Shown here piece after piece: positions 1 to 64,000 of a stretch of 64,000 bases of DNA. How positions within the stretch are numbered: position 1 is the stretch's first letter; the number at the start of each line of letters is the position of its first letter. The notes under the pieces were generated by a model. The model saw nothing but the letters and a program-made list of their open reading frames with translations, did no database searches and had not been told where the DNA came from. This stretch comes from Escherichia coli (GTDB lineage: Bacteria > Pseudomonadota > Gammaproteobacteria > Enterobacterales > Enterobacteriaceae), in assembly GCF_041886205.1 (NCBI RefSeq), contig NZ_CP169029.1, one strand, 5' to 3'. The translations under genes and the position numbers were made by a program.

Positions 1-121
1 ATTGAAAACGAAACGACATGCGCCTGCGAAGCGCCTCATTTCACGCTCCTGTTGACCACCGGGTCTTAACTGGAATTTAAATGCCTGTAGTCGTTTCACA
101 GGTCAAATTATATTTTGGTCT

Positions 122-688
122 GTGAAAAAAGAAACCGATATCCGGCGTGGAAGGCATTGTGTTTTCCTGAAGCATGTTCACATGGTCTTTGTCACCAAAT
201 ACCGACGCCAGATTTTTGACCATGACGCGACAGAAAAACTACGCACTTACTTTTCAAATGTATGTGCTGATTTTGAAGCTGAACTGGTTGAAATGGATGG
301 CGAACCAGATCACGTCCATTTGTTAATTAACTATCCTCCCAAACTGGCGATATCCAGTCTGATAAACAGCCTCAAAAGCGTATCGGGTAGGTTACTGCGA
401 CGAGATCGACCAGATATTGCAGTCAGGTATTACTACAAAGGCGTTTTGTGGAGTCCTGGCTATTTTGCCAGTAGCTGCGGAGGTGCGCCAATATCCGTCA
501 TCCGCCAATACATTGAACAACAGCAAACACCTGGTCAGGTGGAAAACCGCGCCTTATATCCCCGCCCTGAAGGACGGGGTTTTACGGCGCACCGGATAAA
601 TTCGCCTCACGGCATCAACCCATTGAACAGACGTTTTTTACGCGGCCCGGTCATTAAAGATTCCAGTTTCGCGACACAGGTTTTGTAG
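122..688 (+). CDS. IS200/IS605-family transposase TnpA (Y1 HUH enzyme); 188-aa ORF, likely with a C-terminal read-through extension
   Basis: Translation has the HUH motif (PDHVHLLI), a conserved Tyr in [15 protein letters not shown] and a [13 protein letters not shown] tail, closely resembling IS608-type TnpA; the ORF continues about 30 aa past the usual family end and overlaps lsrG antisense. Confidence 0.7.
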
Positions 689-897
689 TGGGGCGTGGTT
701 TTATGGAACGCCACTGCGTCTTCATCTTTATAGGCTTCGTAGATATAAAAGCGCGAATTCACTTCCGGGTCCTGTAAGACATCGAAGCGCAAATTGCCTT
801 CTTCCTGTACAGAGCCCAGGTGGTTCTGGCGAAAAACTTCGATAAACTCGTCAACCTTGTCTTCATGAACGTTAATTTCAACCAGTGTGACGTGCAT
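607..897 (-). CDS. lsrG: LsrG, phospho-AI-2 isomerase (96 aa)
   Basis: ORF translation [18 protein letters not shown]..., antibiotic-biosynthesis-monooxygenase-like fold; position downstream of lsrF; ORF-track start trimmed to MHVTL. Confidence 0.9.
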
Positions 898-919
898 GTT
901 TCTTCTCCTTAATCCGCAG

Positions 920-1795
920 TTACTGTTTTTCACTCAGATAGAGTTCATATGCCCGATCAGCCGTTTCGTTATGGTGTACCACCGCCTGTACGGCTTTCAT
1001 CATCGCCACCGGATGGTCAGACTGGAAAATATTACGCCCCATATCCACACCAGAAGCGCCCTGATCGATAGCCTGCCAGCACATTTCCAGCGCCTCGCGC
1101 TCCGGTAATTTTTTACCGCCAGCAATAACAATGGGTACCGGACATCCGGCAACAATCCGTTCAAAACCTTTATCGACATAATAGGTTTTGATAATTTGCG
1201 CCCCCATTTCAGCGGCGATTCGAGTCGCGAGCGAGAAATAACGCTGATCGCGCACCATATCTTTGCCCACGCCTGTCACGGCCATGGTCGGCATTCCCAC
1301 TTTCATTCCGGCATCAACCAGCTGAATAATATTTTTGATCGACTGATGTTCATATTCGCTGCCGATATAAACCTGCGCCGCCACCGCGCAACTGTTCAGG
1401 CGCACGGCGTCATCCATCGATAACGCCACGGCTTCATTACTTAATTCCGCCAGAATAGAGTTCGCACCTGACGCCCGCAGTACCACCGGCCTATTGGTCG
1501 CAGGGGGAACTACGCTGCGCAAAATGCCGCGCGTACACATTAATACATCGGCATGTTCAAACAGCGGGGCGATATTTATATCAATGCGTTCAAGTCCGGT
1601 AGTCGGTCCCTGAAAATAACCATGGTCAAAAGCCAGCATCACGGTTTTACCCGTTTTCGGATTAAATATCCGCGATAAGCGTGACTGCATTCCCCAATCC
1701 AGCGCACCGCAACCTTTCAGGGTAAAAGGGATATTTTTTTGCGGTTGATCGGTACGAAAATCTTTACCATCTTTAATATCGTCTAAATCTGCCAT
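920..1795 (-). CDS. lsrF: LsrF, 3-hydroxy-5-phosphonooxypentane-2,4-dione thiolase (aldolase-like), 291 aa
   Basis: Full-length ORF; class I aldolase-like sequence; operon context lsrACDBFG. Confidence 0.9.
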
Positions 1796-1821
1796 AACTT
1801 ACTCCGGTTAAGTAATGCACA

Positions 1822-2844
1822 TCAGAAATCGTATTTGCCGATATTCTCTTTGTTGAATATCACGCGCTCCGGTAACAGTACGATGCCATTACCATCCGCT
1901 TCGTAGTCATAGCCCTGAACGCTGTTTGGCGAGACTTCAACCTGACCTACGCCCTTGATATCCAGCTTGTCGCCCGTTTTCATTGATCCTTTTTTCAATA
2001 ATGCATCCGCGACATACACTGAAATTTTGCCTTGCTGAACCACATCCCACAGGCCAAATTCTTTCACCGTGCCGCGCTCTACATACGGGCGCATCACATT
2101 TGGCGTACTGAATCCGACAATCGCAACTTTGTCATTTTTCAGGTTTTCTGCGGCTTGTGCGGCAGCGGGCAGGGCGTTGGCATCAGGGGCGATAATGGCG
2201 TCGAGATCGCTATACGCTTTTAATATTCCTTCTGCGGTTTGTAACGATTTAGTGGCATCGTTATAGCCAAACTGCGTAGTGACAATTTCCCAGCCAGGAT
2301 GCTCTTTGGCGATTTTCGCTTTCGCTTCTTTCACCCACTGGTTTTGGTCCGTAACGGTGGGGCTTGAGTAGAAAAACGCGACTTTGGCTTTGTCTTTATT
2401 CACCTGACGCGCCGCCATATCCACCAACATACCTCCCAACTGGGCGGGCGTTCCCTGATTAATGTAGTAAGAGCGGCACTCCGGTTTAGTATCAGAGTCC
2501 CAGGTCAGCACTCTCACACCACGTTGCATGGCGCGTTTCAGTGCCGGACACAAGCCATCAGGCGAAACCGCAGAAACGATAATGGCGTTATAACCCTGAT
2601 TGACGAAGTTATTAATCAACTGTACCTGACCAGAAACACTGGGTTCTGTCGGCCCGTCGTAGGTCACATCAACGCCCAGCTCTTTACCCGCTTGTTGTGC
2701 GCCGTTGCCACCACTGGTAAAAAATCCCACGCCAACCAGTTTGGGAATAAATGCAATACGCTCTGCGGCCTGCACATTCATAGAGATTGCGGCAATGCCA
2801 AGAGCGCTAAGTAAGGCGATTTTCTTAAAGCGATGAAGTGTCAT
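1822..2844 (-). CDS. lsrB: LsrB, periplasmic AI-2 binding protein (340 aa)
   Basis: N-terminal signal peptide ([26 protein letters not shown]), periplasmic sugar-binding fold; operon context. Confidence 0.9.
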
Positions 2845-2855
2845 GAAGATATCCT

Positions 2856-3848
2856 TTATGGCAATGGGTTATTGGCCCGACGCGCCAGCCACTCTTTAAT
2901 TTGCTGGCGATGCAGGCTAACGGAACGACCTACGACAACGACGATAAGTAGCGCACCGGAAAGGGCGCTGGACACCTGATTTGGCACTCCTGCCATTTGC
3001 AAACCTTGTTGCAAATATCCCACTAATAAAACCGCAATGGCGGTGCCGATAATGGAACCGGAACCACCATAAATATTGGCACCGCCAAGCACCACGGCGG
3101 TGATGGCGGGCATCAGAAACGACGCACCGAGATCGGAACGTGCTGAACCAAAATACGATACCAGCAGCACAGCGGCGACCGCAGACGCCAGCCCCGTCAT
3201 GGCATAGAGCGCACATAAGGTGCGGTTAACTGGAATCGCGCTATAAAGCGCCACGCGCGGGCTTTGCCCAATCAAAAACACATTACGTCCGGCATGGGTT
3301 TTATGCAGCCAGAGCCAGAAAACGAGGAGACATATCAGGAAGATAATCAGCGGAACGGGGAGCCCCAGCACATCCAGGTTAGCGAAATCTGTAAACGCCA
3401 TCGGGAATCCACCAATATCTTCGTACCCCGTCGCTCCGGCCATCCCGGAAAGCAGCAGGGCACTTCCGGCAAACAGATACAGCGTGCCAAGCGTAATCAC
3501 CAGCGGGTTAACTTTGGTATAGATAATTAATCCGGCGTTGATCAGCCCGCACAATACGCCGAGCAGTAAGGTCAGGAGTATCGCCAGCGGCATCGGCACA
3601 CCACTTTGAAACAGTACGCCCAATGCAATGGCGCAGAGGCCGATGGTCGAACCAAACGAAATATCGATCCCGCCACTGACAATCACCATCGTCAGCGGTA
3701 GGGCGACAATGCCAATGCAGATAAAGTCACTGGTGCTGAACAGCAACATATTGAGATCTAACATCCGCGGGTTAATTGCACCAAATGCGACAATCTCAAT
3801 AACGAGCAGTGCGGCAAGAGCCAGTTCCCAACCGTAGCGAATACGCAT
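2856..3848 (-). CDS. lsrD: LsrD, AI-2 ABC transporter permease (330 aa)
   Basis: Polytopic hydrophobic ORF; position between lsrC and lsrB. Confidence 0.9.
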
Positions 3849-4876
3849 TATGCGGCCTCCCGTTTTTTACCTGACGAAGCGGGTTTAACGGATGGCGGTG
3901 GCGTCATAAAGCGGGCATATTTTTGCCGCCGCAGATTACGTTCCAGCGCACAACGCAGGCGTCCATCAAACACCAGCACCGCTAGCAGCACGAGGCCCGC
4001 GATAAAATCGTTCCACCATGCCGGAATGCGCAACAGCACCAGTACGCTATCGATCTGCGTCAGGAACCATGCGCCGAGTACCGCACCGATGATCGCACCG
4101 GAACCGCCGAGCAAACTAATGCCGCCCAGCACGCAGGCTGCAATTGCTTTCATCTCCAGCCCGGTACCGGTCTGGTTGGGGATAAAACCAATCTGCGAAG
4201 CAAACACAATCCCCGCCAGTGCCGCCATGCAGCCGTTCAACGAAAATGCCACAATGCGAATGGCTTCCGTACGAACGCCCAGTTGACGAGCTCCCTGTAA
4301 ATTATCGCCCGTGGCATAAAAACTGCGTCCAAACGCCGTCTTTGCCAGCAGCCAGGCCATAAATGCCACCAGAATTATCGTTAACTAACCAATTGCTGAA
4401 ACGCCAAGCAGCAGCGGGGCGGAGAGCTGTTTCAGTTCGGCGGGTAACCCCTCAATCCATTTACCGCCAGTCCACAGCAACATGATGCCTCTGTACAACC
4501 CTAACGAGCCAAGGGTGGCAACAATGGCAGGGATCTTTAGCCACGCGACCAGGACACCGTTGAAAAATCCCGCGAGCAAACCAAGCAGTAAAGTCGCGAC
4601 ACAGGCAACAGGTAGTGAATATCCTGCGTTCAGTAACATCCCCAACAGCACCGCGCACATTCCGGTAATCGAACCCACTGAAACATCAATATTGCGCGTA
4701 AGCATTACCAGCGTCGCGCCCATTGCCAGCAGGATCAGGATTTGCGCGCTGCTATAAACCATGGTCAGCGTTTGCACACTTAAATACTGGCGGTCGAGAA
4801 AACCGGGTAATACAAACAGCAGCACCACCGCCAGCAGTGCCGTGATTTCACGGTTGTTCTGAATAAACTTCAGCAT
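3848..4876 (-). pseudogene. lsrC: lsrC, AI-2 ABC transporter permease interrupted by an in-frame TAG stop at codon 164 (complement of 4385-4387)
   Basis: Two same-frame ORFs (4385..4876 and 3848..4369) separated only by one stop codon; total span 1029 nt = 342 codons + stop, the length of an intact LsrC; sequence around the stop reads [19 protein letters not shown] where a Trp codon (TGG) is expected. Confidence 0.8.
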
Positions 4877-6395
4877 GACGCCTCCTGACGCTGACTATCG
4901 CCGAAGGCAACGCGCATAATAGTCTCGACATTAATATCGCGCCCGGTCAGTGCAGAGTGGGTAATTTCGCCCTGATGCATCACATACACACGATCTGCCA
5001 TCAGTTCGATCTCTTCCAGATCAGAGGAGATAAGCAGCACTGCCACATTCTGTGCGGCGATGCTGCGCAACAGCTGGTAGATATCATTACGGGCTGAGAC
5101 ATCCACGCCGCGCGTCGGCTCATCGACAATCAATGCTTGCGGCGAAGCTTCCAGGCATTTGGCAATGAGGATTTTTTGCTGGTTGCCACCGGATAATGTC
5201 CGTGCAGCTTGTTCCGGTTGGTTAAATTTAATATTCAGCGCCCGACGATATCGTTCCAGGGTGGCATTATCTTTCGCGGTTTTCGCCCAGAATCCACGAA
5301 GGTTATGAGTAAGGGCGCAGACGTTCCACGCCAGTGAAGCATCGAGATTCAGTCCGGATGACTGGCGATCTTCCGGCAGATAAACCAGACCGCGCAGTAA
5401 ACGTTCTCCGGTGGATAATCTATTGATCTCTTTACCATTCAGCATAATGCTTCCGCCACGCAAACTACGCAGACCATAGAGCGTCTCGGCCAGTTCTGTG
5501 CGTCCGGCTCCCACCAGCCCAGCCAGGCCCAGAATTTCTCCGGCATTGAGCGTCAGGCTGACATTCCTGAAACCTTCGCCAGTCAGATTTTCCAGTGTCA
5601 GCACCGACGTTCCGGCGGCATGTTGTGGGCGGTTACCAGGTAACTCCAGCCATAATTTTTGGCTGGCAGAGAGCGATTTTTCCCGTACCACTGGCGTGAT
5701 GGCCTGAATAATGTCGTCGGTAGACAGTTCGCTGGTTTTGCCGCTTAAGGCGATGGTTCCGTCGCGCATCACGCTAATTCGATCGGCAATCTGGCGAATT
5801 TCCGGCAGCTTATGCGAGATAAAAACAATACCCACGCCAGTAGCAAGCAGCTCTTGCAAGCGACTAAACAAGCGTTCGGTTTCCGCAGGGGTAAGCGAGG
5901 CGGTAGGTTCAGAATCCGCGAGTCGCGCATCAGCCCGCGGAGGATTTCCACCATTTGGCGATCGGCGACATCCAGCGATCCTGCCAGACTATGCAGATCA
6001 AACTGGCAGCCCAGCGCCGCCAGCAAGTTCTTCATTTTCTGCATGGAGAGCTGTTTTTTTGCCAGCCCAAACAGGATGTTTTCTTTTATCGACAGGCTTG
6101 GAAAAAGCAGCGGTTCCTGGGGAACGAGATAAATACCCAGCTGATGAGCATGAACTGGCGTTAATCTGGCGTAGTTGTTGCCCCCAATCTTCAGCGTACC
6201 GCTATCAGCAGGGGTAATACCGGCAATAATCTTCATTAACGTCGATTTACCGGCACCATTGCCGCCGAGCAGGGCGTGGACCTCCCCCTGATGCAACGTA
6301 AAATCGATGCCTTTCAGGACATTGACCCCTGAATACTGTTTATAAACCGAGCGGGCGCAAAGTAGCGGTAACGCGCGGGTATCACTCGTTTGCAT
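4870..6395 (-). pseudogene. lsrA: lsrA, AI-2 ABC transporter ATPase with a 10-nt deletion (frameshift) removing the first Walker B motif
   Basis: N-terminal ORF (5769..6395) leaves frame after ...[15 protein letters not shown]; the second ORF (4870..5871) is in another frame and resumes [22 protein letters not shown]...; total span 1526 nt against 1536 nt expected for a 511-aa LsrA; junction at about 5910/5911. Confidence 0.8.
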
Positions 6396-6643
6396 ATTTC
6401 CCCTGTTCAGTTTTGCAGGTGAGTTTTGAACAAATGTATTTCTGCTTTTAATTTGTTCATAACCTTAGGTGGACATTGCACATATTTCCGACGAATAGAT
6501 CACAATTTATGCTATTTTGATTCTCCCGGTTGCGTTTGTTCATACTCGTAGAGTCAAACTGTGGTTGCCATCACAGATATAAATGCGCAAGAACTGAACA
6601 ATTGCATTAAAGATTTAAATATGTTCAAAGTGAAGAATGAATT
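6396..6643. promoter_or_regulatory. lsrR / lsrACDBFG divergent promoter region (LsrR- and CRP-controlled in K-12); candidate CRP half-site near 6484-6505
   Basis: Divergent gene arrangement; AT-rich 248-bp intergenic region; TGTGA half-site on the minus strand (...gaatagatcaca...). Confidence 0.55.
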
Positions 6644-7597
6644 ATGACAATCAACGATTCGGTAATTTCAGAACAGGGAATGTGTGAAGAAGAACAGGTC
6701 GCGCGGATCGCGTGGTTTTACTACCACGACGGGCTGACCCAGAGTGAGATCAGCGATCGTCTCGGCCTGACCCGTTTGAAAGTGTCGCGATTACTGGAGA
6801 AAGGGCATCAATCCGGCATTATTCGCGTACAGATTAATTCTCGCTTTGAAGGCTGTCTGGAATATGAAACACAATTACGTCGTCAGTTTTCGCTGCAACA
6901 TGTCCGGGTGATCCCAGGGCTTGCGGATGCTGATGTCGGCGGGCGACTAGGGATAGGCGCGGCGCATATGTTGATGAGTTTACTTCAACCACAACAGATG
7001 CTGGCGATTGGTTTTGGCGAGGCAACCATGAATACGCTGCAACGCTTAAGTGGTTTTATTTCGTCACAGCAAATTCGCCTGGTCACGCTCTCCGGTGGAG
7101 TCGGTTCTTATATGACGGGTATCGGGCAGCTTAACGCGGCGTGCAGTGTGAATATTATTCCGGCTCCGTTGCGGGCATCCTCCGCTGACATTGCCCGTAC
7201 GCTAAAAAATGAAAATTGCGTCAAAGATGTTCTGCTAGCCGCGCAAGCAGCGGATGTGGCGATTGTCGGCATTGGTGCTGTGAGTCAACAGGACGATGCG
7301 ACAATCATTCGCTCCGGTTATATCAGCCAGGGCGAACAGTTAATGATTGGCCGAAAAGGTGCAATTGGCGACATTTTAGGCTACTTTTTTGATGCAAAAG
7401 GTGACGTTGTCACGGATATTAAAATACATAACGAACTGATTGGCTTACCTTTAAGCGCGCTGAAGACCATACCCGTCCGGGTTGGCGTGGCAGGGGGAGA
7501 AAATAAAGCCGAAGCAATTGTCGCTGCAATGAAAGGCGGTTATATCAACGCACTGGTCACCGATCAGGACACAGCAGCGGCGATTTTACGTAGTTAA
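6644..7597 (+). CDS. lsrR: LsrR, SorC-family repressor of the lsr operon (317 aa)
   Basis: Full-length ORF; N-terminal HTH and SorC-type sugar-phosphate binding domain; divergent from lsrA. Confidence 0.9.
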
Positions 7598-7675
7598 ATT
7601 TGCATGACCTTATTACCGGGAATGATGGAGAACGTATAGAGGAACAGACAGAACGCATAAGCCGAGGATAATCTA

Positions 7676-9268
7676 ATGGCTCGACTCTTTACCCCTTCAG
7701 AATCAAAGTATTACCTGATGGCGCTGGATGCAGGTACCGGAAGTATTCGGGCTGTGATATTCGACCTGGAAGGCAATCAAATAGCAGTGGGACAGGCGGA
7801 GTGGCGGCACCTGGCAGTACCGGACGTTCCTGGTTCTATGGAATTTGATCTCAACAAAAACTGGCAACTGGCGTGTGAGTGTATGCGCCAGGCGCTGCAC
7901 AACGCCGGCATAGCCCCGGAGTATATCGCTGCCGTTTCGGCATGTTCGATGCGTGAAGGCATTGTTTTATATAACAATGAAGGAACACCGATCTGGGCCT
8001 GCGCCAATGTGGATGCCAGAGCGGCGCGCGAAGTTAGCGAACTTAAAGAACTGCACAACAATACCTTTGAAAACGAAGTTTATCGCGCGACCGGACAAAC
8101 ACTGGCTTTAAGTGCCATCCCCAGATTACTTTGGCTGGCGCACCATCGTTCCGATATTTACCGTCAGGCATCAACCATCACCATGATCAGCGACTGGCTG
8201 GCCTATATGCTCAGCGGCGAACTTGCGGTGGATCCCTCTAACGCTGGCACCACGGGACTTCTTGATCTAACCATCCGTGACTGGAAACCTGCATTGCTGG
8301 ATATGGCTGGCCTGCGTGCCGATATTCTTTCTCCTGTCAAAGAAACCGGCACATTGCTGGGCGTGGTAAGTTCACAAGCGGCGGAACTCTGCGGTCTGAA
8401 GGTGGGCACTCCGGTGGTCGTTGGAGGAGGCGACGTGCAGCTTGGTTGCCTGGGGTTAGGCATTGTGCGTCCGGCACAAACCGCGGTTCTTGGCGGCACA
8501 TTCTGGCAGCAAGTTGTAAATTTAGCCGCGCCGGTGACAGACCCAGAAATGAACGTGCGCGTTAATCCTCATGTTATTCCTGGCATGGTACAAGCTGAAT
8601 CTATAAGCTTTTTTACCGGACTCACCATGCGCTGGTTCCGCGATGCTTTCTGTGCCGAAGAAAAACTGATTGCCGAACGTTTAGGCATCGACACCTATAC
8701 GCTGCTGGAAGAGATGGCCAGTCGGGTGCCGCCTGGGTCGTGGGGCGTAATGCCGATCTTCTCCGACAGAATGCGCTTTAAAACCTGGTATCACGCTGCG
8801 CCTTCCTTTATTAATTTGTCCATTGACCTGGATAAATGTAACAAAGCGACATTGTTCCGTGCGCTGGAAGAAAATGCGGCGATTGTATCAGCGTGTAATT
8901 TGCAGCAAATTGCTGATTTCTCGAATATTCATCCCACCTCGCTGGTTTTTGCTGGCGGAGGTTCAAAAGGGAAATTATGGAGTCAAATTCTCGCTGATGT
9001 CTCGGGATTACCCGTCAATATTCCGGTAGTCAAAGAAGCCACCGCATTAGGATGTGCCATTGCAGCTGGCGTCGGTGCCGGAATTTTTTCATCAATGGCA
9101 GAAACCGGAGAACGCCTGGTTCGCTGGGAACGGACGCACACACCAGACCCGGAAAAGCATGAACTTTATCAGGATTCACGCGATAAGTGGCAGGCAGTTT
9201 ATCAGGATCAGCTGGGGCTGGTTGATCATGGACTGACGACGTCGTTATGGAAAGCGCCTGGGTTATAG
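7676..9268 (+). CDS. lsrK: LsrK, autoinducer-2 kinase (FGGY carbohydrate kinase family, 530 aa)
   Basis: FGGY-kinase-like translation; immediately downstream of lsrR. Confidence 0.9.
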
Positions 9269-9276
9269 TTTCATTG

Positions 9277-9312
9277 ACAGCCACATCATGATGACCGTGG
9301 CTGTTAGTTTTT
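9277..9312 (+). terminator. Putative rho-independent terminator after lsrK
   Basis: Inverted repeat ACAGCCAC ... GTGGCTGT followed by TAGTTTTTGAG. Confidence 0.5.
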
Positions 9313-9798
9313 GAGTATAGTTATTCTTATTTCCCTTCTTTTAGAACTGGCTTGTTAAATGCCAGCTTGCAGATTCATCCTTCCATCACCAGTAATATAT
9401 TCAAGGTGAAATTGCTATTTTTCTTAAAGCATTAAGCATAACCCTTATTTTATAGCGAATATTCCTAAAGACATTAATGGATGCAAAAGGGGTTTAATAA
9501 ACTTCGATTTTTAGCAATTAGTGCTATTCTTTGTTAAATATGATGATGGTAATTTTCCTATTAAAAGAAACAGTTTTCTTATTAAGCAACAATAACTCAT
9601 AGTTCATTTTTAAATAAAATAAGAACTATGCAATTTTTAATCTATCAATTCGAAAGCATTAGCAAATTAGCCAAATTGACACCTTCCCACCTCCAAATAA
9701 CACTCAATACAGACCTCTGACAATTTAATAAGTTTCATTTTTGATGTCTGGCGACTCATCTCTTTCGTGGCTGTATTGTTTGTATATGGAGCGTTTAT

Positions 9799-12700
9799 AT
9801 GAATAGAATCTATCGCGTGATATGGAATTGCACCCTACAGGTATTTCAGGTCTGCTCGGAATTAACTCGCAGGGTAGGTAAAAAATCGACGGTTAATTTG
9901 CGTAAATCCTCTGGACTGACAACGAAATTCAGTAGATTGACGCTGGGTGTTTTGCTGGCACTAAGCGGTTCAGCGTCTGGTGCGAGTCTGGAAGTTGATA
10001 ATGATCAGATTACCAATATTGATACTGATGTTGCTTATGATGCCTACCTGGTTGGCTGGTATGGCACTGGAGTGCTTAATATTTTGGCTGGCGGTAATGC
10101 CTCCTTAACCACGATTACTACCAGCGTCATTGGTGGTAATGAGAACTCGAAGGGCACCGTTAATGTTTTGGGTGGCACCTGGCGATTGTATGATAGCGGA
10201 AATAATGCAAGGCCTTTAAATGTGGGTCAATCCGGAACGGGGACGCTGAATATTAAACAGAAAGGTCACGTTGATGGAGGATATTTAAGGCTAGGTTCCT
10301 CGACAGGAGGCGTCGGGACGGTCAATGTTGAGGGAGAGGACTCTGTTCTGACGACCGAATTATTCGAAATAGGGAGCTATGGCACAGGCTCATTAAATAT
10401 TACAGATAAGGGTTACGTCACGAGTTCAATAGTCGCCATTTTAGGCTATCAGGCGGGCGGTAATGGCCAGGTTGTCGTGGAAAAGGGCGGCGAGTGGCTA
10501 ATAAAAAATAACGATTCCTCAATTGAATTTCAAATTGGTAATCAAGGAACGGGGGAAGCGACTATTCGCGGGGGTGGGCTGATTACGGCTGAAAACACGA
10601 TTATCGGTGGCAATGCCACCGGTATCGGAACCCTGAATGTGCAGGATCAAGACTCTGTCATCACGGTACGCAGACTCTATAATGGATATTTCGGCAATGG
10701 CACAGTCAATATTTCCAATAATGGACTGATTAATAACAAAGAATATTCATTGGTGGGCGTTCAGGACGGTTCCCACGGTGTCATCAACGTGACCGATAAA
10801 GGGCATTGGAATTTCCTCGGAACAGGCGAAGCTTTCCGCTATATCTATATCGGTGATGCTGGCGACGGTGAACTTAATGTCTCGAGTGAAGGCAAAGTAG
10901 ATTCGGGAATTATCACTGCGGGGATGAAAGAAACAGGCACAGGCAACATTACTGTTAAGGATAAGAACTCCGTTATCACTAATCTCGGAACTAATCTTGG
11001 TTATGACGGCCACGGCGAAATGAATATCAGTAATGAGGGGCTTGTTGTCAGCAACGGAGGAAGTTCACTCGGTTATGGAGAAACCGGCGTCGGGAATGTC
11101 AGCATCACCACGGGGGGGATGTGGGAGGTCAATAAGAATGTCTATACCACCATTGGTGTTGCGGGTGTCGGAAACCTCAATATTAGCGATGGCGGTAAGT
11201 TTGTATCGCAAAATATTACTTTTTTGGGCGATAAAGCAAGCGGTATCGGCACACTGAACCTGATGGATGCGACATCATCGTTCGATACTGTGGGTATCAA
11301 TGTCGGTAATTTTGGTAGCGGTATCGTAAATGTCAGTAATGGTGCCACCCTTAATTCAACGGGCTATGGATTTATCGGAGGAAATGCCTCCGGTAAGGGG
11401 ATAGTTAATATTTCAACGGATAGTCTCTGGAATTTAAAGACATCATCTACTAACGCCCAATTGCTACAGGTCGGTGTATTAGGCACGGGTAAACTGAATA
11501 TTACCACCGGAGGTATAGTTAAAGCGCGTGATACACAGATAGCTCTCAATGACAAAAGTAAGGGCGACGTGAGGGTGGATGGGCAGAACTCTCTGCTTGA
11601 AACATTCAATATGAACGTAGGGACGACTGGCACGGGTACGTTAACCCTGACGAATAACGGCACGCTGAATGTTGAGGGTGGCGAAGTTTACTTAGGTGTT
11701 TTTGAACCTGCTGTAGGAACGCTAAACATTGGTGCTGCTCACGGTGAGGCGGCGGCAGATGCCGGGTTTATCACCAACGCGACGAAAGTAGAGTTTGGTT
11801 CTGGCGAAGGTGTTTTTGTCTTTAATCATACCAATAACAGTGATACCGGCTACCAGGTCGATATGCTGATTACGGGTGACGATAAAGACGGAAAAGTGAT
11901 ACATGATGCAGGCCATACGGTGTTCAATGCAGGGAATACTTATAGCGGTAAAACGCTGGTCAATGACGGCCTCCTGACCATTGCGTCACATACGGCAGAT
12001 GGGGTAACGGGCATGGGTTCGAGTGAAGTAACCATTGCAAGCCCCGGTACGCTCGACATTCTCGCATCAACGAACAGTGCAGGAGATTACACGCTGACCA
12101 ATGCGCTCAAAGGCGATGGCTTGATGCGAGTTCAGCTGTCATCCTCCGACAAGATGTTTGGCTTTACCCATGCAACAGGGGCTGAATTCGCCGGTGTTGC
12201 CCAACTGAAAGACAGTACCTTCACTCTGGAACGCGACAACACCGCTGCGCTTACTCACGCGATGTTGCAGTCTGACATTGAAAATACCACATCGGTAAAC
12301 GTGGGAGAGCAATCCATTGGTGGACTGGCCATGAATGGCGGTACGCTCATTTTCGATACGGATATTCCTGCTGCGACGCTTGCAGAGGGATATATCAGCG
12401 TCGATACGCTGGTTGTCGGCGCGGGTGACTACACCTGGAAAGGCCGTAACTATCAGGTAAACGGGACGGGCGACGTGCTTATCGACGTGCCTAAACCGTG
12501 GAATGATCCCATGGCGAATAACCCTCTGACGACGCTCAATTTGCTGGAACACGATGATAGCCATGTCGGCGTTCAACTGGTGAAGGCGCAAACGGTTATT
12601 GGGTCGGGTGGTTCATTAACGTTACGTGATTTACAGGGCAACGAGGTGGAAGCGGACAAAACGTTACATATTGCGCAAAACGGAACGGTGGTCGCCGAGG

Positions 12701-25219: not shown

Positions 25220-26345
25220 AAAGTTGATTATCGAGGCCAAAATTCTCACCGAACCAGAGGCTGAAGTCGAGCGGGTGATGCATGTGTGTAACGCATGTCG
25301 CTATTGCGAAGGATTTTGCGCCGTGTTCCCGGCAATGACTCAACGACTGGAATTTGGCAAAGCCGACATTAACTATCTGGCAAATCTGTGCCATAACTGC
25401 GGCGCTTGCCTACACGCCTGCCAGTATGCTCCCCCCCATGAGTTTGGGATCAACGTGCCGAAAGCAATGGCAGAGGTACGTCTGGAAACTTATCAACAGT
25501 ACGCGCAACCGGCGGTCTTCGGGGCGCTGTATCGCCGGGCTGGCGTCACCGTGACGCTGGCACTGGTCTTAAGTATGTTCCTCTTTTTACTCCTGGCGAT
25601 GGGGCTGAAGGGATCGCTGCTCCACCCACCGCTGGCCGGTGATTTCTACCAAATCTTCCCGCACAACCTGCTGGCCTGGATGTTTGGATCGGTATTCATT
25701 CTGGCTATTGGTTTACTGATGGTAGGGGTGATCCGCTTCTGGCGCGAGATTTCTCCCGTCGGGCCGCGCCCAGCGGAAATTGCCGAAGCGTCGAGCAACG
25801 CGCTAACGCTAAAATATCTTGACGGCGGACATGGCAAAGGGTGCAACGAAGCGGACGATGCTTTCACATTGATGCGTCGTCGTTTCCACCATTTCACCTT
25901 CTACGGCTTTATGCTCTGTTTCGCCGCGACCATGGTGGCGACGGGTTACCACTACTTTGCTAGTTGGGAAGCCCCCTACCCATTCTTCAGTGTGCCGGTC
26001 ATGCTTGGCACGTTAGGAGGAGTCGGTTTAATCGTAGGCCCGGCAGGCCTGCTGTGGTTAAACCTTAAGCGCTCGCCACTGCATGGCGATGCGCGACAGA
26101 AACCGATGGATCGGGGATTTATTTTACTACTGCTCCTGACTAGCCTCACCGGTTTAGGTTTGCTGGTGGGAAGAGATACCTCATGGATGGGGATCCTGCT
26201 TGCCATCCATCTTGGCGTGGTCATGGCGCTTTTTTTAACAATTCCGTACGGAAAATTTGCCCACGGATTTTACCGCTGCGCGTCTTTACTCAAATGGGCG
26301 ATCGAGAAGCGACGTGGAAAACAGGCGGGGGTCGCAAGCGACTGA
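25206..26345 (+). CDS. tcuB: TcuB-like membrane Fe-S protein (379 aa)
   Basis: Cys clusters [11 protein letters not shown] and [11 protein letters not shown] followed by multiple TM segments; start overlaps the tcuA stop (ORF-track start trimmed to MKQLEK). Confidence 0.75.
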
Positions 26346-26399
26346 CCCGCACACTCTTACCTCTATACATAATTATGATAAGGCAATGGAGCAACCTCA

Positions 26400-27695
26400 A
26401 TGACTCAACAACCATCGCGTACCGGCACGTTCGGCGCAATACTCCGTGTTACCAGCGGTAATTTCCTCGAACAGTTCGATTTTTTCCTGTTTGGTTTTTA
26501 CGCTACTTATATCGCAAAGACGTTTTTTCCTGCCGAAAGTGAGTTTGCCGCATTAATGCTTACTTTTGCCGTTTTTGGCTCCGGCTTTTTAATGCGCCCT
26601 ATCGGGGCCGTGGTATTGGGTGCATATATCGACAGAATTGGGCGACGGAAAGGGCTGATGGTTACCCTGGCGATTATGGGCTGCGGCACGATGCTCATCG
26701 CCCTCGTTCCGGGTTATCAGACTATCGGCCTGCTGGCCCCTGTACTGGTCCTGGTGGGGCGTCTGCTACAGGGATTTTCTGCTGGAGTCGAACTGGGCGG
26801 CGTCTCTGTTTATCTTTCTGAGATCGCCACACCAGGCAATAAAGGCTTTTATACCAGTTGGCAATCGGCCAGCCAGCAGGTGGCGATTGTGGTCGCCGCG
26901 CTGATCGGGTACGGTCTGAATGCCACGCTGGGACACGATGAAATCTCCGAATGGGGTTGGCGAATACCGTTCTTCATTGGCTGCATGATTATTCCGCTGA
27001 TTTTTGTTCTGCGACGTTCGCTTCAGGAAACTGAAACCTTTTTACAGCGTAAACACCGTCCGGACACCCGGGAAATTTTTACCACCATTGCTAAAAACTG
27101 GCGTATTATCACTGCGGGAACCCTGCTGGTGGCGATGACGACCACGACATTTTATTTTATTACTGTCTATACCCCCACTTACGGGAGAACGGTGTTGAAC
27201 CTGAGCGCACGTGATAGTCTGATCGTCACTATGCTGGTAGGGATTTCTAACTTTATATGGCTGCCGATTGGCGGCGCGATCTCTGACCGGATTGGGCGTC
27301 TCCCGGTGCTAATGGGCATCACCTTACTCGCCATCGTCACCACCTGGCCGGTGATGCACTGGCTTACCGCTGCACCTGACGTCACCCGCATGACACTGGT
27401 GCTGCTCTGGTTCTCGTTCTTTTTTGGGATGTATAACGGTGCAATGGTAGCAGCCCTGACAGAAGTGATGCCGGTTTATGTCCGAACCGTGGGTTTTTCG
27501 CTGGCCTTTAGTCTCGCCACGGCGATTTTCGGCGGCCTGACACCAGCCATCTCCACTGCATTGGTCCAGTTGACAGGCGATAAAAGTTCTCCTGGATGGT
27601 GGCTAATGTGCGCTGCGCTGTGCGGGCTCGCCGCGACGACAATACTGTTTGCTCGTCTCAGTAGTGGTTATCAGACAGTAAAAAATAAGCTCTGA
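26400..27695 (+). CDS. tcuC: TcuC-like MFS transporter (citrate/tricarballylate-proton symporter family), 431 aa
   Basis: 12-TM MFS protein with a metabolite-proton symporter signature; last gene of the cluster. Confidence 0.8.
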
Positions 27696-27701
27696 AACGC
27701 A

Positions 27702-27735
27702 AGCAGGCAGAGATATATGTCTGCCTGCTTTCTCC
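27702..27735 (+). terminator. Rho-independent terminator after tcuC
   Basis: AGCAGGCAGA ... TCTGCCTGCT perfect 10-bp stem, 8-nt loop, then TTTCTCC. Confidence 0.6.
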
Positions 27736-27992
27736 AGTGCGCCGTAAACCGTGGGCAGCGTGGCACGGGAGTTACGTCACCGGGCTCTATGCCAACAGTT
27801 CAGTGAGTTCGCCGGCGCATCGATGGCTGGTTATGCCAGCAATGTTCAGAGGGAAGAATAATCGTGTGATCATAGCTCGCTTATTCCTTGCCTGGGTTAA
27901 ATTTTCAGACGGCTCAATCCATAAAACCGGTGACTGGGATTAACGTAAGTACGCCCTCTTTCCATCAACACTTCAGGCAGCTTGCGGGAATG

Positions 27993-28175
27993 AGTCCACT
28001 CCGGTATCAGAAATGACTATGCCTCAGAAGACAGGCGACTAACGATGTCACCACAGCAGCCTATACTGTCGGTTACGAAAGCTTATCCCATTTCAGTCGG
28101 GAATATTCGCGGATGTTTGGAGAGTCACCTAAGAGAGATATTGCCAGGTTAAGAAAGTCTGTCTATCAGCTTTAA
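27993..28175 (+). pseudogene. yneL: AraC-family regulator C-terminal fragment (second HTH only), yneL-like remnant
   Basis: Open frame reads ...[45 protein letters not shown], the characteristic end of an AraC/XylS HTH; no in-frame N-terminal domain upstream. Confidence 0.5.
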
Positions 28176-28608
28176 TAAACCCTGCATTTATCTGGTTAGA
28201 GCAATTTGGCGTTAGTTTCAGCAAGCAAACATTAACCATAGCTAATGATTTTTAGCTATATAAACCATTAGTAACTCTTGACCTTTCCTGACACTTCCCT
28301 TGTTCGCAATAATATTCTGTTTAGTCGCTGTTTATAAATAACATGCATAATGAAATCGTCATGTTATTTAGCGACATAAAATGTCTTTGCAAATACTCTC
28401 TTCAATAAGTGCAGCAATAAACTTGTTGTGGATAGGTGTCCTTGTGATTTAAAGATATTATCGTTCTTCGTGAAATGTAATAACCCTGGAAACTATATTC
28501 TCAGGGCAACAGCCAATCAAGAATGATTCTTGTTTTATAAGCAATAACAGAATGACTTAATTGTTAACTCTCTTTATTCAGCTACTTAAATGTAAATTTT
28601 GGAGAATT

Positions 28609-28749
28609 ATGAAACTCAAACATGTCGGTATGATTGTCGTTTCTGTGTTGGCGATGTCGTCTGCTGCGGTAAGTGCAGCCGAGGGTGATGAATCAGTAAC
28701 GACCACTGTTAATGGCGGTGTTATTCATTTTAAAGGTGAAGTGGTAAAT
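28609..28749 (+). pseudogene. FimA-like fimbrial major subunit, N-terminal 47 codons only (signal peptide plus start of the pilin domain)
   Basis: [47 protein letters not shown] closely matches the FimA N-terminus ([16 protein letters not shown]); reading frame is interrupted by IS3 at 28750. Confidence 0.65.
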
Positions 28750-28779
28750 TGATCCTACCCACGTAATATGGACACAGGC

Positions 28780-29646
28780 CTAAGCGAGGTTCTTGTTTTC
28801 AAATTGTTCCGGACTGAGGCCGCCACACCAACTGTGCCGCCGCCACCGATTGTAATCACATTCGATATAATTAAACACCGTTGCCCGCATTATTTCCCGG
28901 CTGATAAAGTGTTCTCCATGGATACATTCCACTTTCAGCGAATGAAAGAAGCTTTCCACGCAGGCATTATCGTAGCAGCAACCTTTTGCGCTCATACTTC
29001 CACGCAGATTATGCCGCTTCAGTTGCGCCTGATAATCTGCTGAACAGTACTGGCCTCCACGGTCCGTGTGAACGATAACGTTCCGGGGCCTCTTACGCCG
29101 CCACAGCGCCATCTGCAGGGCATCGCAGGCCAGTTGCGCCGTCATGCGTGGCGACATTGACCAGCCAATAACGGCACGTGACCACAGGTCAATGACCACT
29201 GCCAGATACAGCCAGCCTTCATCTGTACGTAAGTACGTGATGTCTCCTGCCCACTTCTGGTTCGGGCCACTGGCGTAAAAATCCTGCTCCAACAGATTTT
29301 CTGACACAGGCAGGCCGTTTGCGCGGTAGCTGACCGGGCTGAACTTCCGGGAGGCCTTTGCCCTCAGTCCCTGACGGCGCAGGCTTGCCGCCACGGTTTT
29401 TACGTTAAAGGGGTAACCCTGAGCACGCAGTTCATCCGTCAGGCGTGGGGCACCGTAACGCTGTTTTGACCGGGTAAAAGCCGCGAGGACAACGCTGTCG
29501 CAGTGTTGGCGGAACTGCTGACGCGTGCTTATCCTTGTCCGCCGCTGACACCACGTATACCAGCCGCTGCGGGCCACCCGGAGCACGCGGCACATTGCTT
29601 TGATGCTGAACTCAGCCTGATGTTTTTCAATAAAGACATACTTCAT
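28780..29646 (-). CDS. insF: IS3 OrfB transposase (DDE integrase domain), 288 aa
   Basis: Translation [32 protein letters not shown]...; DDE catalytic domain; overlaps orfA in the -1 frame. Confidence 0.85.
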
Positions 29647-29942
29647 TTCAGGCGCTTCGCGAAGTATGTCGCGGCCTTTTGGAGGATAGCCAGCTCTTCA
29701 TCCCGTTCTGCCAGCTGGCGTTTGAGACGTGCAATCTCGGTAGACATCTCCAGTTCACGTTCAGAAGACGTCTGCTGATTTTGCTGTTTACTGCGCCAGT
29801 TGTAGAGCTGTGATTCATACAGGCTGAGTTCACGGGCTGCGGCAGTAACACCGATGCGTTCAGCAAGCTTCAGGGCTTCACTGCGAAATTCAGGCGAATG
29901 CTGTTTACGGGGTTTTTTACTGGTTGATACTGTTTTTGTCAT
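29643..29942 (-). CDS. insE: IS3 OrfA (HTH and leucine zipper), 99 aa
   Basis: Translation [53 protein letters not shown]...; ORF-track start trimmed to MTKTV. Confidence 0.85.
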
Positions 29943-30007
29943 GTGAGTCACCTCTGACTGAGAGTTTACTCACTTAGCCGCGTGTCCACTATTGCTGGGT
30001 AAGATCA

Positions 30008-30343
30008 AATGTTGAACTGGATGAAACCGTGGTCACTGTCATCCCAACTCACGGTGCTATTGCCAGAGCAACATTTAATGCACAAATCGGCGGGAAAGTA
30101 TTAATGACGTTGAAGTACGGTAATAAGAGCGTTCCATTCGGTGCAATTGTCACACACGGAGAGAATAAAAATGGCAGCATTGTCGCGGAAAACGGTCAGG
30201 TTTATCTGACTGGACTTCCACAGTCAGGGAAATTACAGGTTTCATGGGGTAAAGATAAAAACTCAAACTGTATTGTCGAGTACAAGCTTCCTGAAGTTTC
30301 TCCTGGTACCTTACTGAACCAGCAGACAGCAATCTGTCGCTAA
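30008..30343 (+). pseudogene. ydeT: Fimbrial usher C-terminal fragment (ydeT-type remnant)
   Basis: ...FGAIVTHGENKNGSIVAENGQVYLTGLPQSGKLQVSWGKDKNSNCIVEYKLPEVSPGTLLNQQTAICR matches the C-terminal domain of FimD-type ushers; in frame with the FimA-like fragment once IS3 and one AAT copy are removed. Confidence 0.7.
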
Positions 30344-30356
30344 GGAACAATAGATT

Positions 30357-30887
30357 ATGAAATACAATAACATTATTTTCCTCGGTTTATGTCTGGGGTT
30401 AACCACCTATTCTGCTTTATCCGCAGATAGCGTTATTAAAATTAGCGGGCGCGTCCTCGATTATGGCTGCACAGTCTCATCGGATTCGCTTAATTTTACC
30501 GTAGATCTCCAAAAAAACAGTGCCAGACAATTCCCAACGACCGGTAGCACAAGTCCAGCCGTCCCTTTTCAGATTACGTTAAGTGAATGCAGCAAAGGGA
30601 CAACGGGGGTTCGGGTTGCATTTAACGGTATTGAGGATGCAGAAAATAATACTCTGTTGAAACTGGATGAGGGAAGCAATACGGCCTCCGGTTTGGGTAT
30701 AGAAATACTGGACGGAAATATGCGTCCGGTGAAACTGAATGACCTTCATGCCGGGATGCAGTGGATCCCACTGGTACCAGAACAGAACAATATTTTGCCT
30801 TACTCCGCTCGTCTGAAGTCAACTCAGAAGTCCGTCAATCCGGGACTGGTGAGGGCTTCGGCAACCTTTACCCTTGAATTTCAATAA
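30357..30887 (+). CDS. ydeS: Fimbrial minor subunit (F9-like operon), 176 aa
   Basis: Signal peptide, pilin-like fold with a conserved Cys pair; position after the usher remnant. Confidence 0.8.
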   Translation: MKYNNIIFLGLCLGLTTYSALSADSVIKISGRVLDYGCTVSSDSLNFTVDLQKNSARQFPTTGSTSPAVPFQITLSECSKGTTGVRVAFNGIEDAENNTLLKLDEGSNTASGLGIEILDGNMRPVKLNDLHAGMQWIPLVPEQNNILPYSARLKSTQKSVNPGLVRASATFTLEFQ

Positions 30888-30899
30888 TCAGAGTCAGAT

Positions 30900-31403
30900 A
30901 TGAAAAGACTTCACAAGAGGTTCCTGTTAGCTACGTTTTGCTCGTTATTCACAGCAACTCTCCAGGCCGCCGATGTCACTATCACTGTTAATGGTCGGGT
31001 AGTCGCTAAACCCTGCACTATTCAAACCAAAGAAGCTAACGTTAATCTCGGGGATCTTTATACGCGCAATCTGCAACAACCTGGTTCTGCATCTGGCTGG
31101 CACAATATTACTTTGTCATTAACCGATTGTCCGGTTGAAACAAGTGCAGTGACGGCAATCGTGACAGGTTCAACTGACAATACGGGTTATTACAAAAATG
31201 AAGGTACTGCCGAAAATATTCAGATAGAGCTGAGGGATGACCAGGATGCTGCGTTAAAAAATGGCGATAGCAAAACGGTTATTGTTGATGAGATCACTCG
31301 TAATGCACAGTTTCCACTTAAGGCAAGAGCTATCACGGTGAATGGAAACGCAAGCCAGGGAACGATCGAGGCGCTAATCAATGTGATCTACACCTGGCAA
31401 TAA
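30900..31403 (+). CDS. ydeR: Fimbrial minor subunit (F9-like operon), 167 aa
   Basis: Signal peptide [23 protein letters not shown], pilin-like; operon context. Confidence 0.8.
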
Positions 31404-31461
31404 CGTCGATTCGATTTTCTTAGCCTTCTTTTTAAATCAATTTTTAACCTTAGGATATATC

Positions 31462-32376
31462 ATGGGTAAAACAATCAGTATAAAGGTCCTGTTCGGTATT
31501 TATCTTCTATTAATGGCAGGCAAAGTTTTTGCCTTCAGTTGTAATGTCGATGGCGGGTCAAGTATTGGAGCAGGTACAACCTCTGTTTATGTTAATCTCG
31601 ACCCTGTAATACAGCCGGGCCAGAATCTGGTTGTAGACTTGTCTCAGCATATAAGTTGCTGGAATGATTACGGCGGCTGGTACGACACTGATCATATAAA
31701 CCTGGTACAAGGCTCAGCTTTCGCAGGCTCCCTACAGTCATATAAAGGATCGCTGTACTGGAATAATGTGACCTACCCCTTCCCGTTGACGACAAATACC
31801 AACGTATTGGATATTGGTGATAAGACACCGATGCCATTACCGTTAAAACTCTATATTACCCCAGTTGGGGCGGCCGGTGGAGTTGTCATAAAAGCGGGGG
31901 AAGTCATTGCCCGTATTCATATGTATAAAATTGCCACGTTAGGAAGCGGAAATCCGCGTAATTTTACGTGGAATATTATTTCAAATAACAGTATTGTTAT
32001 GCCAACAGGCGGCTGCACCGTTGATAGTCGTAATGTCACTGTGGATCTCCCGGACTTTCCTGGAAGCGCAGAAATACCCCTTGGCGTATATTGCTCAAGC
32101 GAACAAAAGCTCTCATTTTATCTTTCGGGTGCCACCACTGACAGTAGCCGACAAGTGTTTGCTAACACAGCACCTGATGCAACAAAAGCATCGGGAGTGG
32201 GTGTCTCTCTGATGCGTAATGGAAAAATACTGGCTACGGGAGAAAATGTCTCCCTGGGGACAGTAAATAAAAGCAAAGTACCTCTGGGTTTAAGCGCAAC
32301 CTATGGACAAACAGGAAACAAGGTTGCAGCCGGAACCGTCCAGTCGGTCATTGGTGTCACTTTTATCTATGAATAA
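31462..32376 (+). CDS. ydeQ: FimH-like two-domain fimbrial tip adhesin (F9-like operon), 304 aa
   Basis: Signal peptide, FimH-like lectin plus pilin domain length and composition; last gene of the operon. Confidence 0.8.
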
Positions 32377-32448
32377 TTGTGATTTTGATCTTAGTCTATG
32401 CGCTCCATTCACGAAAATTGCGCGGATAATTATTTTGTGAAGGCTATT

Positions 32449-32466
32449 ATCCTACACCTGTAAGAA
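32449..32466 (+). promoter_or_regulatory. EvgA box upstream of ydeP (TCCTACA-CC-TGTAAGA)
   Basis: Sequence ATCCTACACCTGTAAGAA matches the EvgA inverted-repeat consensus TTCYTACA..TGTARGAA; ydeP is a known direct EvgA target. Confidence 0.55.
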
Positions 32467-32714
32467 AATCCGCGCACAATTGAAGCCAGAGTCTTATTTT
32501 TTATATTGAAAAATATGTTAATTTAAACACTATGAGAGATGATGCTTAACTTATAGTATTTATACTAATCTATTATTTAACGATAATAGGTTAAAAATAG
32601 ATAGAGAGTAGTCCCCTACTCTTATATATCCATGTTGACGATAATCCCTTTGTATATACTGTGCATCATCGCTATTTCAAATCCTAATAATTCATTTCCA
32701 CACAGGATAAGTAG

Positions 32715-34994
32715 ATGAAGAAAAAAATTGAATCCTACCAGGGTGCTGCCGGTGGTTGGGGTGCTGTTAAATCCGTAGCGAATGCAGTACGTAAGCAGAT
32801 GGATATACGCCAGGATGTTATTGCCATGTTTGACATGAATAAGCCAGAGGGCTTTGACTGTCCGGGTTGTGCATGGCCAGATCCTAAGCACAGTGCGTCA
32901 TTCGACATTTGTGAAAACGGCGCAAAAGCAATCGCCTGGGAAGTCACGGATAAGCAGGTAAATGCCTCTTTCTTTGCTGAGAATACGGTTCAATCATTAC
33001 TTACCTGGGGAGATCACGAGCTTGAGGCTGCGGGACGTCTCACTCAGCCTTTGAAATATGATGCTGTCAGCGACTGTTACAAGCCATTAAGCTGGCAACA
33101 AGCTTTCGACGAAATTGGCGCACGCCTTCAAAGCTATAGTGATCCCAATCAGGTTGAATTCTATACTTCGGGCCGCACTTCCAATGAAGCTGCCTTTCTT
33201 TATCAGCTTTTTGCCCGTGAATACGGGAGCAATAACTTTCCCGACTGCTCCAACATGTGCCATGAACCGACCAGTGTGGGTTTGGCAGCGAGTATCGGTG
33301 TGGGTAAAGGGACTGTGTTGCTGGAAGACTTTGAGAAGTGCGATTTAGTCATTTGCATTGGGCATAACCCTGGTACAAACCACCCCCGCATGCTGACTTC
33401 GTTGCGCGCTTTAGTGAAACGGGGAGCGAAAATGATCGCCATAAACCCTCTACAGGAACGTGGTCTGGAGCGATTTACCGCACCGCAAAACCCGTTTGAA
33501 ATGCTGACGAACTCTGAGACTCAGTTGGCCAGTGCCTACTACAACGTGCGCATTGGTGGCGATATGGCGTTGCTCAAGGGGATGATGCGCCTGTTAATTG
33601 AGCGCGATGATGCTGCAAGCGCCGCAGGTCGGCCCTCATTGCTTGATGACGAATTTATTCAAACACATACCGTCGGCTTTGACGAGCTACGCCGTGACGT
33701 TCTCAATTCCGAGTGGAAAGATATCGAACGTATTTCTGGACTAAGTCAGACTCAAATCGCCGAACTGGCTGACGCATATGCCGCTGCCGAACGCACCATT
33801 ATCTGTTACGGAATGGGGATCACTCAGCACGAACATGGTACCCAGAACGTACAGCAACTGGTCAATTTGCTGTTGATGAAAGGTAACATTGGCAAGCCTG
33901 GTGCGGGTATCTGCCCACTACGTGGTCACTCTAATGTACAGGGCGACCGAACCGTCGGTATCACCGAGAAACCGTCTGCAGAGTTTCTGGCTCGCCTGGG
34001 TGAGCGCTATGGCTTCACCCCACCTCATGCACCTGGACATGCTGCAATTGCCAGCATGCAAGCAATATGTACAGGGCAGGCTCGAGCATTGATCTGCATG
34101 GGGGGCAACTTTGCACTGGCAATGCCAGATCGGGAAGCGAGCGCTGTACCGTTAACGCAATTAGATCTGGCGGTACACGTTGCCACTAAGCTTAACCGCT
34201 CTCATCTGCTGACCGCACGGCATAGCTATATTCTGCCGGTTCTGGGACGTAGCGAGATTGACATGCAAAAAAGCGGTGCGCAGGCGGTAACCGTTGAGGA
34301 TTCAATGTCGATGATTCATGCCTCGCGTGGCGTGTTAAAACCCGCCGGTGTAATGCTGAAATCAGAGTGTGCAGTGGTCGCGGGAATCGCGCAGGCAGCA
34401 CTACCCCAGAGCGTGGTAGCCTGGGAGTATCTGGTGGAAGATTATGATCGCATTCGCAATGACATTGAAGCTGTGCTGCCAGAGTTCGCCGACTATAACC
34501 AGCGCATCCGTCATCCCGGTGGTTTTCACCTGATAAATGCAGCTGCTGAAAGGCGCTGGATGACGCCGTCAGGTAAGGCTAATTTCATTACCAGCAAAGG
34601 GCTGTTAGAAGATCCCTCTTCAGCGTTTAACAGTAAGCTGGTCATGGCGACAGTACGCAGTCACGATCAGTACAACACGACGATTTATGGTATGGATGAT
34701 CGCTATCGAGGGGTATTCGGTCAACGAGATGTGGTCTTTATGAGTGCTAAACAAGCTAAAATTTGCCGTGTAAAAAACGGCGAAAGAGTTAATCTTATTG
34801 CGCTTACGCCAGACGGTAAGCGCAGCTCACGCCGCATGGATAGATTAAAAGTGGTCATTTACCCTATGGCTGACCGCTCACTGGTGACCTATTTTCCAGA
34901 ATCGAATCACATGCTAACTCTTGATAACCACGATCCATTAAGTGGCATTCCTGGTTATAAAAGTATTCCGGTTGAATTAGAACCATCAAATTAA
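32715..34994 (+). CDS. ydeP: YdeP, molybdopterin oxidoreductase-family acid-resistance protein (759 aa)
   Basis: Full-length ORF; molybdopterin oxidoreductase (formate-dehydrogenase-like) domains; position before safA-ydeO. Confidence 0.9.
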
Positions 34995-35007
34995 TTCGCC
35001 TCCTCAT

Positions 35008-35044
35008 TTCTTCTGCTGTCATCCGCACAGCAGAAGAATTTCTC
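35008..35044 (+). terminator. Putative rho-independent terminator after ydeP
   Basis: TTCTTCTGCTG ... CAGCAGAAGAA 11-bp perfect stem followed by TTTCTC. Confidence 0.55.
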
Positions 35045-35112
35045 ATTGACTATTATCGCGCAATTTGCTCACATTGATTAAATTAAACCACACACTATAA
35101 GATATAAACCTC

Positions 35113-35130
35113 TGCCTACAGCTGTAAGAA
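35113..35130 (+). promoter_or_regulatory. EvgA box upstream of safA-ydeO (GCCTACA-GC-TGTAAGA)
   Basis: TGCCTACAGCTGTAAGAA matches the EvgA inverted-repeat consensus; safA-ydeO is a known EvgA-activated operon. Confidence 0.55.
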
Positions 35131-35241
35131 ACTCCGCTCAGTACTGAAGTGCCCGTCCTATTTCCTCTTTTCTCCAGCCTGTTATATTAAGCATACTGAT
35201 TAAAGATGCTTAACGTTATTCGCTTAATAAACACATTTGAA

Positions 35242-35439
35242 ATGCATGCGACCATAGTGAAAAATAAAATCACGCAAAGAGACAACTATAAAGAGATCAT
35301 GTTTGTAATTGTGGTTGTCTTATTATTGACACTTACGTTGATAGCCATTTTTTCGGCGATTGATCAGCTGGGTATTTCAGGAATGGGTCGCATTGCAAGA
35401 GATATTACACATTTCATTATCAATAGTTTGCAAGACTGA
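35242..35439 (+). CDS. safA: SafA, small membrane connector between EvgS/EvgA and PhoQ (65 aa)
   Basis: MHATIVKNKITQRDNYKEIMFVIVVVLLLTLTLIAIFSAIDQLGISGMGRIARDITHFIINSLQD; single TM helix; ORF-track start trimmed. Confidence 0.8.
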   Translation: MHATIVKNKITQRDNYKEIMFVIVVVLLLTLTLIAIFSAIDQLGISGMGRIARDITHFIINSLQD

Positions 35440-35513
35440 AAATAAACAGCAAATTATAAATGTGAAATGTTAAAAATGTATCGATAAAAACTTTATTGTT
35501 TTAAGGAGATAAA

Positions 35514-36275
35514 ATGTCGCTCGTTTGTTCTGTTATATTTATTCATCATGCCTTCAACGCTAACATTTTAGATAAAGATTACGCCTTCTCTGACGGCGAG
35601 ATCCTGATGGTAGATAACGCTGTTCGTACGCATTTTGAACCTTATGAGCGGCATTTCAAAGAAATCGGATTTAATGAAAACACCATTAAAAAATATCTAC
35701 AATGTACTAACATTCAGACAGTGACGATGCCTGTTCCTGCGAAGTTTTTACGTGCTTCAAATGTACCGACTGGATTGCTTAATGAAATGATTGCTTATCT
35801 CAACTCGGAAGAACGCAATCATCATAATTTTTCAGAACTTTTGCTTTTTTCTTGCCTGTCTATTTTTGCCGCATGCAAAGGTTTCATTACACTATTAACT
35901 AACGGTGTGCTATCCGTTTCCGGGAAAGTGAGAAATATTGTCAATATGAAGCTGGCGCACCCATGGAAACTGAAAGATATTTGTGACTGCCTGTACATCA
36001 GTGAAAGCCTGCTCAAGAAAAAACTAAAGCAAGAGCAAACGACATTCTCACAGATTCTATTAGATGCCAGAATGCAGCACGCAAAAAATTTGATACGCGT
36101 AGAAGGTTCAGTCAATAAAATTGCCGAACAATGTGGTTATGCCAGTACATCTTATTTTATTTATGCGTTCCGCAAACATTTCGGCAATAGTCCGAAGAGA
36201 GTTTCTAAGGAGTATCGTTGTCAAAGGCACACGGGTATGAACACGGGCAACACGATGAATGCTTTAGCTATTTGA
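35514..36275 (+). CDS. ydeO: YdeO, AraC-family acid-resistance regulator (253 aa)
   Basis: C-terminal AraC HTH (...YASTSYFIYAFRKHFGNSPKR...); position after safA. Confidence 0.9.
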   Translation: MSLVCSVIFIHHAFNANILDKDYAFSDGEILMVDNAVRTHFEPYERHFKEIGFNENTIKKYLQCTNIQTVTMPVPAKFLRASNVPTGLLNEMIAYLNSEERNHHNFSELLLFSCLSIFAACKGFITLLTNGVLSVSGKVRNIVNMKLAHPWKLKDICDCLYISESLLKKKLKQEQTTFSQILLDARMQHAKNLIRVEGSVNKIAEQCGYASTSYFIYAFRKHFGNSPKRVSKEYRCQRHTGMNTGNTMNALAI

Positions 36276-36676
36276 TTATTTGCTAACGAGTAGTCAACCA
36301 CACACGCTACGTAAGAATTAAATGGGGCAGCCATTCCCTGCCCCGCGTTGTTTTTAGGCGATATATTTATTGAAATAAATAAGTGACATTCATCACATAT
36401 TTATGCATTTGCATAACCTGTTGCATGATTATTTATGATCTCAATTCGGCATTTTGTCAGTAAAATACAATAATTTATTAAATATCAATAGATTAGTTGT
36501 TTATCGGCGAGAAATTACTTAGTAGAACAAAAAGTAATGTCAACGCTTTATGGACTGTTATTTCCCTTTTTTTAGCTAAATCTGCTATCTCTTTATGTGA
36601 CTAACTTCACTTACATCCACTTATTTCTCTTCGTAAAATTACTTTGGAATTAAGTACAATAAGAAGAGGAACATTT

Positions 36677-38359
36677 ATGAAGTCTGCATTAAAGAAAAGT
36701 GTCGTAAGTACCTCGATATCTTTGATACTGGCATCTGGTATGGCTGCATTTGCTGCTCATGCGGCAGATGATGTAAAGCTGAAAGCAACCAAAACAAACG
36801 TTGCTTTCTCAGACTTTACGCCGACTGAATACAGTACCAAAGGAAAGCCAAATATTATCGTACTAACCATGGATGATCTTGGTTATGGACAACTTCCTTT
36901 TGATAAGGGATCTTTTGACCCAAAAACAATGGAAAATCGTGAAGTTGTCGATACCTACAAAATAGGGATAGATAAAGCCATTGAAGCTGCACAAAAATCA
37001 ACGCCGACGCTCCTTTCATTAATGGATGAAGGCGTACGTTTTACTAACGGCTATGTGGCACACGGTGTTTCCGGCCCCTCCCGTGCCGCAATAATGACCG
37101 GTCGAGCTCCCGCCCGCTTTGGTGTCTATTCCAATACCGATGCTCAGGATGGTATTCCGCTAACAGAAACTTTCTTGCCTGAATTATTCCAGAATCATGG
37201 TTATTACACTGCAGCAGTAGGTAAATGGCACTTGTCAAAAATCAGTAATGTGCCGGTACCGGAAGATAAACAAACGCGTGACTATCATGACAACTTCACC
37301 ACATTTTCTGCGGAAGAATGGCAACCTCAAAACCGTGGCTTTGATTACTTTATGGGATTCCACGCTGCAGGAACGGCATATTACAACTCCCCTTCACTGT
37401 TCAAAAATCGTGAACGTGTCCCCGCAAAAGGTTATATCAGCGATCAGTTAACCGATGAGGCAATTGGCGTTGTTGATCGTGCCAAAACACTTGACCAGCC
37501 TTTTATGCTTTACCTGGCTTATAATGCTCCGCACCTGCCAAATGATAATCCTGCACCGGATCAATATCAGAAGCAATTTAATACCGGTAGTCAAACAGCA
37601 GATAACTACTACGCTTCCGTTTATTCTGTTGATCAGGGTGTAAAACGCATTCTCGAACAACTGAAGAAAAACGGACAGTATGACAATACAATTATTCTCT
37701 TTACCTCCGATAATGGTGCGGTTATCGATGGTCCTCTGCCGCTGAACGGGGCGCAAAAAGGCTATAAGAGTCAGACCTATCCTGGCGGTACTCACACCCC
37801 AATGTTTATGTGGTGGAAAGGAAAACTTCAACCCGGTAATTATGACAAGCTGATTTCCGCAATGGATTTCTACCCGACAGCTCTTGATGCAGCCGATATC
37901 AGCATTCCAAAAGACCTTAAGCTGGATGGCGTTTCCTTGCTGCCCTGGTTGCAAGATAAGAAACAAGGCGAGCCACATAAAAATCTGACCTGGATAACCT
38001 CTTATTCTCACTGGTTTGACGAGGAAAATATTCCATTCTGGGATAATTACCACAAATTTGTTCGCCATCAGTCAGACGATTACCCGCATAACCCCAACAC
38101 TGAGGACTTAAGCCAATTCTCTTATACGGTGAGAAATAACGATTATTCGCTTGTCTATACAGTAGAAAACAATCAGTTAGGTCTCTACAAACTGACGGAT
38201 CTACAGCAAAAAGATAACCTTGCCGCCGCCAATCCGCAGGTCGTTAAAGAGATGCAAGGCGTGGTAAGAGAGTTTATCGACAGCAGCCAGCCACCGCTTA
38301 GCGAGGTAAATCAGGAGAAGTTTAACAATATCAAGAAAGCACTAAGCGAAGCGAAATAA
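36677..38359 (+). CDS. ydeN: YdeN, putative periplasmic sulfatase (560 aa)
   Basis: Signal peptide; sulfatase-type region ...GYVAHGVSGPSRAAIMTGR with an SxPxR variant of the CxPxR sulfatase signature; start set at MKSALKK with RBS AGAGGA. Confidence 0.85.
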   Translation: MKSALKKSVVSTSISLILASGMAAFAAHAADDVKLKATKTNVAFSDFTPTEYSTKGKPNIIVLTMDDLGYGQLPFDKGSFDPKTMENREVVDTYKIGIDKAIEAAQKSTPTLLSLMDEGVRFTNGYVAHGVSGPSRAAIMTGRAPARFGVYSNTDAQDGIPLTETFLPELFQNHGYYTAAVGKWHLSKISNVPVPEDKQTRDYHDNFTTFSAEEWQPQNRGFDYFMGFHAAGTAYYNSPSLFKNRERVPAKGYISDQLTDEAIGVVDRAKTLDQPFMLYLAYNAPHLPNDNPAPDQYQKQFNTGSQTADNYYASVYSVDQGVKRILEQLKKNGQYDNTIILFTSDNGAVIDGPLPLNGAQKGYKSQTYPGGTHTPMFMWWKGKLQPGNYDKLISAMDFYPTALDAADISIPKDLKLDGVSLLPWLQDKKQGEPHKNLTWITSYSHWFDEENIPFWDNYHKFVRHQSDDYPHNPNTEDLSQFSYTVRNNDYSLVYTVENNQLGLYKLTDLQQKDNLAAANPQVVKEMQGVVREFIDSSQPPLSEVNQEKFNNIKKALSEAK

Positions 38360-38410
38360 CTAAACCTTCATGCGGCGGAATTTTCCGCCGCCTTATTGAG
38401 CGAGATAGCG

Positions 38411-39568
38411 ATGCACGTTACAGCCAAGCCCTCCAGTTTTCAATGTAATCTCAAATGTGATTACTGTTTTTACCTTGAAAAAGAGTCGCAGTTTACTCAT
38501 GAAAAATGGATGGATGACAGCACTCTGAAAGAGTTCATCAAACAATATATCGCAGCGTCTGGCAATCAGGTCTATTTTACCTGGCAAGGCGGTGAACCCA
38601 CTCTGGCTGGCCTGGATTTTTTCCGTAAAGTTATTCACTATCAACAACGCTATGCAGGCCAAAAACGTATTTTTAATGCATTACAAACGAATGGCATTTT
38701 ATTGAATAATGAATGGTGTGCCTTTCTCAAAGAACATGAATTTCTGGTTGGTATCTCGATCGATGGCCCCCAGGAGTTACATGACCGTTACAGACGCAGT
38801 AATTCAGGTAACGGTACTTTTGCAAAAGTGATAGCAGCCATCGAGCGTCTGAAATCATATCAAGTAGAGTTTAATACGTTAACCGTCATTAATAACGTTA
38901 ATGTCCATTACCCTCTTGAGGTTTATCATTTTTTAAAATCTATCGGCAGTAAACATATGCAATTTATCGAATTGCTAGAAACCGGGACGCCGAATATTGA
39001 TTTCAGTGGTCATAGTGAGAACACATTCCGTATCATTGATTTTTCTGTGCCTCCCACGGCTTATGGCAAGTTTATGTCAACCATTTTTATGCAATGGGTT
39101 AAAAACGATGTGGGTGAAATTTTCATTCGTCAGTTTGAAAGCTTTGTCAGCCGTTTTTTGGGGAATGGGCATACAAGTTGTATTTTCCAGGAGTCCTGCA
39201 AGGATAATCTGGTTGTTGAAAGTAATGGAAACATTTACGAATGCGACCATTTTGTCTATCCACAGTACAAAATTGGAAACATTAATAAATCTGAACTCAA
39301 AACGATGAACAGTGTACAACTGACAGCGCAAAAAAAACGGATTTCAGCGAAATGTCAGCAATGTGCATATAAACCTATCTGCAATGGCGGTTGTCCTAAG
39401 CATCGTATTACTAAAGTAAACAATGAGACTGTTTCTTATTTTTGCGAAGGTTATAAAATCCTTTTTTCAACCATGGTACCTTATATGAACGCCATGGTGG
39501 AGTTAGCTAAGAACAGAGTACCGCTTTACCACATTATGGATGTTGCAAAACAAATGGAGAATAATTAA
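38411..39568 (+). CDS. ydeM: YdeM, anaerobic sulfatase-maturating enzyme (radical SAM), 385 aa
   Basis: Radical-SAM Cys motif CNLKCDYC near the N-terminus and additional Cys clusters (SPASM-like); downstream of the sulfatase gene. Confidence 0.85.
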
Positions 39569-39621
39569 TAACGCTCTCTTTTAACTCCATTCTTAGCCTC
39601 CTTCTTATGACCTTAACAAGG

Positions 39622-39651
39622 CACCCGACATAAACTCCTGTCGGGTGTTTC
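39622..39651 (+). terminator. Putative rho-independent terminator after ydeM
   Basis: CACCCGACA ... TGTCGGGTG stem followed by TTTCG. Confidence 0.5.
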
Positions 39652-39858
39652 GTCATCATCATCTTCCCTTGCGAAAATCCTGGCTTACGTGGTATGTGTC
39701 AGGGCATTAGCAATACCCTTGATTATCAATAGCATAACCATAACTAATGAAAATGAAATATTTCTTTATATTTCATATTGTTAAGTGATACTTAAATAAA
39801 TTTCATCAGTAAATCATTGCCATAGATAATCATTGGATGGCACAATCAATTTTCGCTA

Positions 39859-41544
39859 ATGATAACCATTCCCATTACGTTTTATATGTTGATAGCAAAG
39901 TATCTCTGTCTGCTGAAGCCCTTTTGGCTGCGTAAGAATAATAAAACTTCAGTGTTGTTAATCATTATTATCCTCGCAATGATCCTTGGCGTGGTTAAAA
40001 TTCAGGTCTGGTTAAACGACTGGAATAATGATTTTTTCAATGCGCTAAGCCAGAAAGAAACCGATAAGCTTTGGCAGCTTGTTCTTTGGTTCCCTGCCCT
40101 GCTGGGGATCTTTGTATTAATATCCGTAAACAAAACATGGTTAATTAAACTACTGACTATTCGCTGGCGCGAATGGTTAACAGATTACTACCTTAATCGC
40201 TGGTTTACAGATAAAAACTACTACTTCACGCAGATCTACGGCGAGCATAAAAATACAGATAACCCTGACCAACGTATCGCTGAAGACATTCTCTTACTGA
40301 TCAGCAAAACGCTCAGTCTTTCATTTGGCTTCATCCAGTCACTTAGCATGCTGATCACCTTTACCGTTATTCTTTGGCAAAGCGCGGGTACGCTCTCATT
40401 CACTGTTGGTGGAACAGAATGGAATATCCAGGGGTATATGGTCTATACCGTCGTGCTCATTGTGATCGGTGGAACTTTATTTACCCATAAGGTGGGTAAA
40501 CGTATTCGTCCGCTTAATGTGGAAAAACAACGTAGCGAAGCGACATTTCGAACTAATCTTGTGCAGCATAATAAGCAGGCAGAACTGATTGCGCTAAGCA
40601 ATGCTGAGTCTCTACAACGCCAGGAGTTGCGCGACAATTTTCATACCATTAAAGAGAACTGGCATCGTTTAATGAATCGTCAGCGGTGGCTTGATTACTG
40701 GCAAAATATTTATTCGCGCTCGCTTAGCGTTCTTCCCTACTTTCTGTTATTGCCGCAGTTTATTAGCGGGCAGATCAATCTGGGCGGACTTATGAAATCG
40801 CGCCAGGCATTTATGCTGGTATCGAACAATTTAAGCTGGTTTATTTATAAATATGATGAACTTGCTGAACTGGCTGCGGTTATCGATCGCTTGTATGAGT
40901 TCCATCAACTCACCGAACAGCGCCCTACGAATAAGCCTAAAAATTGCCAACATGCGGTACAAGTGGCTGACGCGAGTATTCGTACTCCTGATAATAAGAT
41001 CATATTAGAGAACCTAAACTTTCATGTTTCGCCAGGCAAATGGCTATTACTGAAAGGTTACTCTGGTGCGGGAAAAACCACACTACTTAAAACATTATCC
41101 CACTGCTGGCCGTGGTTTAAAGGTGATATTTCTTCTCCTGCTGACAGTTGGTATGTGTCACAAACACCGTTAATCAAAAGCGGCTTACTGAAAGAGATAA
41201 TTTGTAAAGCATTTCCCCTACCCGTAGACGATAAATCGTTGAGCGAAGTACTGCATCAGGTTGGTCTGGGGAAATTGGCTGCGCGTATTCATGACCACGA
41301 TCGCTGGGGAGATATTCTTTCCAGCGGCGAAAAACAACGTATCGCGCTGGCACGATTAATTTTACGACGTCCGAAATGGATATTTCTTGACGAAACTACC
41401 TCTCATCTTGAGGAACAAGAGGCTATCCGCTTACTGCGTTTAGTGCGTGAAAAACTACCCTCAAGCGGCGTCATTATGGTTACACATCAACCCGGTGTCT
41501 GGAACCTGGCCGATGATATTTGTGACATTAGCGCGGTTTTATAA
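39859..41544 (+). CDS. yddA: YddA, ABC transporter with fused permease and ATPase (561 aa)
   Basis: N-terminal TM domain; C-terminal ABC ATPase with Walker A (GYSGAGKTT), signature (SSGEKQR) and Walker B (IFLDETT). Confidence 0.85.
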   Translation: MITIPITFYMLIAKYLCLLKPFWLRKNNKTSVLLIIIILAMILGVVKIQVWLNDWNNDFFNALSQKETDKLWQLVLWFPALLGIFVLISVNKTWLIKLLTIRWREWLTDYYLNRWFTDKNYYFTQIYGEHKNTDNPDQRIAEDILLLISKTLSLSFGFIQSLSMLITFTVILWQSAGTLSFTVGGTEWNIQGYMVYTVVLIVIGGTLFTHKVGKRIRPLNVEKQRSEATFRTNLVQHNKQAELIALSNAESLQRQELRDNFHTIKENWHRLMNRQRWLDYWQNIYSRSLSVLPYFLLLPQFISGQINLGGLMKSRQAFMLVSNNLSWFIYKYDELAELAAVIDRLYEFHQLTEQRPTNKPKNCQHAVQVADASIRTPDNKIILENLNFHVSPGKWLLLKGYSGAGKTTLLKTLSHCWPWFKGDISSPADSWYVSQTPLIKSGLLKEIICKAFPLPVDDKSLSEVLHQVGLGKLAARIHDHDRWGDILSSGEKQRIALARLILRRPKWIFLDETTSHLEEQEAIRLLRLVREKLPSSGVIMVTHQPGVWNLADDICDISAVL

Positions 41545-41581
41545 AAACAATAAAAGCCCTGCTGTACGGAGATATAAATAA

Positions 41582-43954
41582 ATGAAGCGAGTTCTTATTC
41601 CTGGCGTCATTTTATGTGGCGCTGATGTGGCGCAGGCCGTCGATGACAAAAACATGTACATGCATTTTTTTGAAGAGATGACGGTCTATGCTCCTGTCCC
41701 TGTACCCGTAAACGGCAACACGCATTACACCAGTGAAAGCATCGAGCGTTTACCGACCGGGAATGGCAATATCAGCGATCTGCTGAGAACCAACCCTGCG
41801 GTACGCATGGATTCAACGCAAAGTACCTCGTTGAACCAGGGAGATATTCGCCCGGAGAAAATCTCTATTCACGGTGCGTCGCCCTATCAGAATGCCTATT
41901 TGATTGACGGTATTAGTGCAACTAACAACCTGAATCCAGCGAATGAGTCCGATGCCAGTAGTGCAACCAATATTAGCGGGATGTCACAGGGGTATTATCT
42001 TGATGTCAGCTTACTGGACAATGTGACGCTTTATGACAGTTTTGTGCCGGTTGAATTTGGTCGCTTCAATGGCGGGGTAATTGATGCAAAGATCAAACGC
42101 TTCAATGCTGATGATAGCAGCGTGAAACTGGGTTATCGCACTACGCGTTCGGACTGGTTAACATCGCATATCGATGAGAATAACAAGAGCGCATTTAATC
42201 AAGGTTCTTCAGGAAGTACTTATTACTCTCCAGATTTTAAAAAGAACTTTTATACCTTGTCGTTTAATCAGGAACTGGCTGATAACTTTGGCGTTACCGC
42301 CGGTTTATCGCGCCGCCAGTCAGATATCACCCGCGCGGATTATGTTTCGAATGACGGCATTGTCGCCGGTCGGGCACAGTATAAAAACATTATCGATACC
42401 GCAGTGAGCAAATTTACCTGGTTTGCCAGCGACCGCTTTACCCACGATTTAACCTTAAAATATACCGGCTCCAGCCGTGATTATAATACCAGCACCTTCC
42501 CGGAGTCTGATCGCGAAATGGGTAATAAATCCTATGGTCTGGCATGGGATATGGATACACAGCTCGCATGGGCCAAACTGCGTACTACCGTTGGTTGGGA
42601 TCATATTAGTGATTATACCCGTCACGATCATGACATCTGGTACACCGAACTTTCATGTACATATGGTGATATTTCAGGGCGTTGCACCCGTGGTGGATTA
42701 GGACACATTTCCCAGGCTGTAGATAATTACACCTTCAAAACACGCCTGGACTGGCAAAAATTCGCCGTGGGTAATGTTTCGCATCAACCCTACTTCGGCG
42801 CGGAATACATCTATTCCGATGCGTGGACTGAACGCCATAACCAGTCTGAATCCTATGTGATTAATGCTGCCGGAAAGAAAACTAACCATACCATTTACCA
42901 TAAAGGTAAAGGCAGCCTGGGAATTGACAACTACACGCTGTATATGGCGGATCGCATTAGCTGGCGGAATGTGTCGTTAATGCCCGGTGTGCGGTATGAC
43001 TATGACAACTATCTGTCAAACCACAATATCTCCCCGCGCTTTATGACGGAATGGGATATTTTTGCTGATCAAACCTCAATGATTACCGCAGGTTATAACC
43101 GTTACTATGGCGGGAATATTCTTGATATGGGATTACGTGATATCCGCAATAGCTGGACGGAATCGGTATCAGGCAATAAAACCCTGACGCGTTATCAGGA
43201 TTTGAAAACGCCTTATAACGATGAACTGGCAATGGGATTGCAGCAGAAAATCGGTAAGAACGTTATTGCGCGCGCAAACTATGTTTACCGTGAAGCGCAT
43301 GATCAAATCAGCAAAAGCAGTCGTACCGACAGCGCTACTAAAACCACCATTACTGAATATAACAACGATGGCAAAACCAAAACGCATTCGTTCAACCTCA
43401 GTTTTGAGCTGGCCGAACCCCTGCATATCCGCCAGGTAGATATTAACCCACAAATTGTCTTTAGCTATATCAAGAGCAAGGGCAACTTGTCGTTAAACAA
43501 TGGTTATGAGGAGAGCAATACCGGTGATAACCAGGTGGTTTATAACGGTAATCTGGTCTCTTACGATAGCGTTCCAGTGGCAGATTTTAATAACCCATTA
43601 AAGATCTCCTTAAACATGGATTTCACGCATCAACCGAGCGGGTTGGTGTGGGCGAATACGCTGGCCTGGCAAGAAGCGCGTAAAGCTCGCATTATCCTTG
43701 GTAAGACGAATGCGCAATACATCAGCGAATATTCAGATTACAAGCAGTATGTTGACGAAAAACTGGATAGCAGCCTGACCTGGGACACCCGCTTGTCCTG
43801 GACGCCACAATTTCTGAAACAACAAAACCTGACGATCAGTGCCGATATTCTCAATGTACTGGATAGCAAAACCGCTGTTGATACAACGAATACCGGTGTG
43901 GCGACCTACGCCAGTGGCCGTACTTTCTGGCTTGATGTCAGCATGAAATTTTAA
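41582..43954 (+). CDS. yddB: YddB, TonB-dependent-receptor-like outer membrane protein (790 aa)
   Basis: Signal peptide, plug-like N-terminal region, long beta-barrel, C-terminal aromatic residue (...VSMKF). Confidence 0.85.
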   Translation: MKRVLIPGVILCGADVAQAVDDKNMYMHFFEEMTVYAPVPVPVNGNTHYTSESIERLPTGNGNISDLLRTNPAVRMDSTQSTSLNQGDIRPEKISIHGASPYQNAYLIDGISATNNLNPANESDASSATNISGMSQGYYLDVSLLDNVTLYDSFVPVEFGRFNGGVIDAKIKRFNADDSSVKLGYRTTRSDWLTSHIDENNKSAFNQGSSGSTYYSPDFKKNFYTLSFNQELADNFGVTAGLSRRQSDITRADYVSNDGIVAGRAQYKNIIDTAVSKFTWFASDRFTHDLTLKYTGSSRDYNTSTFPESDREMGNKSYGLAWDMDTQLAWAKLRTTVGWDHISDYTRHDHDIWYTELSCTYGDISGRCTRGGLGHISQAVDNYTFKTRLDWQKFAVGNVSHQPYFGAEYIYSDAWTERHNQSESYVINAAGKKTNHTIYHKGKGSLGIDNYTLYMADRISWRNVSLMPGVRYDYDNYLSNHNISPRFMTEWDIFADQTSMITAGYNRYYGGNILDMGLRDIRNSWTESVSGNKTLTRYQDLKTPYNDELAMGLQQKIGKNVIARANYVYREAHDQISKSSRTDSATKTTITEYNNDGKTKTHSFNLSFELAEPLHIRQVDINPQIVFSYIKSKGNLSLNNGYEESNTGDNQVVYNGNLVSYDSVPVADFNNPLKISLNMDFTHQPSGLVWANTLAWQEARKARIILGKTNAQYISEYSDYKQYVDEKLDSSLTWDTRLSWTPQFLKQQNLTISADILNVLDSKTAVDTTNTGVATYASGRTFWLDVSMKF

Positions 43955-43998
43955 TAGTTCGGATTTTACTTAACCGGGTAAATTCGCCCGGTTTTCGC

Positions 43999-46794
43999 AT
44001 GGAGATAATTATGAGAAACCTCTGTTTCTTACTGACGTTAGTGGCAACTCTGTTGCTCCCCGGGCGGCTGATTGCCGCCGCCTTACCGCAGGATGAAAAG
44101 TTAATTACCGGACAACTGGACAATGGCTTGCGATATATGATTTATCCGCATGCTCATCCAAAGGATCAGGTAAATTTATGGCTGCAAATTCATACCGGTT
44201 CATTGCAGGAAGAAGACAATGAGCGCGGCGTGGCTCATTTTGTAGAACATATGATGTTTAACGGCACAAAAACATGGCCGGGTAATAAAGTCATCGAAAC
44301 ATTTGAGTCAATGGGCCTGCGTTTTGGTCGCGATGTTAATGCCTATACCAGCTATGACGAAACGGTGTATCAGGTGAGTTTGCCGACTACGCAGAAACAA
44401 AATCTGCAACAAGTGATGGCAATCTTCAGTGAATGGAGTAATGCCGCAACCTTTGAAAAACTCGAAGTAGACGCTGAACGTGGCGTAATTACTGAGGAAT
44501 GGCGTGCCCATCAGGATGCGAAATGGCGCACCTCTCAGGCGCGCCGCCCTTTCCTGCTGGCTAATACCCGTAATTTAGAGCGTGAACCTATCGGCCTGAT
44601 GGATACTGTCGCCACGGTCACACCGGCACAATTGCGCCAATTTTATCAACGCTGGTATCAACCAAATAATATGACCTTTATCGTGGTCGGCGATATCGAC
44701 AGTAAAGAAGCGCTGGCGCTGATAAAGGATAATTTAAGTAAGCTTCCGGCTAACAAAGCAGCTGAAAATCGCGTCTGGCCGACAAAAGCCGAAAACCACC
44801 TGCGCTTTAATATCATTAATGATAAAGAAAACCGGGTGAACGGCATCGCACTCTATTATCGCCTGCCAATGGTACAAGTGAACGATGAGCAAAGCTTTAT
44901 CGAACAAGCAGAATGGAGCATGTTGGTTCAGCTGTTCAATCAACGTCTGCAGGAACGCATACAGTCGGGCGAGTTGAAGACTATTTCTGGCGGCACTGCG
45001 CGCAGCGTTAAAATTGCACCCGATTATCAGTCGCTGTTTTTCCGTGTAAATGCACGAGACGATAATATGCAGGATGCTGCGAATGCATTAATGGCAGAGT
45101 TGGCAACTATTGATCAGCATGGTTTTTCTGCTGAAGAACTCGATGATGTTAAATCTACCCGCCTCACCTGGCTGAAAAATGCGGTTGATCAGCAAGCTGA
45201 ACGTGATTTACGTATGCTGACCAGTCGCCTGGCATCCAGCTCATTAAATAATACGCCGTTCTTGTCGCCGGAAGAGACATATCAACTTTCGAAACGTCTG
45301 TGGCAGCAAATTACCGTGCAAAGTCTGGCGGAAAAATGGCAGCGGTTAAGAAAGAACCAGGACGCATTTTGGGAGCAAATGGTAAACAATGAGGTTGCTG
45401 CCAAAAGAGCATTGTCTCCTGCGGCTATCCTGGCGCTGGAAAAAGAGTACGCCAACAAAAAGCTGGCGGCTTACATCTTCCCTGGCAGAAATTTATCGTT
45501 AACAGTAGACGCTGACCCACAGGCGGAAATTAGCAGCAAAGAAACGCTGGCTGAGAATCTGACATCATTAACACTTTCTAATGGTGCCACGGTTATTCTG
45601 GCAAAATCCGCGGGTCAAGAGCAAAAGCTACAAATTATTGCCGTATCGAATAAAGGCGATTTAAGTTTCCCTGCGCAGCAAAAATCACTTATCGCGCTGG
45701 CAAATAAAGCAGTAAGCGGAAGCGGCGTTGGTGAACTCTCCTCTTCCAGCCTGAAACGCTGGAGTGCGGAAAACTCGGTAACCATGAGCAGTAAAGTCAG
45801 TGGCATGAATACGTTGCTCTCCGTTAGCGCGCGGACTAGTAACCCTGAACCTGGTTTCCAGTTAATTAACCAGCGAATCACCCACAGCACGATTAACGAC
45901 AATATTTGGGCATCGCTACAAAATGCTCAAATTCAGGCGTTGAAAACGCTCGACCAGCGTCCAGCGGAGAAATTCGCCCAGCAGATGTATGAGACGCGCT
46001 ATGCTGATGACCGCACGAAATTACTGCAAGAAAATCAGATTGCACAGTTTACTGCCGCAGATGCGCTGGCTGCCGATCGCCAGTTGTTTTCATCTCCAGC
46101 GGATATCACGTTTGTCATTGTCGGTAATGTCGCAGAAGACAAACTCGTGGCGTTAATTACGCGTTACTTAGGATCAATCAAACACTCTGATTCGCCATTA
46201 GCCGCAGGTAAACCATTAACTCGCGCGACGGACAACGCATCGGTTACTGTAAAAGAACAAAATGAACCTGTGGCACAGGTTTCACAGTGGAAGCGTTATG
46301 ATTCCCGGACACCTGTTAATCTGGCGACGCGTATGGCGCTCGATGCTTTTAACGTCGCACTGGCAAAAGATCTACGCGTTAATATTCGTGAACAGGCATC
46401 AGGAGCATACAGCGTTTCTTCTCGCCTCTCGGTTGATCCTCAGGCCAAAGATATCAGTCATTTGCTGGCTTTTACTTGTCAACCAGAACGACATGATGAA
46501 CTGTTAACGTTAGCGAATGAAGTGATGGTTAAGCGTCTGACTAAAGGGATCAGTGAGCAAGAACTGAACGAATACCAGCAAAACGTTCAGCGCAGCCTCG
46601 ATATCCAACAGCGTAGCGTTCAACAATTAGCGAACACTATTGTAAATAGTCTTATTCAATATGACGATCCTGCAGCATGGACTGAGCAGGAGCAATTGTT
46701 GAAACAAATGACGGTAGAGAATGTTAACACTGCCGTTAAACAATATCTTTCTCATCCGGTAAATACCTATACCGGAGTATTATTGCCAAAATAA
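43999..46794 (+). CDS. pqqL: PqqL, periplasmic M16-family zinc metallopeptidase (931 aa)
   Basis: Signal peptide; inverted zinc-binding motif HFVEHMMFNGT (HxxEH); two M16 lobes. Confidence 0.85.
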   Translation: MEIIMRNLCFLLTLVATLLLPGRLIAAALPQDEKLITGQLDNGLRYMIYPHAHPKDQVNLWLQIHTGSLQEEDNERGVAHFVEHMMFNGTKTWPGNKVIETFESMGLRFGRDVNAYTSYDETVYQVSLPTTQKQNLQQVMAIFSEWSNAATFEKLEVDAERGVITEEWRAHQDAKWRTSQARRPFLLANTRNLEREPIGLMDTVATVTPAQLRQFYQRWYQPNNMTFIVVGDIDSKEALALIKDNLSKLPANKAAENRVWPTKAENHLRFNIINDKENRVNGIALYYRLPMVQVNDEQSFIEQAEWSMLVQLFNQRLQERIQSGELKTISGGTARSVKIAPDYQSLFFRVNARDDNMQDAANALMAELATIDQHGFSAEELDDVKSTRLTWLKNAVDQQAERDLRMLTSRLASSSLNNTPFLSPEETYQLSKRLWQQITVQSLAEKWQRLRKNQDAFWEQMVNNEVAAKRALSPAAILALEKEYANKKLAAYIFPGRNLSLTVDADPQAEISSKETLAENLTSLTLSNGATVILAKSAGQEQKLQIIAVSNKGDLSFPAQQKSLIALANKAVSGSGVGELSSSSLKRWSAENSVTMSSKVSGMNTLLSVSARTSNPEPGFQLINQRITHSTINDNIWASLQNAQIQALKTLDQRPAEKFAQQMYETRYADDRTKLLQENQIAQFTAADALAADRQLFSSPADITFVIVGNVAEDKLVALITRYLGSIKHSDSPLAAGKPLTRATDNASVTVKEQNEPVAQVSQWKRYDSRTPVNLATRMALDAFNVALAKDLRVNIREQASGAYSVSSRLSVDPQAKDISHLLAFTCQPERHDELLTLANEVMVKRLTKGISEQELNEYQQNVQRSLDIQQRSVQQLANTIVNSLIQYDDPAAWTEQEQLLKQMTVENVNTAVKQYLSHPVNTYTGVLLPK

Positions 46795-46801
46795 TAACAG
46801 C

Positions 46802-46831
46802 CCCGTCAACACATCGTTGGCGGGGATTTTA
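46802..46831 (+). terminator. Putative rho-independent terminator after pqqL
   Basis: CCCCGTCAAC ... GTTGGCGGGG (one mismatch) followed by ATTTT. Confidence 0.5.
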
Positions 46832-47056
46832 GCAATATTCGCTATTTTTATGTAATAATTTTATAAATGCGTTCAAAATAATAACCAAGCACTAATAGTG
46901 ATATTTTAAGGGCTGATTTTTACGTGATAATTCAGGAGGCACAGAAAGCGCATAAAAATAACAACATAAAACACCTTGCCACCACCCAAGAATTCTCTAT
47001 TACATTGTTTTTTAATGAAAAAATATTATTCCAACAATATCTCACGATAAATAACA

Positions 47057-47076
47057 TTAGGATTTTGTTATTTAAA
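47057..47076 (+). promoter_or_regulatory. GAD box (GadE/GadX/GadW binding site) in the gadB promoter
   Basis: Exact 20-mer TTAGGATTTTGTTATTTAAA about 80 bp upstream of the gadB start codon. Confidence 0.7.
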
Positions 47077-47155
47077 CCCGAGTCCTTTGCACTTGCTTAC
47101 TTTATCGATAAATCCTACTTTTTTAATGCGATCCAATCATTTTAAGGAGTTTAAA

Positions 47156-48556
47156 ATGGATAAGAAGCAAGTAACGGATTTAAGGTCGGAACTACTCGAT
47201 TCACGTTTTGGTGCGAAGTCTATTTCCACTATCGCAGAATCAAAACGTTTTCCGCTGCACGAAATGCGCGATGATGTCGCATTTCAGATTATCAATGATG
47301 AATTATATCTTGATGGCAACGCTCGTCAGAACCTGGCCACTTTCTGCCAGACCTGGGACGACGACAATGTCCACAAGTTGATGGATTTATCCATTAACAA
47401 AAACTGGATCGACAAAGAAGAATATCCGCAATCCGCAGCCATCGATCTGCGTTGCGTAAATATGGTTGCCGATCTGTGGCATGCGCCTGCGCCGAAAAAT
47501 GGTCAGGCCGTTGGCACCAACACCATTGGTTCTTCCGAGGCCTGTATGCTCGGCGGGATGGCGATGAAATGGCGTTGGCGCAAGCGTATGGAAGCTGCAG
47601 GCAAACCAACGGATAAACCGAACCTGGTGTGCGGTCCGGTACAAATCTGCTGGCATAAATTCGCCCGCTACTGGGATGTGGAGCTGCGTGAGATCCCTAT
47701 GCGCCCCGGTCAGTTGTTTATGGACCCGAAACGCATGATTGAAGCCTGCGACGAAAACACCATCGGCGTGGTGCCGACTTTCGGCGTGACCTACACCGGT
47801 AACTATGAGTTCCCGCAACCGCTGCACGATGCGCTGGATAAATTCCAGGCCGACACCGGTATCGACATCGACATGCACATCGACGCCGCCAGCGGTGGCT
47901 TCCTGGCACCGTTCGTCGCCCCGGATATCGTCTGGGACTTCCGCCTGCCGCGTGTGAAATCGATCAGTGCTTCAGGCCATAAATTCGGTCTGGCTCCGCT
48001 GGGCTGCGGCTGGGTTATCTGGCGTGACGAAGAAGCGCTGCCGCAGGAACTGGTGTTCAACGTTGACTACCTCGGTGGTCAGATTGGTACTTTCGCCATC
48101 AATTTCTCCCGCCCGGCGGGTCAGGTAATTGCACAGTACTATGAATTCCTGCGCCTCGGTCGTGAAGGCTATACCAAAGTACAGAACGCCTCTTACCAGG
48201 TTGCCGCTTATCTGGCGGATGAAATCGCCAAACTGGGGCCGTATGAGTTCATCTGTACCGGTCGCCCGGACGAAGGCATCCCGGCGGTTTGCTTCAAACT
48301 GAAAGATGGTGAAGATCCGGGATACACCCTGTACGACCTCTCTGAACGTCTGCGTCTGCGCGGCTGGCAGGTTCCGGCCTTCACTCTCGGCGGTGAAGCC
48401 ACCGACATCGTGGTGATGCGCATTATGTGTCGTCGCGGCTTCGAAATGGACTTTGCTGAACTGTTGCTGGAAGACTACAAAGCCTCCCTGAAATATCTCA
48501 GCGACCACCCGAAACTGCAGGGTATTGCCCAGCAGAACAGCTTTAAACATACCTGA
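47156..48556 (+). CDS. gadB: GadB, glutamate decarboxylase beta (PLP-dependent), 466 aa
   Basis: Translation from [44 protein letters not shown]... matches GadB; PLP-lysine region [18 protein letters not shown]-track start trimmed by 23 codons. Confidence 0.95.
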
Positions 48557-48576
48557 TAACGTTTAACGGTAACGGT

Positions 48577-48602
48577 GTCCCGAAACGAACCCGTTTCGGG
48601 AC
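48577..48602 (+). terminator. Hairpin between gadB and gadC (attenuator or terminator)
   Basis: GTCCCGAAACG ... CGTTTCGGGAC 11-bp stem followed by AATTTCC. Confidence 0.45.
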
Positions 48603-48711
48603 AATTTCCAAAGTCTGTTCACTGGCATTAGCAACGGAAAATATTGTTCTGAATACGCTTCAGAACAAAACAGGTGCGGTTCCGACAGGAATACCGTTTT
48701 AGGGGGATAAT

Positions 48712-50247
48712 ATGGCTACATCAGTACAGACAGGTAAAGCTAAGCAGCTCACATTACTCGGATTCTTTGCCATAACGGCATCGATGGTAATGGCTGTTTA
48801 TGAATACCCTACCTTCGCAACATCGGGCTTTTCATTAGTCTTCTTCCTGCTATTAGGCGGGATTTTATGGTTTATTCCCGTGGGACTTTGTGCTGCGGAA
48901 ATGGCCACCGTCGACGGCTGGGAAGAAGGTGGTGTCTTCGCCTGGGTATCGAATACTCTGGGGCCGAGATGGGGATTTGCAGCGATCTCATTTGGCTATC
49001 TGCAAATCGCCATTGGTTTTATTCCGATGCTCTATTTCGTGTTAGGGGCACTCTCCTACATCCTGAAATGGCCAGCGCTGAATGAAGACCCCATTACCAA
49101 AACTATTGCAGCACTCATCATTCTTTGGGCGCTGGCATTAACGCAGTTTGGTGGCACGAAATACACGGCGCGAATTGCTAAAGTTGGCTTCTTCGCCGGT
49201 ATCCTGTTACCTGCATTTATTTTGATCGCATTAGCGGCTATTTATCTGCACTCCGGTGCCCCCGTTGCTATCGAAATGGATTCGAAGACCTTCTTCCCTG
49301 ACTTCTCTAAAGTGGGCACCCTGGTAGTATTTGTTGCCTTCATTTTGAGTTATATGGGCGTAGAAGCATCCGCAACCCACGTCAATGAAATGAGCAACCC
49401 AGGGCGCGACTATCCGTTGGCTATGTTACTGCTGATGGTGGCGGCAATATGCTTAAGCTCTGTTGGTGGTTTGTCTATTGCGATGGTCATTCCGGGTAAT
49501 GAAATCAACCTCTCCGCAGGGGTAATGCAAACCTTTACCGTTCTGATGTCCCATGTGGCACCGGAAATTGAGTGGACGGTTCGCGTGATCTCCGCACTGC
49601 TGTTGCTGGGTGTTCTGGCGGAAATCGCCTCCTGGATTGTTGGTCCTTCTCGCGGGATGTATGTCACAGCGCAGAAAAACCTGCTGCCAGCGGCATTCGC
49701 TAAAATGAACAAAAATGGCGTACCGGTAACGCTGGTCATTTCGCAGCTGGTGATTACGTCTATCGCGTTGATCATCCTCACCAATACCGGTGGCGGTAAC
49801 AACATGTCCTTCCTGATCGCACTGGCGCTGACGGTGGTGATTTATCTGTGTGCTTATTTCATGCTGTTTATTGGCTACATTGTGTTGGTTCTTAAACATC
49901 CTGACTTAAAACGCACATTTAATATCCCTGGTGGTAAAGGGGTGAAACTGGTCGTGGCTATTGTCGGTCTGCTGACTTCAATTATGGCGTTTATTGTTTC
50001 CTTCCTGCCGCCGGATAACATCCAGGGTGACTCTACCGATATGTATGTTGAATTACTGGTCGTTAGTTTCCTGGTGGTACTTGCCCTGCCCTTTATTCTC
50101 TATGCTGTTCATGATCGTAAAGGCAAAGCGAATACCGGCGTCACTCTGGAGCCAATCAACAGTCAGAACGCACCAAAAGGTCACTTCTTCCTGCACCCGC
50201 GTGCACGTTCACCACACTATATTGTGATGAATGACAAGAAACACTAA
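48712..50247 (+). CDS. gadC: GadC, glutamate:GABA antiporter (APC family), 511 aa
   Basis: 12-TM APC-family transporter directly downstream of gadB. Confidence 0.9.
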
Positions 50248-50270
50248 CCATGTCTGAATGGTTATAAGAC

Positions 50271-50300
50271 AAGGGAGCGATAATTCATCGCTCCCTTTTT
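50271..50300 (+). terminator. Rho-independent terminator after gadC
   Basis: GGGAGCGAT ... ATCGCTCCC stem followed by TTTTT. Confidence 0.65.
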
Positions 50301-50377
50301 CGTGCTTGCTGTCGTATTGACTTAACCAGGATAAGTACGAGAATGAGCGCACATCTGTTTACCGGAAACCAGCACAT

Positions 50378-51697
50378 ATGGATATCTGCTCCCGAAACGA
50401 GAAATTAGCGATTAGAAGACCAGCGATACTGGTTGCACTGGCACTTTTACTGTGTAGTTGTAAAAGCACGCCTCCAGAGTCCATGGTGACACCACCAGCA
50501 GGTTCAAAGCCACCAGCCACGACGCAACAATCGTCACAACCGATGCGTGGCATCTGGCTGGCCACGGTTTCTCGGCTCGACTGGCCACCGGTTTCCTCGG
50601 TTAACATTAGTAACCCCACCAGCCGGGCCCGTGTACAACAACAGGCGATGATCGACAAACTGGATCATCTGCAACGTCTCGGCATAAACACGGTCTTTTT
50701 CCAGGTCAAGCCGGACGGTACCGCCCTGTGGCCATCGAAAATTTTGCCGTGGTCCGATCTTATGACCGGTAAGATTGGTGAAAATCCGGGTTACGATCCG
50801 CTGCAATTTATGCTCGACGAAGCCCACAAGCGTGGGATGAAAGTACACGCCTGGTTTAACCCCTATCGCGTATCGGTTAATACGAAGCCCGGTACTATCA
50901 GGGAACTGAATAGCACTCTGTCTCAACAACCGGCGAGCGTCTATGTGCAACACCGCGACTGGATCAGAACGTCTGGCGATCGCTTTGTCCTCGACCCGGG
51001 CATCCCTGAGGTCCAGGACTGGATCACATCAATAGTCGCAGAAGTGGTTTCCCGCTATCCCGTAGATGGCGTGCAGTTTGACGACTATTTCTATACGGAG
51101 TCACCGGGTTCACGGCTAAATGATAACGAAACGTACCGTAAATACGGAGGCGCATTTGCGTCAAAAGCAGACTGGCGGCGCAACAATACTCAGCAGTTAA
51201 TTGCAAAGGTATCGCACACCATTAAAAGCATTAAGCCGGGAGTCGAATTTGGTGTTAGCCCGGCAGGCGTGTGGCGTAACCGATCACACGATCCGCTCGG
51301 TTCCGATACCCGAGGCGCGGCAGCCTATGACGAATCCTACGCTGACACCCGTCGATGGGTGGAACAAGGATTGCTGGATTACATTGCTCCCCAAATTTAC
51401 TGGCCGTTCTCACGGAGTGCCGCGCGTTATGACGTGTTGGCAAAATGGTGGGCGGATGTCGTTAAACCGACCAGGACCCGCCTGTATATCGGTATCGCCT
51501 TCTATAAAGTGGGTGAACCTTCAAAGATAGAGCCAGACTGGATGATTAACGGCGGCGTACCGGAACTGAAAAAGCAGCTCGATCTTAACGATGCGGTACC
51601 AGAAATTAGCGGCACCATCTTGTTCCGTGAGGACTATCTGAATAAACCGCAGACTCAACAAGCGGTCAGCTATCTGCAAAGTCGTTGGGGCAGTTAA
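50378..51697 (+). CDS. yddW: YddW, predicted lipoprotein of a glycoside-hydrolase-like family (439 aa)
   Basis: Lipobox (LALLLCSC) after a signal peptide; glycosyl-hydrolase-like TIM-barrel family; position. Confidence 0.85.
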   Translation: MDICSRNEKLAIRRPAILVALALLLCSCKSTPPESMVTPPAGSKPPATTQQSSQPMRGIWLATVSRLDWPPVSSVNISNPTSRARVQQQAMIDKLDHLQRLGINTVFFQVKPDGTALWPSKILPWSDLMTGKIGENPGYDPLQFMLDEAHKRGMKVHAWFNPYRVSVNTKPGTIRELNSTLSQQPASVYVQHRDWIRTSGDRFVLDPGIPEVQDWITSIVAEVVSRYPVDGVQFDDYFYTESPGSRLNDNETYRKYGGAFASKADWRRNNTQQLIAKVSHTIKSIKPGVEFGVSPAGVWRNRSHDPLGSDTRGAAAYDESYADTRRWVEQGLLDYIAPQIYWPFSRSAARYDVLAKWWADVVKPTRTRLYIGIAFYKVGEPSKIEPDWMINGGVPELKKQLDLNDAVPEISGTILFREDYLNKPQTQQAVSYLQSRWGS

Positions 51698-52073
51698 ACT
51701 CCCATGCTTACTTTGTAACAAGCCGGTGCTTTACCCACTGGCTTGTTACCCTCTTGAACTATCCCACTAGCAATCATGCTTACTAAAGTCAAATTAACCA
51801 CGCAATTAACCACACTTAGTTAAACAGCCATAATCCCCCTAATAAAAATGTATGAATATGAAAAAACATACGATATTCGCTGTCACCGAAAAATAATTAC
51901 GATGGGCTATACTCTTCTGAAGAACAGTAGCGTAGATTGAAACTGTCCTAAGTCGCTTATTTCTTTTCAGTATATCTTCATATTTCAGGAGAATATGGTG
52001 CAGTTAGTCGATCTCGCACGTTGCGTTTCGTTTTGATTCCGTCTGATTTCCCAGCCTTATAAGGGTGTGAATT

Positions 52074-53456
52074 ATGGAGATGTATTTTAAAAGAATGAAA
52101 GATGAGTGGACCGGACTTGTCGAACAGGCAGATCCGCCCATTCGAGCTAAAGCCGCGGAAATTGCCGTTGCGCATGCTCATTATCTGAGTATTGAGTTTT
52201 ATCGAATTGTCCGCATCGACCCGCATGCCGAAGAATTCTTGAGTAATGAACAAGTTGAGCGGCAGTTGAAAAGTGCGATGGAACGCTGGATTATTAACGT
52301 GCTTTCTGCCCAGGTTGACGATGTCGAAAGGCTAATACAAATCCAGCATACCGTCGCGGAAGTGCATGCCCGCATAGGAATTCCGGTAGAAATTGTCGAG
52401 ATGGGGTTTCGGGTGCTGAAAAAGATCCTCTATCCGGTAATCTTCTCTTCGGATTATTCTGCCGCAGAAAAACTTCAGGTCTACCATTTCTCGATTAACA
52501 GTATTGATATCGCTATGGAAGTGATGACCCGCGCGTTTACCTTTAGTGACAGTAGTGCCTCAAAAGAAGATGAAAACTATCGTATCTTCTCGTTACTGGA
52601 AAACGCCGAAGAAGAAAAAGAACGGCAAATAGCCTCAATACTTTCATGGGAAATAGATATTATCTATAAAATCCTGCTGGATTCTGATTTAGGCAGTAGT
52701 TTGCCTTTAAGCCAGGCTGATTTTGGCCTGTGGTTTAACCATAAAGGTCGACATTATTTTAGTGGTATTGCCGAAGTAGGCCATATCTCCCGTCTGATTC
52801 AGGATTTCGACGGTATTTTCAATCAAACCATGCGTAACACCAGAAATTTGAATAACAGAAGTCTGCGGGTGAAATTTTTATTACAGATAAGAAATACCGT
52901 ATCGCAAATTATTACCTTGCTGCGTGAATTGTTTGAAGAAGTATCGCGCCACGAAGTCGGTATGGATGTACTGACGAAATTACTTAACCGCCGTTTCCTA
53001 CCGACTATCTTCAAACGCGAAATTGCCCATGCCAACCGGACCGGTACACCGCTGTCAGTGCTGATTATTGACGTTGATAAATTCAAAGAGATCAACGATA
53101 CGTGGGGCCATAACACTGGTGATGAAATTCTGCGTAAAGTCTCTCAGGCCTTTTATGACAACGTCCGCAGTAGTGATTATGTTTTCCGCTACGGGGGCGA
53201 TGAATTTATCATTGTTTTGACTGAAGCTTCTGAAAACGAAACGTTACGTACCGCAGAACGTATTCGCAGTCGGGTGGAGAAAACCAAACTGAAAGCCGCA
53301 AACGGCGAAGATATTGCCCTCTCACTTTCCATCGGTGCCGCCATGTTTAATGGTCATCCTGACTATGAGCGCCTCATTCAAATAGCCGATGAAGCTCTGT
53401 ATATCGCCAAAAGACGAGGTAGAAACCGTGTTGAACTCTGGAAAGCCAGTCTTTAG
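52074..53456 (+). CDS. dosC: DosC, globin-coupled diguanylate cyclase (460 aa)
   Basis: N-terminal globin sensor domain; C-terminal GGDEF domain with RYGGDEF. Confidence 0.9.
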   Translation: MEMYFKRMKDEWTGLVEQADPPIRAKAAEIAVAHAHYLSIEFYRIVRIDPHAEEFLSNEQVERQLKSAMERWIINVLSAQVDDVERLIQIQHTVAEVHARIGIPVEIVEMGFRVLKKILYPVIFSSDYSAAEKLQVYHFSINSIDIAMEVMTRAFTFSDSSASKEDENYRIFSLLENAEEEKERQIASILSWEIDIIYKILLDSDLGSSLPLSQADFGLWFNHKGRHYFSGIAEVGHISRLIQDFDGIFNQTMRNTRNLNNRSLRVKFLLQIRNTVSQIITLLRELFEEVSRHEVGMDVLTKLLNRRFLPTIFKREIAHANRTGTPLSVLIIDVDKFKEINDTWGHNTGDEILRKVSQAFYDNVRSSDYVFRYGGDEFIIVLTEASENETLRTAERIRSRVEKTKLKAANGEDIALSLSIGAAMFNGHPDYERLIQIADEALYIAKRRGRNRVELWKASL

Positions 53457-53480
53457 ATGCGCCAGGATGCAGAGGTAATC

Positions 53481-55880
53481 ATGAAGCTAACCGATGCGGA
53501 TAATGCCGCCGATGGCATTTTTTTCCCCGCCCTTGAGCAAAATATGATGGGTGCGGTGTTAATTAACGAAAATGATGAAGTGATGTTTTTCAACCCCGCC
53601 GCAGAGAAGCTCTGGGGATACAAACGTGAAGAAGTCATTGGCAATAACATTGATATGCTGATTCCGCGGGATTTGCGTCCTGCGCATCCTGAATACATTC
53701 GTCACAACCGTGAAGGCGGTAAAGCGCGTGTTGAGGGGATGAGTCGGGAGCTGCAGCTAGAGAAAAAAGACGGCAGTAAAATCTGGACCCGTTTTGCGCT
53801 ATCGAAAGTGAGCGCCGAGGGGAAAGTTTATTACCTGGCGCTGGTACGGGATGCCAGCGTAGAAATGGCGCAAAAAGAACAGACCCGACAATTGATTATT
53901 GCCGTTGACCATCTCGACCGACCGGTGATTGTCCTCGATCCGGAACGCCATATTGTGCAGTGCAATCGCGCATTTACCGAAATGTTTGGTTACTGCATTA
54001 GCGAAGCCAGCGGTATGCAGCCCTATACACTCCTGAACATTCCTGAATTCCCTGCCGATAACCGCATTCGTTTACAACAGTTGCTATGGAAAACCGCCCG
54101 CGATCAGGACGAATTTCTGCTGTTGACGCGCACCGGTGAAAAAATCTGGATTAAAGCCTCTATCAGCCCGGTTTATGACGTGCTCGCGCATCTGCAGAAC
54201 CTGGTAATGACTTTCTCGGATATCACCGAAGAACGGCAGATTCGCCAGCTTGAAGGCAATATTCTCGCCGCCATGTGCAGCAGCCCGCCATTTCATGAAA
54301 TGGGGGAAATCATTTGTCGTAACATCGAATCTGTACTCAACGAATCGCATGTTTCGCTGTTCGCACTGCGCAACGGGATGCCGATACACTGGGCGTCATC
54401 TTCCCACGGTGCAGAAATTCAAAATGCGCAAAGCTGGTCAGCGACCATTCGTCAGCGTGATGGCGCGCCTGCGGGGATCCTGCAAATTAAAACCTCGTCA
54501 GGAGCAGAAACCAGCGCCTTTATCGAACGCGTGGCAGATATCAGCCAGCATATGGCCGCGCTGGCGCTGGAACAGGAAAAAAGCCGTCAGCATATTGAAC
54601 AACTCATCCAATTTGATCCGATGACCGGTCTGCCAAATCGCAATAACCTGCACAATTACCTCGATGACCTGGTCGACAAAGCCGTCTCTCCCGTGGTGTA
54701 TCTCATCGGTGTTGACCATATTCAGGATGTGATTGATAGCCTTGGCTATGCGTGGGCCGATCAGGCATTGCTGGAAGTGGTCAATCGCTTTCGTGAAAAA
54801 CTCAAACCGGATCAGTATCTCTGTCGTATCGAAGGTACGCAGTTTGTCCTCGTGAGCCTCGAAAACGACGTCAGTAACATTACCCAAATCGCCGATGAGC
54901 TACGGAATGTGGTCAGCAAGCCGATAATGATTGACGATAAACCCTTCCCGCTTACCTTGAGTATTGGCATCAGCTACGACCTGGGTAAAAACCGCGATTA
55001 CTTGCTCTCCACTGCTCACAATGCAATGGATTATATTCGCAAGAATGGCGGTAACGGCTGGCAGTTCTTCAGCCCGGCGATGAACGAAATGGTAAAAGAG
55101 CGTTTGGTTTTAGGCGCAGCGCTGAAAGAAGCGATTAGCAATAACCAACTGAAACTGGTTTACCAGCCGCAAATCTTCGCAGAAACGGGTGAACTGTACG
55201 GCATCGAAGCCCTTGCTCGCTGGCACGATCCCCTGCATGGTCATGTGCCCCCTTCACGGTTTATTCCTCTCGCAGAAGAGATTGGTGAAATCGAAAATAT
55301 TGGGCGCTGGGTCATCGCGGAAGCTTGCCGTCAGTTAGCAGAATGGCGTAGCCAGAATATTCATATCCCGGCGTTATCCGTGAACTTGTCGGCGCTGCAC
55401 TTTCGCAGTAATCAGCTGCCTAATCAGGTGTCTGATGCAATGCAAGCCTGGGGTATTGACGGCCACCAGCTGACGGTAGAAATCACGGAAAGCATGATGA
55501 TGGAACACGATACCGAAATCTTTAAGCGCATTCAGATCCTGCGTGATATGGGCGTGGGTTTATCGGTAGATGATTTTGGCACGGGCTTTTCCGGATTATC
55601 CCGCTTAGTCAGTCTTCCGGTAACGGAAATCAAAATTGACAAAAGTTTTGTCGATCGTTGTCTGACGGAAAAACGCATCCTTGCCTTACTTGAAGCCATT
55701 ACCAGTATCGGGCAAAGCCTCAATTTAACCGTCGTGGCGGAAGGCGTCGAAACCAAAGAGCAATTTGAGATGCTACGCAAGATCCACTGTCGCGTTATTC
55801 AGGGATATTTCTTTTCCCGCCCCCTACCCGCCGAAGAAATTCCAGGCTGGATGAGCAGCGTGTTACCGCTGAAAATCTGA
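53481..55880 (+). CDS. dosP: DosP, heme-PAS oxygen-sensing c-di-GMP phosphodiesterase (799 aa)
   Basis: PAS domains, degenerate GGDEF and EAL domain (EALAR); start set at MKLTDADNAADGIFF (ORF track extended 8 codons upstream); co-transcribed with dosC. Confidence 0.9.
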   Translation: MKLTDADNAADGIFFPALEQNMMGAVLINENDEVMFFNPAAEKLWGYKREEVIGNNIDMLIPRDLRPAHPEYIRHNREGGKARVEGMSRELQLEKKDGSKIWTRFALSKVSAEGKVYYLALVRDASVEMAQKEQTRQLIIAVDHLDRPVIVLDPERHIVQCNRAFTEMFGYCISEASGMQPYTLLNIPEFPADNRIRLQQLLWKTARDQDEFLLLTRTGEKIWIKASISPVYDVLAHLQNLVMTFSDITEERQIRQLEGNILAAMCSSPPFHEMGEIICRNIESVLNESHVSLFALRNGMPIHWASSSHGAEIQNAQSWSATIRQRDGAPAGILQIKTSSGAETSAFIERVADISQHMAALALEQEKSRQHIEQLIQFDPMTGLPNRNNLHNYLDDLVDKAVSPVVYLIGVDHIQDVIDSLGYAWADQALLEVVNRFREKLKPDQYLCRIEGTQFVLVSLENDVSNITQIADELRNVVSKPIMIDDKPFPLTLSIGISYDLGKNRDYLLSTAHNAMDYIRKNGGNGWQFFSPAMNEMVKERLVLGAALKEAISNNQLKLVYQPQIFAETGELYGIEALARWHDPLHGHVPPSRFIPLAEEIGEIENIGRWVIAEACRQLAEWRSQNIHIPALSVNLSALHFRSNQLPNQVSDAMQAWGIDGHQLTVEITESMMMEHDTEIFKRIQILRDMGVGLSVDDFGTGFSGLSRLVSLPVTEIKIDKSFVDRCLTEKRILALLEAITSIGQSLNLTVVAEGVETKEQFEMLRKIHCRVIQGYFFSRPLPAEEIPGWMSSVLPLKI

Positions 55881-55881
55881 C

Positions 55882-55902
55882 AAATTCCTCTCGCCCGCAC
55901 TC
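55882..55902 (+). terminator. Putative rho-independent terminator after dosP
   Basis: CCCGC-ACTC-GCGGG followed by TTTT. Confidence 0.5.
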
Positions 55903-56077
55903 GCGGGTTTTCATTTAACGTGACACTGTCACTTAAATACTGTGATTTCAGCTACGATTCCGGGAGATTCCTTCCTTAACTTCCCCTCTTGCACCAAAAC
56001 TGCACTACGCTGCACAAATGTTGATTAAAAGTTAAAAAATATAACTTTAAGCCAGCATTCTGGCGCTTCTCCCGGCA

Positions 56078-56093
56078 TGGCATGAGATCTGCA
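56078..56093 (+). promoter_or_regulatory. Candidate sigma-54 (-24/-12) promoter for ddpXABCDF
   Basis: TGGCATGAGATCTGCA matches TGGCAC-N5-TTGCA at 14 of 16 defined positions with GG-N10-GC spacing; about 45 bp upstream of ddpX; TGCACC-containing NtrC-like repeats lie about 55990-56025. Confidence 0.5.
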
Positions 56094-56137
56094 TAAGCGG
56101 AAAGCGCAGCAATTTTTGTCTTATACAGGAACCGTTT

Positions 56138-56719
56138 ATGTCGGATACCACCGAACTGGTTGATTTAGCCGTGATCTTCCCTGATCTGGAGATCGAATTG
56201 AAATACGCCTGCGCTGATAACATCACAGGTAAAGCTATTTACCAGCAAGCGCGTTGTCTGTTACACAAGGATGCGATTACCGCGCTGGCGAAAAGTATCA
56301 GTATCGCCCAGCTGTCAGGCTTACAACTGGTGATTTACGATGCGTATCGCCCACAACAAGCACAGGCGATGTTGTGGCAAGCCTGCCCAGACCCGCAATA
56401 TGTTGTTGATGTGACGGTCGGTTCTAATCACAGCCGTGGCACGGCGATCGACCTGACGCTTCGTGATGAGCACGGGAACATCCTGGATATGGGCGCAGGG
56501 TTCGATGAAATGCACGAGCGCTCCCATGCCTATCACCCTTCCGTCCCGCCCGCCGCTCAGCGCAATCGCCTGTTGCTGAATGCGATTATGACTGGTGGCG
56601 GTTTTGTCGGTATCTCCAGCGAATGGTGGCACTTCGAATTACCCCAGGCAGCGAGTTACCCTCTGCTCGCTGATCAATTCACCTGTTTTATATCCCCTGG
56701 CACACAGCACGTCAGTTAA
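56138..56719 (+). CDS. ddpX: DdpX, D-Ala-D-Ala dipeptidase (VanX homologue), 193 aa
   Basis: Zn-dipeptidase motifs (SNHSRGTAIDLTL, EWWHFE); first gene of the ddp operon. Confidence 0.9.
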   Translation: MSDTTELVDLAVIFPDLEIELKYACADNITGKAIYQQARCLLHKDAITALAKSISIAQLSGLQLVIYDAYRPQQAQAMLWQACPDPQYVVDVTVGSNHSRGTAIDLTLRDEHGNILDMGAGFDEMHERSHAYHPSVPPAAQRNRLLLNAIMTGGGFVGISSEWWHFELPQAASYPLLADQFTCFISPGTQHVS

Positions 56720-56732
56720 TCAGGAAACTGTC

Positions 56733-58283
56733 ATGAAGAGATCGATATCGTTTCGTCCCACATTGCTCGCGCTCGTCCTTGCCACAACTTTCCCGGTTGC
56801 GCACGCCGCCGTACCGAAAGATATGCTGGTGATTGGTAAGGCCGCCGATCCACAAACCCTCGACCCGGCGGTAACAATAGATAATAACGACTGGACGGTG
56901 ACCTACCCGTCTTATCAGCGGCTGGTTCAGTACAAAACGGACGGTGATAAAGGCTCAACCGACGTTGAAGGCGATCTGGCGAGTGGCTGGAAAGCGTCTG
57001 ACGATCAAAAAGAGTGGACGTTCACCCTGAAGGACAATGCTAAATTTGCCGATGGCACACCGGTCACTGCCGAAGCAGTAAAACTCTCTTTTGAGCGGTT
57101 ACTAAAAATCGGCCAGGGGCCAGCAGAAGCATTTCCCAAAGATTTAAAGATTGATACTCCCGACGAACATACGGTGAAGTTTACCCTTAGCCAACCATTC
57201 GCACCGTTCCTCTACACGCTGGCGAATGACGGTGCATCCATTATCAATCCGGCGGTCTTAAAGGAACATGCAGAGGATGATGCTCGCGGCTTCCTCGCGC
57301 AAAATACCGCCGGTTCCGGACCATTTATGCTGAAAAGCTGGCAAAAAGGTCAGCAATTAGTTCTGGTGCCAAATCCGCATTACTCCGGCAATAAACCGAA
57401 CTTTAAGCGAGTATCGGTAAAAATTATCGGTGAAAGTGCCTCCCGTCGCCTGCAGCTCTCCCGTGGCGACATTGACATTGCCGATGCGCTGCCGGTGGAT
57501 CAACTCAACGCCCTGAAGCAGGAAAATAAAGTCAATGTGGCAGAGTATCCGTCACTGCGCGTCACCTATCTGTATCTGAATAACAGCAAAGCGCCACTTA
57601 ATCAGGCGGATCTGCGGCGGGCCATTTCCTGGTCTACCGATTATCAGGGCATGGTTAACGGCATTCTGAGTGGTAACGGAAAACAAATGCGCGGCCCGAT
57701 TCCGGAAGGCATGCGGGGCTACGATGCGACGGCAATGCAATACAACCATGACGAAACGAAAGCCAAAGCCGAATGGGATAAAGTGACGAGCAAACCCACC
57801 AGCCTGACGTTTCTCTACTCCGATAACGATCCGAACTGGGAGCCTATTGCTCTGGCGACACAATCCAGTCTCAACAAGCTGGGCATCAATGTGAAGCTGG
57901 AAAAACTGGCGAACGCCACCATGCGTGACAGAGTGGGTAAAGGTGATTACGACATTGCGATTGGCAACTGGAGTCCGGATTTTGCCGACCCGTATATGTT
58001 TATGAATTACTGGTTTGAGTCAGACAAAAAAGGTCTGCCGGGTAACCGCTCGTTCTATGAAAACAGTGAGGTCGATAAGTTACTGCGCAATGCGCTTGCG
58101 ACCACCGACCAGACGCAGCGTACCCGAGACTACCAGCAGGCACAGAAAATCGTCATTGATGACGCTGCTTATGTGTACCTGTTCCAGAAAAACTACCAAC
58201 TGGCGATGAACAAAGAGGTGAAAGGCTTTGTGTTCAATCCCATGCTGGAACAGGTCTTCAATATCAATACCATGAGTAAATAA
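56733..58283 (+). CDS. ddpA: DdpA, periplasmic dipeptide-binding protein (516 aa)
   Basis: Signal peptide MKRSISFRPTLLALVLATTFPVAHA; family 5 solute-binding protein; ORF-track start trimmed. Confidence 0.9.
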   Translation: MKRSISFRPTLLALVLATTFPVAHAAVPKDMLVIGKAADPQTLDPAVTIDNNDWTVTYPSYQRLVQYKTDGDKGSTDVEGDLASGWKASDDQKEWTFTLKDNAKFADGTPVTAEAVKLSFERLLKIGQGPAEAFPKDLKIDTPDEHTVKFTLSQPFAPFLYTLANDGASIINPAVLKEHAEDDARGFLAQNTAGSGPFMLKSWQKGQQLVLVPNPHYSGNKPNFKRVSVKIIGESASRRLQLSRGDIDIADALPVDQLNALKQENKVNVAEYPSLRVTYLYLNNSKAPLNQADLRRAISWSTDYQGMVNGILSGNGKQMRGPIPEGMRGYDATAMQYNHDETKAKAEWDKVTSKPTSLTFLYSDNDPNWEPIALATQSSLNKLGINVKLEKLANATMRDRVGKGDYDIAIGNWSPDFADPYMFMNYWFESDKKGLPGNRSFYENSEVDKLLRNALATTDQTQRTRDYQQAQKIVIDDAAYVYLFQKNYQLAMNKEVKGFVFNPMLEQVFNINTMSK

Positions 58284-58284
58284 C

Positions 58285-64000: not shown

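Follow-up and report, generated by a model that had tools for sequence, protein, structure and literature searches.

A Stop-Less and Most Likely Decaying tnpA in an IS609 Copy Directly after lsrG in Escherichia coli

Introduction

Near the start of a 64,000-nucleotide stretch of Escherichia coli DNA (contig NZ_CP169029.1 of assembly GCF_041886205.1; hereafter the window), an open reading frame (ORF) of 188 codons (positions 122-688, plus strand, GTG start) runs antisense into lsrG. What element carries this frame, why is the frame longer than those of its relatives, and does it encode a working transposase? The original prediction recognized an IS200/IS605-family tnpA with intact HUH and catalytic Tyr motifs, judged its frame to be about 30 codons over-long, and proposed that either its natural stop codon was lost or the end of the element abuts lsrG. 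The analysis reported here leads to the following reading: very probably, a copy of IS609 lies directly after lsrG, the stop codon of its tnpA has been lost, the resulting tail is accidental, and tnpA is most likely decaying. IS609 itself is already known, and RefSeq lists this locus as a tnpA pseudogene of the IS200/IS605 type beside a TnpB gene. What is mildly novel is the population-wide loss of the tnpA stop, accompanied by site-specific chimeric tails; our literature search for IS609 TnpA readthrough and for IS609 TnpB returned nothing.

The Element Is a Copy of IS609

The following features define the part of the element in the window and its immediate surroundings.

1..595, no strand: portion of IS609 inside the window, delimited by junctions compared with the empty site of K-12 and with 14 other IS609 copies.
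1..99, minus strand: tnpB from its GTG start (99..97) through codon 33, with the translation VKRLQAFKFQLRPGG... (VKRLQAFKFQ...); RefSeq has a CDS here.
94..127, no strand: inverted repeat over both divergent start codons (core arms 94-101/120-127; stem 94-107/114-127; loop 108-113).
607..897, minus strand: lsrG, intact, with its last 27 codons and stop antisense to the readthrough frame.

The family assignment and the intactness of both motifs are borne out. Residues 8-134 of the ORF product match Pfam Y1_Tnp (E 1e-40) as well as NCBIfam transpos_IS200, for which the score of 143 bits exceeds the cutoff of 55. When the product is aligned with TnpA of IS608 and further Y1 transposases of solved structure, its DHVHL (HUH) and IRQYIEQQ (Tyr) motifs coincide with H64/H66 and Y127 of IS608. 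The IS200/IS605 family is characterized by a Y1 transposase that combines an HUH motif with one catalytic Tyr, and the IS605 group by an accessory tnpB within the element. The original prediction saw no tnpB in the window, but the gene begins there at 99..1 on the minus strand and is cut by the left edge. Extending the analysis leftward, as had been proposed, recovered the boundary of the element and the full TnpB/InsQ, a 402-amino-acid RNA-guided endonuclease with HTH_OrfB_IS605, OrfB_IS605, and Cas12f1-like_TNB domains. The layout is of the IS605 type, with tnpA and tnpB divergently transcribed.

The whole element is 1747 bp long (window -1152..595; L001 3849-5595) and is 97-98% identical over 1747-1748 bp to IS609 copies in 5014 of 5426 E. 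coli genomes; complete E. coli genomes have a median of two IS609 places each. These copies include the one adjoining ydcO in K-12 (insQ and a tnpA pseudogene) and one in O157:H7, whose 143-amino-acid TnpA is named "IS200/IS605-like element IS609 family transposase" by PGAP. Relative to that O157 copy, the element in the window has 97.5% nucleotide identity and differs at 7 of 138 TnpA residues, which falls within the ISfinder convention for the same IS (more than ∼95% identity of element and transposase). The name IS609 as used here follows the PGAP naming and the near-identity to copies so named. An intact TnpA of 143 or 138 amino acids, ending in QQQTPG and a stop, is absent from the window copy because CAG replaces TAG at 536-538. 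A stop-less tnpA is nevertheless an allele state and no ground for exclusion from IS609, as the IS609 of K-12 is in the same state. Window positions 1-595 are thus the tnpA-side portion of an ordinary copy of IS609, a known E. coli IS of the IS200/IS605 family. The first kilobase of the window is also 100% identical to E. coli ET201, for which the order in RefSeq is tam, then on the minus strand a 402-amino-acid "RNA-guided endonuclease TnpB family protein," then on the plus strand a tnpA pseudogene ("missing C-terminus"), and finally lsrG and lsrF.

The inverted repeat at 94-127 is in the middle of the element and covers the GTG codons of both tnpB (99..97) and tnpA (122). A hairpin at 94-119 had been put forward as the left end of the element; its position between the divergent starts, inside the element, rules this out. 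The core arms, TTTCACAG and CTGTGAAA, extend to a 14-bp stem with a predicted RNA fold of -15.6 kcal/mol (z -3.8). In a covariation test across relatives, only the outer TTTCAT/ATGAAA was common, giving no support for a selected structure, and these shared letters are uninformative because both genes start Met-Lys anyway. The inner stem is confined to E. coli IS609; within E. coli, one pair of the repeat is broken in some copies (CAC opposite ATG). In Salmonella, IS200 has a stem-loop over the translation start of tnpA, and by analogy the stem at 94-127 may act as a translational occluder, on either mRNA, or as an operator.

Insertion between tam and lsrG

Of 5426 complete E. coli genomes, 29 (0.5%) carry the element as a clean insertion between tam and lsrG; the site is empty in K-12 and at least 3900 others. 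As stated in the original prediction, K-12 has no IS at this position: lsrG and tam are separated by 56 bp, and the alignment shows a clean 1747-bp insertion between ...GTAGATAAAACTG and ATAAATTCGCC... (boundary 595/596 in the window). At least 1438 complete genomes have the exact empty site, ...AAAACTG/ATAAATT... (the slash marks the insertion point), and ∼2466 have it in the K-12 version. The only apparent difference in the flank from that of K-12 (T/C) is a preexisting polymorphism, as at least 1438 genomes have the empty site with C. The filled site is therefore exactly the empty site plus the element, with no target-site duplication. The left end, at 595, is 11 bp from the stop codon of lsrG, and the right end and most of tnpB are to the left of the window. 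Both halves of the proposed either/or hold: tnpA no longer has its stop, with CAG instead of TAG at 536-538, and the element abuts lsrG; the antisense overlap of the ORF with the last 27 codons and stop of lsrG, at 607-688, is likewise as originally described.

A Ter-like core (GTTGTAACTA; L001 1974-1983, minus strand, equivalent to K-12 L002 5167-5176) is located between yneE and uxaB, ∼1.9 kb from the right end of IS609. We take it to be probably TerC, and its proximity places the insertion in the replication terminus region. In strain RMDEC465 (L014), the copy at the lsrG site groups with a copy at the yfeD site (MS1170; L007) instead of with other lsrG-site copies, and the two have a 1-nt deletion in common; these sequences suggest gene conversion between IS609 copies.

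By homology with IS608, TnpA would excise and integrate one specific strand as single-stranded DNA (PMC3201880). Insertion at this site would have occurred by such single-strand "peel and paste," 3' of TTAT on the minus strand of the window and without duplication of the target.

A Lost Stop Codon in tnpA

The reading frame of tnpA is divided as follows.

107..109, plus strand: ATT where the PGAP IS609 reference (143 amino acids) has its ATG start; outgroups also have ATT.
122..535, plus strand: conserved core of tnpA, 138 codons, HUH and Tyr intact, from profile matches and the family alignment.
536..538, plus strand: CAG (Gln) in place of the ancestral TAG stop, which is found in the IS609 of O157 and in O103, Salmonella, Photorhabdus, and Klebsiella.
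536..595, plus strand: 20 readthrough codons from the left end of the element; the same peptide occurs in E. coli readthrough proteins.
596..688, plus strand: 30 readthrough codons from the flank and the first in-frame stop, TAG (686-688); the tail differs at other insertion sites.

The frame ends ...CCT GGT TAG in O157 and reads CCT GGT CAG at 530-538 of the window. Relatives in other genera, identified in a protein search, are 138, 143, or 146 amino acids long and all end ...YIEQQQTP followed by G, S, or D. Because the homologous codon is TAG in the outgroups and the relatives are uniformly of these lengths, comparison indicates that TAG is ancestral and that CAG is derived by a T-to-C change. 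As a consequence of the change, the frame continues for 20 codons in the left end and for another 30 in the flank (596-685) and closes at a chance TAG; the TAA inside the ATAA target is out of frame with tnpA. A ribosome starting at GTG-122 would read all of these codons, the latter 30 antisense to lsrG and its flank, before the chance stop. The frame is indeed longer than those of the family, as had been seen, but relative to the 138-codon core with the same start the excess is 50 codons, 20 in the element and 30 in the flank, instead of about 30. Nor is there a family member with a naturally 188-amino-acid TnpA, as the natural protein has 138 or 143 residues.

Across E. coli, readthrough proteins range from 152 to 254 amino acids, with a common left-end peptide followed by site-specific tails (IKSAI at ydcO, INQAKRML... 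at the TetR site, and ISLEIIY... at yedK). The tail of 50 residues arose by chance, from a point mutation combined with the place of insertion, and is not an evolved domain. That the frame is open through the left end is uninformative on selection, as 19-20 stop-free codons are expected by chance in ∼40% of cases.

Loss of a start codon (ATG to ATT at 107) was also considered and ruled out, since Salmonella, Photorhabdus, and Klebsiella have ATT there too, which makes ATT ancestral. The outgroups start at an ATG equivalent to window position 122 (MK(K/N)ETDIRRG), a codon that is likewise ATG in some of the E. coli copies; by this comparison, ATG-107 is derived in E. coli and position 122 is the conserved start of the family. 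GTG-122 has no evident Shine-Dalgarno sequence and is a weak start. A scan of window positions 1-1000 for promoters yielded no sigma-70-like site, and PGAP flags this tnpA as a pseudogene. The locus should not be annotated as encoding a 188-amino-acid protein.

The Stop-Less Allele across E. coli

Alleles of the stop codon were counted with 31-nt megablast probes, and a match was scored only if the central base matched. In complete E. coli genomes, the CAG allele was found at 6619 places, spread over 4197 genomes; for TAG, the figures were 1582 places and 1410 genomes. CAG thus accounts for ∼81% of scored copies. Stop-less copies make up most of the IS609 in E. coli and are no peculiarity of the lsrG locus, which, together with the existing RefSeq annotation, removes the unusualness that the original prediction implied.

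The CAG allele is present at at least eight insertion sites, at some of them with an open frame, and both TAG and CAG are found at one and the same site in the case of TetR and likewise of yidH. A neighbor-joining tree of the element, which bears on whether CAG had a single origin, is a star without resolution and shows signs of gene conversion. Transposition, recurrent mutation, or conversion may each have spread CAG, and the element tree and site data fit the three alike. Regardless of route, roughly four-fifths of the IS609 copies in complete E. coli genomes are without the ancestral tnpA stop. From such copies, gene callers output "transposases" that vary from 152 to 254 amino acids and pollute protein databases.

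Decay or Function of TnpA

The tnpA gene of the window copy is most likely decaying, like that of the K-12 copy. Among E. coli copies, pN/pS of tnpA is 0.62, versus 0.13 between E. coli and Photorhabdus, values that are based on few substitutions; pN/pS of tnpB among E. coli copies is 0.33. Relative to the E. coli consensus, tnpA in the window has five nonsynonymous and no synonymous changes, one of which replaces Gly with Ser in a K-G-x-S motif whose Gly is present in at least 90% of 16 aligned TnpA sequences. Frameshifts interrupt tnpA in two and tnpB in one of six sampled lsrG-site copies. In K-12, tnpA of IS609 has an internal stop (TGA), and this IS609 is reported to be inactive and never transposed in mutation-accumulation lines (PMC2891674, PMC5009759). 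The catalytic Tyr is eight residues from the natural C-terminus and, judging from structures of IS608, on a mobile helix near that terminus, and a tail of 50 residues is therefore likely to be harmful. An AlphaFold model of the 188-amino-acid ORF is poor overall (mean pLDDT of 50); its values of 27-34 in the tail, the lowest of the model, are at most a weak indication of a predicted lack of structure there.

Several features run against decay. The window copy retains its HUH and Tyr motifs and an uninterrupted frame, its GTG is at the start position conserved in the family, and the presence of CAG at so many different insertion sites could mean that stop-less elements were mobile. Taken further, these features would make the extended ORF a working transposase, with IS609 having spread in its stop-less form and TnpA tolerating, or even being tuned by, a tail from the left end and flank. 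The predominance of CAG (6619 versus 1582 places, ∼81%) and its occurrence at at least eight sites are as expected under such a history, as are the uninterrupted ORFs at lsrG, TetR (ST3), ydcO (P0005, 168 amino acids), and yedK (P0011, 222 amino acids), and a metagenomic relative with 77% identity also reads through (P0081). However, most of the CAG counts probably reflect one old, vertically inherited copy at the ydcO site, and with both alleles at the TetR and yidH sites, a star-like tree, and signs of gene conversion, the spread of CAG need not have been by transposition. Many CAG copies have further stops or frameshifts, constraint on tnpA is relaxed, and the tail is likely to interfere, if structures of IS608 are a guide, and has no confident fold, though the whole model is poor. 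We consider a working 188-residue transposase unlikely. Decidedly unlikely as well, in our estimation, is the idea that IS609 proliferated stop-less with a C-terminus of TnpA composed of the left end and the local flank, such that each site sets the activity or stability of the protein. If true, it would amount to a built-in, site-dependent throttle and could account for the quiescence of most copies alongside continued purifying selection on tnpB.

Decay of tnpA remains the favored reading, and TnpB seems to be better retained than TnpA: among 15 sampled copies, tnpB is intact (402 amino acids) in 13, and tnpA is interrupted or stop-less in 13. A scan of the whole element against Rfam returned nothing above gathering score. 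Two matches below threshold, HgcC (23.6 bits; gathering score of 50) and RAGATH-18 (28.1 bits; gathering score of 44.9), fall at L001 3836-3964 on the minus strand. This region, outside the window, spans the 3' end of tnpB and the right end, which is the place expected for a TnpB guide (omega/reRNA).

Architecture of the Ends and Target

Three features on the minus strand compose the left end and its target.

560..579, minus strand: left-end subterminal imperfect palindrome (IPL), CCCCGTCC-TTCA-GGGCGGGG, eight pairs including one T.G.
580..583, minus strand: AAAA, the 4 nt 5' of the hairpin foot, putative guide sequence GL by analogy with IS608.
596..599, minus strand: TTAT target/cleavage tetranucleotide (ATAA on the plus strand), abutting the 595/596 boundary.

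The ends were compared in 15 IS609 copies (L001 and L003-L016) from nine insertion sites and in outgroups. In the orientation of the window, all 15 copies start with TTGACATCC on the tnpB side and end with ...GCGCACCGG. ATAA follows ...GCACCGG in each of the 15 and ...GCATCGG in a Photorhabdus relative, which is 79% identical and has the same ends; flanks at the tnpB-side end are variable. In all 15, insertion is 3' of the tetranucleotide that abuts the left end, with no target duplication at the tam/lsrG site, and the element has no inverted terminal repeats and has subterminal hairpins on one strand at both ends, all of which are characters of the IS200/IS605 family. Reading along the minus strand, the left end consists of TTAT, the cleavage point, 16 nt, and the left imperfect palindrome, with the 16 nt fixed in all copies. 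The right end has a look-alike palindrome, with the consensus CCACGCCC-TGAA-GGACGTGG on the same strand as the left-end hairpin, followed by 10 nt ending in TCAA. This minus-strand layout of ends is the architecture of IS200/IS605 elements (PMC3201880).

The plus-strand form of the left-end hairpin is CCCCGCCC-TGAA-GGACGGGG, with TTTT after it (580-583). The original prediction had called this hairpin and T-run, with coordinates that were off by about 3 nt, and offered a subterminal hairpin or a terminator as its role. The hairpin is real and occurs only once in the window, where chance alone would give 0.01 matches. It is conserved in every one of the 15 copies from E. coli as well as in Photorhabdus and Klebsiella. 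Its single-stranded DNA fold is -14.2 kcal/mol on the minus strand versus -12.7 kcal/mol on the plus strand; it is slightly more stable on the minus strand, the active one, where the mismatch is a T.G pair. Conserved in all copies at a fixed distance from the cleavage site, the structure at 560-579 is the subterminal hairpin of the left end. This palindrome would be bound by TnpA, and the AAAA beside it, if it acts as GL does in IS608 (GL of AAAG and CL of TTAC; PMC3201880), would pair with the TTAT cleavage/target site.

If instead the hairpin and T-run (560-583) were mainly an intrinsic terminator, of tnpA or of the convergent lsr operon, they would not need to mark a transposon end. The G+C-rich 8-bp stem is followed by TTTT on the sense strand of tnpA, and RNA of positions 545-600 is predicted to fold with -23.1 kcal/mol (z -2.5), both in keeping with termination. 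But a scan with a consensus terminator made no call at the hairpin, which has only four T's, and on the strand sense to lsr the hairpin is followed by ATATAAGG and no T-run. A terminator would also leave unexplained why the opposite end of the element has a look-alike hairpin on the same strand and why the distance to the cleavage site is fixed at 16 nt, both of which conform to IS200/IS605 ends. A mainly terminator function is quite improbable, though the left-end hairpin may have a secondary role as one.

The ends vary among copies. The right-end hairpin (L001 3849-3885, ∼1.1 kb left of the window) occurs in two variants among IS609 copies, and that of the window element, GAATGACGAGGAT, folds poorly as single-stranded DNA (-6.5 kcal/mol, z -0.7) relative to the O157 form (-10.7 kcal/mol). 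Given this weaker predicted hairpin, the window copy may be a poor substrate for TnpA. At the left end, one E. coli copy (yidH site; L009 2100-2147) and a Klebsiella plasmid relative (L020 about 2960-3000) have GGGGATATAAGGCGC instead of GGGGTTTTACGGCGC, which makes a nearly perfect 19-bp palindrome from which the AAAA "guide" is gone.

A REP-associated tyrosine transposase (RAYT) matches the RAYT profile and is a single conserved copy in the chromosome with REP sequences on its flanks. The chance that the gene is instead a Y1 transposase of this or another kind that has been domesticated and conserved in the chromosome, with its lsrG overlap fixed, is vanishingly small: the match to NCBIfam REP_Tyr_transpos is weak (25.5 bits, far under the cutoff of 80, versus 143 bits for transpos_IS200), and population data refute this reading, as the gene is at the tam/lsrG site in only 29 of 5426 genomes with at least 3900 empty, its copies at that site are decaying, and it is multicopy at variable sites and lies between IS609 ends together with tnpB.

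Surroundings of the Insertion

In one account, lsrACDBFG-tam is a single transcription unit (PMC8085971). The element parts tam from the lsr operon and leaves lsrG intact; downstream of the AI-2-induced lsr promoter, tnpB is sense and tnpA antisense. A terminator scan called no terminator-like site at the junction of the element and lsrG. We infer that the insertion could matter for expression of tam and TnpB in the few strains that carry it.

Elsewhere in the window, according to the RefSeq annotation of ET201, are a frameshifted autotransporter gene of the ECSE_1600 family, two IS1B, and a fragment of an IS3 transposase (9809-15227, 18317-19013, 19787-20041, and 29302-29999). By the same annotation, one IS1B cuts a fimbrial gene, beside a fragment of an AraC-family gene.

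Relationship to Known Elements

The element is most like the other IS609 copies of E. coli, at the insP/insQ locus by ydcO in K-12 and the TetR site in O157:H7, with which it has in common divergent tnpA and tnpB, the ends TTGACATCC ... GCACCGG, and a TTAT target. Like K-12 IS609, it has CAG at the stop position; unlike K-12 IS609, it has no internal TGA, and its frame is open into the flank. The O157 reference has ATG-107, TAG, and 143 amino acids, whereas the window copy has ATT-107, GTG-122, and CAG. Its location at tam/lsrG and five private amino acid changes further distinguish it from other IS609.

Beyond E. coli, the element resembles IS608 and IS605 of Helicobacter pylori in having a Y1 HUH transposase, subterminal palindromes on one strand, and insertion at a tetranucleotide without duplication. 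Its gene order, with divergent tnpA, resembles that of IS605, and it shares with IS608 a right end that closes with TCAA at 10 nt from the hairpin foot. It differs from IS608 in target (TTAT versus TTAC), in the sequence 5' of the left hairpin (AAAA versus AAAG), and in the distance from cleavage site to hairpin foot (16 versus 19 nt), and its TnpA is a recognizable but distant relative of that of IS608 (phmmer E 6e-19). Salmonella IS200 has a transposase of the same family and, unlike IS609, no tnpB; the stem at 94-127 would resemble the stem-loop that covers the start in IS200, although in relatives of IS609 only 6-7 bp of the stem are kept. ISDra2 of Deinococcus radiodurans is of the same family and likewise combines TnpA and TnpB, and its target pentanucleotide by the left end reportedly doubles as the target-adjacent motif of TnpB.

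Follow-up and report, generated by a model that had tools for sequence, protein, structure and literature searches.

Loss of function in the lsr operon is already well known in Escherichia coli and Shigella. The main text of Brito, Rocha, Xavier and Gordo reports that lsr was inactivated independently at least eight times in the 44 genomes studied from these two groups, and counts 34 lsr pseudogenes, six of which are attributed to small indels and two to point nonsense mutations (Brito et al., 2013; PMC3595036). The same account notes IS elements flanking decaying lsr operons and describes single K-12 knockouts of lsrA, lsrC, lsrD and lsrB, all of which reduce AI-2 uptake (PMC3595036). From these single knockouts it may be expected that a second lesion in the same transporter adds little.

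The lsr locus analyzed here lies in a 64-kb stretch of E. coli DNA, referred to as the window, and carries an amber codon within lsrC. It resembles the decaying operons described in the main text of Brito et al. in that the importer is inactivated, several lesions are found in one operon, a small indel is combined with a point nonsense mutation, the carriers are natural isolates and an IS remnant lies at the operon flank. As in those operons, the lesions stand against intact close relatives, and several independent lesions follow the first. The gene for the signal synthase, luxS, is located outside the 64 kb covered here. The locus differs from the 44 genomes treated in that main text, which do not include this combination of alleles, and in that the order of the lesions can here be read directly from nested genotypes. 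In comparison with K-12-type LsrC, a component of the LsrACDB AI-2 ABC importer, it is the same gene at the same locus position with 342 codons, and its DNA is 99.9% identical to intact alleles; unlike these, it has TAG in place of TGG at codon 164 and encodes residues 1-163 only, and the NCBI pipeline would flag it as having an 'internal stop'.

The amber codon of lsrC

The features of the interrupted gene are as follows.

4876..3848, minus strand: lsrC pseudogene, 342 codons plus stop with a single in-frame amber, as read from the translation
4387..4385, minus strand: amber TAG, codon 164 of lsrC; derived from TGG (Trp) by a change to T at plus-strand position 4386
4388..4876, minus strand: N-terminal LsrC fragment of 163 aa, from the open reading frame list; the sole product expected from normal initiation
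3848..4384, minus strand: remnant of the LsrC C terminus (codons 165-342), predicted by gene callers from the ATG of codon 173 as a 170-aa product

Translation of 4876..3848 yields 343 codons, the last being the natural stop and codon 164 the only internal one, and the minus strand around the amber reads GCA ATT GGT TAG TTA ACG ATA ATT CTG GTG GCA TTT ATG GCC TGG. The ORF finder splits the gene into 4385..4876 (163 aa) and 3848..4369. Base-by-base alignment to the nearest intact E. coli lsrC, that of NZ_CP080070, reveals one differing base, a G to A change at codon position 2 (C to T at 4386 on the plus strand), and W164* is the only difference between the two proteins. Translation and alignment therefore bear out every detail of the initial annotation, which had described a single in-frame amber, TGG to TAG, at codon 164 of lsrC. 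With the tryptophan restored, the protein is WP_040062989.1, which is annotated as LsrC. The two fragments were also compared with NF011961, the NCBIfam equivalog model for LsrC, which has 344 positions and a curated cut-off of 388 bits. They align to positions 1-163 (303.6 bits) and 165-343 (345.4 bits), so that each alone falls below the cut-off while the two jointly cover the whole model; for both, LsrC is by far the best family.

Residue 164 is located within a hydrophobic stretch spanning residues 150-183; a sequence search of the Protein Data Bank for a structure on which to place this residue returned no match. Translation of LsrC would end after 163 residues inside this stretch, which is probably transmembrane, and the missing C-terminal half is expected to leave the product non-functional. 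Because the reading frame is interrupted by TAG at codon 164, lsrC is a pseudogene and does not count as a functional LsrC. How well Trp164 is conserved outside E. coli has no bearing on this verdict, the change being a nonsense mutation.

The T at 4386 occurs in four other assemblies: SRR14867109 (L005), SRR28800585 (L006), GCA_036252075.1 (L010) and that of E. coli N1, GCA_000303635.2 (L011). In the first two, which come from unrelated sequencing runs, the locus matches the window at 100% identity across 6.5 and 4.9 kb, respectively. The base is C in NZ_CP080070 (L001), E. coli C (L002), wlxctx60 (L003), 6EVA (L004), ERR1790342 (L012) and a further fetched locus, L014. That lsrC is in truth intact and the T at 4386 an artifact of sequencing or assembly would fit with the change being a single base, but the same base is present in all four of these other assemblies, and wherever T is found at 4386 it is accompanied by the same lsrA deletion, the same LsrD D144 residue and the same promoter SNP described below. 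Since the T recurs in this way, the base call is replicated across independent assemblies and the mutation is very unlikely to be an error; we give that explanation almost no weight.

The truncated product itself has been deposited. An exact-protein look-up found the 163-aa LsrC protein on 15-17 contigs, with a record from E. coli N1 (EKI53599.1), and the 170-aa ATG-start C-terminal reading frame is present as EKI53600.1; the split lsrC reading frames of this strain were deposited in 2012. In the protein collection the C-terminal part is represented by this ATG-start version only, and the 173-aa GTG-start version is absent. A literature search on the strain 'E. coli N1' returned nothing relevant. 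An exact look-up of a truncated protein can also return wild-type genes that break off at the same codon where a contig ends, and one candidate carrier, L007, was excluded for this reason: it is an ENA metagenome scaffold of 568 bp, ending ...GGTTG, in which the wild-type TGG codon coincides with the contig end.

Among complete genomes the allele is rare. A megablast search with the 1029 bases of lsrC found the gene in 4257 of 5426 complete RefSeq E. coli genomes, the best being 99.9% identical and none reaching 100%. An 81-nt probe centered on the amber matched 3995 of the 5426 complete genomes searched and found the amber in none of these, with best matches differing at one position. Reference lsrC orthologues that end at the same codon, which the initial annotation had named as refuting its reading, were looked for among the complete E. 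coli genomes and none was found.

The lsrA deletion and the remainder of the lsr locus

The partner ATPase gene of the importer carries a separate lesion.

6395..4870, minus strand: lsrA pseudogene with a 10-bp deletion and frameshift; junction at approximately 5911/5912 (5905-5920)

The ten deleted bases are TGATCCTCGA, with a TGA direct repeat flanking the site, and the loss of sequence between these repeats looks like replication slippage. Where the reference protein reads R-I-L-I-L-D-E-P-T, the window reads R-I-L-N-L-P..., so that the deletion shifts the frame and takes away part of ILILDE, which we take to be Walker B in the first nucleotide-binding domain. The resulting LsrA fragments match model NF011967 at positions 1-164 and 213-510. 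The frameshift product of 208 aa was found by exact-protein look-up on about 165 public contigs, and a probe spanning the junction gave matches of 99% or more in three complete genomes, of which wlxctx60 and 6EVA were read; both match at 100%. NCBI annotates lsrA as 'frameshifted' in both. The lsrA deletion is the older, primary knockout of the Lsr importer. The initial annotation had proposed that the amber hits this ABC importer a second time, independently of the frameshift in lsrA, and this proposal stands, with the 10-bp deletion confirmed.

The state of lsrA also bears on whether a functional LsrC could persist despite the amber, through suppression of the supE (glnV) type, natural readthrough, or half-permeases made by re-initiation at GTG170 or ATG173. 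The GTG and ATG codons follow the TAG at distances of 15 and 24 nt, and the 170-aa reading frame is predicted by gene callers. However, neither restart codon is preceded by a good Shine-Dalgarno sequence (GGTGG only, read by eye), and a search for suppressor tRNAs with ARAGORN identified no tRNA gene within the 64-kb window. The amber is followed by U, and a stop codon followed by U is a strong termination context in E. coli; supE is also rare in natural isolates. Furthermore, even a full-length LsrC would lack its ATPase partner, as lsrA is frameshifted. The situation is akin to that of the supE-read ambers of laboratory K-12 in that a UAG lies inside a coding sequence, but differs in that this is a natural isolate with an independently broken ATPase, so that suppression would not restore function. 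Persistence of a functional LsrC is thus very improbable, and supE readthrough is functionally moot for AI-2 import because LsrA is frameshifted through Walker B.

The other parts of the locus are listed below.

2856..3848, minus strand: lsrD, frame intact, 330 aa, with a derived G144D substitution
1822-2844, minus strand: lsrB, frame intact, same length as in the annotated references L001 and L003
920-1795, minus strand: lsrF, frame intact, same length as in L001 and L003
607-897, minus strand: lsrG, frame intact, same length as in L001 and L003
6396..6643, no strand given: divergent promoter region between lsrR and lsrA, with a derived SNP at 6526
6644-7597, plus strand: lsrR, frame intact, same length as in the annotated references
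7676-9268, plus strand: lsrK, frame intact, same length as in the annotated references

The gene order, lsrA-lsrC-lsrD-lsrB-lsrF-lsrG with divergent lsrR-lsrK, is collinear with that of the annotated loci L001, L002, L003 and L014. The initial annotation regarded lsrB, lsrD, lsrF, lsrG, lsrR and lsrK as intact; this holds for the lengths of the reading frames, which match the references, but LsrD carries the derived Gly144Asp substitution. For this change (GGT to GAT at window position 3418), exact-protein counts place the D144 protein on 22-40 contigs and the G144 protein on more than 1000. Every amber carrier has D144, as does ERR1790342, an intermediate with intact lsrC; it is absent from wlxctx60, 6EVA, VE-T9 and E. 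coli C. The promoter SNP at 6526 is a derived T to G change in the lsrA sense, converting ...CAACCGTGAGAAT... to ...CAACCGGGAGAAT...; it is distributed in the same way as LsrD G144D, being common to L005, L010, L011 and L012, whereas wlxctx60 and 6EVA lack it. The genes lsrB, lsrF and lsrG lie downstream of both the lsrA and lsrC lesions in the same operon, and premature termination in lsrA and lsrC probably lowers expression of lsrDBFG via polarity.

At the edge of the window (1-594), between lsrG and tam, there is a remnant of an IS200/IS605-family tnpA, and relatives have a TnpB gene beyond the position of the left edge. The remnant is common to wlxctx60, 6EVA and VE-T9 and is absent from L001 and L002.

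Order of the changes and stepwise decay of the importer

The fetched loci were genotyped at four lsr sites, namely the lsrA deletion and positions 3418, 6526 and 4386. None of the four changes is present in L001, L002 or VE-T9, and the lsrA deletion is the only one of the four in wlxctx60 and 6EVA. The locus from ERR1790342 (L012) combines the lsrA deletion with LsrD G144D and the promoter SNP and retains an intact lsrC of 342 aa, and the window, L005, L006, L010 and L011 have the amber in addition. Exact-protein contig counts follow the same series, with 165 for the LsrA frameshift product, 22 for LsrD-D144 and 15-17 for LsrC 1-163. The nested genotypes and the contig counts indicate that at least four derived changes have accumulated at this locus, and that the amber came last among them, after the loss of the ATPase.

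The nearest complete genome is that of wlxctx60 (NZ_AP045833), isolated from Japanese black bear feces; across the 64 kb, 12 SNPs and one 5-bp indel separate it from the window. It shares with the window the 10-bp lsrA deletion and the IS200/IS605 remnant beside lsrG, as does 6EVA (NZ_CP138428); in contrast to the window, both have an intact lsrC and LsrD G144. While wlxctx60 carries the lsrA deletion without any further lsr lesion, 6EVA, which has only the lsrA deletion of the window's lsr changes, has acquired its own lsrK truncation and lsrB frameshift (at 6282-7277 and 12109-13130 of L004). The truncated lsrK of 6EVA abuts a truncated hipA and lies near filamentous-phage-like genes, encoding a zonular occludens toxin domain protein and a replication protein. 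A separate, independent lesion of an Lsr transporter is seen in the well-known strain E. coli C (L002), where the annotation gives lsrB (7033-8055) as a pseudogene on account of an internal stop.

Relatives with the first lesion were isolated from bear feces, human feces and an anal swab. A cultivated strain had been considered as one possible background for the double lesion; this suggestion is not upheld, as the closest relatives are wild bear and human fecal isolates and the allele occurs in several unrelated sequencing runs, and nothing suggests a laboratory origin of the lineage. Shigella, which the double pseudogene might suggest as the source, was rejected since the window is nearly identical to the commensal E. 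coli wlxctx60 across 64 kb.

Taken together, these observations make it highly probable that the amber arose late, by neutral drift, in a commensal, phylogroup-A-like E. coli clone of natural origin in which the Lsr AI-2 importer was already dead. In the order shown by the nested genotypes, a 10-bp slippage deletion came first, putting lsrA out of frame and destroying Walker B in its first ATPase domain; LsrD G144D and the lsr promoter SNP came next, and LsrC W164* was last, through one G:C to A:T transition. Without the ATPase the permease would have had no selectable function, and we infer that the nonsense mutation was for this reason effectively neutral and was fixed by drift in a sub-clone. 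The suggestion that selection on AI-2 import is relaxed in this lineage is the one that fits best: the lsrA deletion is older than the amber and about ten times more widespread (165 versus 15-17 contigs), and the suggestion is further supported by the intermediate genotype of L012 and by the different second lesions in lsrB and lsrK of 6EVA. We regard the allele series as ordinary secondary pseudogenization of a gene in which the phenomenon is familiar. For annotation, both lsrC and lsrA of the source genome are to be flagged as pseudogenes, and the strain is to be scored as predicted to be defective in Lsr-mediated AI-2 import. Judging by the K-12 knockouts (PMC3595036), it would be expected to clear extracellular AI-2 more slowly than an lsr+ strain.

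The changes could also have been driven by selection. To place them on branches, the differences between the window and wlxctx60 were polarized with VE-T9, CP52E and 6EVA as outgroups. The branch leading to the window carries 6-7 derived SNPs in 64 kb, three of which fall within the 8.7-kb lsr locus; these three are the nonsense mutation, the Gly to Asp substitution and the promoter change, all potentially damaging, and the others comprise two synonymous changes and two Ala to Thr substitutions. The excess in the lsr locus has a binomial P of about 0.04-0.06 in a test that was chosen post hoc and involves three SNPs. This borderline excess fits relaxed constraint and is also compatible with selection for shut-down of the locus, and no conclusion is drawn from it.

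Under such selection, the promoter SNP, LsrD G144D and the LsrC amber would have been fixed by adaptive silencing and not by drift, and the clone could gain by no longer spending on membrane proteins without a use, or by leaving AI-2 unconsumed. The mild excess of derived, potentially damaging lsr changes on the branch of the window is in keeping with this, as are the independent additional lesions in lsrB and lsrK of 6EVA. Two published observations point in the same direction: the main text of Brito et al. argues that lsr pseudogenization is too fast for neutrality and fits balancing or social-cheater selection (PMC3595036), and strain 83972 becomes less fit when lsr is re-introduced (PMC12263705). 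On the other hand, the statistical signal consists of three SNPs with the post hoc P value given above, wlxctx60 retains the lsrA deletion without a further lesion in the lsr locus, and the single knockouts of lsrA, lsrC, lsrD and lsrB described by Brito et al. each already reduce uptake (PMC3595036), from which the effect of a second lesion would be expected to be small. We therefore consider adaptive silencing unlikely, though deserving of some weight, and favor drift after loss of the ATPase. Were adaptive silencing to be true, this small clade would represent a natural time series of the evolution of an adaptive quorum-sensing 'cheater'.

The value added by this locus is that each intermediate step of its decay is preserved in public assemblies, from which the order is directly readable. 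The clade may serve as a small worked example, or as a test set, of the order in which and the speed at which an operon erodes once a first gene has been knocked out, and may help to tell neutral from favored loss of lsr.

Other features of the window

Further features of the window lie away from the lsr locus. At 27149-27153, within the reading frame at 26400-27695, the window has the bases ATTTT, which wlxctx60 lacks, and an MFS transporter gene adjoining tcuB, intact in the window as a 431-aa reading frame, is annotated as frameshifted in wlxctx60. An IS3-family element, with a 288-aa reading frame at 28780-29646 on the minus strand, interrupts a fimbrial operon at about 28600-30350, of which FimA-like and usher fragments remain; the arrangement is the same in wlxctx60, VE-T9 and CP52E. 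The hipBA genes (15430-17030) are uninterrupted in the window, and in wlxctx60 (L003 18708-25676) hipA is split by the insertion of a Tn3-family element, TnAs1, carrying a gene for a methyl-accepting chemotaxis protein.

Follow-up and report, generated by a model that had tools for sequence, protein, structure and literature searches.

The gene for LsrA, the ATPase of the AI-2 ABC importer, is broken in an E. coli genome (RefSeq assembly GCF_041886205.1). We analyzed a stretch of 64,000 nucleotides of its contig NZ_CP169029.1, referred to below as the window, and asked whether the break is genuine, what is left of the gene and of the transporter, and how the allele came to be where it is found. 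The initial annotation, made from the letters of the window, had described a 10-nt frameshift deletion (Δ10) that removes the first Walker B motif of LsrA, splits the gene into two ORFs in different frames and truncates the protein. The lsr genes run in the order lsrG-F-B-D-C-A on the minus strand, with lsrR-lsrK on the plus strand, and the locus is collinear with those of K-12 and of strain wlxctx60 (Table 1).

Table 1. Features of the lsr locus and of the broken lsrA gene (window coordinates).
Feature	Coordinates	Strand	Remarks
lsrG	607..897	-	Intact
lsrF	920..1795	-	Intact
lsrB	1822..2844	-	Intact
lsrD (permease)	2856..3848	-	Intact ORF with a Gly>Asp missense change
lsrC (permease)	3848..4876	-	Nonsense W164*
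lsrA pseudogene (AI-2 ABC importer ATPase)	4870..6395	-	1526 nt instead of 1536
Deletion junction GGATTC-TGA-ACCTACC	5902..5917	-	Retained TGA 5911..5909
ORF1, 208-aa truncated product	5769..6395	-	162 native residues and a 46-residue out-of-frame tail
Out-of-frame tail of ORF1	5909..5772	-	Stop TGA 5771..5769
Native downstream lsrA frame, E166 onward (end of NBD1 and all of NBD2)	4870..5910	-	Out of frame with the start codon
ORF2, 333 aa from TTG	5871..4870	-	In the open reading frame list; NCBIfam match
299-aa ORF from the native Met213 codon	4870..5769	-	ATG overlaps the ORF1 stop (GTGATG)
Divergent lsrR-lsrA control region	6396..6643	.	SNP at 6526
lsrR	6644..7597	+	Intact
lsrK	7676..9268	+	Intact

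The deletion in lsrA and the frames it leaves

Aligned with MAFFT to K-12 lsrA (the copy from NEB5-alpha, L003), window lsrA has one 10-nt gap and zero further indels, and base-level comparison with thousands of other genomes agrees. The reference is a single ORF of 1536 nt, so it shares neither the length nor the frame of the window gene, whose span had been given correctly. The single gap that a pairwise alignment was expected to show near position 5910 lies exactly there, at the retained TGA. Either TGATCCTCGA or its equivalent TCCTCGATGA can be taken as the missing block, whose placement is ambiguous only within the TGA triplet that flanks both ends. Where K-12 reads CGG ATT CTG ATC CTC GAT GAA CCT (R I L I L D E P), the window reads CGGATTCTGAACCT. 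Codons I163, L164 and D165 are lost, together with one base of the E166 codon, and with them the I-L-D of the first Walker B motif.

One part of the initial annotation did not survive this comparison. It had ascribed the deletion to a direct repeat, ATTCTG ATTCTG GATGAACCT; the reference actually reads ATTCTGATCCTCGATGAACCT across the site, that is, ATTC followed by TGATCCTCGA and TGAACCT, and has no ATTCTG repeat. The ends of Δ10 share only a 3-nt TGA, which sits inside the imperfect 7-mers TGAtCCT and TGAaCCT at a spacing of 10 nt. Slippage between the two TGA triplets during replication or repair is a plausible origin that is compatible with this microhomology, and such a slip would remove exactly the three codons and one base that are missing. 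By a rough estimate, about 5% of random deletions would show a 3-nt microhomology by chance. The site is neither a homopolymer nor a low-complexity tract.

In K-12 LsrA the first Walker B motif comprises I161-L-I-L-D165-E166 (ILILDEPT, 161-168), and the H-loop of the same domain lies at residues 196-200. The Walker B Asp of ABC ATPases coordinates Mg2+ and the adjacent Glu is the catalytic base. Within ILILDE, the lesion would take away the end of the beta-strand and the Asp that coordinates Mg2+, and put the catalytic Glu out of frame. No frame of window lsrA contains the ILD codons.

The two ORFs that the initial annotation described are both present. The upstream frame is native through L162 and the downstream frame reads as it had been translated, preceded by S. 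An intact gene is one ORF of about 511 codons; in the window, the first in-frame stop is codon 209. Translation would run out of frame for 46 codons to this TGA, and the product would be a 208-aa fragment. ORF1 keeps the Walker A motif (44-52), the Q-loop and the degenerate signature (140-147) of NBD1, and lacks its Walker B motif, D-loop and H-loop as well as NBD2. Against NF011967, the NCBIfam model of LsrA (a CUT2-type tandem-NBD ATPase), ORF1 matches positions 1-164 with an E-value of 6e-86, and ORF2 matches positions 179-510 with an E-value of 3e-182 and 606 bits against a cut-off of 586. Positions 165-178, the Walker B block, fall outside both matches.

Orthology to lsrA is clear from DNA identity (97.7% to K-12 lsrA and 100% to wlxctx60 lsrA) and from genomic context, and the uninterrupted ORF of ~511 codons and the NBD1 Walker B motif are missing. 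The gap is not a multiple of three relative to about 4,086 genomes and is followed by a stop 46 codons on, as in a small-indel pseudogene. Judged by its sequence, window lsrA is a gene remnant rather than a functional member of the LsrA family.

Carriers and descent of the allele

The gene lsrA is present in 4,196 of 5,426 complete E. coli genomes, and about 4,086 have the undeleted state (111 nt aligned to our 101-nt junction query). The exact junction was found in only two of the 5,426: wlxctx60, from Asiatic black bear faeces in Japan, and 6EVA, from human faeces in Singapore. PGAP labels lsrA as frameshifted in both (AC6IW3_RS10180 and SE698_RS10290, respectively). Exact copies of the 208-aa protein are EKI53597.1 (E. 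coli N1) and GDH10412.1, and the same protein is encoded on 165 contigs, with ~198 sample blocks indexed. The exact 22-nt junction is present in all retrieved carrier loci that span the site, which came from independent runs and metagenome assemblies. Carriers of Δ10 occur in human, animal and metagenome samples. We considered programmed ribosomal frameshifting or recoding and rejected it; the junction occurs in just two of the complete genomes and is not conserved among orthologues. Recoding could not restore LsrA in any case, because the ILD codons are physically missing and no frame gives a Walker B motif.

All Δ10 carriers examined have the same lsrA haplotype and the same flanks, within 0-1 SNP. 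Window lsrA is identical to that of wlxctx60 and 1 nt from that of 6EVA, and the nearest intact allele, in LHM10-1, differs from it by the 10 nt and one SNP. Taken together, the shared haplotype of the carriers and an intact neighbor only one SNP away indicate that Δ10 arose once and recently and has been inherited within a clone. The window is ~99.95% identical to wlxctx60 over the aligned stretches; its strain is related to wlxctx60, yet different from it, and is most likely E. coli N1 or one of the clone-mates of N1.

Two other accounts of this distribution have to be weighed against descent from one event. The initial annotation had allowed that the 10 nt might really be present and have been lost in a short repeat during assembly. 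We regard this as practically impossible: the same junction is found in two independently finished genomes from different countries and hosts and in every site-covering carrier locus from separate runs and metagenome assemblies, the exact truncated protein recurs on 165 contigs, and the site has neither a homopolymer nor a low-complexity tract. Since the same 10 nt are missing from many independent assemblies, an artefact is rejected at the level of assembled sequence. The other account holds that the Walker B segment of lsrA is prone to deletion and that Δ10 has arisen several times. JNEC-KY179 (L004, 2546-4073), a complete genome with a different haplotype, does carry an independent 8-nt deletion a few nucleotides downstream, although the alignment places no microhomology at its ends. 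The protein cluster of the 208-aa product also contains other nearby -1 frameshifts (P0003-P0011), among them one from a base missing in codon I163 (P0008) and one from a base missing in a CCCC run. However, this check used a 90% protein cluster, in which membership requires a shared out-of-frame tail, so the nearby frameshifts group together by ascertainment bias, and where an assembly of raw runs shows an indel of one base, this may be a read error. We therefore set the cluster aside as evidence for a hotspot. With all examined carriers of the 10-nt deletion on one haplotype with the same flanks, repeated origin of Δ10 is very improbable.

Predicted loss of transport and further lesions in the locus

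An ABC importer requires both of its NBDs in a head-to-tail sandwich, and each ATP site is formed by the Walker A and Walker B motifs of one NBD against the signature of the other. The 208-aa fragment has no Walker B motif, no D-loop or H-loop and no NBD2, and LsrACDB is for that reason predicted not to be energised. From ABC-ATPase biochemistry, K-12 knockouts and the secondary lesions of the carriers, we infer that Lsr-dependent AI-2 uptake has been lost. AI-2 production and slow Lsr-independent entry would remain. K-12 knockouts of lsrA, lsrB, lsrC or lsrD clear AI-2 less efficiently (PMC3595036). The same slow clearance is predicted for the window strain, where a stop in lsrC would reinforce it.

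This second lesion had escaped the initial annotation. It is a TGG>TAG change in lsrC (G>A at 4386, stop codon 4387..4385) that replaces W164 and is absent from wlxctx60, 6EVA and K-12. The resulting 163-aa LsrC fragment is identical to EKI53599.1 of E. coli N1 and is found on 15-17 contigs, always together with lsrA Δ10 where the contig reaches lsrA. Carriers of W164* are the window, L006/L009 and L007, all of them within the Δ10 carriers. Read from the two genes, the transporter of the window strain appears to be knocked out twice. In the same sub-lineage, a derived Gly>Asp change in lsrD (GGT>GAT at 3418, YEGIGG>YEDIGG) occurs together with the lsrC stop.

Over the 12.4-kb lsr stretch, the window differs from wlxctx60 by four SNPs. 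Three of them (4386, 3418 and 6526) are in the lsr locus, and these are derived changes confined to the sub-lineage of the window. The SNP at 6526 lies between lsrR and lsrA, at -131 from the lsrA ATG, and reads T>G on the lsrA strand (CCGTGAGA>CCGGGAGA). In the layout of control sites given in PMC5137460 it is outside the p-lsrR box (-237..-197), and it might alter a GTGA half-site of the second CRP box.

Other Δ10 carriers have been hit elsewhere in the locus. L012 has a +2 frameshift in lsrK, while 6EVA has a -1 frameshift in lsrB and an lsrK truncated by an inserted element. Most carriers have no second lesion, and in these lsrCDBFG, lsrR and lsrK are intact. Relaxed selection might show as extra mutations in the lsr stretch, but relative to wlxctx60 its SNP density matches that of the flank (4 in 12.4 kb and 9 in 25.8 kb, respectively), and the nested pattern of lesions is therefore qualitative rather than statistical. 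The pattern nevertheless suggests a founding lesion in lsrA followed by independent, nested knockouts. Δ10 can be identified with some confidence as the first hit of a circulating clone, because most carriers lack any other lesion. That the remaining lsr genes are intact in most carriers would fit a very recent lesion, and would also fit some retained use.

We consider it highly probable (about 93%) that window lsrA is a recent natural pseudogene, in which a single 10-nt deletion truncated the protein and abolished Lsr-dependent AI-2 uptake, with one origin and later knockouts in its descendants. Once the transporter was dead, further genes could have been lost independently: lsrC by W164* in the window's sub-lineage, alongside the change in lsrD, and lsrK or lsrB elsewhere.

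A functional LsrA in two pieces would contradict this reading. The stop of ORF1 and the native Met213 codon overlap as TGATG (5771..5767, within GTGATG), and the 299-aa ORF that starts there encodes the whole of NBD2, including its Walker A motif, signature, Walker B motif and H-loop. Gene callers predict this ORF in carrier contigs, and ORF2 alone scores above the cut-off of the LsrA model. The 299-aa ORF is a possible product of termination and reinitiation, even though no obvious Shine-Dalgarno sequence precedes its ATG, and its translation might ease polarity on the downstream genes. For LsrCD to be energised, the 208-aa and 299-aa fragments would have to work together, or fragments with NBD2 would have to suffice. 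The 299-aa fragment cannot restore NBD1: I163-L164-D165 are encoded in no frame, so this domain cannot bind Mg-ATP normally, and residues 166-212, including its D-loop and H-loop, are in neither product. About 4,086 genomes retain the single 511-codon ORF, lsrC is itself truncated in the window, and the separate secondary lesions that carriers have in lsrC, lsrB and lsrK point to a system that is no longer maintained. A split but working LsrA is accordingly very hard to credit. A different matter is whether loss of AI-2 import was advantageous, either by making cells signal-blind "cheaters" or by saving a cost, which is compatible with a recent pseudogene. Selection would explain why the clone spread and why more knockouts followed, and the allele has persisted across several hosts and countries, in many samples. 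Brito et al. (PMC3595036) argue that lsr pseudogenisation is too fast for neutrality and fits balancing or social selection, and in a 2025 study, the naturally lsr-negative strain 83972 became less fit and less competitive when lsr was restored (PMC12263705). On the other side, the allele is rare (2/5,426 complete genomes), SNP density is the same in lsr and in the flank, a second lesion is absent from most carriers, and hitch-hiking in a successful clone accounts for the counts equally well. The literature favors selection on lsr in general, with hitch-hiking its equal for the Δ10 counts, and we hold selected loss of this allele to be possible but doubtful. Very unlikely is a combined account in which codons ~160-180, which encode Walker B and the D-loop, form a recurrent deletion off switch for AI-2 import that selection has used repeatedly, with Δ10 as one successful case and the TGATG overlap keeping the rest of lsrA translated and thereby limiting polarity on lsrCDBFG.

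Known counterparts and the surrounding region

As a recent pseudogene, lsrA Δ10 is an ordinary case, already flagged in RefSeq, in an operon known for decay. Brito, Rocha, Xavier and Gordo (2012, Genome Biol Evol, PMC3595036) showed that E. coli readily loses signal reception through lsr. They report 34 lsr pseudogenes in 44 E. coli genomes, six of which arose by small indels, a 7-bp deletion among them, and two by stop codons, and they infer that inactivation took place independently at least eight times and that decay then followed rapidly. The window resembles that set in its locus, in having a small frameshift indel and premature stops, in its stepwise decay after a first hit, in the mobile elements of its flanks and in a loss of signal reception that is independent of luxS. 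Neither its 10-nt deletion in Walker B nor the clone is named in the main text of that paper. A literature search, which for Brito et al. covered the main text, found no paper naming the lsrA Δ10 allele.

Laboratory counterparts are the K-12 lsrA and lsrACDB knockouts and the lsrACD deletion of APEC94, for which the same phenotype is expected, slow removal of extracellular AI-2 with slow Lsr-independent entry kept (PMC3595036; cited in PMC12263705). Those are clean deletions, whereas the window has a natural frameshift that leaves a 208-aa fragment and possibly a C-terminal one. Among natural relatives, wlxctx60 and 6EVA share the lsrA junction but not lsrC W164*, and the E. coli N1 entries EKI53597.1 and EKI53599.1 match both window fragments, LsrA and LsrC, exactly.

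The main additions made here are the nested lsrC nonsense mutation and the recognition of Δ10 as the probable first hit in a clone that is in circulation. The strain and its clone-mates are predicted to make AI-2 without actively re-importing it, which is relevant to quorum-sensing, colonisation and co-culture experiments. The clone is a clean natural case in which the founding lsr lesion can be told from later hits, and it could serve in population-genetic tests of selected loss of AI-2 reception. Beyond strain bookkeeping the allele means little; it introduces no new mechanism or family.

Several differences between the window and related strains were seen around the locus. In LHM10-1 (L017, 7530-8324), lsrC is 795 nt rather than 1029 nt, apparently through an internal in-frame deletion, which is another independent lesion in the same transporter. 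Between lsrG and tam, window positions 1-532 hold what is left of an IS200/IS605 tnpA and the beginning of a gene for TnpB, an InsQ-type RNA-guided endonuclease. This stretch is common to wlxctx60, 6EVA and LHM10-1 and absent from K-12; the 6EVA copy is much more divergent, with 17 differences in ~300 nt.

The hipBA-lsrK neighborhood is an insertion hot zone (window ~15650-17135 compared with L005 25787-48042). In wlxctx60, a defence island of ~15 kb (~15.4 kb) adjoins hipA, with an ABC-three-component system, an Ec78-type retron with PtuAB and two integrases, and TnAs1 lies inside hipA; the window has neither insertion. A phage-like element that truncates hipA and lsrK in 6EVA is likewise absent from the window, where a hipA-sized ORF is uninterrupted (15651..17030). 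Between lsrK and this ORF, at 9799-15219, is an ECSE_1600-family autotransporter ORF of 1806 aa, which is intact in the window and frameshifted in the K-12 derivative; the SNP at 10465, one of the four relative to wlxctx60, falls in it. Further along, an MFS transporter next to tcuRAB (26400-27695) is an intact 431-aa ORF in the window, where the wlxctx60 annotation has a frameshifted gene. The neighboring genes for a ydeQ-type fimbrial usher and for FimA are broken by an IS3 element in wlxctx60, and the window aligns without interruption there (~28780-29646).

Follow-up and report, generated by a model that had tools for sequence, protein, structure and literature searches.

A probable secondary deletion scar between a dif-adjacent tcuRABC island and a yneL-type AraC remnant in Escherichia coli

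Several kinds of mobile DNA are known to settle at Xer recombination sites. The IMEXs—CTXphi and TLCphi of Vibrio, the gonococcal genetic island, and CUS-1/Ypf-phi of Enterobacteria—adjoin chromosomal dif and have no recombinase of their own; the pdif modules of Acinetobacter are bounded by XerC/D-like sites; and insertion sequences of the IS1202 family have a preference for Xer sites that is known from the literature. The dif sequence of E. coli has been published (PMC3025954), and in K-12 the site lies in the hipA-yneL intergenic region (bioRxiv 10.1101/2025.09.02.673814). Plasmids of the IncHI1 type have a Xer site of 28 bp whose XerD arm is perfect—AGTGCGTATAA-GATGGA-TTATGTTAAAT in pETEC4077 (L005) and GGTACATATAA-CGAGGA-TTATGTTAAAT in a second plasmid (L006)—and experiments on its counterpart in R27 have demonstrated XerCD recombination that depends on FtsK (PMC11724359). 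Here we examine the far edge of an accessory segment beside dif in an E. coli genome (GCF_041886205.1), using a window of 64,000 nucleotides of contig NZ_CP169029.1. The locus is not mentioned in the H47 genomic-island paper or in the E. coli defence-island survey.

The window contains an exact chromosomal dif (XerC arm, 6-bp centre, and XerD arm) on the plus strand at 17107-17134, 76 bp past the hipA stop codon. All 28 positions of GGTGCGCATAATGTATATTATGTTAAAT agree with E. coli dif, a match for which the pattern search gives an expectation of 0 by chance, and the window therefore spans the replication terminus; GC skew over the 64 kb is too noisy to show the terminus switch. Colinearity with K-12 runs up to 17134 and stops where dif ends, so that the segment begins with the first base after the XerD arm; it is found again from 27984. 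Judged by K-12 colinearity and PGAP gene content, the whole segment occupies 17135-27950 (10.8 kb), and its cargo consists of an autotransporter fragment, an IS3 fragment, an MFS gene, a glycoside hydrolase gene (cellulase family), a LacI gene, and tcuRABC. The original prediction, which dealt with the opposite edge, had missed that the segment's other end is dif itself.

Directly after the XerD arm comes a conserved element of some 85-100 bp (17135-17232; also L015 9157-9241 and L005 3748-3847), for which Rfam has no matching family. It shares 92.5% identity with the DNA after dif in Nissle 1917 and adjoins dif in 959 genomes; in IncHI1 plasmids a diverged homologue comes right behind the Xer site. 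The hipA-dif-backbone order is uninterrupted in 3356 of 5426 complete genomes (query L002 7640-7890), and most of an evenly spaced sample of the others lose their K-12 match at query positions 154-163, where 154 is the final dif base. Roughly one complete genome in three departs from K-12 at or near that base, and the XerD side is among the most variable spots on the chromosome. A candidate reading of "...ATTATGTTAAAT" as the tip of a neighbouring ISNCY element, with the K-12 DNA after hipA as an IS-end remnant, was rejected—the 28-mer is dif, and its plasmid copies are Xer sites. As a separate observation, a transposase gene of ISKpn21 type (ISNCY/IS1202 family) is found immediately on the XerC side of both the IncHI1 Xer site (L006 5310-6822) and the dif of strain SEV1 (L018 16904-18437), a position that agrees with the published targeting of Xer sites by the IS1202 family.

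The last cargo genes form a predicted tcuRABC cluster, recognisable by its LysR regulator, the FAD dehydrogenase TcuA, the 4Fe-4S protein TcuB, and the MFS transporter TcuC (ORFs of 308, 467, 379 (annotated), and 431 aa, with names from PGAP). The final gene, tcuC, is a 431-aa ORF on the plus strand at 26400-27695, named as an MFS tricarballylate transporter after PGAP in strain LHM10-1; that near-identical record places an MFS transporter after tcuR, tcuA, and tcuB. The tcuC stop codon, TGA, occupies 27693-27695, and 6 nt past it a terminator scan and a repeat finder pick out a putative intrinsic terminator (27701-27730, plus strand): a G+C-rich hairpin made of a 15+15-nt inverted repeat, 93% complementary, then the T-rich run TTTCTCC. 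The hairpin is kept in the ETEC strain TW10590 and in tcu plasmids, and the inserted tcu operon stops at it on the 3' side. Neither the terminator nor the spacer after tcuC is out of the ordinary. LHM10-1 is 100% identical to the window over 27600-28400; elsewhere the window has 292 extra bp at 17506-17797, in the autotransporter fragment, and no IS1 in ydeN (36825-36834), and it therefore represents a sister strain.

A single junction between the tcu cargo and an AraC-type remnant had been proposed for this region. Its location was right, but comparison of the window with K-12 BW25113 (L002), Z1323HEC0399 (L003), TW10590 (L004), and the IncHI1-type plasmids L005 and L006 resolves it into three junctions, at 27730/31, 27862/63, and 27946-27950, and tcu proper ends at the first of these. 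At 27730/31 the tcu operon abuts backbone of IncHI1-plasmid type. In IncHI1 plasmids without tcu the backbone is joined at the terminator's 3' limit (27730)—in pSY3626_190k_tetX (PLSDB type IncHI1A/MOBH), for example, the sequence preceding tcuR runs straight into TTTCTCCAGTG...—and the operon proper therefore stops with its terminator. The non-coding backbone that accompanies tcu, 27731-27862 (132 bp), is 93-94% identical to the tcuC 3' flank of pETEC4077 and of the TW10590 chromosome, and IncHI1A plasmids without tcu, pSY3626_190k_tetX among them, have a homologue of it as well. Matching plasmid places number 40, and most of them span only window 27728-27862.

The second junction, 27862-27863, is a deletion scar at which the window is without about 186 bp (L004 ~9169-9354): window 27000-27862 corresponds to L004 8305-9168, and window 27862-27948 to L004 9359-9444. 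TW10590 and pETEC4077 are colinear through L004 9235; since the missing DNA is thus partly present in the plasmid, the window has the deleted form. Beyond this scar lies an orphan fragment of 83 bp (27863-27945), whose sole match is L004 9359-9444 (90.8%), inside the TW10590/0-4 island. A search of PLSDB plasmids for its source gave no match, and neither did two scans of 100,044 species genomes. The third junction is a 5-nt zone, TAAGT, at 27946-27950, where a three-way comparison of the window with L004 9396-9496 and L003 7953-8053 shows that homology to the TW10590-type island stops and homology to the AraC remnant starts. From 27984 onward the window matches L004 from 10274 and K-12 from 8001; from 27948 onward it matches L003 from 8001. 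Short direct repeats had been suggested as a thing to look for at the breakpoint; none flank the scars at 27862/63 and 27946-50, where microhomology amounts to at most 1-3 nt.

Three candidate readings of the 83-bp fragment were considered. It is not a piece of the yhaV toxin gene, since in TW10590 tblastn detects just codons 7-26 of yhaV, and these lie outside the fragment; in the window itself there is no yhaV by tblastn and no YhaV by Pfam, and the fragment is not detectably yhaV or prlF. A 21-nt similarity to K-12 dif-proximal DNA (17/21) is probably due to chance, its score being reached by 8 of 500 shuffles of the window copy versus 183 of 500 for the TW10590 copy. An extra GTTAAAT at 27896 is not supported as a third attachment core: this copy has 3 mismatches to the XerD arm, and the window shows no excess of matches resembling that arm (29 versus 24 expected).

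The stretch without a credible gene extends from the tcuC stop to the AraC remnant, 27696-27950, and at 255 bp agrees with the roughly 260 bp first estimated. Could this spacer be functional all the same, through its 68-aa ORF (27737-27943), a small RNA, or a promoter for the AraC remnant or the fimbrial genes further on? We consider this very improbable. The ORF exists, and a single weak promoter-like match (9/12) falls within the spacer at 27833-27862. Promoter-like matches, however, exceed the shuffled expectation only modestly (6 versus 2.3 across 1.3 kb), and Rfam returns nothing above noise on either island edge, spacer included. The ORF has no Pfam match at E<=1, in keeping with the original prediction that it lacks family features. 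It runs over the first deletion scar; a 1-nt indel near 27746 separates the window from all relatives compared; the TW10590 equivalent lies in a different frame; and the frame is not kept in the plasmids either. Coding conservation is found upstream neither for the AraC remnant nor for this ORF, which on these comparisons is an accident.

The AraC remnant itself, 27951-28175 on the plus strand, holds the last 74 codons of an AraC-family regulator of AraC_N type—the end of the first helix-turn-helix (HTH1) and the whole of the second (HTH2)—as indicated by Pfam and by homology to K-12 and Z1323HEC0399. In the frame that ends at 28175, Pfam reports HTH_18 at E=3.9e-13 (profile positions 6-76 of 80) and HTH_AraC, on the second motif, at E=5.7e-9. 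The start of HTH1 is missing, and the linker is broken by a TGA and 18 bp of deletions. The TGA, at 28014-28016 (plus strand; seen in the alignment, the sequence, and the translation), is TGG in K-12 and Z1323HEC0399. The deletions relative to K-12 fall within 28026-28040 on the same strand (alignment A1 columns 428-470), 2 bp being lost after 28026 and 16 bp after 28039; together they leave the frame unchanged, and only the few residues that separate them (RRQAT) are read out of frame. An open frame ending in a well-preserved second HTH had been described here: the HTH sequence is confirmed, but given the TGA the frame is really open for just 53 codons (28017-28175), which include no start codon. 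Over its last 43 codons it departs from an E. coli fragment (P0001) at 2 positions. Homology to AraC genes begins at about 27951, and PGAP draws the pseudogene from 27939 (to 28175), with the note in LHM10-1 "internal stop; incomplete; missing N-terminus".

Relatives are broken in other ways. K-12 yneL has a 1-bp deletion and Z1323HEC0399 a 17-bp duplication, so that each of the three strains has its own, independent set of lesions and its own 5' limit; in the evenly spaced genome sample, many have a further truncation or no AraC remnant at all. The remnant is, to judge from these lesions, a long-dead gene decaying under no constraint. With the reconstructed C-terminus as query, the only matches are Klebsiella proteins and, in E. 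coli, short fragments of 82-140 aa. The Klebsiella relatives carry AraC_N (PF06719) and HTH_18 (PF12833), and their gene spans about 910 bp, or roughly 300 aa, although it is frameshifted in the assemblies retrieved. A K. pneumoniae relative (P0122/P0012) is 84-94% identical in amino acids over the retained C-terminal ~80 residues. Compared with that gene of ~300 aa, which has an AraC_N domain and a sugar-kinase/DeoR context, the window keeps the inactivated tail only—74 of ~300 codons, or about a quarter.

An intact or nearly intact AraC-family gene across ~27740-28175, a single frameshift away from being readable, has next to no chance of being correct. Its one favourable sign is that the reading frame (+0) can be followed upstream to 27888 (ORF 27888-28016); this ORF, however, has no AraC_N or HTH match before residue ~19, and Pfam finds no AraC_N in the remnant or in the upstream DNA. 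The window thus has no intact ORF with a start codon and AraC_N (PF06719), as an AraC/XylS gene would. The full-length homologue is ~300 aa with AraC_N, of which just the 74 damaged codons are left here. The DNA upstream of 27951 is moreover homologous to the tcuC flank and the island, not to AraC genes, which agrees with the original view that no AraC gene can be rebuilt over 27740-28175 by allowing one frameshift.

The label yneL-like, given to the remnant from the start, holds up well. An AraC fragment between dif and the yde fimbrial genes is what K-12 has, and the window is colinear with the common K-12 locus and gene remnant over 27984-28432 (90.8% identity including gaps). Both K-12 yneL, between dif and ydeT, and the window allele are annotated by PGAP as incomplete HTH pseudogenes, and the query 27600-28400 finds a match to some part in 5139 of 5426 genomes. 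The alleles differ in that the window has 33 more bp at the 5' end (27951-27983) and the TGA with its 2-bp and 16-bp deletions, in contrast to the 1-bp deletion of K-12; upstream of the remnant lies island DNA in the window versus 207 bp of dif-proximal backbone in K-12. The remnant is, on this alignment, another allele of the known yneL pseudogene.

Several observations concern the neighbouring fimbrial genes. In some E. coli the AraC remnant is fused to the 3' part of a fimA-like gene (P0144, P0148, P0160); these fusion ORFs reflect deletions between yneL and the fimbrial operon, and the arrangement in BL21-AI is similar (H29). In the window (28609-30343) an IS3 element with transposase ORFs at 28780-29951 interrupts the first yde fimbrial gene, fimA-like, some 48 codons into its frame, and just the last ~110 codons of the yde usher are left (30009-30343), a bigger loss than the K-12 ydeT deletion. 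Upstream of the fimbrial operon, an AT-rich stretch contains a perfect 11-nt inverted repeat at 28335-28370, TAAATAACATG / CATGTTATTTA, with a 14-nt spacer; it is invariant in three aligned strains and may be a putative regulator binding site.

What kind of boundary, then, is the junction at 27946-27950? Relatives with other cargo at this site share a conserved right boundary, "...ATAAGTTAAAT/CATGTCTGAG" (the slash marks the boundary), beyond which the K-12 backbone resumes as it stands right after dif. TW10590, which carries tcu and a prlF pseudogene, ends in "...ACTCAACATAAGTTAAAT/CATGTCTGAG", the latter being K-12 position 7787 onward; the Avs4 island of Res13-Lact-PEB20-37-A (L013) ends in "...CACAACATAA"; and NT1F10 and SEV1, with ATPase islands (L014 and SEV1) of ATPase and restriction cargo, end in "...CCCAGAATA". 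In TW10590, Res13-Lact-PEB20-37-A, NT1F10, and SEV1 the K-12 backbone resumes at the identical base after a copy of GTTAAAT. The relatives' right end, "...ATAAGTTAAAT", has only 7-9 nt in common with the XerD arm. The window is without this canonical right end and without ~190 bp of backbone; K-12 L002 7794-8000, to the right of the shared boundary, is absent.

Since a conserved right end of relatives and ~190 bp of backbone are both lost, the junction is most likely a secondary scar, and we judge it probable that 27696-28175 as a whole is non-functional wreckage at the far edge of a dif-adjacent island. The earlier claim of a recombination boundary of the accessory segment therefore survives in part: accessory DNA does meet conserved DNA here, although probably through later deletion. 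We infer from the relatives that the island would once have carried the canonical right end, as TW10590 still does. In the window's lineage this end would have stood beside a longer AraC remnant of the Z1323 type, and one illegitimate deletion of ~800 bp would have taken ~610 bp from the island and ~190 bp from the backbone; what went from the backbone would be the upstream part of the longer remnant. The same event would have fused the 83-bp fragment to what is left of AraC.

The alternative is that the junction is a primary integration boundary, created when illegitimate recombination at 27946-50 placed the island, or its tcu part, directly in a longer AraC remnant. We regard this as unlikely, though two facts speak for it: the 5' limit of the AraC remnant is found in this junction type alone, and none of the 5426 complete genomes represents the pre-deletion intermediate, a window-type island with an intact right end. 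The intermediate state is consequently reconstructed from a different lineage, TW10590, which has the shorter, K-12-type AraC remnant and a rearranged left side; this, like the failure of the PLSDB and 100,044-genome scans to find a source for the 83-bp fragment, counts against the scar. On the other side, the counterpart of the junction fragment is internal to the TW10590 island, at a distance of 616 bp from its end. At least three other island types have one precise right boundary, by dif-proximal backbone, and that backbone (K-12 7794-8000) is gone from the window; the nearby second scar at 27862/63 shows that this edge has undergone deletions. A secondary deletion scar remains our preferred reading. 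Either way the junction can be used to compare strains, as had been suggested: the window form occurs in 6 of 5426 complete E. coli genomes, and the TW10590 form in 2. It is a rare, precise marker (6/5426) of one tcu-carrying lineage or island type and has little weight otherwise; the context—a plasmid-type metabolic operon directly against dif—is worth more than the junction.

Related islands show further features. Past tcu, TW10590 has a prlF pseudogene (Pfam 1.5e-27; tblastn 8e-54) and then yhaV codons 7-26 (by tblastn); in full, L004 9484-9892 holds the prlF antitoxin pseudogene, with two internal stops, and the first 26 yhaV codons. Intact prlF/yhaV homologues (89% DNA identity) occur on many plasmids of Escherichia, Salmonella, and Citrobacter. 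The TW10590 chromosome is rearranged at dif, with corA and ysgD nearby, and on its XerC side filamentous-phage genes (L012 1-4844: Zot-family, DUF2523, and a pIV/GspD-type secretin) end ~140 bp before dif and look like a CUS/Ypf-type prophage. In SEV1, ETEC6, and TW10590, two very divergent tyrosine-recombinase genes directly follow dif (L018 18572-21725; L019 16300-18432; L012 5406-7815); these have no Pfam match at 1e-3 and weak NCBIfam matches only. The cargo after the paired recombinases is of defence type (HNH, restriction endonuclease, ThiF/MPN, and nucleotidyltransferase genes), with Avs4 in L013.

A broader interpretation, which we put forward tentatively and hold at somewhat below even chances, is that the XerD-side flank of dif is a species-wide integration hotspot for one element family shared with IncHI1 Xer sites. 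Members of this family would have in common a left end of ~85-100 bp, which IncHI1 plasmids also show after their Xer site, a right end that is likewise conserved, "ACAACATAAGTTAAAT", and the 7-bp common core GTTAAAT; some would carry the two very divergent tyrosine recombinases, and others would be integrase-less. In this way the site would capture operons from plasmids (tcu, for example) and defence systems (Avs4, for example) beside the terminus, and the window island would be a member in decay, its recombinases and right attachment site gone. Should a dedicated recombination system be at work, whether XerCD or the paired integrases, it would be an under-described route by which plasmid cargo and defence systems reach the chromosome terminus.

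Among the closest described systems are the IncHI1 plasmids. They have a Xer site, then a ~100-bp homologue of window 17135-17232, and then tcuRABC; over 5.2 kb of this last part, backbone flanks included, plasmid and window are 95.8% identical. In the window, unlike these plasmids, the site is chromosomal dif itself, and a 5.4-kb block (17233-22688) stands between dif and tcu. The sequence similarity suggests that the tcu block came from, or shares common ancestry with, the IncHI1 region adjoining the plasmid Xer site, and direct recombination between the plasmid site (xrs) and dif is a plausible route for it. The first 84 bp after dif agree at 92.5% with the phylogroup-B2-type chromosomal flank (Nissle 1917) but at only about 71% with the plasmid, and capture from plasmid to dif is therefore not directly shown for the window strain.

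The pdif modules of Acinetobacter offer a resemblance only: in both cases cargo modules, a toxin-antitoxin remnant included, adjoin Xer-type sites, but the tcu block has no bracketing pair of full XerC/D sites. Like the IMEXs, the window segment directly adjoins chromosomal dif. PGAP annotates no integrase in 17135-27950; sister islands at the same site carry two tyrosine recombinases next to dif. A difference from the IMEXs is that no second dif-like site is left at the far boundary, the window holding no other site within 7 mismatches of dif. The shared 7-bp core may reflect either XerCD activity, as in IMEXs, or the action of an integrase from the island, with an attB that shares sequence with the XerD arm. 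By its position, the window island belongs to the known class of dif-adjacent elements.

Follow-up and report, generated by a model that had tools for sequence, protein, structure and literature searches.

A probable IS3-associated deletion, in place of a simple insertion, at the F9 (yde/fml) fimbrial operon of an Escherichia coli lineage

When an insertion sequence lies between the beginning of one gene and the end of another, with the same three bases on either side of it, the question arises as to whether it entered a gene fusion that already existed or took part in making it. IS3, which belongs to the IS3 group of the IS3 family, moves by a copy-out-paste-in route and duplicates 3 bp of its target. 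A copy of it flanked by AAT on both sides is found in the window, by which is meant the whole stretch of 64,000 nucleotides of Escherichia coli DNA that was analysed (contig NZ_CP169029.1), where it separates the start of a fimbrial major subunit gene from the end of an usher gene. A preliminary description of this DNA proposed an older in-frame deletion which fused the two genes, followed by a simple insertion of IS3 that duplicated the AAT of the junction. From the comparisons given below that order of events is disfavoured, and it is considered probable that the deletion was IS3-associated, in other words that IS3 either caused or accompanied the loss of the intervening genes.

The surroundings of the element are those of the F9 operon. 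Its published organisation is one of major subunit, chaperone, usher, ydeS, ydeR and ydeQ genes, placed between the hipBA side and ydeP (PMC3966885), and both the position and the gene order recur in the window, where hipA (ending at 17030) is followed further along by yneL', fimA', IS3, 'usher, ydeS, ydeR, ydeQ and ydeP (32715-34994). The first of these remnants is a yneL-like pseudogene of an AraC/HTH regulator upstream of the operon (27939-28175, plus strand; as annotated by RefSeq in wlxctx60, where the region is identical), which also precedes fimA in EC71, GF4-3 and a K-12-like strain. The fragment fimA' (28609-28749, plus strand), which is supported by the open reading frame list, by RefSeq and by collinearity with GF4-3, holds codons 1-47 of the gene for the F9 major subunit; it terminates in ...HFKGEVVN, with Asn47 (AAT) as its last codon, and its TGA stop codon is formed by the first three bases of IS3. 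On the other side of the element, 'usher (30008-30343, plus strand) comprises the C-terminal 111 codons (773-883) and the stop codon of the F9 usher, a ydeT homologue. It carries a PapC_C domain (PF13953 on a 104-aa open reading frame), is labelled by RefSeq as 'FimD/PapC C-terminal domain-containing protein, missing N-terminus' and is collinear with the GF4-3 usher from GF4-3 position 15202. Thereafter come, all on the plus strand, the FimF-like minor subunit gene ydeS (30357-30887), the FimG-like minor subunit gene ydeR (30900-31403) and the gene of the FimH-like tip adhesin, ydeQ (31462-32376; PF09160, FimH_man-bind). The lengths of these three genes equal those in intact operons, and the view that the locus is an F9 remnant with ydeS, ydeR and ydeQ intact and yet orphaned is borne out; the window does not hold the complete assembly machinery of major subunit, chaperone and usher. 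The wlxctx60 region is 100% identical to the window over 28300-30500, and its annotation was transferred by adding 20299 to the L004 coordinate. A search of positions 26000-33000 against Rfam gave no match.

The element itself is a complete IS3 of exactly 1,258 bp (28750-30007), with its transposase on the minus strand, such that IRR adjoins fimA' and IRL adjoins the usher fragment; AAT stands at 28747-28749 and again at 30008-30010, as had been described. Its length and its imperfect terminal inverted repeats, which start with TGATC (TGATCCTACCCACG... and TGATCTTACCCAGC...), are those of IS3, and the same boundaries are seen in nine other copies. The two reading frames, orfA (29643-29942, minus strand, 99 aa; from the gene calls in the identical loci L013 and L016 and the open reading frame list) and orfB (28780-29646, minus strand, 288 aa, with a DDE/rve domain), overlap at 29643-29646 (open reading frames of 99-102 and 288 aa) and, going by the RefSeq annotation, are predicted to be joined by a programmed -1 frameshift. 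The product has an HTH and a DDE part, with Pfam matches to HTH_Tnp_1, HTH_21, rve, rve_2 and rve_3, and in wlxctx60 the identical element is annotated by RefSeq as intact, under the name 'IS3-like element IS3 family transposase, programmed frameshift'. In size, terminal inverted repeats, orfA/orfB frameshift layout and DDE (rve) transposase there is thus no structural difference from IS3 of Escherichia coli. At the level of single bases, the window copy differs from each of seven other annotated IS3 copies at one or two positions in 1,258 bp, and the T at its position 570 is shared, among nine copies compared, with that of strain MB53 only.

Where, then, do the two AATs come from? In the intact operons of GF4-3, EC71 and 13P460A the left AAT is found as codon 47 of fimA (...GTGGTA AAT gccgct), and the right AAT as codon 773 of the usher (...gcagat AAT GTTGAA, the sequence after the triplet being GTTGAACTGG). 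Both triplets are therefore native to the operon, each on its own side, and neither need be a duplicate. The distance between them is 3,854 bp; the sites are spaced by 5,115 bp in EC71, which includes an IS3 of its own, and the true distance there is 3,854 bp also. GF4-3 is a relative with the same tcu island and a complete F9 operon. The left flank of the window is 99.8% identical to it over 10.1 kb, collinear through the AAT and up to GF4-3 position 11350, and the right flank follows at ca 97.7% identity from position 15202, with IS3 between the two, exactly at the deletion junction. Gone relative to GF4-3 are fimA codons 48-187, the whole chaperone gene and usher codons 1-772. The difference between the two identities was considered as the mark of a recombination break at IS3, but the breakpoint can be placed no more closely than somewhere inside the missing 3.85 kb. 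In short, the AATs do not derive from a single target site of the intact operon, an outcome which the preliminary description had itself held to speak for IS-mediated deletion. The comparison with intact operons does leave room for a single target in a hypothetical, already deleted ancestor.

That the arrangement should be an assembly artefact, or a chance one in which no real deletion took place, is so improbable that it may be set aside. IS elements are repeats and as such can be misassembled, but the structure recurs unchanged in four independent complete genomes (among 5,426) and in further assemblies, some with contigs of more than 1 Mb, and on either side collinearity with intact operons extends to the very ends of the element.

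Removal of IS3 and one AAT joins the FimA fragment to the usher fragment in a continuous frame of 157 aa, ...GEVVN-VELDETVVTVIPTHG...AICR followed by a stop, made up of the 47-codon FimA start and the last 110 usher codons. This was correctly noted before, and the question is what weight it can carry. If the deletion was IS3-associated, the preserved frame would be a one-in-three accident and the identity of the two flanks a coincidence of ca 3%. AAT is the commonest triplet of the operon (124 of 4,326 positions, 2.9%), such that two native flanks match as AAT by chance at about that frequency. It counts against an IS3-associated deletion that AAT on both sides is precisely what a simple insertion predicts, and that this coincidence has to be accepted here. 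In this regard, six other IS3 insertions with the same ends have true 3-bp duplications (TAC, AGG, TGT, AAT, TTT and AGT), and the window is like them in having a perfect 3-bp direct repeat. Moreover, the same 4 bp, AATG, are present at fimA codon 47 and at usher codon 773, so that a spontaneous microhomology deletion giving an IS-free in-frame FimA-usher fusion, followed by an exact strike of IS3 on the junction AAT, would yield the same sequence. It counts against the preferred reading, too, that such a deletion, with one AAT left behind, is plausible as a mechanism and that IS-free deletions of the operon exist, namely those of the K-12 type, E10, L024 and L027, with a junction overlap of 0-11 bp. 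Other FimA-usher fusion proteins also occur in E. coli, and IS3 has hit the operon repeatedly (EC71, 13P460A and isolate 648, and in EC931 between fimA and the chaperone gene).

What makes an older fusion with a later insertion unlikely, all this notwithstanding, is that IS3 would have had to land on precisely those 3 bp at which the junction lies, ca 1 position in a remnant of 2-4 kb, and no sequence pattern that might have guided it there has been found at IS3 insertion sites (PMC10379815). An IS-driven deletion, in contrast, leaves the element at the junction automatically, so that only the triplet coincidence is needed. Furthermore, the predicted empty site, free of IS3 and with one AAT (GTGGTAAATGTTGAACTGG), occurs in none of 5,426 complete E. 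coli genomes, an exact look-up of the 157-aa fusion protein among ca 15 billion proteins gave no match, and a metagenome scan did not recover the IS-free in-frame fusion either. A search for homologues of the 157-aa fusion gave none with full cover, the best high-identity matches covering 71-73%. Among the collections searched the relatives thus show no empty site, whereas the 47-aa peptide encoded by the allele with IS3 is found on 282 contigs (530 index blocks).

The sole IS-free junction that was found is that of L028 and L034, GTGGTAAATTGAACTGG, and it is not an ancestral one. These two sequences equal the window minus 1,263 bp, lost between one TTGA (28749-28752) and another (30012-30015), the two copies of a 4-bp repeat; in other words, the loss took IS3 and 5 bp with it and left a premature stop, the scar having the junction sequence GTGGTAAATTGAACTGGATG. 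Their junction is without the native usher bases GT, which the IS3 allele retains, and they belong, with a single mismatch over 4.3 kb, to the clade that bears IS3. Necessarily, therefore, they are derived from the IS3 allele, and provide no ancestor for an insertion into an older fusion.

A second variant, MB53, indicates what this IS3 copy is able to do. It has the same copy, recognised by the 570T which is not in seven other copies, and the same right junction, in which IS3 is directly followed by AATGTTGAA, with 3 mismatches to the window in the first 4 kb of the right flank. The left flank of its IS3, however, is CAT, within a gene of an integrase island, such that CAT on the left faces AAT on the right and there is no duplication. 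One IS copy hence anchors more than one deletion end: with the same copy and right junction and another left flank, this IS3 took part in a flanking deletion in which the usher junction was the fixed anchor. MB53 can be derived from a window-type allele under an older fusion with later insertion as well, and so carries no decisive weight for the origin of the window's left junction. A fall in identity of MB53 at its IS1 was considered, and binned mismatches put the break ca 4 kb to the right, inside ydeP; nor is this IS1 shared with ET201, the positions in ydeQ being different. 1008S13 was rejected as a source of the MB53 left junction, its IS3 being at another site, between CGC and AAC, and its island unrelated.

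The other IS3 copies in this region fall in with the distinction between insertion and rearrangement. Simple insertions in or near the operon have true duplications (TAC, AGG and TGT), while at rearranged sites, as in MB53 and 1008S13, the two flanks differ. The IS3 copies of EC71 and 13P460A were candidates for sharing the window's left junction, but each is a simple insertion of its own with its own duplication, the first lying downstream of fimA and the second at approximately fimA codon 66. Apparent similarity of flanks at further IS3 copies, which could have meant a target consensus or an intermediate with IS3 in the usher, was traced to unrelated insertions, in hcp (duplication AAT), in a restriction S subunit gene (TTT), on plasmid pO104_H21 (no duplication) and in the yraJ usher gene (AGT); the likeness is one of chance, raised by ranking among ca 26,000 IS3 places.

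For the IS3-associated deletion we infer the following order of events and routes. An IS3 copy would have entered an intact F9 operon, most economically at usher codon Asn773 since the junction there is common to the second strain, MB53. The 3,854 bp between this copy and fimA codon 47 would then have been lost in an IS3-driven step, either as an adjacent deletion by intramolecular transposition or by homologous recombination with a second IS3 of the same orientation inserted in fimA, and in both cases one IS3 would be left exactly at the deletion junction. Intermediates on these routes would have chimeric junctions. An IS3 in usher codon 773 with the upstream operon intact would be seen as ...CTGGCAGATAAT joined to TGATCCTACCC... 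(also ...CCCTGGCAGATAAT joined to TGATCCTACCCACGTAA), and an IS3 at fimA codon 47 followed by the remaining fimA as ...GGTAAGATCA joined to AATGCCGCTTGTGC... (also ...TGGGTAAGATCA joined to AATGCCGCTTGTGC). Chimeric-junction probing of the 5,426 complete genomes gave no genome with IS3 at codon 773 of an otherwise intact usher and none in which an IS3 at fimA codon 47 is succeeded by the remainder of that gene. That no intermediate was found counts against the preferred reading.

The same observation, with the position of IS3 exactly at the junction and the native flanks, is in keeping with deletion and arrival in a single step, in which IS3 was captured at the DNA break that caused the deletion. 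This mechanism has been put forward for certain IS elements that lie in the middle of a deletion without target duplication, but the same work, on the long-term evolution experiment, recorded a deletion and no target duplication for 14 of 83 IS movements, all of IS150 (an IS3-family element), and was able to trace every one of these to an earlier insertion and a subsequent adjacent deletion (PMC11708052). Nothing at the present locus separates one step from two and the AAT coincidence is needed all the same; a single step is accordingly regarded as very unlikely. For an IS3-associated deletion, the IS150 cases are close parallels. As in the window, a deletion of several kb ends exactly at an IS3-family element whose two flanks are native sequences from sites far apart; according to the published route, insertion came first and deletion second. 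They differ from the window in that its native flanks are the same triplet and mimic a target duplication, and in that it belongs to a natural lineage in which the steps were not watched in time. For IS3 itself, the transposase has been shown to make deletions beside the element (PMC8860574).

The degenerate F9 operon of K-12 (ydeT, ydeS, ydeR, ydeQ; phylogroup A) provides a further comparison (PMC3966885). It is the same operon in the same chromosomal place, with ydeS, ydeR and ydeQ kept and the major subunit, the chaperone and the N-terminus of the usher gone. However, in the K-12 type the deletion begins 179 bp before the start of fimA and ends in mid-usher, giving a ydeT of 1,227 bp with no IS at the junction, whereas the window retains codons 1-47 of fimA and no more than 111 codons of the usher, with IS3 between them. 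The two deletions are independent, with other end points, and the expectation that K-12-type ydeT would lack IS3 was correct.

Taken together with L028 and L034, the locus may hold, in natural isolates, all stages of the IS3 insertion-deletion-excision series which has so far been shown only on an engineered plasmid. The series predicted by that model (PMC8860574) matches an intact operon in GF4-3, IS3 on an adjacent 3.85-kb deletion in the window (in 4 complete genomes, with its product on 282 contigs) and an operon without IS3 in L028 and L034, the last stage being a near-precise excision between the 4-bp TTGA repeats that would leave an IS-free fimA'-'usher scar. This is put forward tentatively, as a possibility held with rather less than even confidence. 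The model differs from what is found here in that no new functional operon arises, the result being a pseudogene junction.

F9 fimbriae cannot be assembled in this lineage, which has lost the greater part of the major subunit, the chaperone in its entirety and 772 of the 883 usher codons, and the locus is most likely a case of ordinary gene decay driven by a mobile element. Its biological importance is small, given that disruption of F9 is already known, affecting ca 40% of E. coli genomes and every phylogroup A strain that was examined (PMC3966885), as are the deletions which IS3-family elements make in their flanks. The lesson is rather one of method, in that simple insertion is not proved by a perfect 3-bp direct repeat on the two sides of an IS; here both copies are native, which shows only against an intact relative. 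A comparable loss is that of the rbs operon in the long-term evolution experiment, which Cooper and co-workers, in 2001, reportedly saw removed by recombination with a newly inserted IS150. Beyond this, the natural series of intact operon, IS3 with deletion and excised IS3 is usable for the study of how an IS remodels a locus and then disappears. If the insertion-deletion-excision reading is true, IS-free gene fusions in bacterial genomes could be the scars of vanished IS elements and not spontaneous deletions.

The IS3 of the window lies within the F9 (yde/fml) fimbrial operon itself, which sits where the literature places it, with the hipBA side on one flank and ydeP on the other (PMC3966885). 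As the preliminary description had stated, the element is complete (1,258 bp, 28750-30007; transposase genes on the minus strand, orfB at 28780-29646 and orfA at 29643-29942) and has an AAT on each side, one ending at 28749 and the other at 30008-30010. It differs from seven other IS3 copies at 1-2 positions. RefSeq lists its counterpart in strain wlxctx60 (100% identity to the window over 28300-30500) as intact IS3, programmed frameshift included. To its left is fimA' (28609-28749), the surviving 5' end of the F9 major subunit gene: 47 codons up to Asn47 (AAT), closed by a TGA stop that the opening three bases of IS3 supply. Beyond the right AAT come the final 110 usher codons of F9, ending at 30343, and then ydeS, ydeR and ydeQ, all intact, and ydeP. 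The in-frame relationship of the two fragments also stands, in that removal of IS3 and one AAT leaves an uninterrupted reading frame of 157 aa.

The same description took the AATs to be a duplication of one target site, made when IS3 inserted into an older fimA-usher deletion. This origin is disfavoured by the intact operons of EC71, 13P460A and GF4-3, in all of which the fimA site reads ...GTGGTA AAT gccgct and the usher site ...gcagat AAT GTTGAACTGG. The left AAT corresponds there to codon 47 of fimA and the right one to codon 773 (of 883) of the usher, with 3,854 bp between them. GF4-3 is a relative with the same tcu island beside the operon and matches the window at 99.8% identity across 10.1 kb of left flank; its collinearity with the window runs through the first AAT inclusive on the left side and resumes at the second AAT on the right. 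On this comparison, neither AAT would need a copy made by transposition to explain it. AAT is moreover the commonest single triplet of the operon (124 of 4,326 positions, 2.9%), and a published survey of IS3 insertion sites detected no sequence pattern (PMC10379815). The probably false target duplication is a mildly interesting caution for annotation.

If the fusion preceded IS3, some relatives should carry GTGGTAAATGTTGAACTGG, the in-frame fusion free of the IS. A 940-bp empty-site probe found no such fusion among 5,426 complete E. coli genomes, its one match at ≥80% coverage being strain E10, which carries a different IS-free fimA-usher deletion. The exact 157-aa protein is absent from ~15 billion proteins, its high-identity homologues reaching at most 73% coverage, and a metagenome scan permitting 0-2 bases between the junction halves found no perfect empty site. 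These searches speak against an older fusion. The IS3 allele is itself well represented: its exact structure is common to four complete genomes, and its 47-aa FimA' product occurs on 282 contigs and in 530 index blocks, all the long contexts read showing tcu island, then IS3, then usher fragment. The allele is found with two downstream haplotypes (L014, L015, L016 and L030 versus the window, from ~30008 rightwards), which differ by ~37 mismatches across 4.3 kb that start at the usher fragment and reach into ydeP, from either post-deletion recombination or allele transfer between lineages.

The sole IS-free junction found in the lineage, GTGGTAAATTGAACTGG, is in two metagenome contigs, L028 (ENA; 3976-3990) and L034 (4693-4723), which are 100% identical over 4.3 kb, possibly derive from the same sample and may not be independent. 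Here L028 is the window sequence less 1,263 bp (IS3 plus 5 bp, AATGT), the missing segment being bounded by 4-bp TTGA repeats (28749-28752 and 30012-30015); the scar in both contigs is frameshifted, with the 47-aa FimA' still encoded. Since the native usher bases GT are kept in the IS3 allele and missing from L028, the latter cannot be its ancestor. L028 falls within the IS3-bearing clade, with 1 mismatch to the window in 4.3 kb, a stretch across which the window type and the VE-T9/CP52E type differ by ~37, and is best read as a later, near-precise IS3 loss. The resulting series in natural isolates (intact, IS-plus-deletion, IS-excised) fits an insertion-deletion-excision model, which is mildly interesting.

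Strain MB53 carries the same IS3 copy, recognisable by T at position 570 of the element, which is shared with the window and found in 0 of 7 other copies. Its right junction, IS3 followed directly by AATGTTGAA, is that of the window (3 mismatches across the 4 kb of right flank nearest the element), and its left flank is CAT, within a truncated gene belonging to an integrase island that adjoins hipA, with no duplication; this hipA-proximal site holds a related island in wlxctx60 and is vacant in the window. This IS3 copy has therefore been party to at least one flanking deletion in which the usher junction stayed fixed. Simple IS3 insertions in or around the operon have genuine duplications (TAC in EC71, AGG in 13P460A, TGT in isolate 648), as do insertions elsewhere (AAT, TTT, AGT), whereas copies at rearranged sites have none (CAT and AAT in MB53, CGC and AAC in 1008S13).

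The choice between histories rests on likelihood and side evidence; among the 5,426 complete genomes, a chimeric probe found neither IS3 at codon 773 of an otherwise intact usher nor IS3 at fimA codon 47 with the remainder of fimA after it. A spontaneous deletion followed by IS3 insertion has a plausible first step, because IS-free deletions are common in the F9 operon (K-12 type, E10, L024, L027 and several other FimA-usher fusion proteins) and AATG is common to both sites. Its weak point is the second step, in which an element with no known target preference must hit the exact 3-bp junction, about 1 position in a 2-4 kb remnant, and with the empty site not found we consider this order unlikely. 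A deletion driven by IS3, through intramolecular transposition or through recombination involving another, transient copy of IS3, would place the element at the junction by construction, the sole coincidence required being a 2.9% triplet match, and is probably what happened. In the long-term evolution experiment, deletion accompanied 14 of 83 IS movements, all of IS150 (IS3 family) and all traceable to insertion and then adjacent deletion (PMC11708052), and deletions adjoining the element have been shown for the IS3 transposase (PMC8860574). Rates from these loci and the literature further favour IS3-driven deletion, for which a rough estimate of the odds is tens to one; the junction shared with MB53 slightly favours a first insertion in the usher rather than fimA. 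A one-step variant by break capture appears very improbable.

To the left, 17125-17135 is the vacant form of an integration hotspot directly downstream of hipA, where wlxctx60 has a 15.4-kb island (two integrases, retron Ec78 ptuA/ptuB, an ABC-three-component system) and MB53 a different one, ~76% identical in the integrase region; at the junction the alignments have 11 bp in common, possibly an attachment-site repeat. The MFS/cellulase genes and an autotransporter beta-barrel gene (17233-18915, minus strand) have a short IS3-family transposase remnant between them (approximately 18625-18879), which the annotations of wlxctx60, GF4-3 and ET201 give as a pseudogene fragment. Between hipBA and the operon, 21676-27695 holds a LacI-type regulator and tcuR-tcuA-tcuB-tcuC (tricarballylate utilisation); tcuC, elsewhere in E. 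coli mostly plasmid-borne (~93-94% identity), is intact in the window and frameshifted in the otherwise near-identical wlxctx60.

In unrelated strains the operon has been struck repeatedly by IS elements. IS3 lies after fimA in EC71, at fimA ~codon 66 in 13P460A and at the ydeR 3' end before ydeQ in isolate 648 (loci L001, L002 and L005), each with its own target duplication, and between fimA and the chaperone in EC931 (hit H73); isolate 648 also has IS2 within fimA. IS1 erodes the operon within the same clade, as a simple insertion in ydeQ in MB53 (L003 11245-12013; window 31985-31992) and, at a different site, flanking a yneL-to-ydeQ deletion in ET201 (L022 10686-11454; window 31959) from which the IS3 site is gone entirely. 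Loci L024 (~3886-3896) and L027 (~3885) carry two distinct IS-free chaperone-usher deletions with different left end points and an essentially shared right end point, at a GAATTC that precedes the AAT site by ~95 bp (GF4-3 usher 15107/15108); nested deletion from an anchor since lost, or a local break hotspot, could account for them.

In this lineage fimA codons 48-187, the entire chaperone and usher codons 1-772 are gone, which bears out the earlier statement that ydeS, ydeR and ydeQ persist without chaperone-usher machinery. F9 fimbriae cannot be assembled, and these three genes are left intact and orphaned, with the IS3 transposase genes on the strand opposite to them. The K-12 ydeT remnant has, as anticipated, no IS3 at this place, and its deletion is independent, IS-free and of other end points. 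Reported disruption of F9 extends to 40% of genomes and to every phylogroup A strain examined, and H-NS represses the operon (PMC3966885). Flanking deletions by IS3-family elements are already well documented, and the finding is a familiar type of ordinary genome decay.

Follow-up and report, generated by a model that had tools for sequence, protein, structure and literature searches.

The ydeP and safA-ydeO promoters of Escherichia coli as probable copies of one ancient EvgA-dependent module

Introduction

How do two unrelated transcription units come to have promoters that resemble each other over far more than the binding site of their common activator? In Escherichia coli, ydeP and safA-ydeO are both activated by EvgA (PMC5706723, PMC4283999, PMC11210196), and evgAS together with safA-ydeO has been reported as E. 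coli-specific (PMC5706723). The proteins YdeP and SafA are unrelated (E = 9.9 in a protein comparison). An earlier note on this DNA had pointed to about 35 bp of alignable sequence around the two EvgA boxes, and had proposed that a cassette of box plus downstream core promoter was duplicated, as opposed to two sites evolving independently.

The DNA analysed here, called the window, is a stretch of 64,000 nucleotides. Over a test stretch this E. coli chromosomal DNA is 100% identical to strain wlxctx60 and about 97.5% identical to K-12-type strains. The genes around the two promoters are the following.

31462-32376, plus strand: ydeQ, from the annotation
32715-34994, plus strand: ydeP coding sequence, 759 amino acids, downstream of the first cassette copy, with a leader of 183 nt
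35008-35038, plus strand: strong terminator hairpin of ydeP, between ydeP and the safA cassette
35242-35439, plus strand: safA coding sequence, 65 amino acids, downstream of the second cassette copy
35514-36275, plus strand: ydeO, the next gene after safA

The reading favoured here, with a probability of about 0.72, is that the two promoters are paralogous copies of a single EvgA-dependent module of about 104 bp, separated by an ancient duplication.

Extent of the shared block

The EvgA box is reportedly an 18-bp inverted repeat, TTCYTACA-NN-TGTARGAA. Only two places in the window match CCTACANNTGTAAGAA with zero mismatches, and these are the ydeP and safA boxes; the K-12 copies of the two boxes score 14-15/16. 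The two regions were aligned without gaps by placing the boxes in register, so that offset 0 is the first base of the box. The copies begin as follows.

32449-32552, plus strand: whole ydeP copy of the cassette, 104 bp
32449-32466, plus strand: ydeP EvgA box ATCCTACACCTGTAAGAA, 18 bp, offsets 0-17, centred at about -74.5 and fitting the consensus above
32467-32485, plus strand: ydeP 19-bp extension AATCCGCGCACAATTGAAG, about -65 to -47, in the spacer between box and -35, relatively G+C-rich
35113-35216, plus strand: whole safA copy of the cassette, 104 bp
35113-35130, plus strand: safA-ydeO EvgA box TGCCTACAGCTGTAAGAA, 18 bp
35131-35149, plus strand: safA 19-bp extension ACTCCGCTCAGTACTGAAG

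At ydeP, the block described in the earlier note is present where it was placed, at 32451-32485. Its counterpart at safA, given there as 35114-35148, actually lies one base to the right, at 35115-35149. Each of these 35-mers occurs once in the window. They are identical at 29/35 positions, and at 14/19 positions outside the 18-bp box. The resemblance is real, and its length had been underestimated: with the box included, the block runs to about 104 bp.

Over the whole cassettes, 68/104 positions are identical without a gap. Nor is the similarity confined to the box. In the 86 bp 3' of it, 53 positions are identical and zero gaps are needed, compared with 24.1 +/- 3.9 in dinucleotide-preserving shuffles (z = 7.4; the maximum in 5000 shuffles was 39). 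Identity is 83% in the box (offsets 0-17), 74% at offsets 18-36, 52% at offsets 37-59, 52% at offsets 60-84 and 74% at offsets 85-103. Flanking DNA in the same register falls to 22-28% upstream of the box and 24-36% past offset +104. The block thus has a sharp 5' edge, which is the box itself, and a 3' edge near +104.

A scan of either 86-mer along both strands of the window, roughly 128,000 positions, has the other copy as its top match, with 53 identities; the next best has 45 or 40. The K-12 copies also agree at 53/86 positions. In a divergent "E. coli" genome that came out of a scan for YdeP relatives (L006), the two copies agree at 49/86.

Identity between the copies is gathered in several islands. 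These are AAnTCCGCnCAnnAnTGAAG at offsets 18-36, (A)GTCYTATTT at offsets 41-50, TGTTAwwTTAAnCA at offsets 67-80, TGA at offsets 84-86, and AGATGCTTAAC at offsets 91-101. The homology spans the box, the spacer, the -35 zone, the extended -10, the start and the first ~21 transcribed nucleotides, with identical spacing throughout.

Promoter elements within the block

The elements downstream of the extension are listed below. Start positions are predicted, as explained after the list.

32490-32501, plus strand: ydeP AGTCTTATTT with weak -35 zone ATTTTT, offsets 41-52
32516-32524, plus strand: ydeP extended -10 TGTTAATTT (TGnTAnnTT), offsets 67-75, 7 nt before the putative start
32532, plus strand: putative ydeP transcription start (A), offset 83
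32532-32552, plus strand: ydeP initial transcribed region, +1 to +21, with the shared 10-mer GATGCTTAAC at 32541-32550
35154-35165, plus strand: safA CGTCCTATTT with weak -35 zone ATTTCC, the counterpart of ydeP offsets 41-52
35180-35188, plus strand: safA extended -10 TGTTATATT, the sole strong -10 candidate in the safA region
35195-35216, plus strand: predicted safA start (~35195) and initial transcribed region, with GATGCTTAAC at 35205-35214

The start of ydeP transcription can be estimated from the length of its leader. A probe boundary in the methods section of PMC11210196 corresponds to a ydeP leader of 178 nt. Counted from the start of the box, the K-12 ATG is 261 nt away, and 261 - 178 = 83; on this figure, +1 would fall at offset 83, which is 7 nt after TGTTAATTT. 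With +1 there, the box is centred at -74.5 and the extension runs from -65 to -47. For safA, the homology with ydeP and the spacing from the -10 predict a start near 35195. Genome-wide resources for start sites and 3' ends yielded no entry for these genes.

This placement bears on the TGAAG motif, which the earlier note had suggested checking for the -10 element. With +1 at offset 83, TGAAG occupies -51 to -47, and therefore is neither the -10 nor the -35 of the conserved promoter. The conserved -10 is instead TGnTAnnTT at offsets 67-75. The proposal of a duplicated cassette of box plus core promoter, as opposed to independent sites, gains support from the span of the homology and from its restriction to this pair of promoters; the 35-bp block itself contains no core promoter.

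The -10 hexamers differ in quality, with a score of 5/6 for safA TGTTATATT and 3/6 for ydeP TGTTAATTT, where T-12, A-11 and T-7 are kept. Both promoters have TG one base 5' of the hexamer together with a weak -35, which is the arrangement of an extended -10 promoter. The variation of these elements can be followed in a set of 165 copies (86 ydeP-type and 79 safA-type) from metagenome contigs, reference-genome loci and the window, which represent 47 distinct 110-nt haplotypes, 21 ydeP-type and 26 safA-type. TG(67-68), TA(70-71) and TT(74-75) are invariant in 47/47 haplotypes, and this is the extended -10 signature, TGnTAnnnT. Likewise, no haplotype of either paralogue departs from GTC and ATTT in the -35-zone block. 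The shared 10-mer GATGCTTAAC, at +10 to +19, is identical in both window copies, while K-12 safA has GATTTTTAAC in its place.

Conservation and selection

The divergent genome provides a measure of constraint. Its ydeP is 88% identical to that of the window at the DNA level, and 61% identical at four-fold degenerate sites, which serves as the neutral level. Identity between the window and this genome varies along the two regions as follows.

Upstream of the box: ydeP 0.59 (with 22 gapped columns), safA 0.66
Box: ydeP 0.94, safA 0.89
Offsets 18-41: ydeP 0.83, safA 0.79
Offset 42 to the base before +1: ydeP 0.85 (offsets 42-82), safA 0.75
Initial transcribed region: ydeP 1.00 (21/21, +1 to +21), safA 0.87 (initial ~21 nt)
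Remaining leader: ydeP 0.77, safA 0.66

Purifying selection thus acts over the whole cassette. Identity drops to the neutral level immediately 5' of the box, so that the 5' edge of constraint coincides with that of paralogy. The extended -10 is conserved in both promoters of the divergent genome, as TGCTAATTT at ydeP and TGCTATATT at safA. Among the 26 safA haplotypes, the extension varies at three positions only (offsets 24, 29 and 31). In the set of 165 copies, positions shared by the paralogues are over-represented among those that do not vary within either family (odds ratio 2.6, p = 0.046).

The region from +1 to +21 of ydeP is fully conserved and largely common to safA. It corresponds to neither a conserved small open reading frame nor an Rfam family. 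A conserved leader peptide at the shared ATG was considered and rejected: the ydeP frame of the window reads MMLNL and a stop, the same frame reads through in K-12, and K-12 safA is without the ATG. Rfam covariance models run against 32300-35600 gave no match at E <= 1.

Comparison with other EvgA promoters

Other members of the regulon show what EvgA binding requires of a promoter. The comparison set consists of the K-12 EvgA boxes of emrK, frc, yfdX (two boxes) and yegR, each oriented toward its gene. The promoters of emrKY, yfdX, frc/yfdWUVE and yegR have the same 18-bp box and the same box-to-(-10) distance as ydeP and safA. Unlike the pair, which agrees at 53/86 positions downstream of the box, they match ydeP or safA in the same register at only 16-36/86 positions overall, and at 3-10/19 in the extension. 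The further EvgA targets named in the earlier note, emrK and yfdX, as well as frc and yegR, therefore share the box and not the sequence of the extension.

A -10-like hexamer starts at offset 69-71 in 5/6 K-12 EvgA promoters. The probability of this is 3e-4 post hoc, and 0.03 once corrected for the choice of window. The regulon thus seems to use one architecture, a box near -74.5 with a weak -35, as the common box-to-(-10) geometry indicates; ydeP and safA alone share the sequence that fills it. Since the other promoters have the box and the distance but a different sequence, the block cannot be put down to EvgA binding alone.

Two wider interpretations were rejected on the same comparison. 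One is that the extension forms part of a longer EvgA site, and it is absent from the other EvgA promoters. The other is that the cassette belongs to a larger family including emrK, frc, yfdX and yegR. A profile of its non-box part, built from 36 haplotypes, recovered none of these four with nhmmer; the best hit had E = 0.3 and lay in an unrelated place. Short echoes do occur. The emrK promoter has AGTCCT at offset 41, and yegR has a 20/22 match to ydeP around the -10 and +1, which after multiple testing is merely suggestive.

Probable duplication of a promoter module

The favoured model for the origin of the pair is the duplication of a complete module. In this model, one module would have been copied, within the E. 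coli lineage, to a place 2.66 kb away, ahead of a second and unrelated transcription unit. The copying would have brought both an effector (ydeP) and regulators (safA and ydeO) under EvgA. After the copying, unconstrained positions would have been randomised, while selection held about 60% of the positions identical.

Evidence for the age of the event is provided by the divergent genome, in which both paralogues are present. Orthologous copies from the window and this genome agree at 76/86 and 68/86 positions, whereas paralogues agree at 49-53/86, within or across genomes. Since orthologues are closer than paralogues, the two copies had already separated before E. coli and a divergent Escherichia lineage parted. 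Paralogues from one genome show no extra similarity, and gene conversion was accordingly rejected.

A transition/transversion signature of ancestry was also sought. The 33 mismatches comprise 10 transitions and 23 transversions, and a transition fraction of 0.315 is expected for unrelated DNA. The mismatched sites are saturated, and the signature is uninformative. With no mutational trace of ancestry left at such sites, the case for descent rests on parsimony. This pair has about 31 more identities than chance would give and needs no indel, while four other promoters reach the same architecture with different sequences; from this we infer common descent in preference to convergence.

No donor, target duplication or mobile-element remnant of the copying event was found. 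In a pattern scan of metagenomes, all 157 copies were of the ydeP or the safA type, with no third type. A blastn search of 5,426 E. coli genomes for a third copy found one place per genome, in a search too insensitive to find the known paralogue. Recombination between the two copies, deleting ydeP, was considered for the sole contig with short spacing (L109) and rejected, as that contig has an internal deletion of ydeP. The scan for YdeP relatives returned E. coli-type genomes and, beyond these, only a few other Enterobacterales. Among the foreign proteins, the nearest YdeP is that of Edwardsiella, with 85% amino-acid identity. Upstream of the Edwardsiella ydeP there is no EvgA box or cassette; the region is short, G+C-rich and unrelated.

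Possible secondary EvgA sites in the extension

BvgA, a homologous activator of Bordetella, is reported to have a half-site similar to that of EvgA. At Pfha its primary site lies at -88.5, while the EvgA box is nearer, at -74.5. The BvgA promoters Pfha, Pfim3 and Pptx resemble ydeP and safA in having an upstream high-affinity inverted repeat, a deliberately poor -35, and a functional stretch of DNA between the site and the -35 (PMC7250471). In these promoters, head-to-head dimers are bound 22 bp apart, from the strong upstream repeat down to the poor -35 (PMC7250471).

By analogy, the extension could be a secondary, low-affinity EvgA site, with further dimers of phosphorylated EvgA placed every ~21-22 bp as far as the -35. 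This possibility is an unlikely one, though several features agree with it. The primary site would be at -74.5 and is followed by a poor -35; selection acts on the 24-bp spacer, with identities of 0.83 and 0.79 where neutral sites have 0.61. CA(26-27) is fixed in both copies and TG(32-33) is the consensus in both, T32 being fixed and G33 variable in rare ydeP haplotypes. The CA/TG pair is symmetric about offset 29.5, which is 21 bp from the centre of the box. In addition, TCYTA is repeated at offset 43, which is 42 bp from its occurrence in the left half-site.

A weight matrix of 14 primary half-sites argues against such sites, since it finds none of at least 4 bits at offsets 18-60 in either ydeP or safA. 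By this matrix there is no evidence for further EvgA dimers as in the BvgA promoters; weak BvgA sites, however, are not predictable from sequence (PMC7250471). A third EvgA half-site at offset 42 (GTCYTATT) was rejected, having no support from the same matrix. The other EvgA promoters, moreover, show no sequence similarity in this zone, and no experimental report of EvgA oligomerising along DNA was found in the literature. Secondary sites concern the function of the extension, and are compatible with an origin by duplication.

Possible independent origin under shared regulators

Another model is that the two promoters arose independently and became alike through the binding of the same proteins, namely EvgA, RNA polymerase at an extended -10, and common repressors such as PhoP, YdeO or H-NS, at the same positions. 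The paralogues do indeed agree chiefly where neither family varies. Likewise, shared regulators would give the same pattern of fully randomised mismatches as is seen here, and the box-to-(-10) distance is common to EvgA promoters. According to published work, PhoP and YdeO both repress PsafA, and YdeO has an indirect repressive effect on ydeP. These common repressive inputs (bioRxiv 10.64898/2026.05.06.723403; PMC11210196) could constrain some of the shared positions.

Convergence is nevertheless judged quite improbable. To produce about 31 excess identities over 86 bp without an indel, both promoters would have to share three or four sites with exactly the same spacing. The same geometry is reached with unrelated sequence in four other EvgA promoters. 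Concerning the repressors, ChIP-chip of YdeO gave seven target promoters, and ydeP and safA are absent from the text of that paper (PMC4222967). An informal inspection of the block by eye found no convincing PhoP, YdeO or GAD box.

That two AT-rich intergenic regions, aligned on their boxes, resemble each other by accident can practically be dismissed. Short AT-rich matches are common at 21-35% G+C (offsets 42-104), and several repeat pairs of ~15-20 nt occur within 3 kb. However, 53 identities were observed, where shuffles gave 24 +/- 3.9 and never more than 39 in 5000 trials. Flanking DNA in this register shows background identity, each copy is the other's best match among 128,000 positions, and the pattern is also found in K-12 and in the divergent genome.

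A proposed mechanism for activation

Taken as copies of one module, the two promoters suggest a common mechanism of activation, which draws on sequence, conservation and published work. Under mild acid, phosphorylated EvgA would bind the box as a dimer centred at -74.5, as the box and the literature suggest. From this class-I-like upstream position, EvgA~P would recruit RNA polymerase to the extended -10 promoter. Judging from its sequence and conservation, the core promoter would be too weak to fire alone, owing to the poor -35.

A more speculative proposal, and a doubtful one, is that the cassette is a complete, portable "EvgA switch", in which the conserved spacer and the initial transcribed region have functions so far undescribed. 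A secondary site for an EvgA~P dimer could lie in the spacer (-65 to -42), with EvgA polymerising in the manner of BvgA from -74.5 to the poor -35. The region from +1 to +21 could serve a negative input common to both promoters, such as PhoP/YdeO feedback, as an operator or as an RNA element. If this were true, much of the EvgA regulon would have been built by repeated copying of the module, of which yegR and emrK would retain weak echoes.

Relation to mobile promoters and meaning for the acid-resistance network

Similar events have been catalogued as putative mobile promoters (PMC3488235). As in the ydeP/safA pair, homologous upstream DNA is found there before non-homologous coding sequences, with flanks that do not align. 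There are also differences. The catalogue asks for at least 80% identity over at least 50 nt, whereas the best 50-nt window of the pair reaches 37/50, or 74%. It covers the region from -150 to -50; counted from the coding sequence, the ydeP copy lies outside it, at -266 to -163, and the safA copy, at -129 to -26, overlaps it in part. Below the threshold of identity and outside that of position, the pair would not have entered the catalogue. It is an old, diverged family of two members, and not a recent or multi-copy one. Like mobile promoters, it plausibly wires an acquired gene into an existing regulon.

A full-text literature search found no relevant paper on a duplication of the ydeP/safA promoters; key papers on the EvgA box fall outside the scope of that search. 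The pair is a further example of promoter reuse, which is a known kind of event, and as such is tidy and unsurprising. What is known of the acid-resistance network is not overturned. The significance of the pair lies in how the network was assembled: an effector gene that was horizontally acquired, ydeP, and the regulators safA-ydeO were probably placed under one two-component system by the copying of a whole module. The alternative is that their binding sites evolved base by base.

The result is also a map of the promoter, with the box at -74.5, an extended -10, a poor -35 and two conserved segments at -65 to -42 and +1 to +21. These features open both the activation by EvgA and the PhoP/YdeO feedback to mutagenesis.

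A possible second promoter of ydeP

In the window, ydeP also contains a better-scoring sigma-70 match upstream of the proposed -10, TTGAAG-16-TATATT (32480-32507). It was ruled out as a shared, conserved promoter. Its TATATT (32502-32507) is TTTATT in the divergent genome and TCTTTT in safA, and is thus not conserved. It could be a second, minor promoter found at ydeP only.

Reading frames at the transcript starts

The cassette, the block of about 104 bp common to the ydeP and safA-ydeO promoters, covers the beginnings of both transcripts, and short reading frames can be found there. AUG is the first codon of the inferred ydeP transcript, which opens with AUGAGAGAUGAUGCUUAA (window 32532-32549; K-12 locus L002, minus strand, equivalent positions). 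Judged from its sequence, this start is a possible leaderless ORF of five codons. A second mini-ORF in the ydeP leader, ATGATGCTTAACTTATAG (MMLNL*), has its stop codon in the window strain; in K-12 the frame is open, since TTATCG is read through. When the window strain is compared with K-12, the leader mini-ORFs are not kept as ORFs. The 21 nt at the start of the ydeP transcript are nevertheless 100% conserved between the window and L006, a divergent Escherichia lineage, although the mini-ORFs are not conserved.

In the safA copy of the window strain, an ATG at 35206-35208 lies upstream of safA (35242) and in the same frame, within GATGCTTAAC, the 10-mer that the two copies share. If it were used, SafA would gain 12 codons. 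The predicted start of the safA transcript is close by this ATG, at a distance of only some 11 nt. K-12 and the commonest metagenome haplotype have GATTTTTAAC instead, without this ATG; each of the two alleles is frequent in E. coli.

Repeats and variation within the cassette

Reading the sequence by eye revealed a perfect 8-bp inverted repeat in safA of the window strain (35187-35214), formed by TTAAGCAT (offsets 74-81 from the first base of the EvgA box) and ATGCTTAA (offsets 94-101). It spans the predicted safA start on both sides. The ydeP counterpart (32523-32550) keeps 6/8, and the repeat is weaker in K-12 safA. Such a repeat could be an operator-like dyad, or it could be due to chance.

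Another stretch, 35068-35086 (19 nt, just 5' of the EvgA box of safA), shows 84% complementarity to TTAATTTAAACACTATGAG, the part of ydeP around -10 and +1 (32518-32536). This complementarity is probably without meaning, because a rough estimate suggests that chance alone would give several AT-rich matches of this kind in 3 kb.

The cassette also varies among ydeP copies. A minor ydeP lineage (three metagenome haplotypes) has TTAACG in place of TTGAAG at offsets 31-36. Thus the TGAAG motif, which the earlier note had called conserved, is not invariant even among ydeP copies.

Likenesses among other EvgA promoters

Two further likenesses involve the following K-12 features.

L004 8307-8431, minus strand: yegR promoter, compared with the ydeP promoter at window 32517-32538
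L001 15507-15524: EvgA box of frc
L001 16501-16518: proximal EvgA box of yfdX

The yegR and ydeP promoters have TTA(T)ATTTAAACACTA(T)GAGAG in common around -10 and +1. The match is 20/22 with two 1-nt gaps, and its distance from the box differs by about 4 bp between the two promoters; it has z = 3.9 (1 of 300 shuffles). Given 36 pair comparisons, this likeness is suggestive only. The 10-mer CTCTCTGATT occurs in the promoters of both frc and yfdX, at an identical offset of 40-49 from their EvgA boxes; these two promoters may be another related pair, though a weaker one.

Distribution of the region

The ydeP DNA of L006 (NZ_JAATUR010000028.1, labelled E. coli SCPM-O-B-8794) is 88% identical to that of the window, and 61% at four-fold sites; its SafA protein is strongly diverged. 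This lineage looks like a cryptic Escherichia clade carrying an E. coli label. If so, ydeP-safA-ydeO is not strictly limited to E. coli sensu stricto.

The nearest YdeP from outside E. coli is found in Edwardsiella spp. (L007, L008 and L010; 85% at the amino acid level), and reference genomes of Escherichia species other than E. coli yielded no copy of ydeP. Such a patchy occurrence suggests that ydeP has moved by horizontal transfer.

A 13-kb contig (JARKOR010000108.1) of a metagenome-assembled genome labelled Candidatus Nanosynbacter also holds the E. coli ydeP-safA region. Both promoter regions are identical to K-12, and the encoded YdeP scored 100% against the window's protein. Almost certainly, this contig is contaminating E. 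coli DNA in the bin.

Finally, the two cassettes lie 1398 bp apart in a metagenome contig (CDZJ01014459.1), compared with the usual spacing of about 2660 bp. Recombination between the cassettes was rejected as the source, since the deletion is internal to ydeP: about 1.3 kb, corresponding to window 32920 to 34210, is missing.

Follow-up and report, generated by a model that had tools for sequence, protein, structure and literature searches.

Introduction

The DNA between dosP and ddpX in Escherichia coli raises the question of which elements direct transcription of the ddpXABCDF operon when nitrogen becomes limiting and, more particularly, which bases upstream of the promoter the regulator NtrC would use. 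The window analysed here, a stretch of 64,000 nucleotides, is an E. coli chromosome segment that runs from dosP through ddpXABCDF, and a first-pass annotation made from its letters alone had proposed a sigma-54 promoter preceded by NtrC-like repeats in front of ddpX. The feature is real, ordinary, and already known: it is the published nitrogen-starvation promoter of the ddpX operon, driven by sigma-54 and NtrC, and the assignment to sigma-54, the orientation, and the link to nitrogen limitation that had been proposed all match published experiments on exactly this sequence.

The dosP–ddpX Region

The elements of the region are collected in Table 1. ddpA and the remaining genes of the operon lie downstream of ddpX, and the terminator-like hairpin beyond dosP probably insulates ddpX from dosCP read-through.

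Table 1. Elements of the dosP–ddpX region in window coordinates; site centres are relative to the predicted start, and NtrC scores are matches out of 14 scored positions.
Feature	Position	Strand	Remarks
dosP ORF	53457–55880		
Terminator-like hairpin followed by a T run	55893–55908	+	13 nt past the dosP stop (55880)
Conserved upstream activating block	55990–56035	+	Both NtrC-type sites through GTTAA
Putative distal NtrC-type site, TGCACCAAAACTGCACT	55990–56006	+	Centre -106; 9/14
Putative proximal NtrC-type site, TGCACAAATGTTGATTA	56011–56027	+	Centre -85; 9/14 here
A+T-rich spacer between UAS and promoter	56021–56046		90% A+T at 56021–56040
Sigma-54 -24/-12 element, ATGGCATGAGATCTGCA	56077–56093	+	ddpXp; published site OS16
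Predicted transcription start	56104	+	34 nt 5' of the ATG
5' leader, short	56104–56137	+	Shine–Dalgarno AGGA at 56127–56130
ddpX	56138–56719	+	D-alanyl-D-alanine dipeptidase; first gene of ddpXABCDF

The ddpX promoter is present in 4169 of 5426 complete E. coli genomes, the dosP 3' end being found in 5391, and the DNA corresponding to window 55960–56300 (the promoter and ddpX) is missing from about 22% of them, which places the ddp operon in the variable portion of the E. coli genome. A perfect palindrome, GTGACA-C-TGTCAC (55920–55932), some 180 bp before the ddpX start, is invariant in the eight Escherichia sequences aligned, with variable DNA around it, and no matching regulator consensus was recognised for it. 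It is followed at 55941 by TGTGA, which resembles a CRP half-site; expression of ddpX reportedly falls in a cya mutant.

The Sigma-54 Core Promoter

The motif TGGCATGAGATCTGCA, which the first-pass annotation had placed at 56078–56093 with GG-N10-GC spacing, is found exactly there, with GG at 56079–56080, GC at 56091–56092, and 10 nt between them; 44 nt precede the ATG of ddpX (56138), close to the 45 bp or so that had been claimed. Written as TGGCAT-GAGAT-CTGCA (56078–56093), it departs from TGGCAC-N5-TTGCW at two positions, both of them common variants, and it is invariant in all nine Escherichia sequences compared. The motif is intergenic and lies on the + strand, between the dosP terminator and ddpX.

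A weight matrix was derived from the 41 other intergenic, sense-oriented sigma-54 sites detected by ChIP-seq (Bonocora 2015, Table 1), leaving out the ddpX site itself. On both strands of the 64-kb window, the top match to this matrix is 56077–56093, with 15.8 bits compared with a training median of 16.3. Matches of that score are expected 0.6 times per shuffled window, at least one being present in 15 of 30 dinucleotide shuffles, and the window would be expected to contain 0.43 copies of the degenerate pattern TGGCAYN5YTGCW. Therefore, the motif alone proves nothing, and the ddpX site owes its significance to where it lies and how it is oriented, to its conservation, and to binding data from the literature.

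Two other matches to the matrix deserve mention. TTGGCGTGAATCCTGCT, at 62364–62380 on the + strand, lies antisense within osmC (62158–62589, minus strand) and scores 15.75 bits, equal to the ddpX site; K-12 reads CCGCT instead of CTGCT there, and osmC is not mentioned in the text of Bonocora 2015. This match is either a product of chance or a strain-specific intragenic site. The third-best match in the window, GTGGCATAAAAACTGCG at 4311–4327 (+), reaches 13.8 bits.

Published Evidence for Sigma-54 and NtrC Control

Zhao, Liu and Burgess (NAR 2010, PMC2831329) printed 'ggcaTGGCATGAGATCTGCATAagcg' at -60..-43 of ddpX in their Table 2, a string that maps to window 56074–56099, and reported that ddpX rises 2.7-fold on rpoN induction and falls 2.1-fold in an rpoN deletion. 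Bonocora et al. (PLoS Genet 2015, PMC4591121) detected the sigma-54 ChIP-seq site OS16, with motif ATGGCATGAGATCTGCA, a fold-above-threshold score of 10, and a peak whose centre is 4 bp off that of the motif; its earlier status in EcoCyc was 'predicted', and they list a distance of 34 to ddpX. In nitrogen-starved cells, a 24-fold NtrC ChIP-seq peak covers K-12 positions 1561101–1561181 (Brown et al., Nat Commun 2014, PMC4066584), an interval that corresponds to window 56057–56137, over the promoter. Shimada et al. (Microb Genom 2021, PMC8743547) found a gSELEX peak at the ddpX site and observed NtrC-probe, RpoN holoenzyme-probe, and ternary complexes in gel shifts, with a probe whose primers map to window 55806–56214 (409 bp) and which, thus, encloses the upstream repeats; upon nitrogen depletion, ddpX mRNA increased 104.5-fold, and the authors concluded that both RpoN and NtrC are required. 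Published experiments have in this way established sigma-54 occupancy, NtrC association (in vivo, and in vitro on the 409-bp probe), and strong induction by nitrogen depletion. The rise of ddpF by only 2.2-fold, compared with 104-fold for ddpX, could be explained by an internal sigma-70 'constitutive promoter' located between ddpA and ddpB, downstream of 56733 (Shimada et al. 2014).

The resolution of the published NtrC binding at ddpX is that of the 409-bp probe and of a ChIP bin of 80 bp with the promoter at its centre. Neither nucleotide-level mapping of the ddpX start nor an NtrC footprint was found in the accessible literature, the available portion of the Shimada 2021 text gives ddpX primer sequences only and no ddpX NtrC-box sequence, and a full-text literature search returned no paper in which the upstream repeat sequences are printed. 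The NtrC ChIP-seq peak itself was considered as a locator of the upstream activating sequences (UAS) and was rejected, as the peaks at known Ntr promoters sit on the promoter too: those at glnA, glnK, glnH, and nac are reported within an interval from about 11 bp before to 50 bp after the centre of the sigma-54 motif, with the same offset at astC, rutA, gltI, and yhdW, and likewise at argT and patA. The glnA peak lies on the promoter despite an enhancer that we take to be at -108/-140, away from that peak, and, therefore, an NtrC peak cannot locate the UAS.

Regarding the start of transcription, a position near 56105 had been claimed. The 'Distance' column of the Bonocora table holds a value of 73 for glnA, which is presumably the glnAp2 leader length. 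If this column is read as leader length, the value of 34 for ddpX would place the start at window 56104, in agreement with the earlier claim.

Probable NtrC-Type Sites Upstream of the Promoter

TGCAC occurs three times on the + strand, at 55990, 56001, and 56011, with spacings of 11 and 10 bp. The repeats that had been described about 60–90 bp upstream, TTGCACCAAAACTGCAC (55989–56005) and GCTGCACAAA (56009–56018), are indeed located 61–89 bp before the -24 GG. Three copies in the same orientation within 22 bp are found once in the window, compared with 0.023 expected, and in 2.3% of 300 shuffles. A cluster statistic for TGCAC/GTGCA in either orientation was dropped, since overlapping GTGCAC inflates the count (shuffle mean of 1.23).

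The NtrC consensus used for the scan was TGCACCAnnnTGGTGCA, a 17-bp dyad with 14 scored positions. Each of the 17-mers starting at 55990, 56001, and 56011 matches it at 9 of the 14, and no full NtrC palindrome is present among the repeats, the best score being 9/14 in the window and 10/14 in K-12. Matches of 9/14 occur at approximately 0.2% of window positions, and others lie at 56051 and 56147. The distal site has a perfect left half, TGCACCA, and the proximal one the left half TGCACAA, both followed by a degenerate right half; their centres are 21 bp apart, equivalent to two helical turns, and both fall within the zone expected of NtrC sites, about 80–160 bp upstream of the start. The upstream block probably consists of two weak, half-canonical NtrC-type sites of 17 bp. 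The connection of the repeats with NtrC is supported indirectly, by probe binding, conservation, and enrichment. Two 17-bp sites describe them better than three repeats, since only a few lineages conserve the middle TGCAC.

The scan was calibrated with twelve other K-12 NtrC/sigma-54 promoters taken from NC_000913.3. It recovered matches at glnA -140 (13/14) and -108 (12/14), glnH -108/-121, and nac -152, which we take to be the mapped enhancer positions, as well as two further glnA matches of 9/14, at -89 and -68, which presumably correspond to low-affinity sites. At glnK, rutA, yhdW, and patA, the best matches reach only 9–10/14. The ddpX scores are in the range of these four promoters and of the two 9/14 glnA matches, and its sites therefore belong to the weak class and are not anomalous.

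The proximal site scores 10/14 in K-12 and in most E. coli, which have C at 56026. The strain of the window has T at this position, which lowers the score to 9/14, and the 51-mer carrying this T is found exactly in 14 of 4214 genomes; the strain also has C, not A, at 56069, with exact matches in 668 of 4170 genomes. A more drastic natural change is found in strain 98197 (NZ_CP173573.1, L081), in which a deletion fuses a truncated dosC to window 56018, so that dosP and all three copies of TGCAC (55990–56015) are gone, while the -24/-12 promoter and the right part of the proximal site are kept. This strain is, in effect, a ready-made UAS-deletion strain.

Conservation of the Promoter and the Upstream Block

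The footprint within the genus was obtained from an alignment of eight sequences that includes two divergent Escherichia lineages. Variable columns make up 40% of the terminator region, 28% of the spacer at 55936–55985, and 9% of the leader, with 2 of 42 in 55986–56027 and 1 of 17 in the -24/-12 17-mer. The intergenic region has two conserved islands, the upstream block at 55990–56035 and the -24/-12 core, and both are found again in Citrobacter, Enterobacter, and Mixta; no other part of the region is as conserved between genera as the upstream block.

Across genera, 39 sequences from Escherichia, Citrobacter, Enterobacter, Lelliottia, Huaxiibacter, Mixta, and one MAG share a near-invariant block, TGCACCAAAA-sTGmACTAyGCTGCACAwwTGTTGATC-N4-GTTAA, with scrambled DNA on either side. 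As the block is kept amid scrambled flanks, the E. coli block is orthologous to the others and under selection. Within it, TGCACCAAAA, in the distal site, is nearly invariant in Escherichia, Citrobacter, Enterobacter, and Mixta, and GCTGCACAAATGTTGATC, in the proximal site, hardly varies from genus to genus; as the middle pentamer, most genera have TGAAC instead of TGCAC. Moreover, the non-consensus bases TTGATC and GTTAA are conserved as strongly as those of the NtrC consensus, and NtrC binding by itself does not obviously account for their conservation.

The pair of sites spaced by 21 bp is also found in Mixta, Brenneria, and Lonsdalea. At the equivalent position, distant genera have better dyads, such as TGCACCGATTTTGTGCA and TGCACCTTCATTGTGCA at -120 (12/14), TGCCCCAATGTGATGCA at -151, and, in Serratia, TGCCCAATTGTTGTGCA at -133. 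Among 69 orthologous promoters, 75% have a site scoring 10/14 or more in the zone from -200 to -60, and 32% have one scoring 11/14 or more, compared with 5.8% and 0.8%, respectively, in random 140-bp windows from the same loci; these 69 loci are phylogenetically related, so that 75% versus 5.8% is to be read as an enrichment and not as a probability.

Comparison with Known Sigma-54/NtrC Promoters

The ddpXp promoter of K-12 is the same locus with an identical 17-mer, ATGGCATGAGATCTGCA, and nothing in the window is different in kind; a K-12-like strain differs from it at only two intergenic positions, 56026 and 56069, outside the core elements. Likeness to glnAp2 is found in the sigma-54 -24/-12 element, in a pair of NtrC-type sites that lie some 100 bp upstream along one face of the helix, and in the activation by nitrogen limitation. 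However, the glnAp2 dyads are strong (13/14 and 12/14) and are located at -140/-108, 32 bp apart, whereas those of ddpX are half-canonical (9–10/14), at -106/-85, and 21 bp apart. From these matches, the affinity of NtrC for ddpX is expected to be below that for glnAp2 and, therefore, activation of ddpX should need a high level of NtrC~P.

The promoters of glnK, rutA, yhdW, and patA are closer relatives, with best NtrC matches of 9–10/14 at -87 to -193, scavenging functions, and NtrC ChIP-seq peaks on the promoter. In contrast to them, ddpX has a block whose conservation between genera is unusual for sites this weak, and it is additionally strongly RpoS-dependent. With glnHp2, which is IHF-assisted, ddpX shares close NtrC sites (near -108/-121 in glnHp2) and an A+T-rich segment between UAS and promoter, but no match to the IHF consensus WATCAANNNNTTR with one mismatch or fewer was found in 55881–56137 on either strand. 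An apparent IHF site on the minus strand, AATCAAcattTGT, was discarded, having two mismatches in the window and three in K-12. The A+T-rich spacer of ddpX (56021–56046) may itself be an intrinsic bend, and any bending at this promoter would be intrinsic or mediated by an unrecognised site.

Alternative Explanations

The extent to which NtrC alone accounts for the upstream block can be questioned, as 55990–56035 could serve mainly another regulator, or NtrC together with a second factor, with the NtrC contacts elsewhere in the 409-bp probe. The modest consensus matches (9–10 of 14), the cross-genus conservation of TTGATC and GTTAA, and the additional 9/14 matches at 56051 and 56147 would be in line with this, and so would the responses of ddpX to RpoS, cya (cAMP), and PdhR, which a model with NtrC and sigma-54 leaves unexplained: expression of ddpX is lower in a cya mutant and more than 205-fold higher in an EHEC pdhR mutant. 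A second factor binding with NtrC on a composite block might explain these three effects. Nevertheless, the pdhR effect is probably an indirect nitrogen-status signal, because yhdX and argT, members of the NtrC regulon, rise as well in the same EHEC mutant. The position at -85/-106 and the geometry of two sites separated by two helical turns are typical of NtrC enhancers, distant genera have good NtrC dyads (11–12/14) at the equivalent place, e.g., TGCACCGATTTTGTGCA, and NtrC-type matches are enriched there (75% versus 5.8%). No Nac box (ATA-N9-TAT) was found at the ddpX promoter region, and the scans for IHF and for sigma-70-type promoters gave no consensus either. A main role of the block for another regulator, or for NtrC with a second factor, is regarded as improbable. 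The RpoS effect could also have a distinct cause, namely a separate sigma-S or sigma-70 promoter that would operate beside the sigma-54 one and give stationary-phase expression. Expression of ddpXA is RpoS-dependent in EDL933 (39-fold), and ddp co-varies with ast, an operon listed under RpoS, RpoN, ArgR, and NtrC. RpoS-dependent expression in the stationary phase was reportedly also described by Lessard et al. in 1998. Yet a lenient scan of 55700–56300 revealed no -35/-10 pair with a spacer of 16–18 nt, the best -10-like hexamer (TATAAC, 56040) does not end in the conserved T and is not preceded by a -35 at a workable spacing, and the RpoS effect can be indirect, all of which make such a promoter unlikely.

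A further possibility concerns the distal repeat, since CTTGCACCAAAACTGCA (55988–56004) scores 12.9 bits, the fourth best in the window, and could be a second, weak docking site for sigma-54, acting as a tandem or decoy promoter. It resembles the weak ChIP site of potF (TATGCACGTTTATTGCA), likewise without the first G, and it may explain the extra holoenzyme bands in the gel shifts of Shimada 2021. However, the near-invariant GG is missing (CTTGCACCAAAACTGCA has TG instead), the only ChIP-seq peak listed has its centre 4 bp away from the main motif, and the '-12' part reads CTGAA/GTGAA in Citrobacter and Enterobacter, where the GC is destroyed and the rest of the block conserved; selection is therefore not on a -12 element, and a docking role for this repeat appears very unlikely. 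CTTGCACCAAAACTGCA overlaps the distal NtrC-type site, an instance of NtrC half-sites mimicking -24/-12 elements. Finally, the motif and the repeats could be functionless matches, given that 0.6 matches of such a score are expected per 64 kb and that an equally good one (15.75 bits) lies antisense in osmC at 62364–62380. Published results on exactly this site, from ChIP-seq, gSELEX, gel shifts, and expression measurements, have already refuted this idea, and the conservation of the site across genera also speaks against it, leaving it a negligible chance.

Proposed Mechanism of Activation

The best overall explanation, which we hold with high confidence, is that sigma-54 holoenzyme at 56077–56093 and NtrC~P on the 55990–56027 block drive ddpXABCDF in nitrogen limitation. 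In this mechanism, sigma-54 RNA polymerase would bind 56077–56093 as a closed complex that is unable to melt the DNA unaided. When nitrogen is limiting, phosphorylated NtrC (GlnG) would assemble on the block located about 85–106 bp upstream of the start, which is probably composed of two tandem low-affinity 17-bp sites, 55990–56006 and 56011–56027, and would oligomerise on these weak sites once its concentration is high. NtrC would then loop across the A+T-rich spacer to contact the holoenzyme, and its ATP hydrolysis would open the promoter, with transcription predicted to start near 56104. The bases touched by NtrC, the exact start, the looping geometry, and the bending are what we infer in this scheme. 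Weak sites would suit an operon expected to respond to severe nitrogen starvation alone.

An RpiR-Family Gene between Promoter and ddpX in Other Enterobacterales

Immediately upstream of ddpX, no sigma-54 motif was found in most Enterobacterales. When 2.5 kb upstream was scanned, a sigma-54 motif of 13–18.6 bits, e.g., ATGGCACGCGTCCTGCA, appeared about 950 nt before ddpX in 69 of 80 Enterobacterales loci, approximately 55 nt before a co-oriented gene of 284 aa with an RpiR-type HTH domain, which ends 12 nt before ddpX; in locus L014 (of L003–L080), for example, the motif occupies 1561–1577 and the RpiR-family gene 1634–2488. In these 69 loci, the orthologous sigma-54 promoter and UAS head the RpiR-family gene, followed by ddpX. 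Escherichia lacks this gene and has the promoter directly adjoining ddpX, and no homologue of the RpiR-like protein was found in the 64-kb window.

Two bases past the -12 element (CTGCAT), the homology across genera breaks off. It is picked up again immediately 5' of the ATG at TATACAGGAACCGT, whose homologue in Citrobacter likewise precedes ddpX; 1 of 200 shuffles scores as well. Putative remnants of an RpiR-like ORF in the E. coli leader (AAGCGGAAAGCG; CAGCAATTT) were not significant, as 13–17 and 109 of 200 shuffles, respectively, equalled them. In other genera, a TTGTTA-N6-TAACA palindrome that is absent in E. coli overlaps the start and resembles an operator. In two distant loci, from an Enterobacterales MAG (L038:2300-2500) and from Erwinia endophytica (L072:2280-2500), a strong sigma-54 motif, of 15.5 and 17.9 bits, respectively, adjoins ddpX as it does in Escherichia, and both contain a CTGCACA-N3/4-TTGAT element, at -112 and -129, which suggests that the arrangement without the RpiR-family gene arose, or was retained, more than once.

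One tentative reading combines a composite upstream block, used by NtrC and a second factor, with an origin of the Escherichia promoter as a derived fusion, in which an ancestral operon made of sigma-54 promoter, RpiR gene, and ddpX appears to have lost the regulator together with the TTGTTA-N6-TAACA palindrome. Taken as a pair, these two propositions seem doubtful; if the derived fusion were true, ddp would have been left under nitrogen control alone.

Conclusions

The analysis does little more than confirm what is known of ddp: its membership in the NtrC/sigma-54 nitrogen-scavenging regulon is established, and its exact promoter sequence has already been printed in at least two papers. Its added value lies in a concrete assignment of two putative NtrC sites, at -106 and -85, backed by conservation across genera, and in the cross-genus context provided by the RpiR-family gene that is located between promoter and ddpX in most other Enterobacterales. 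The missing RpiR-family gene implies that an extra layer of control exists in other genera and is absent from E. coli, and RpiR-family control perhaps senses a sugar or a peptide derived from the cell wall.
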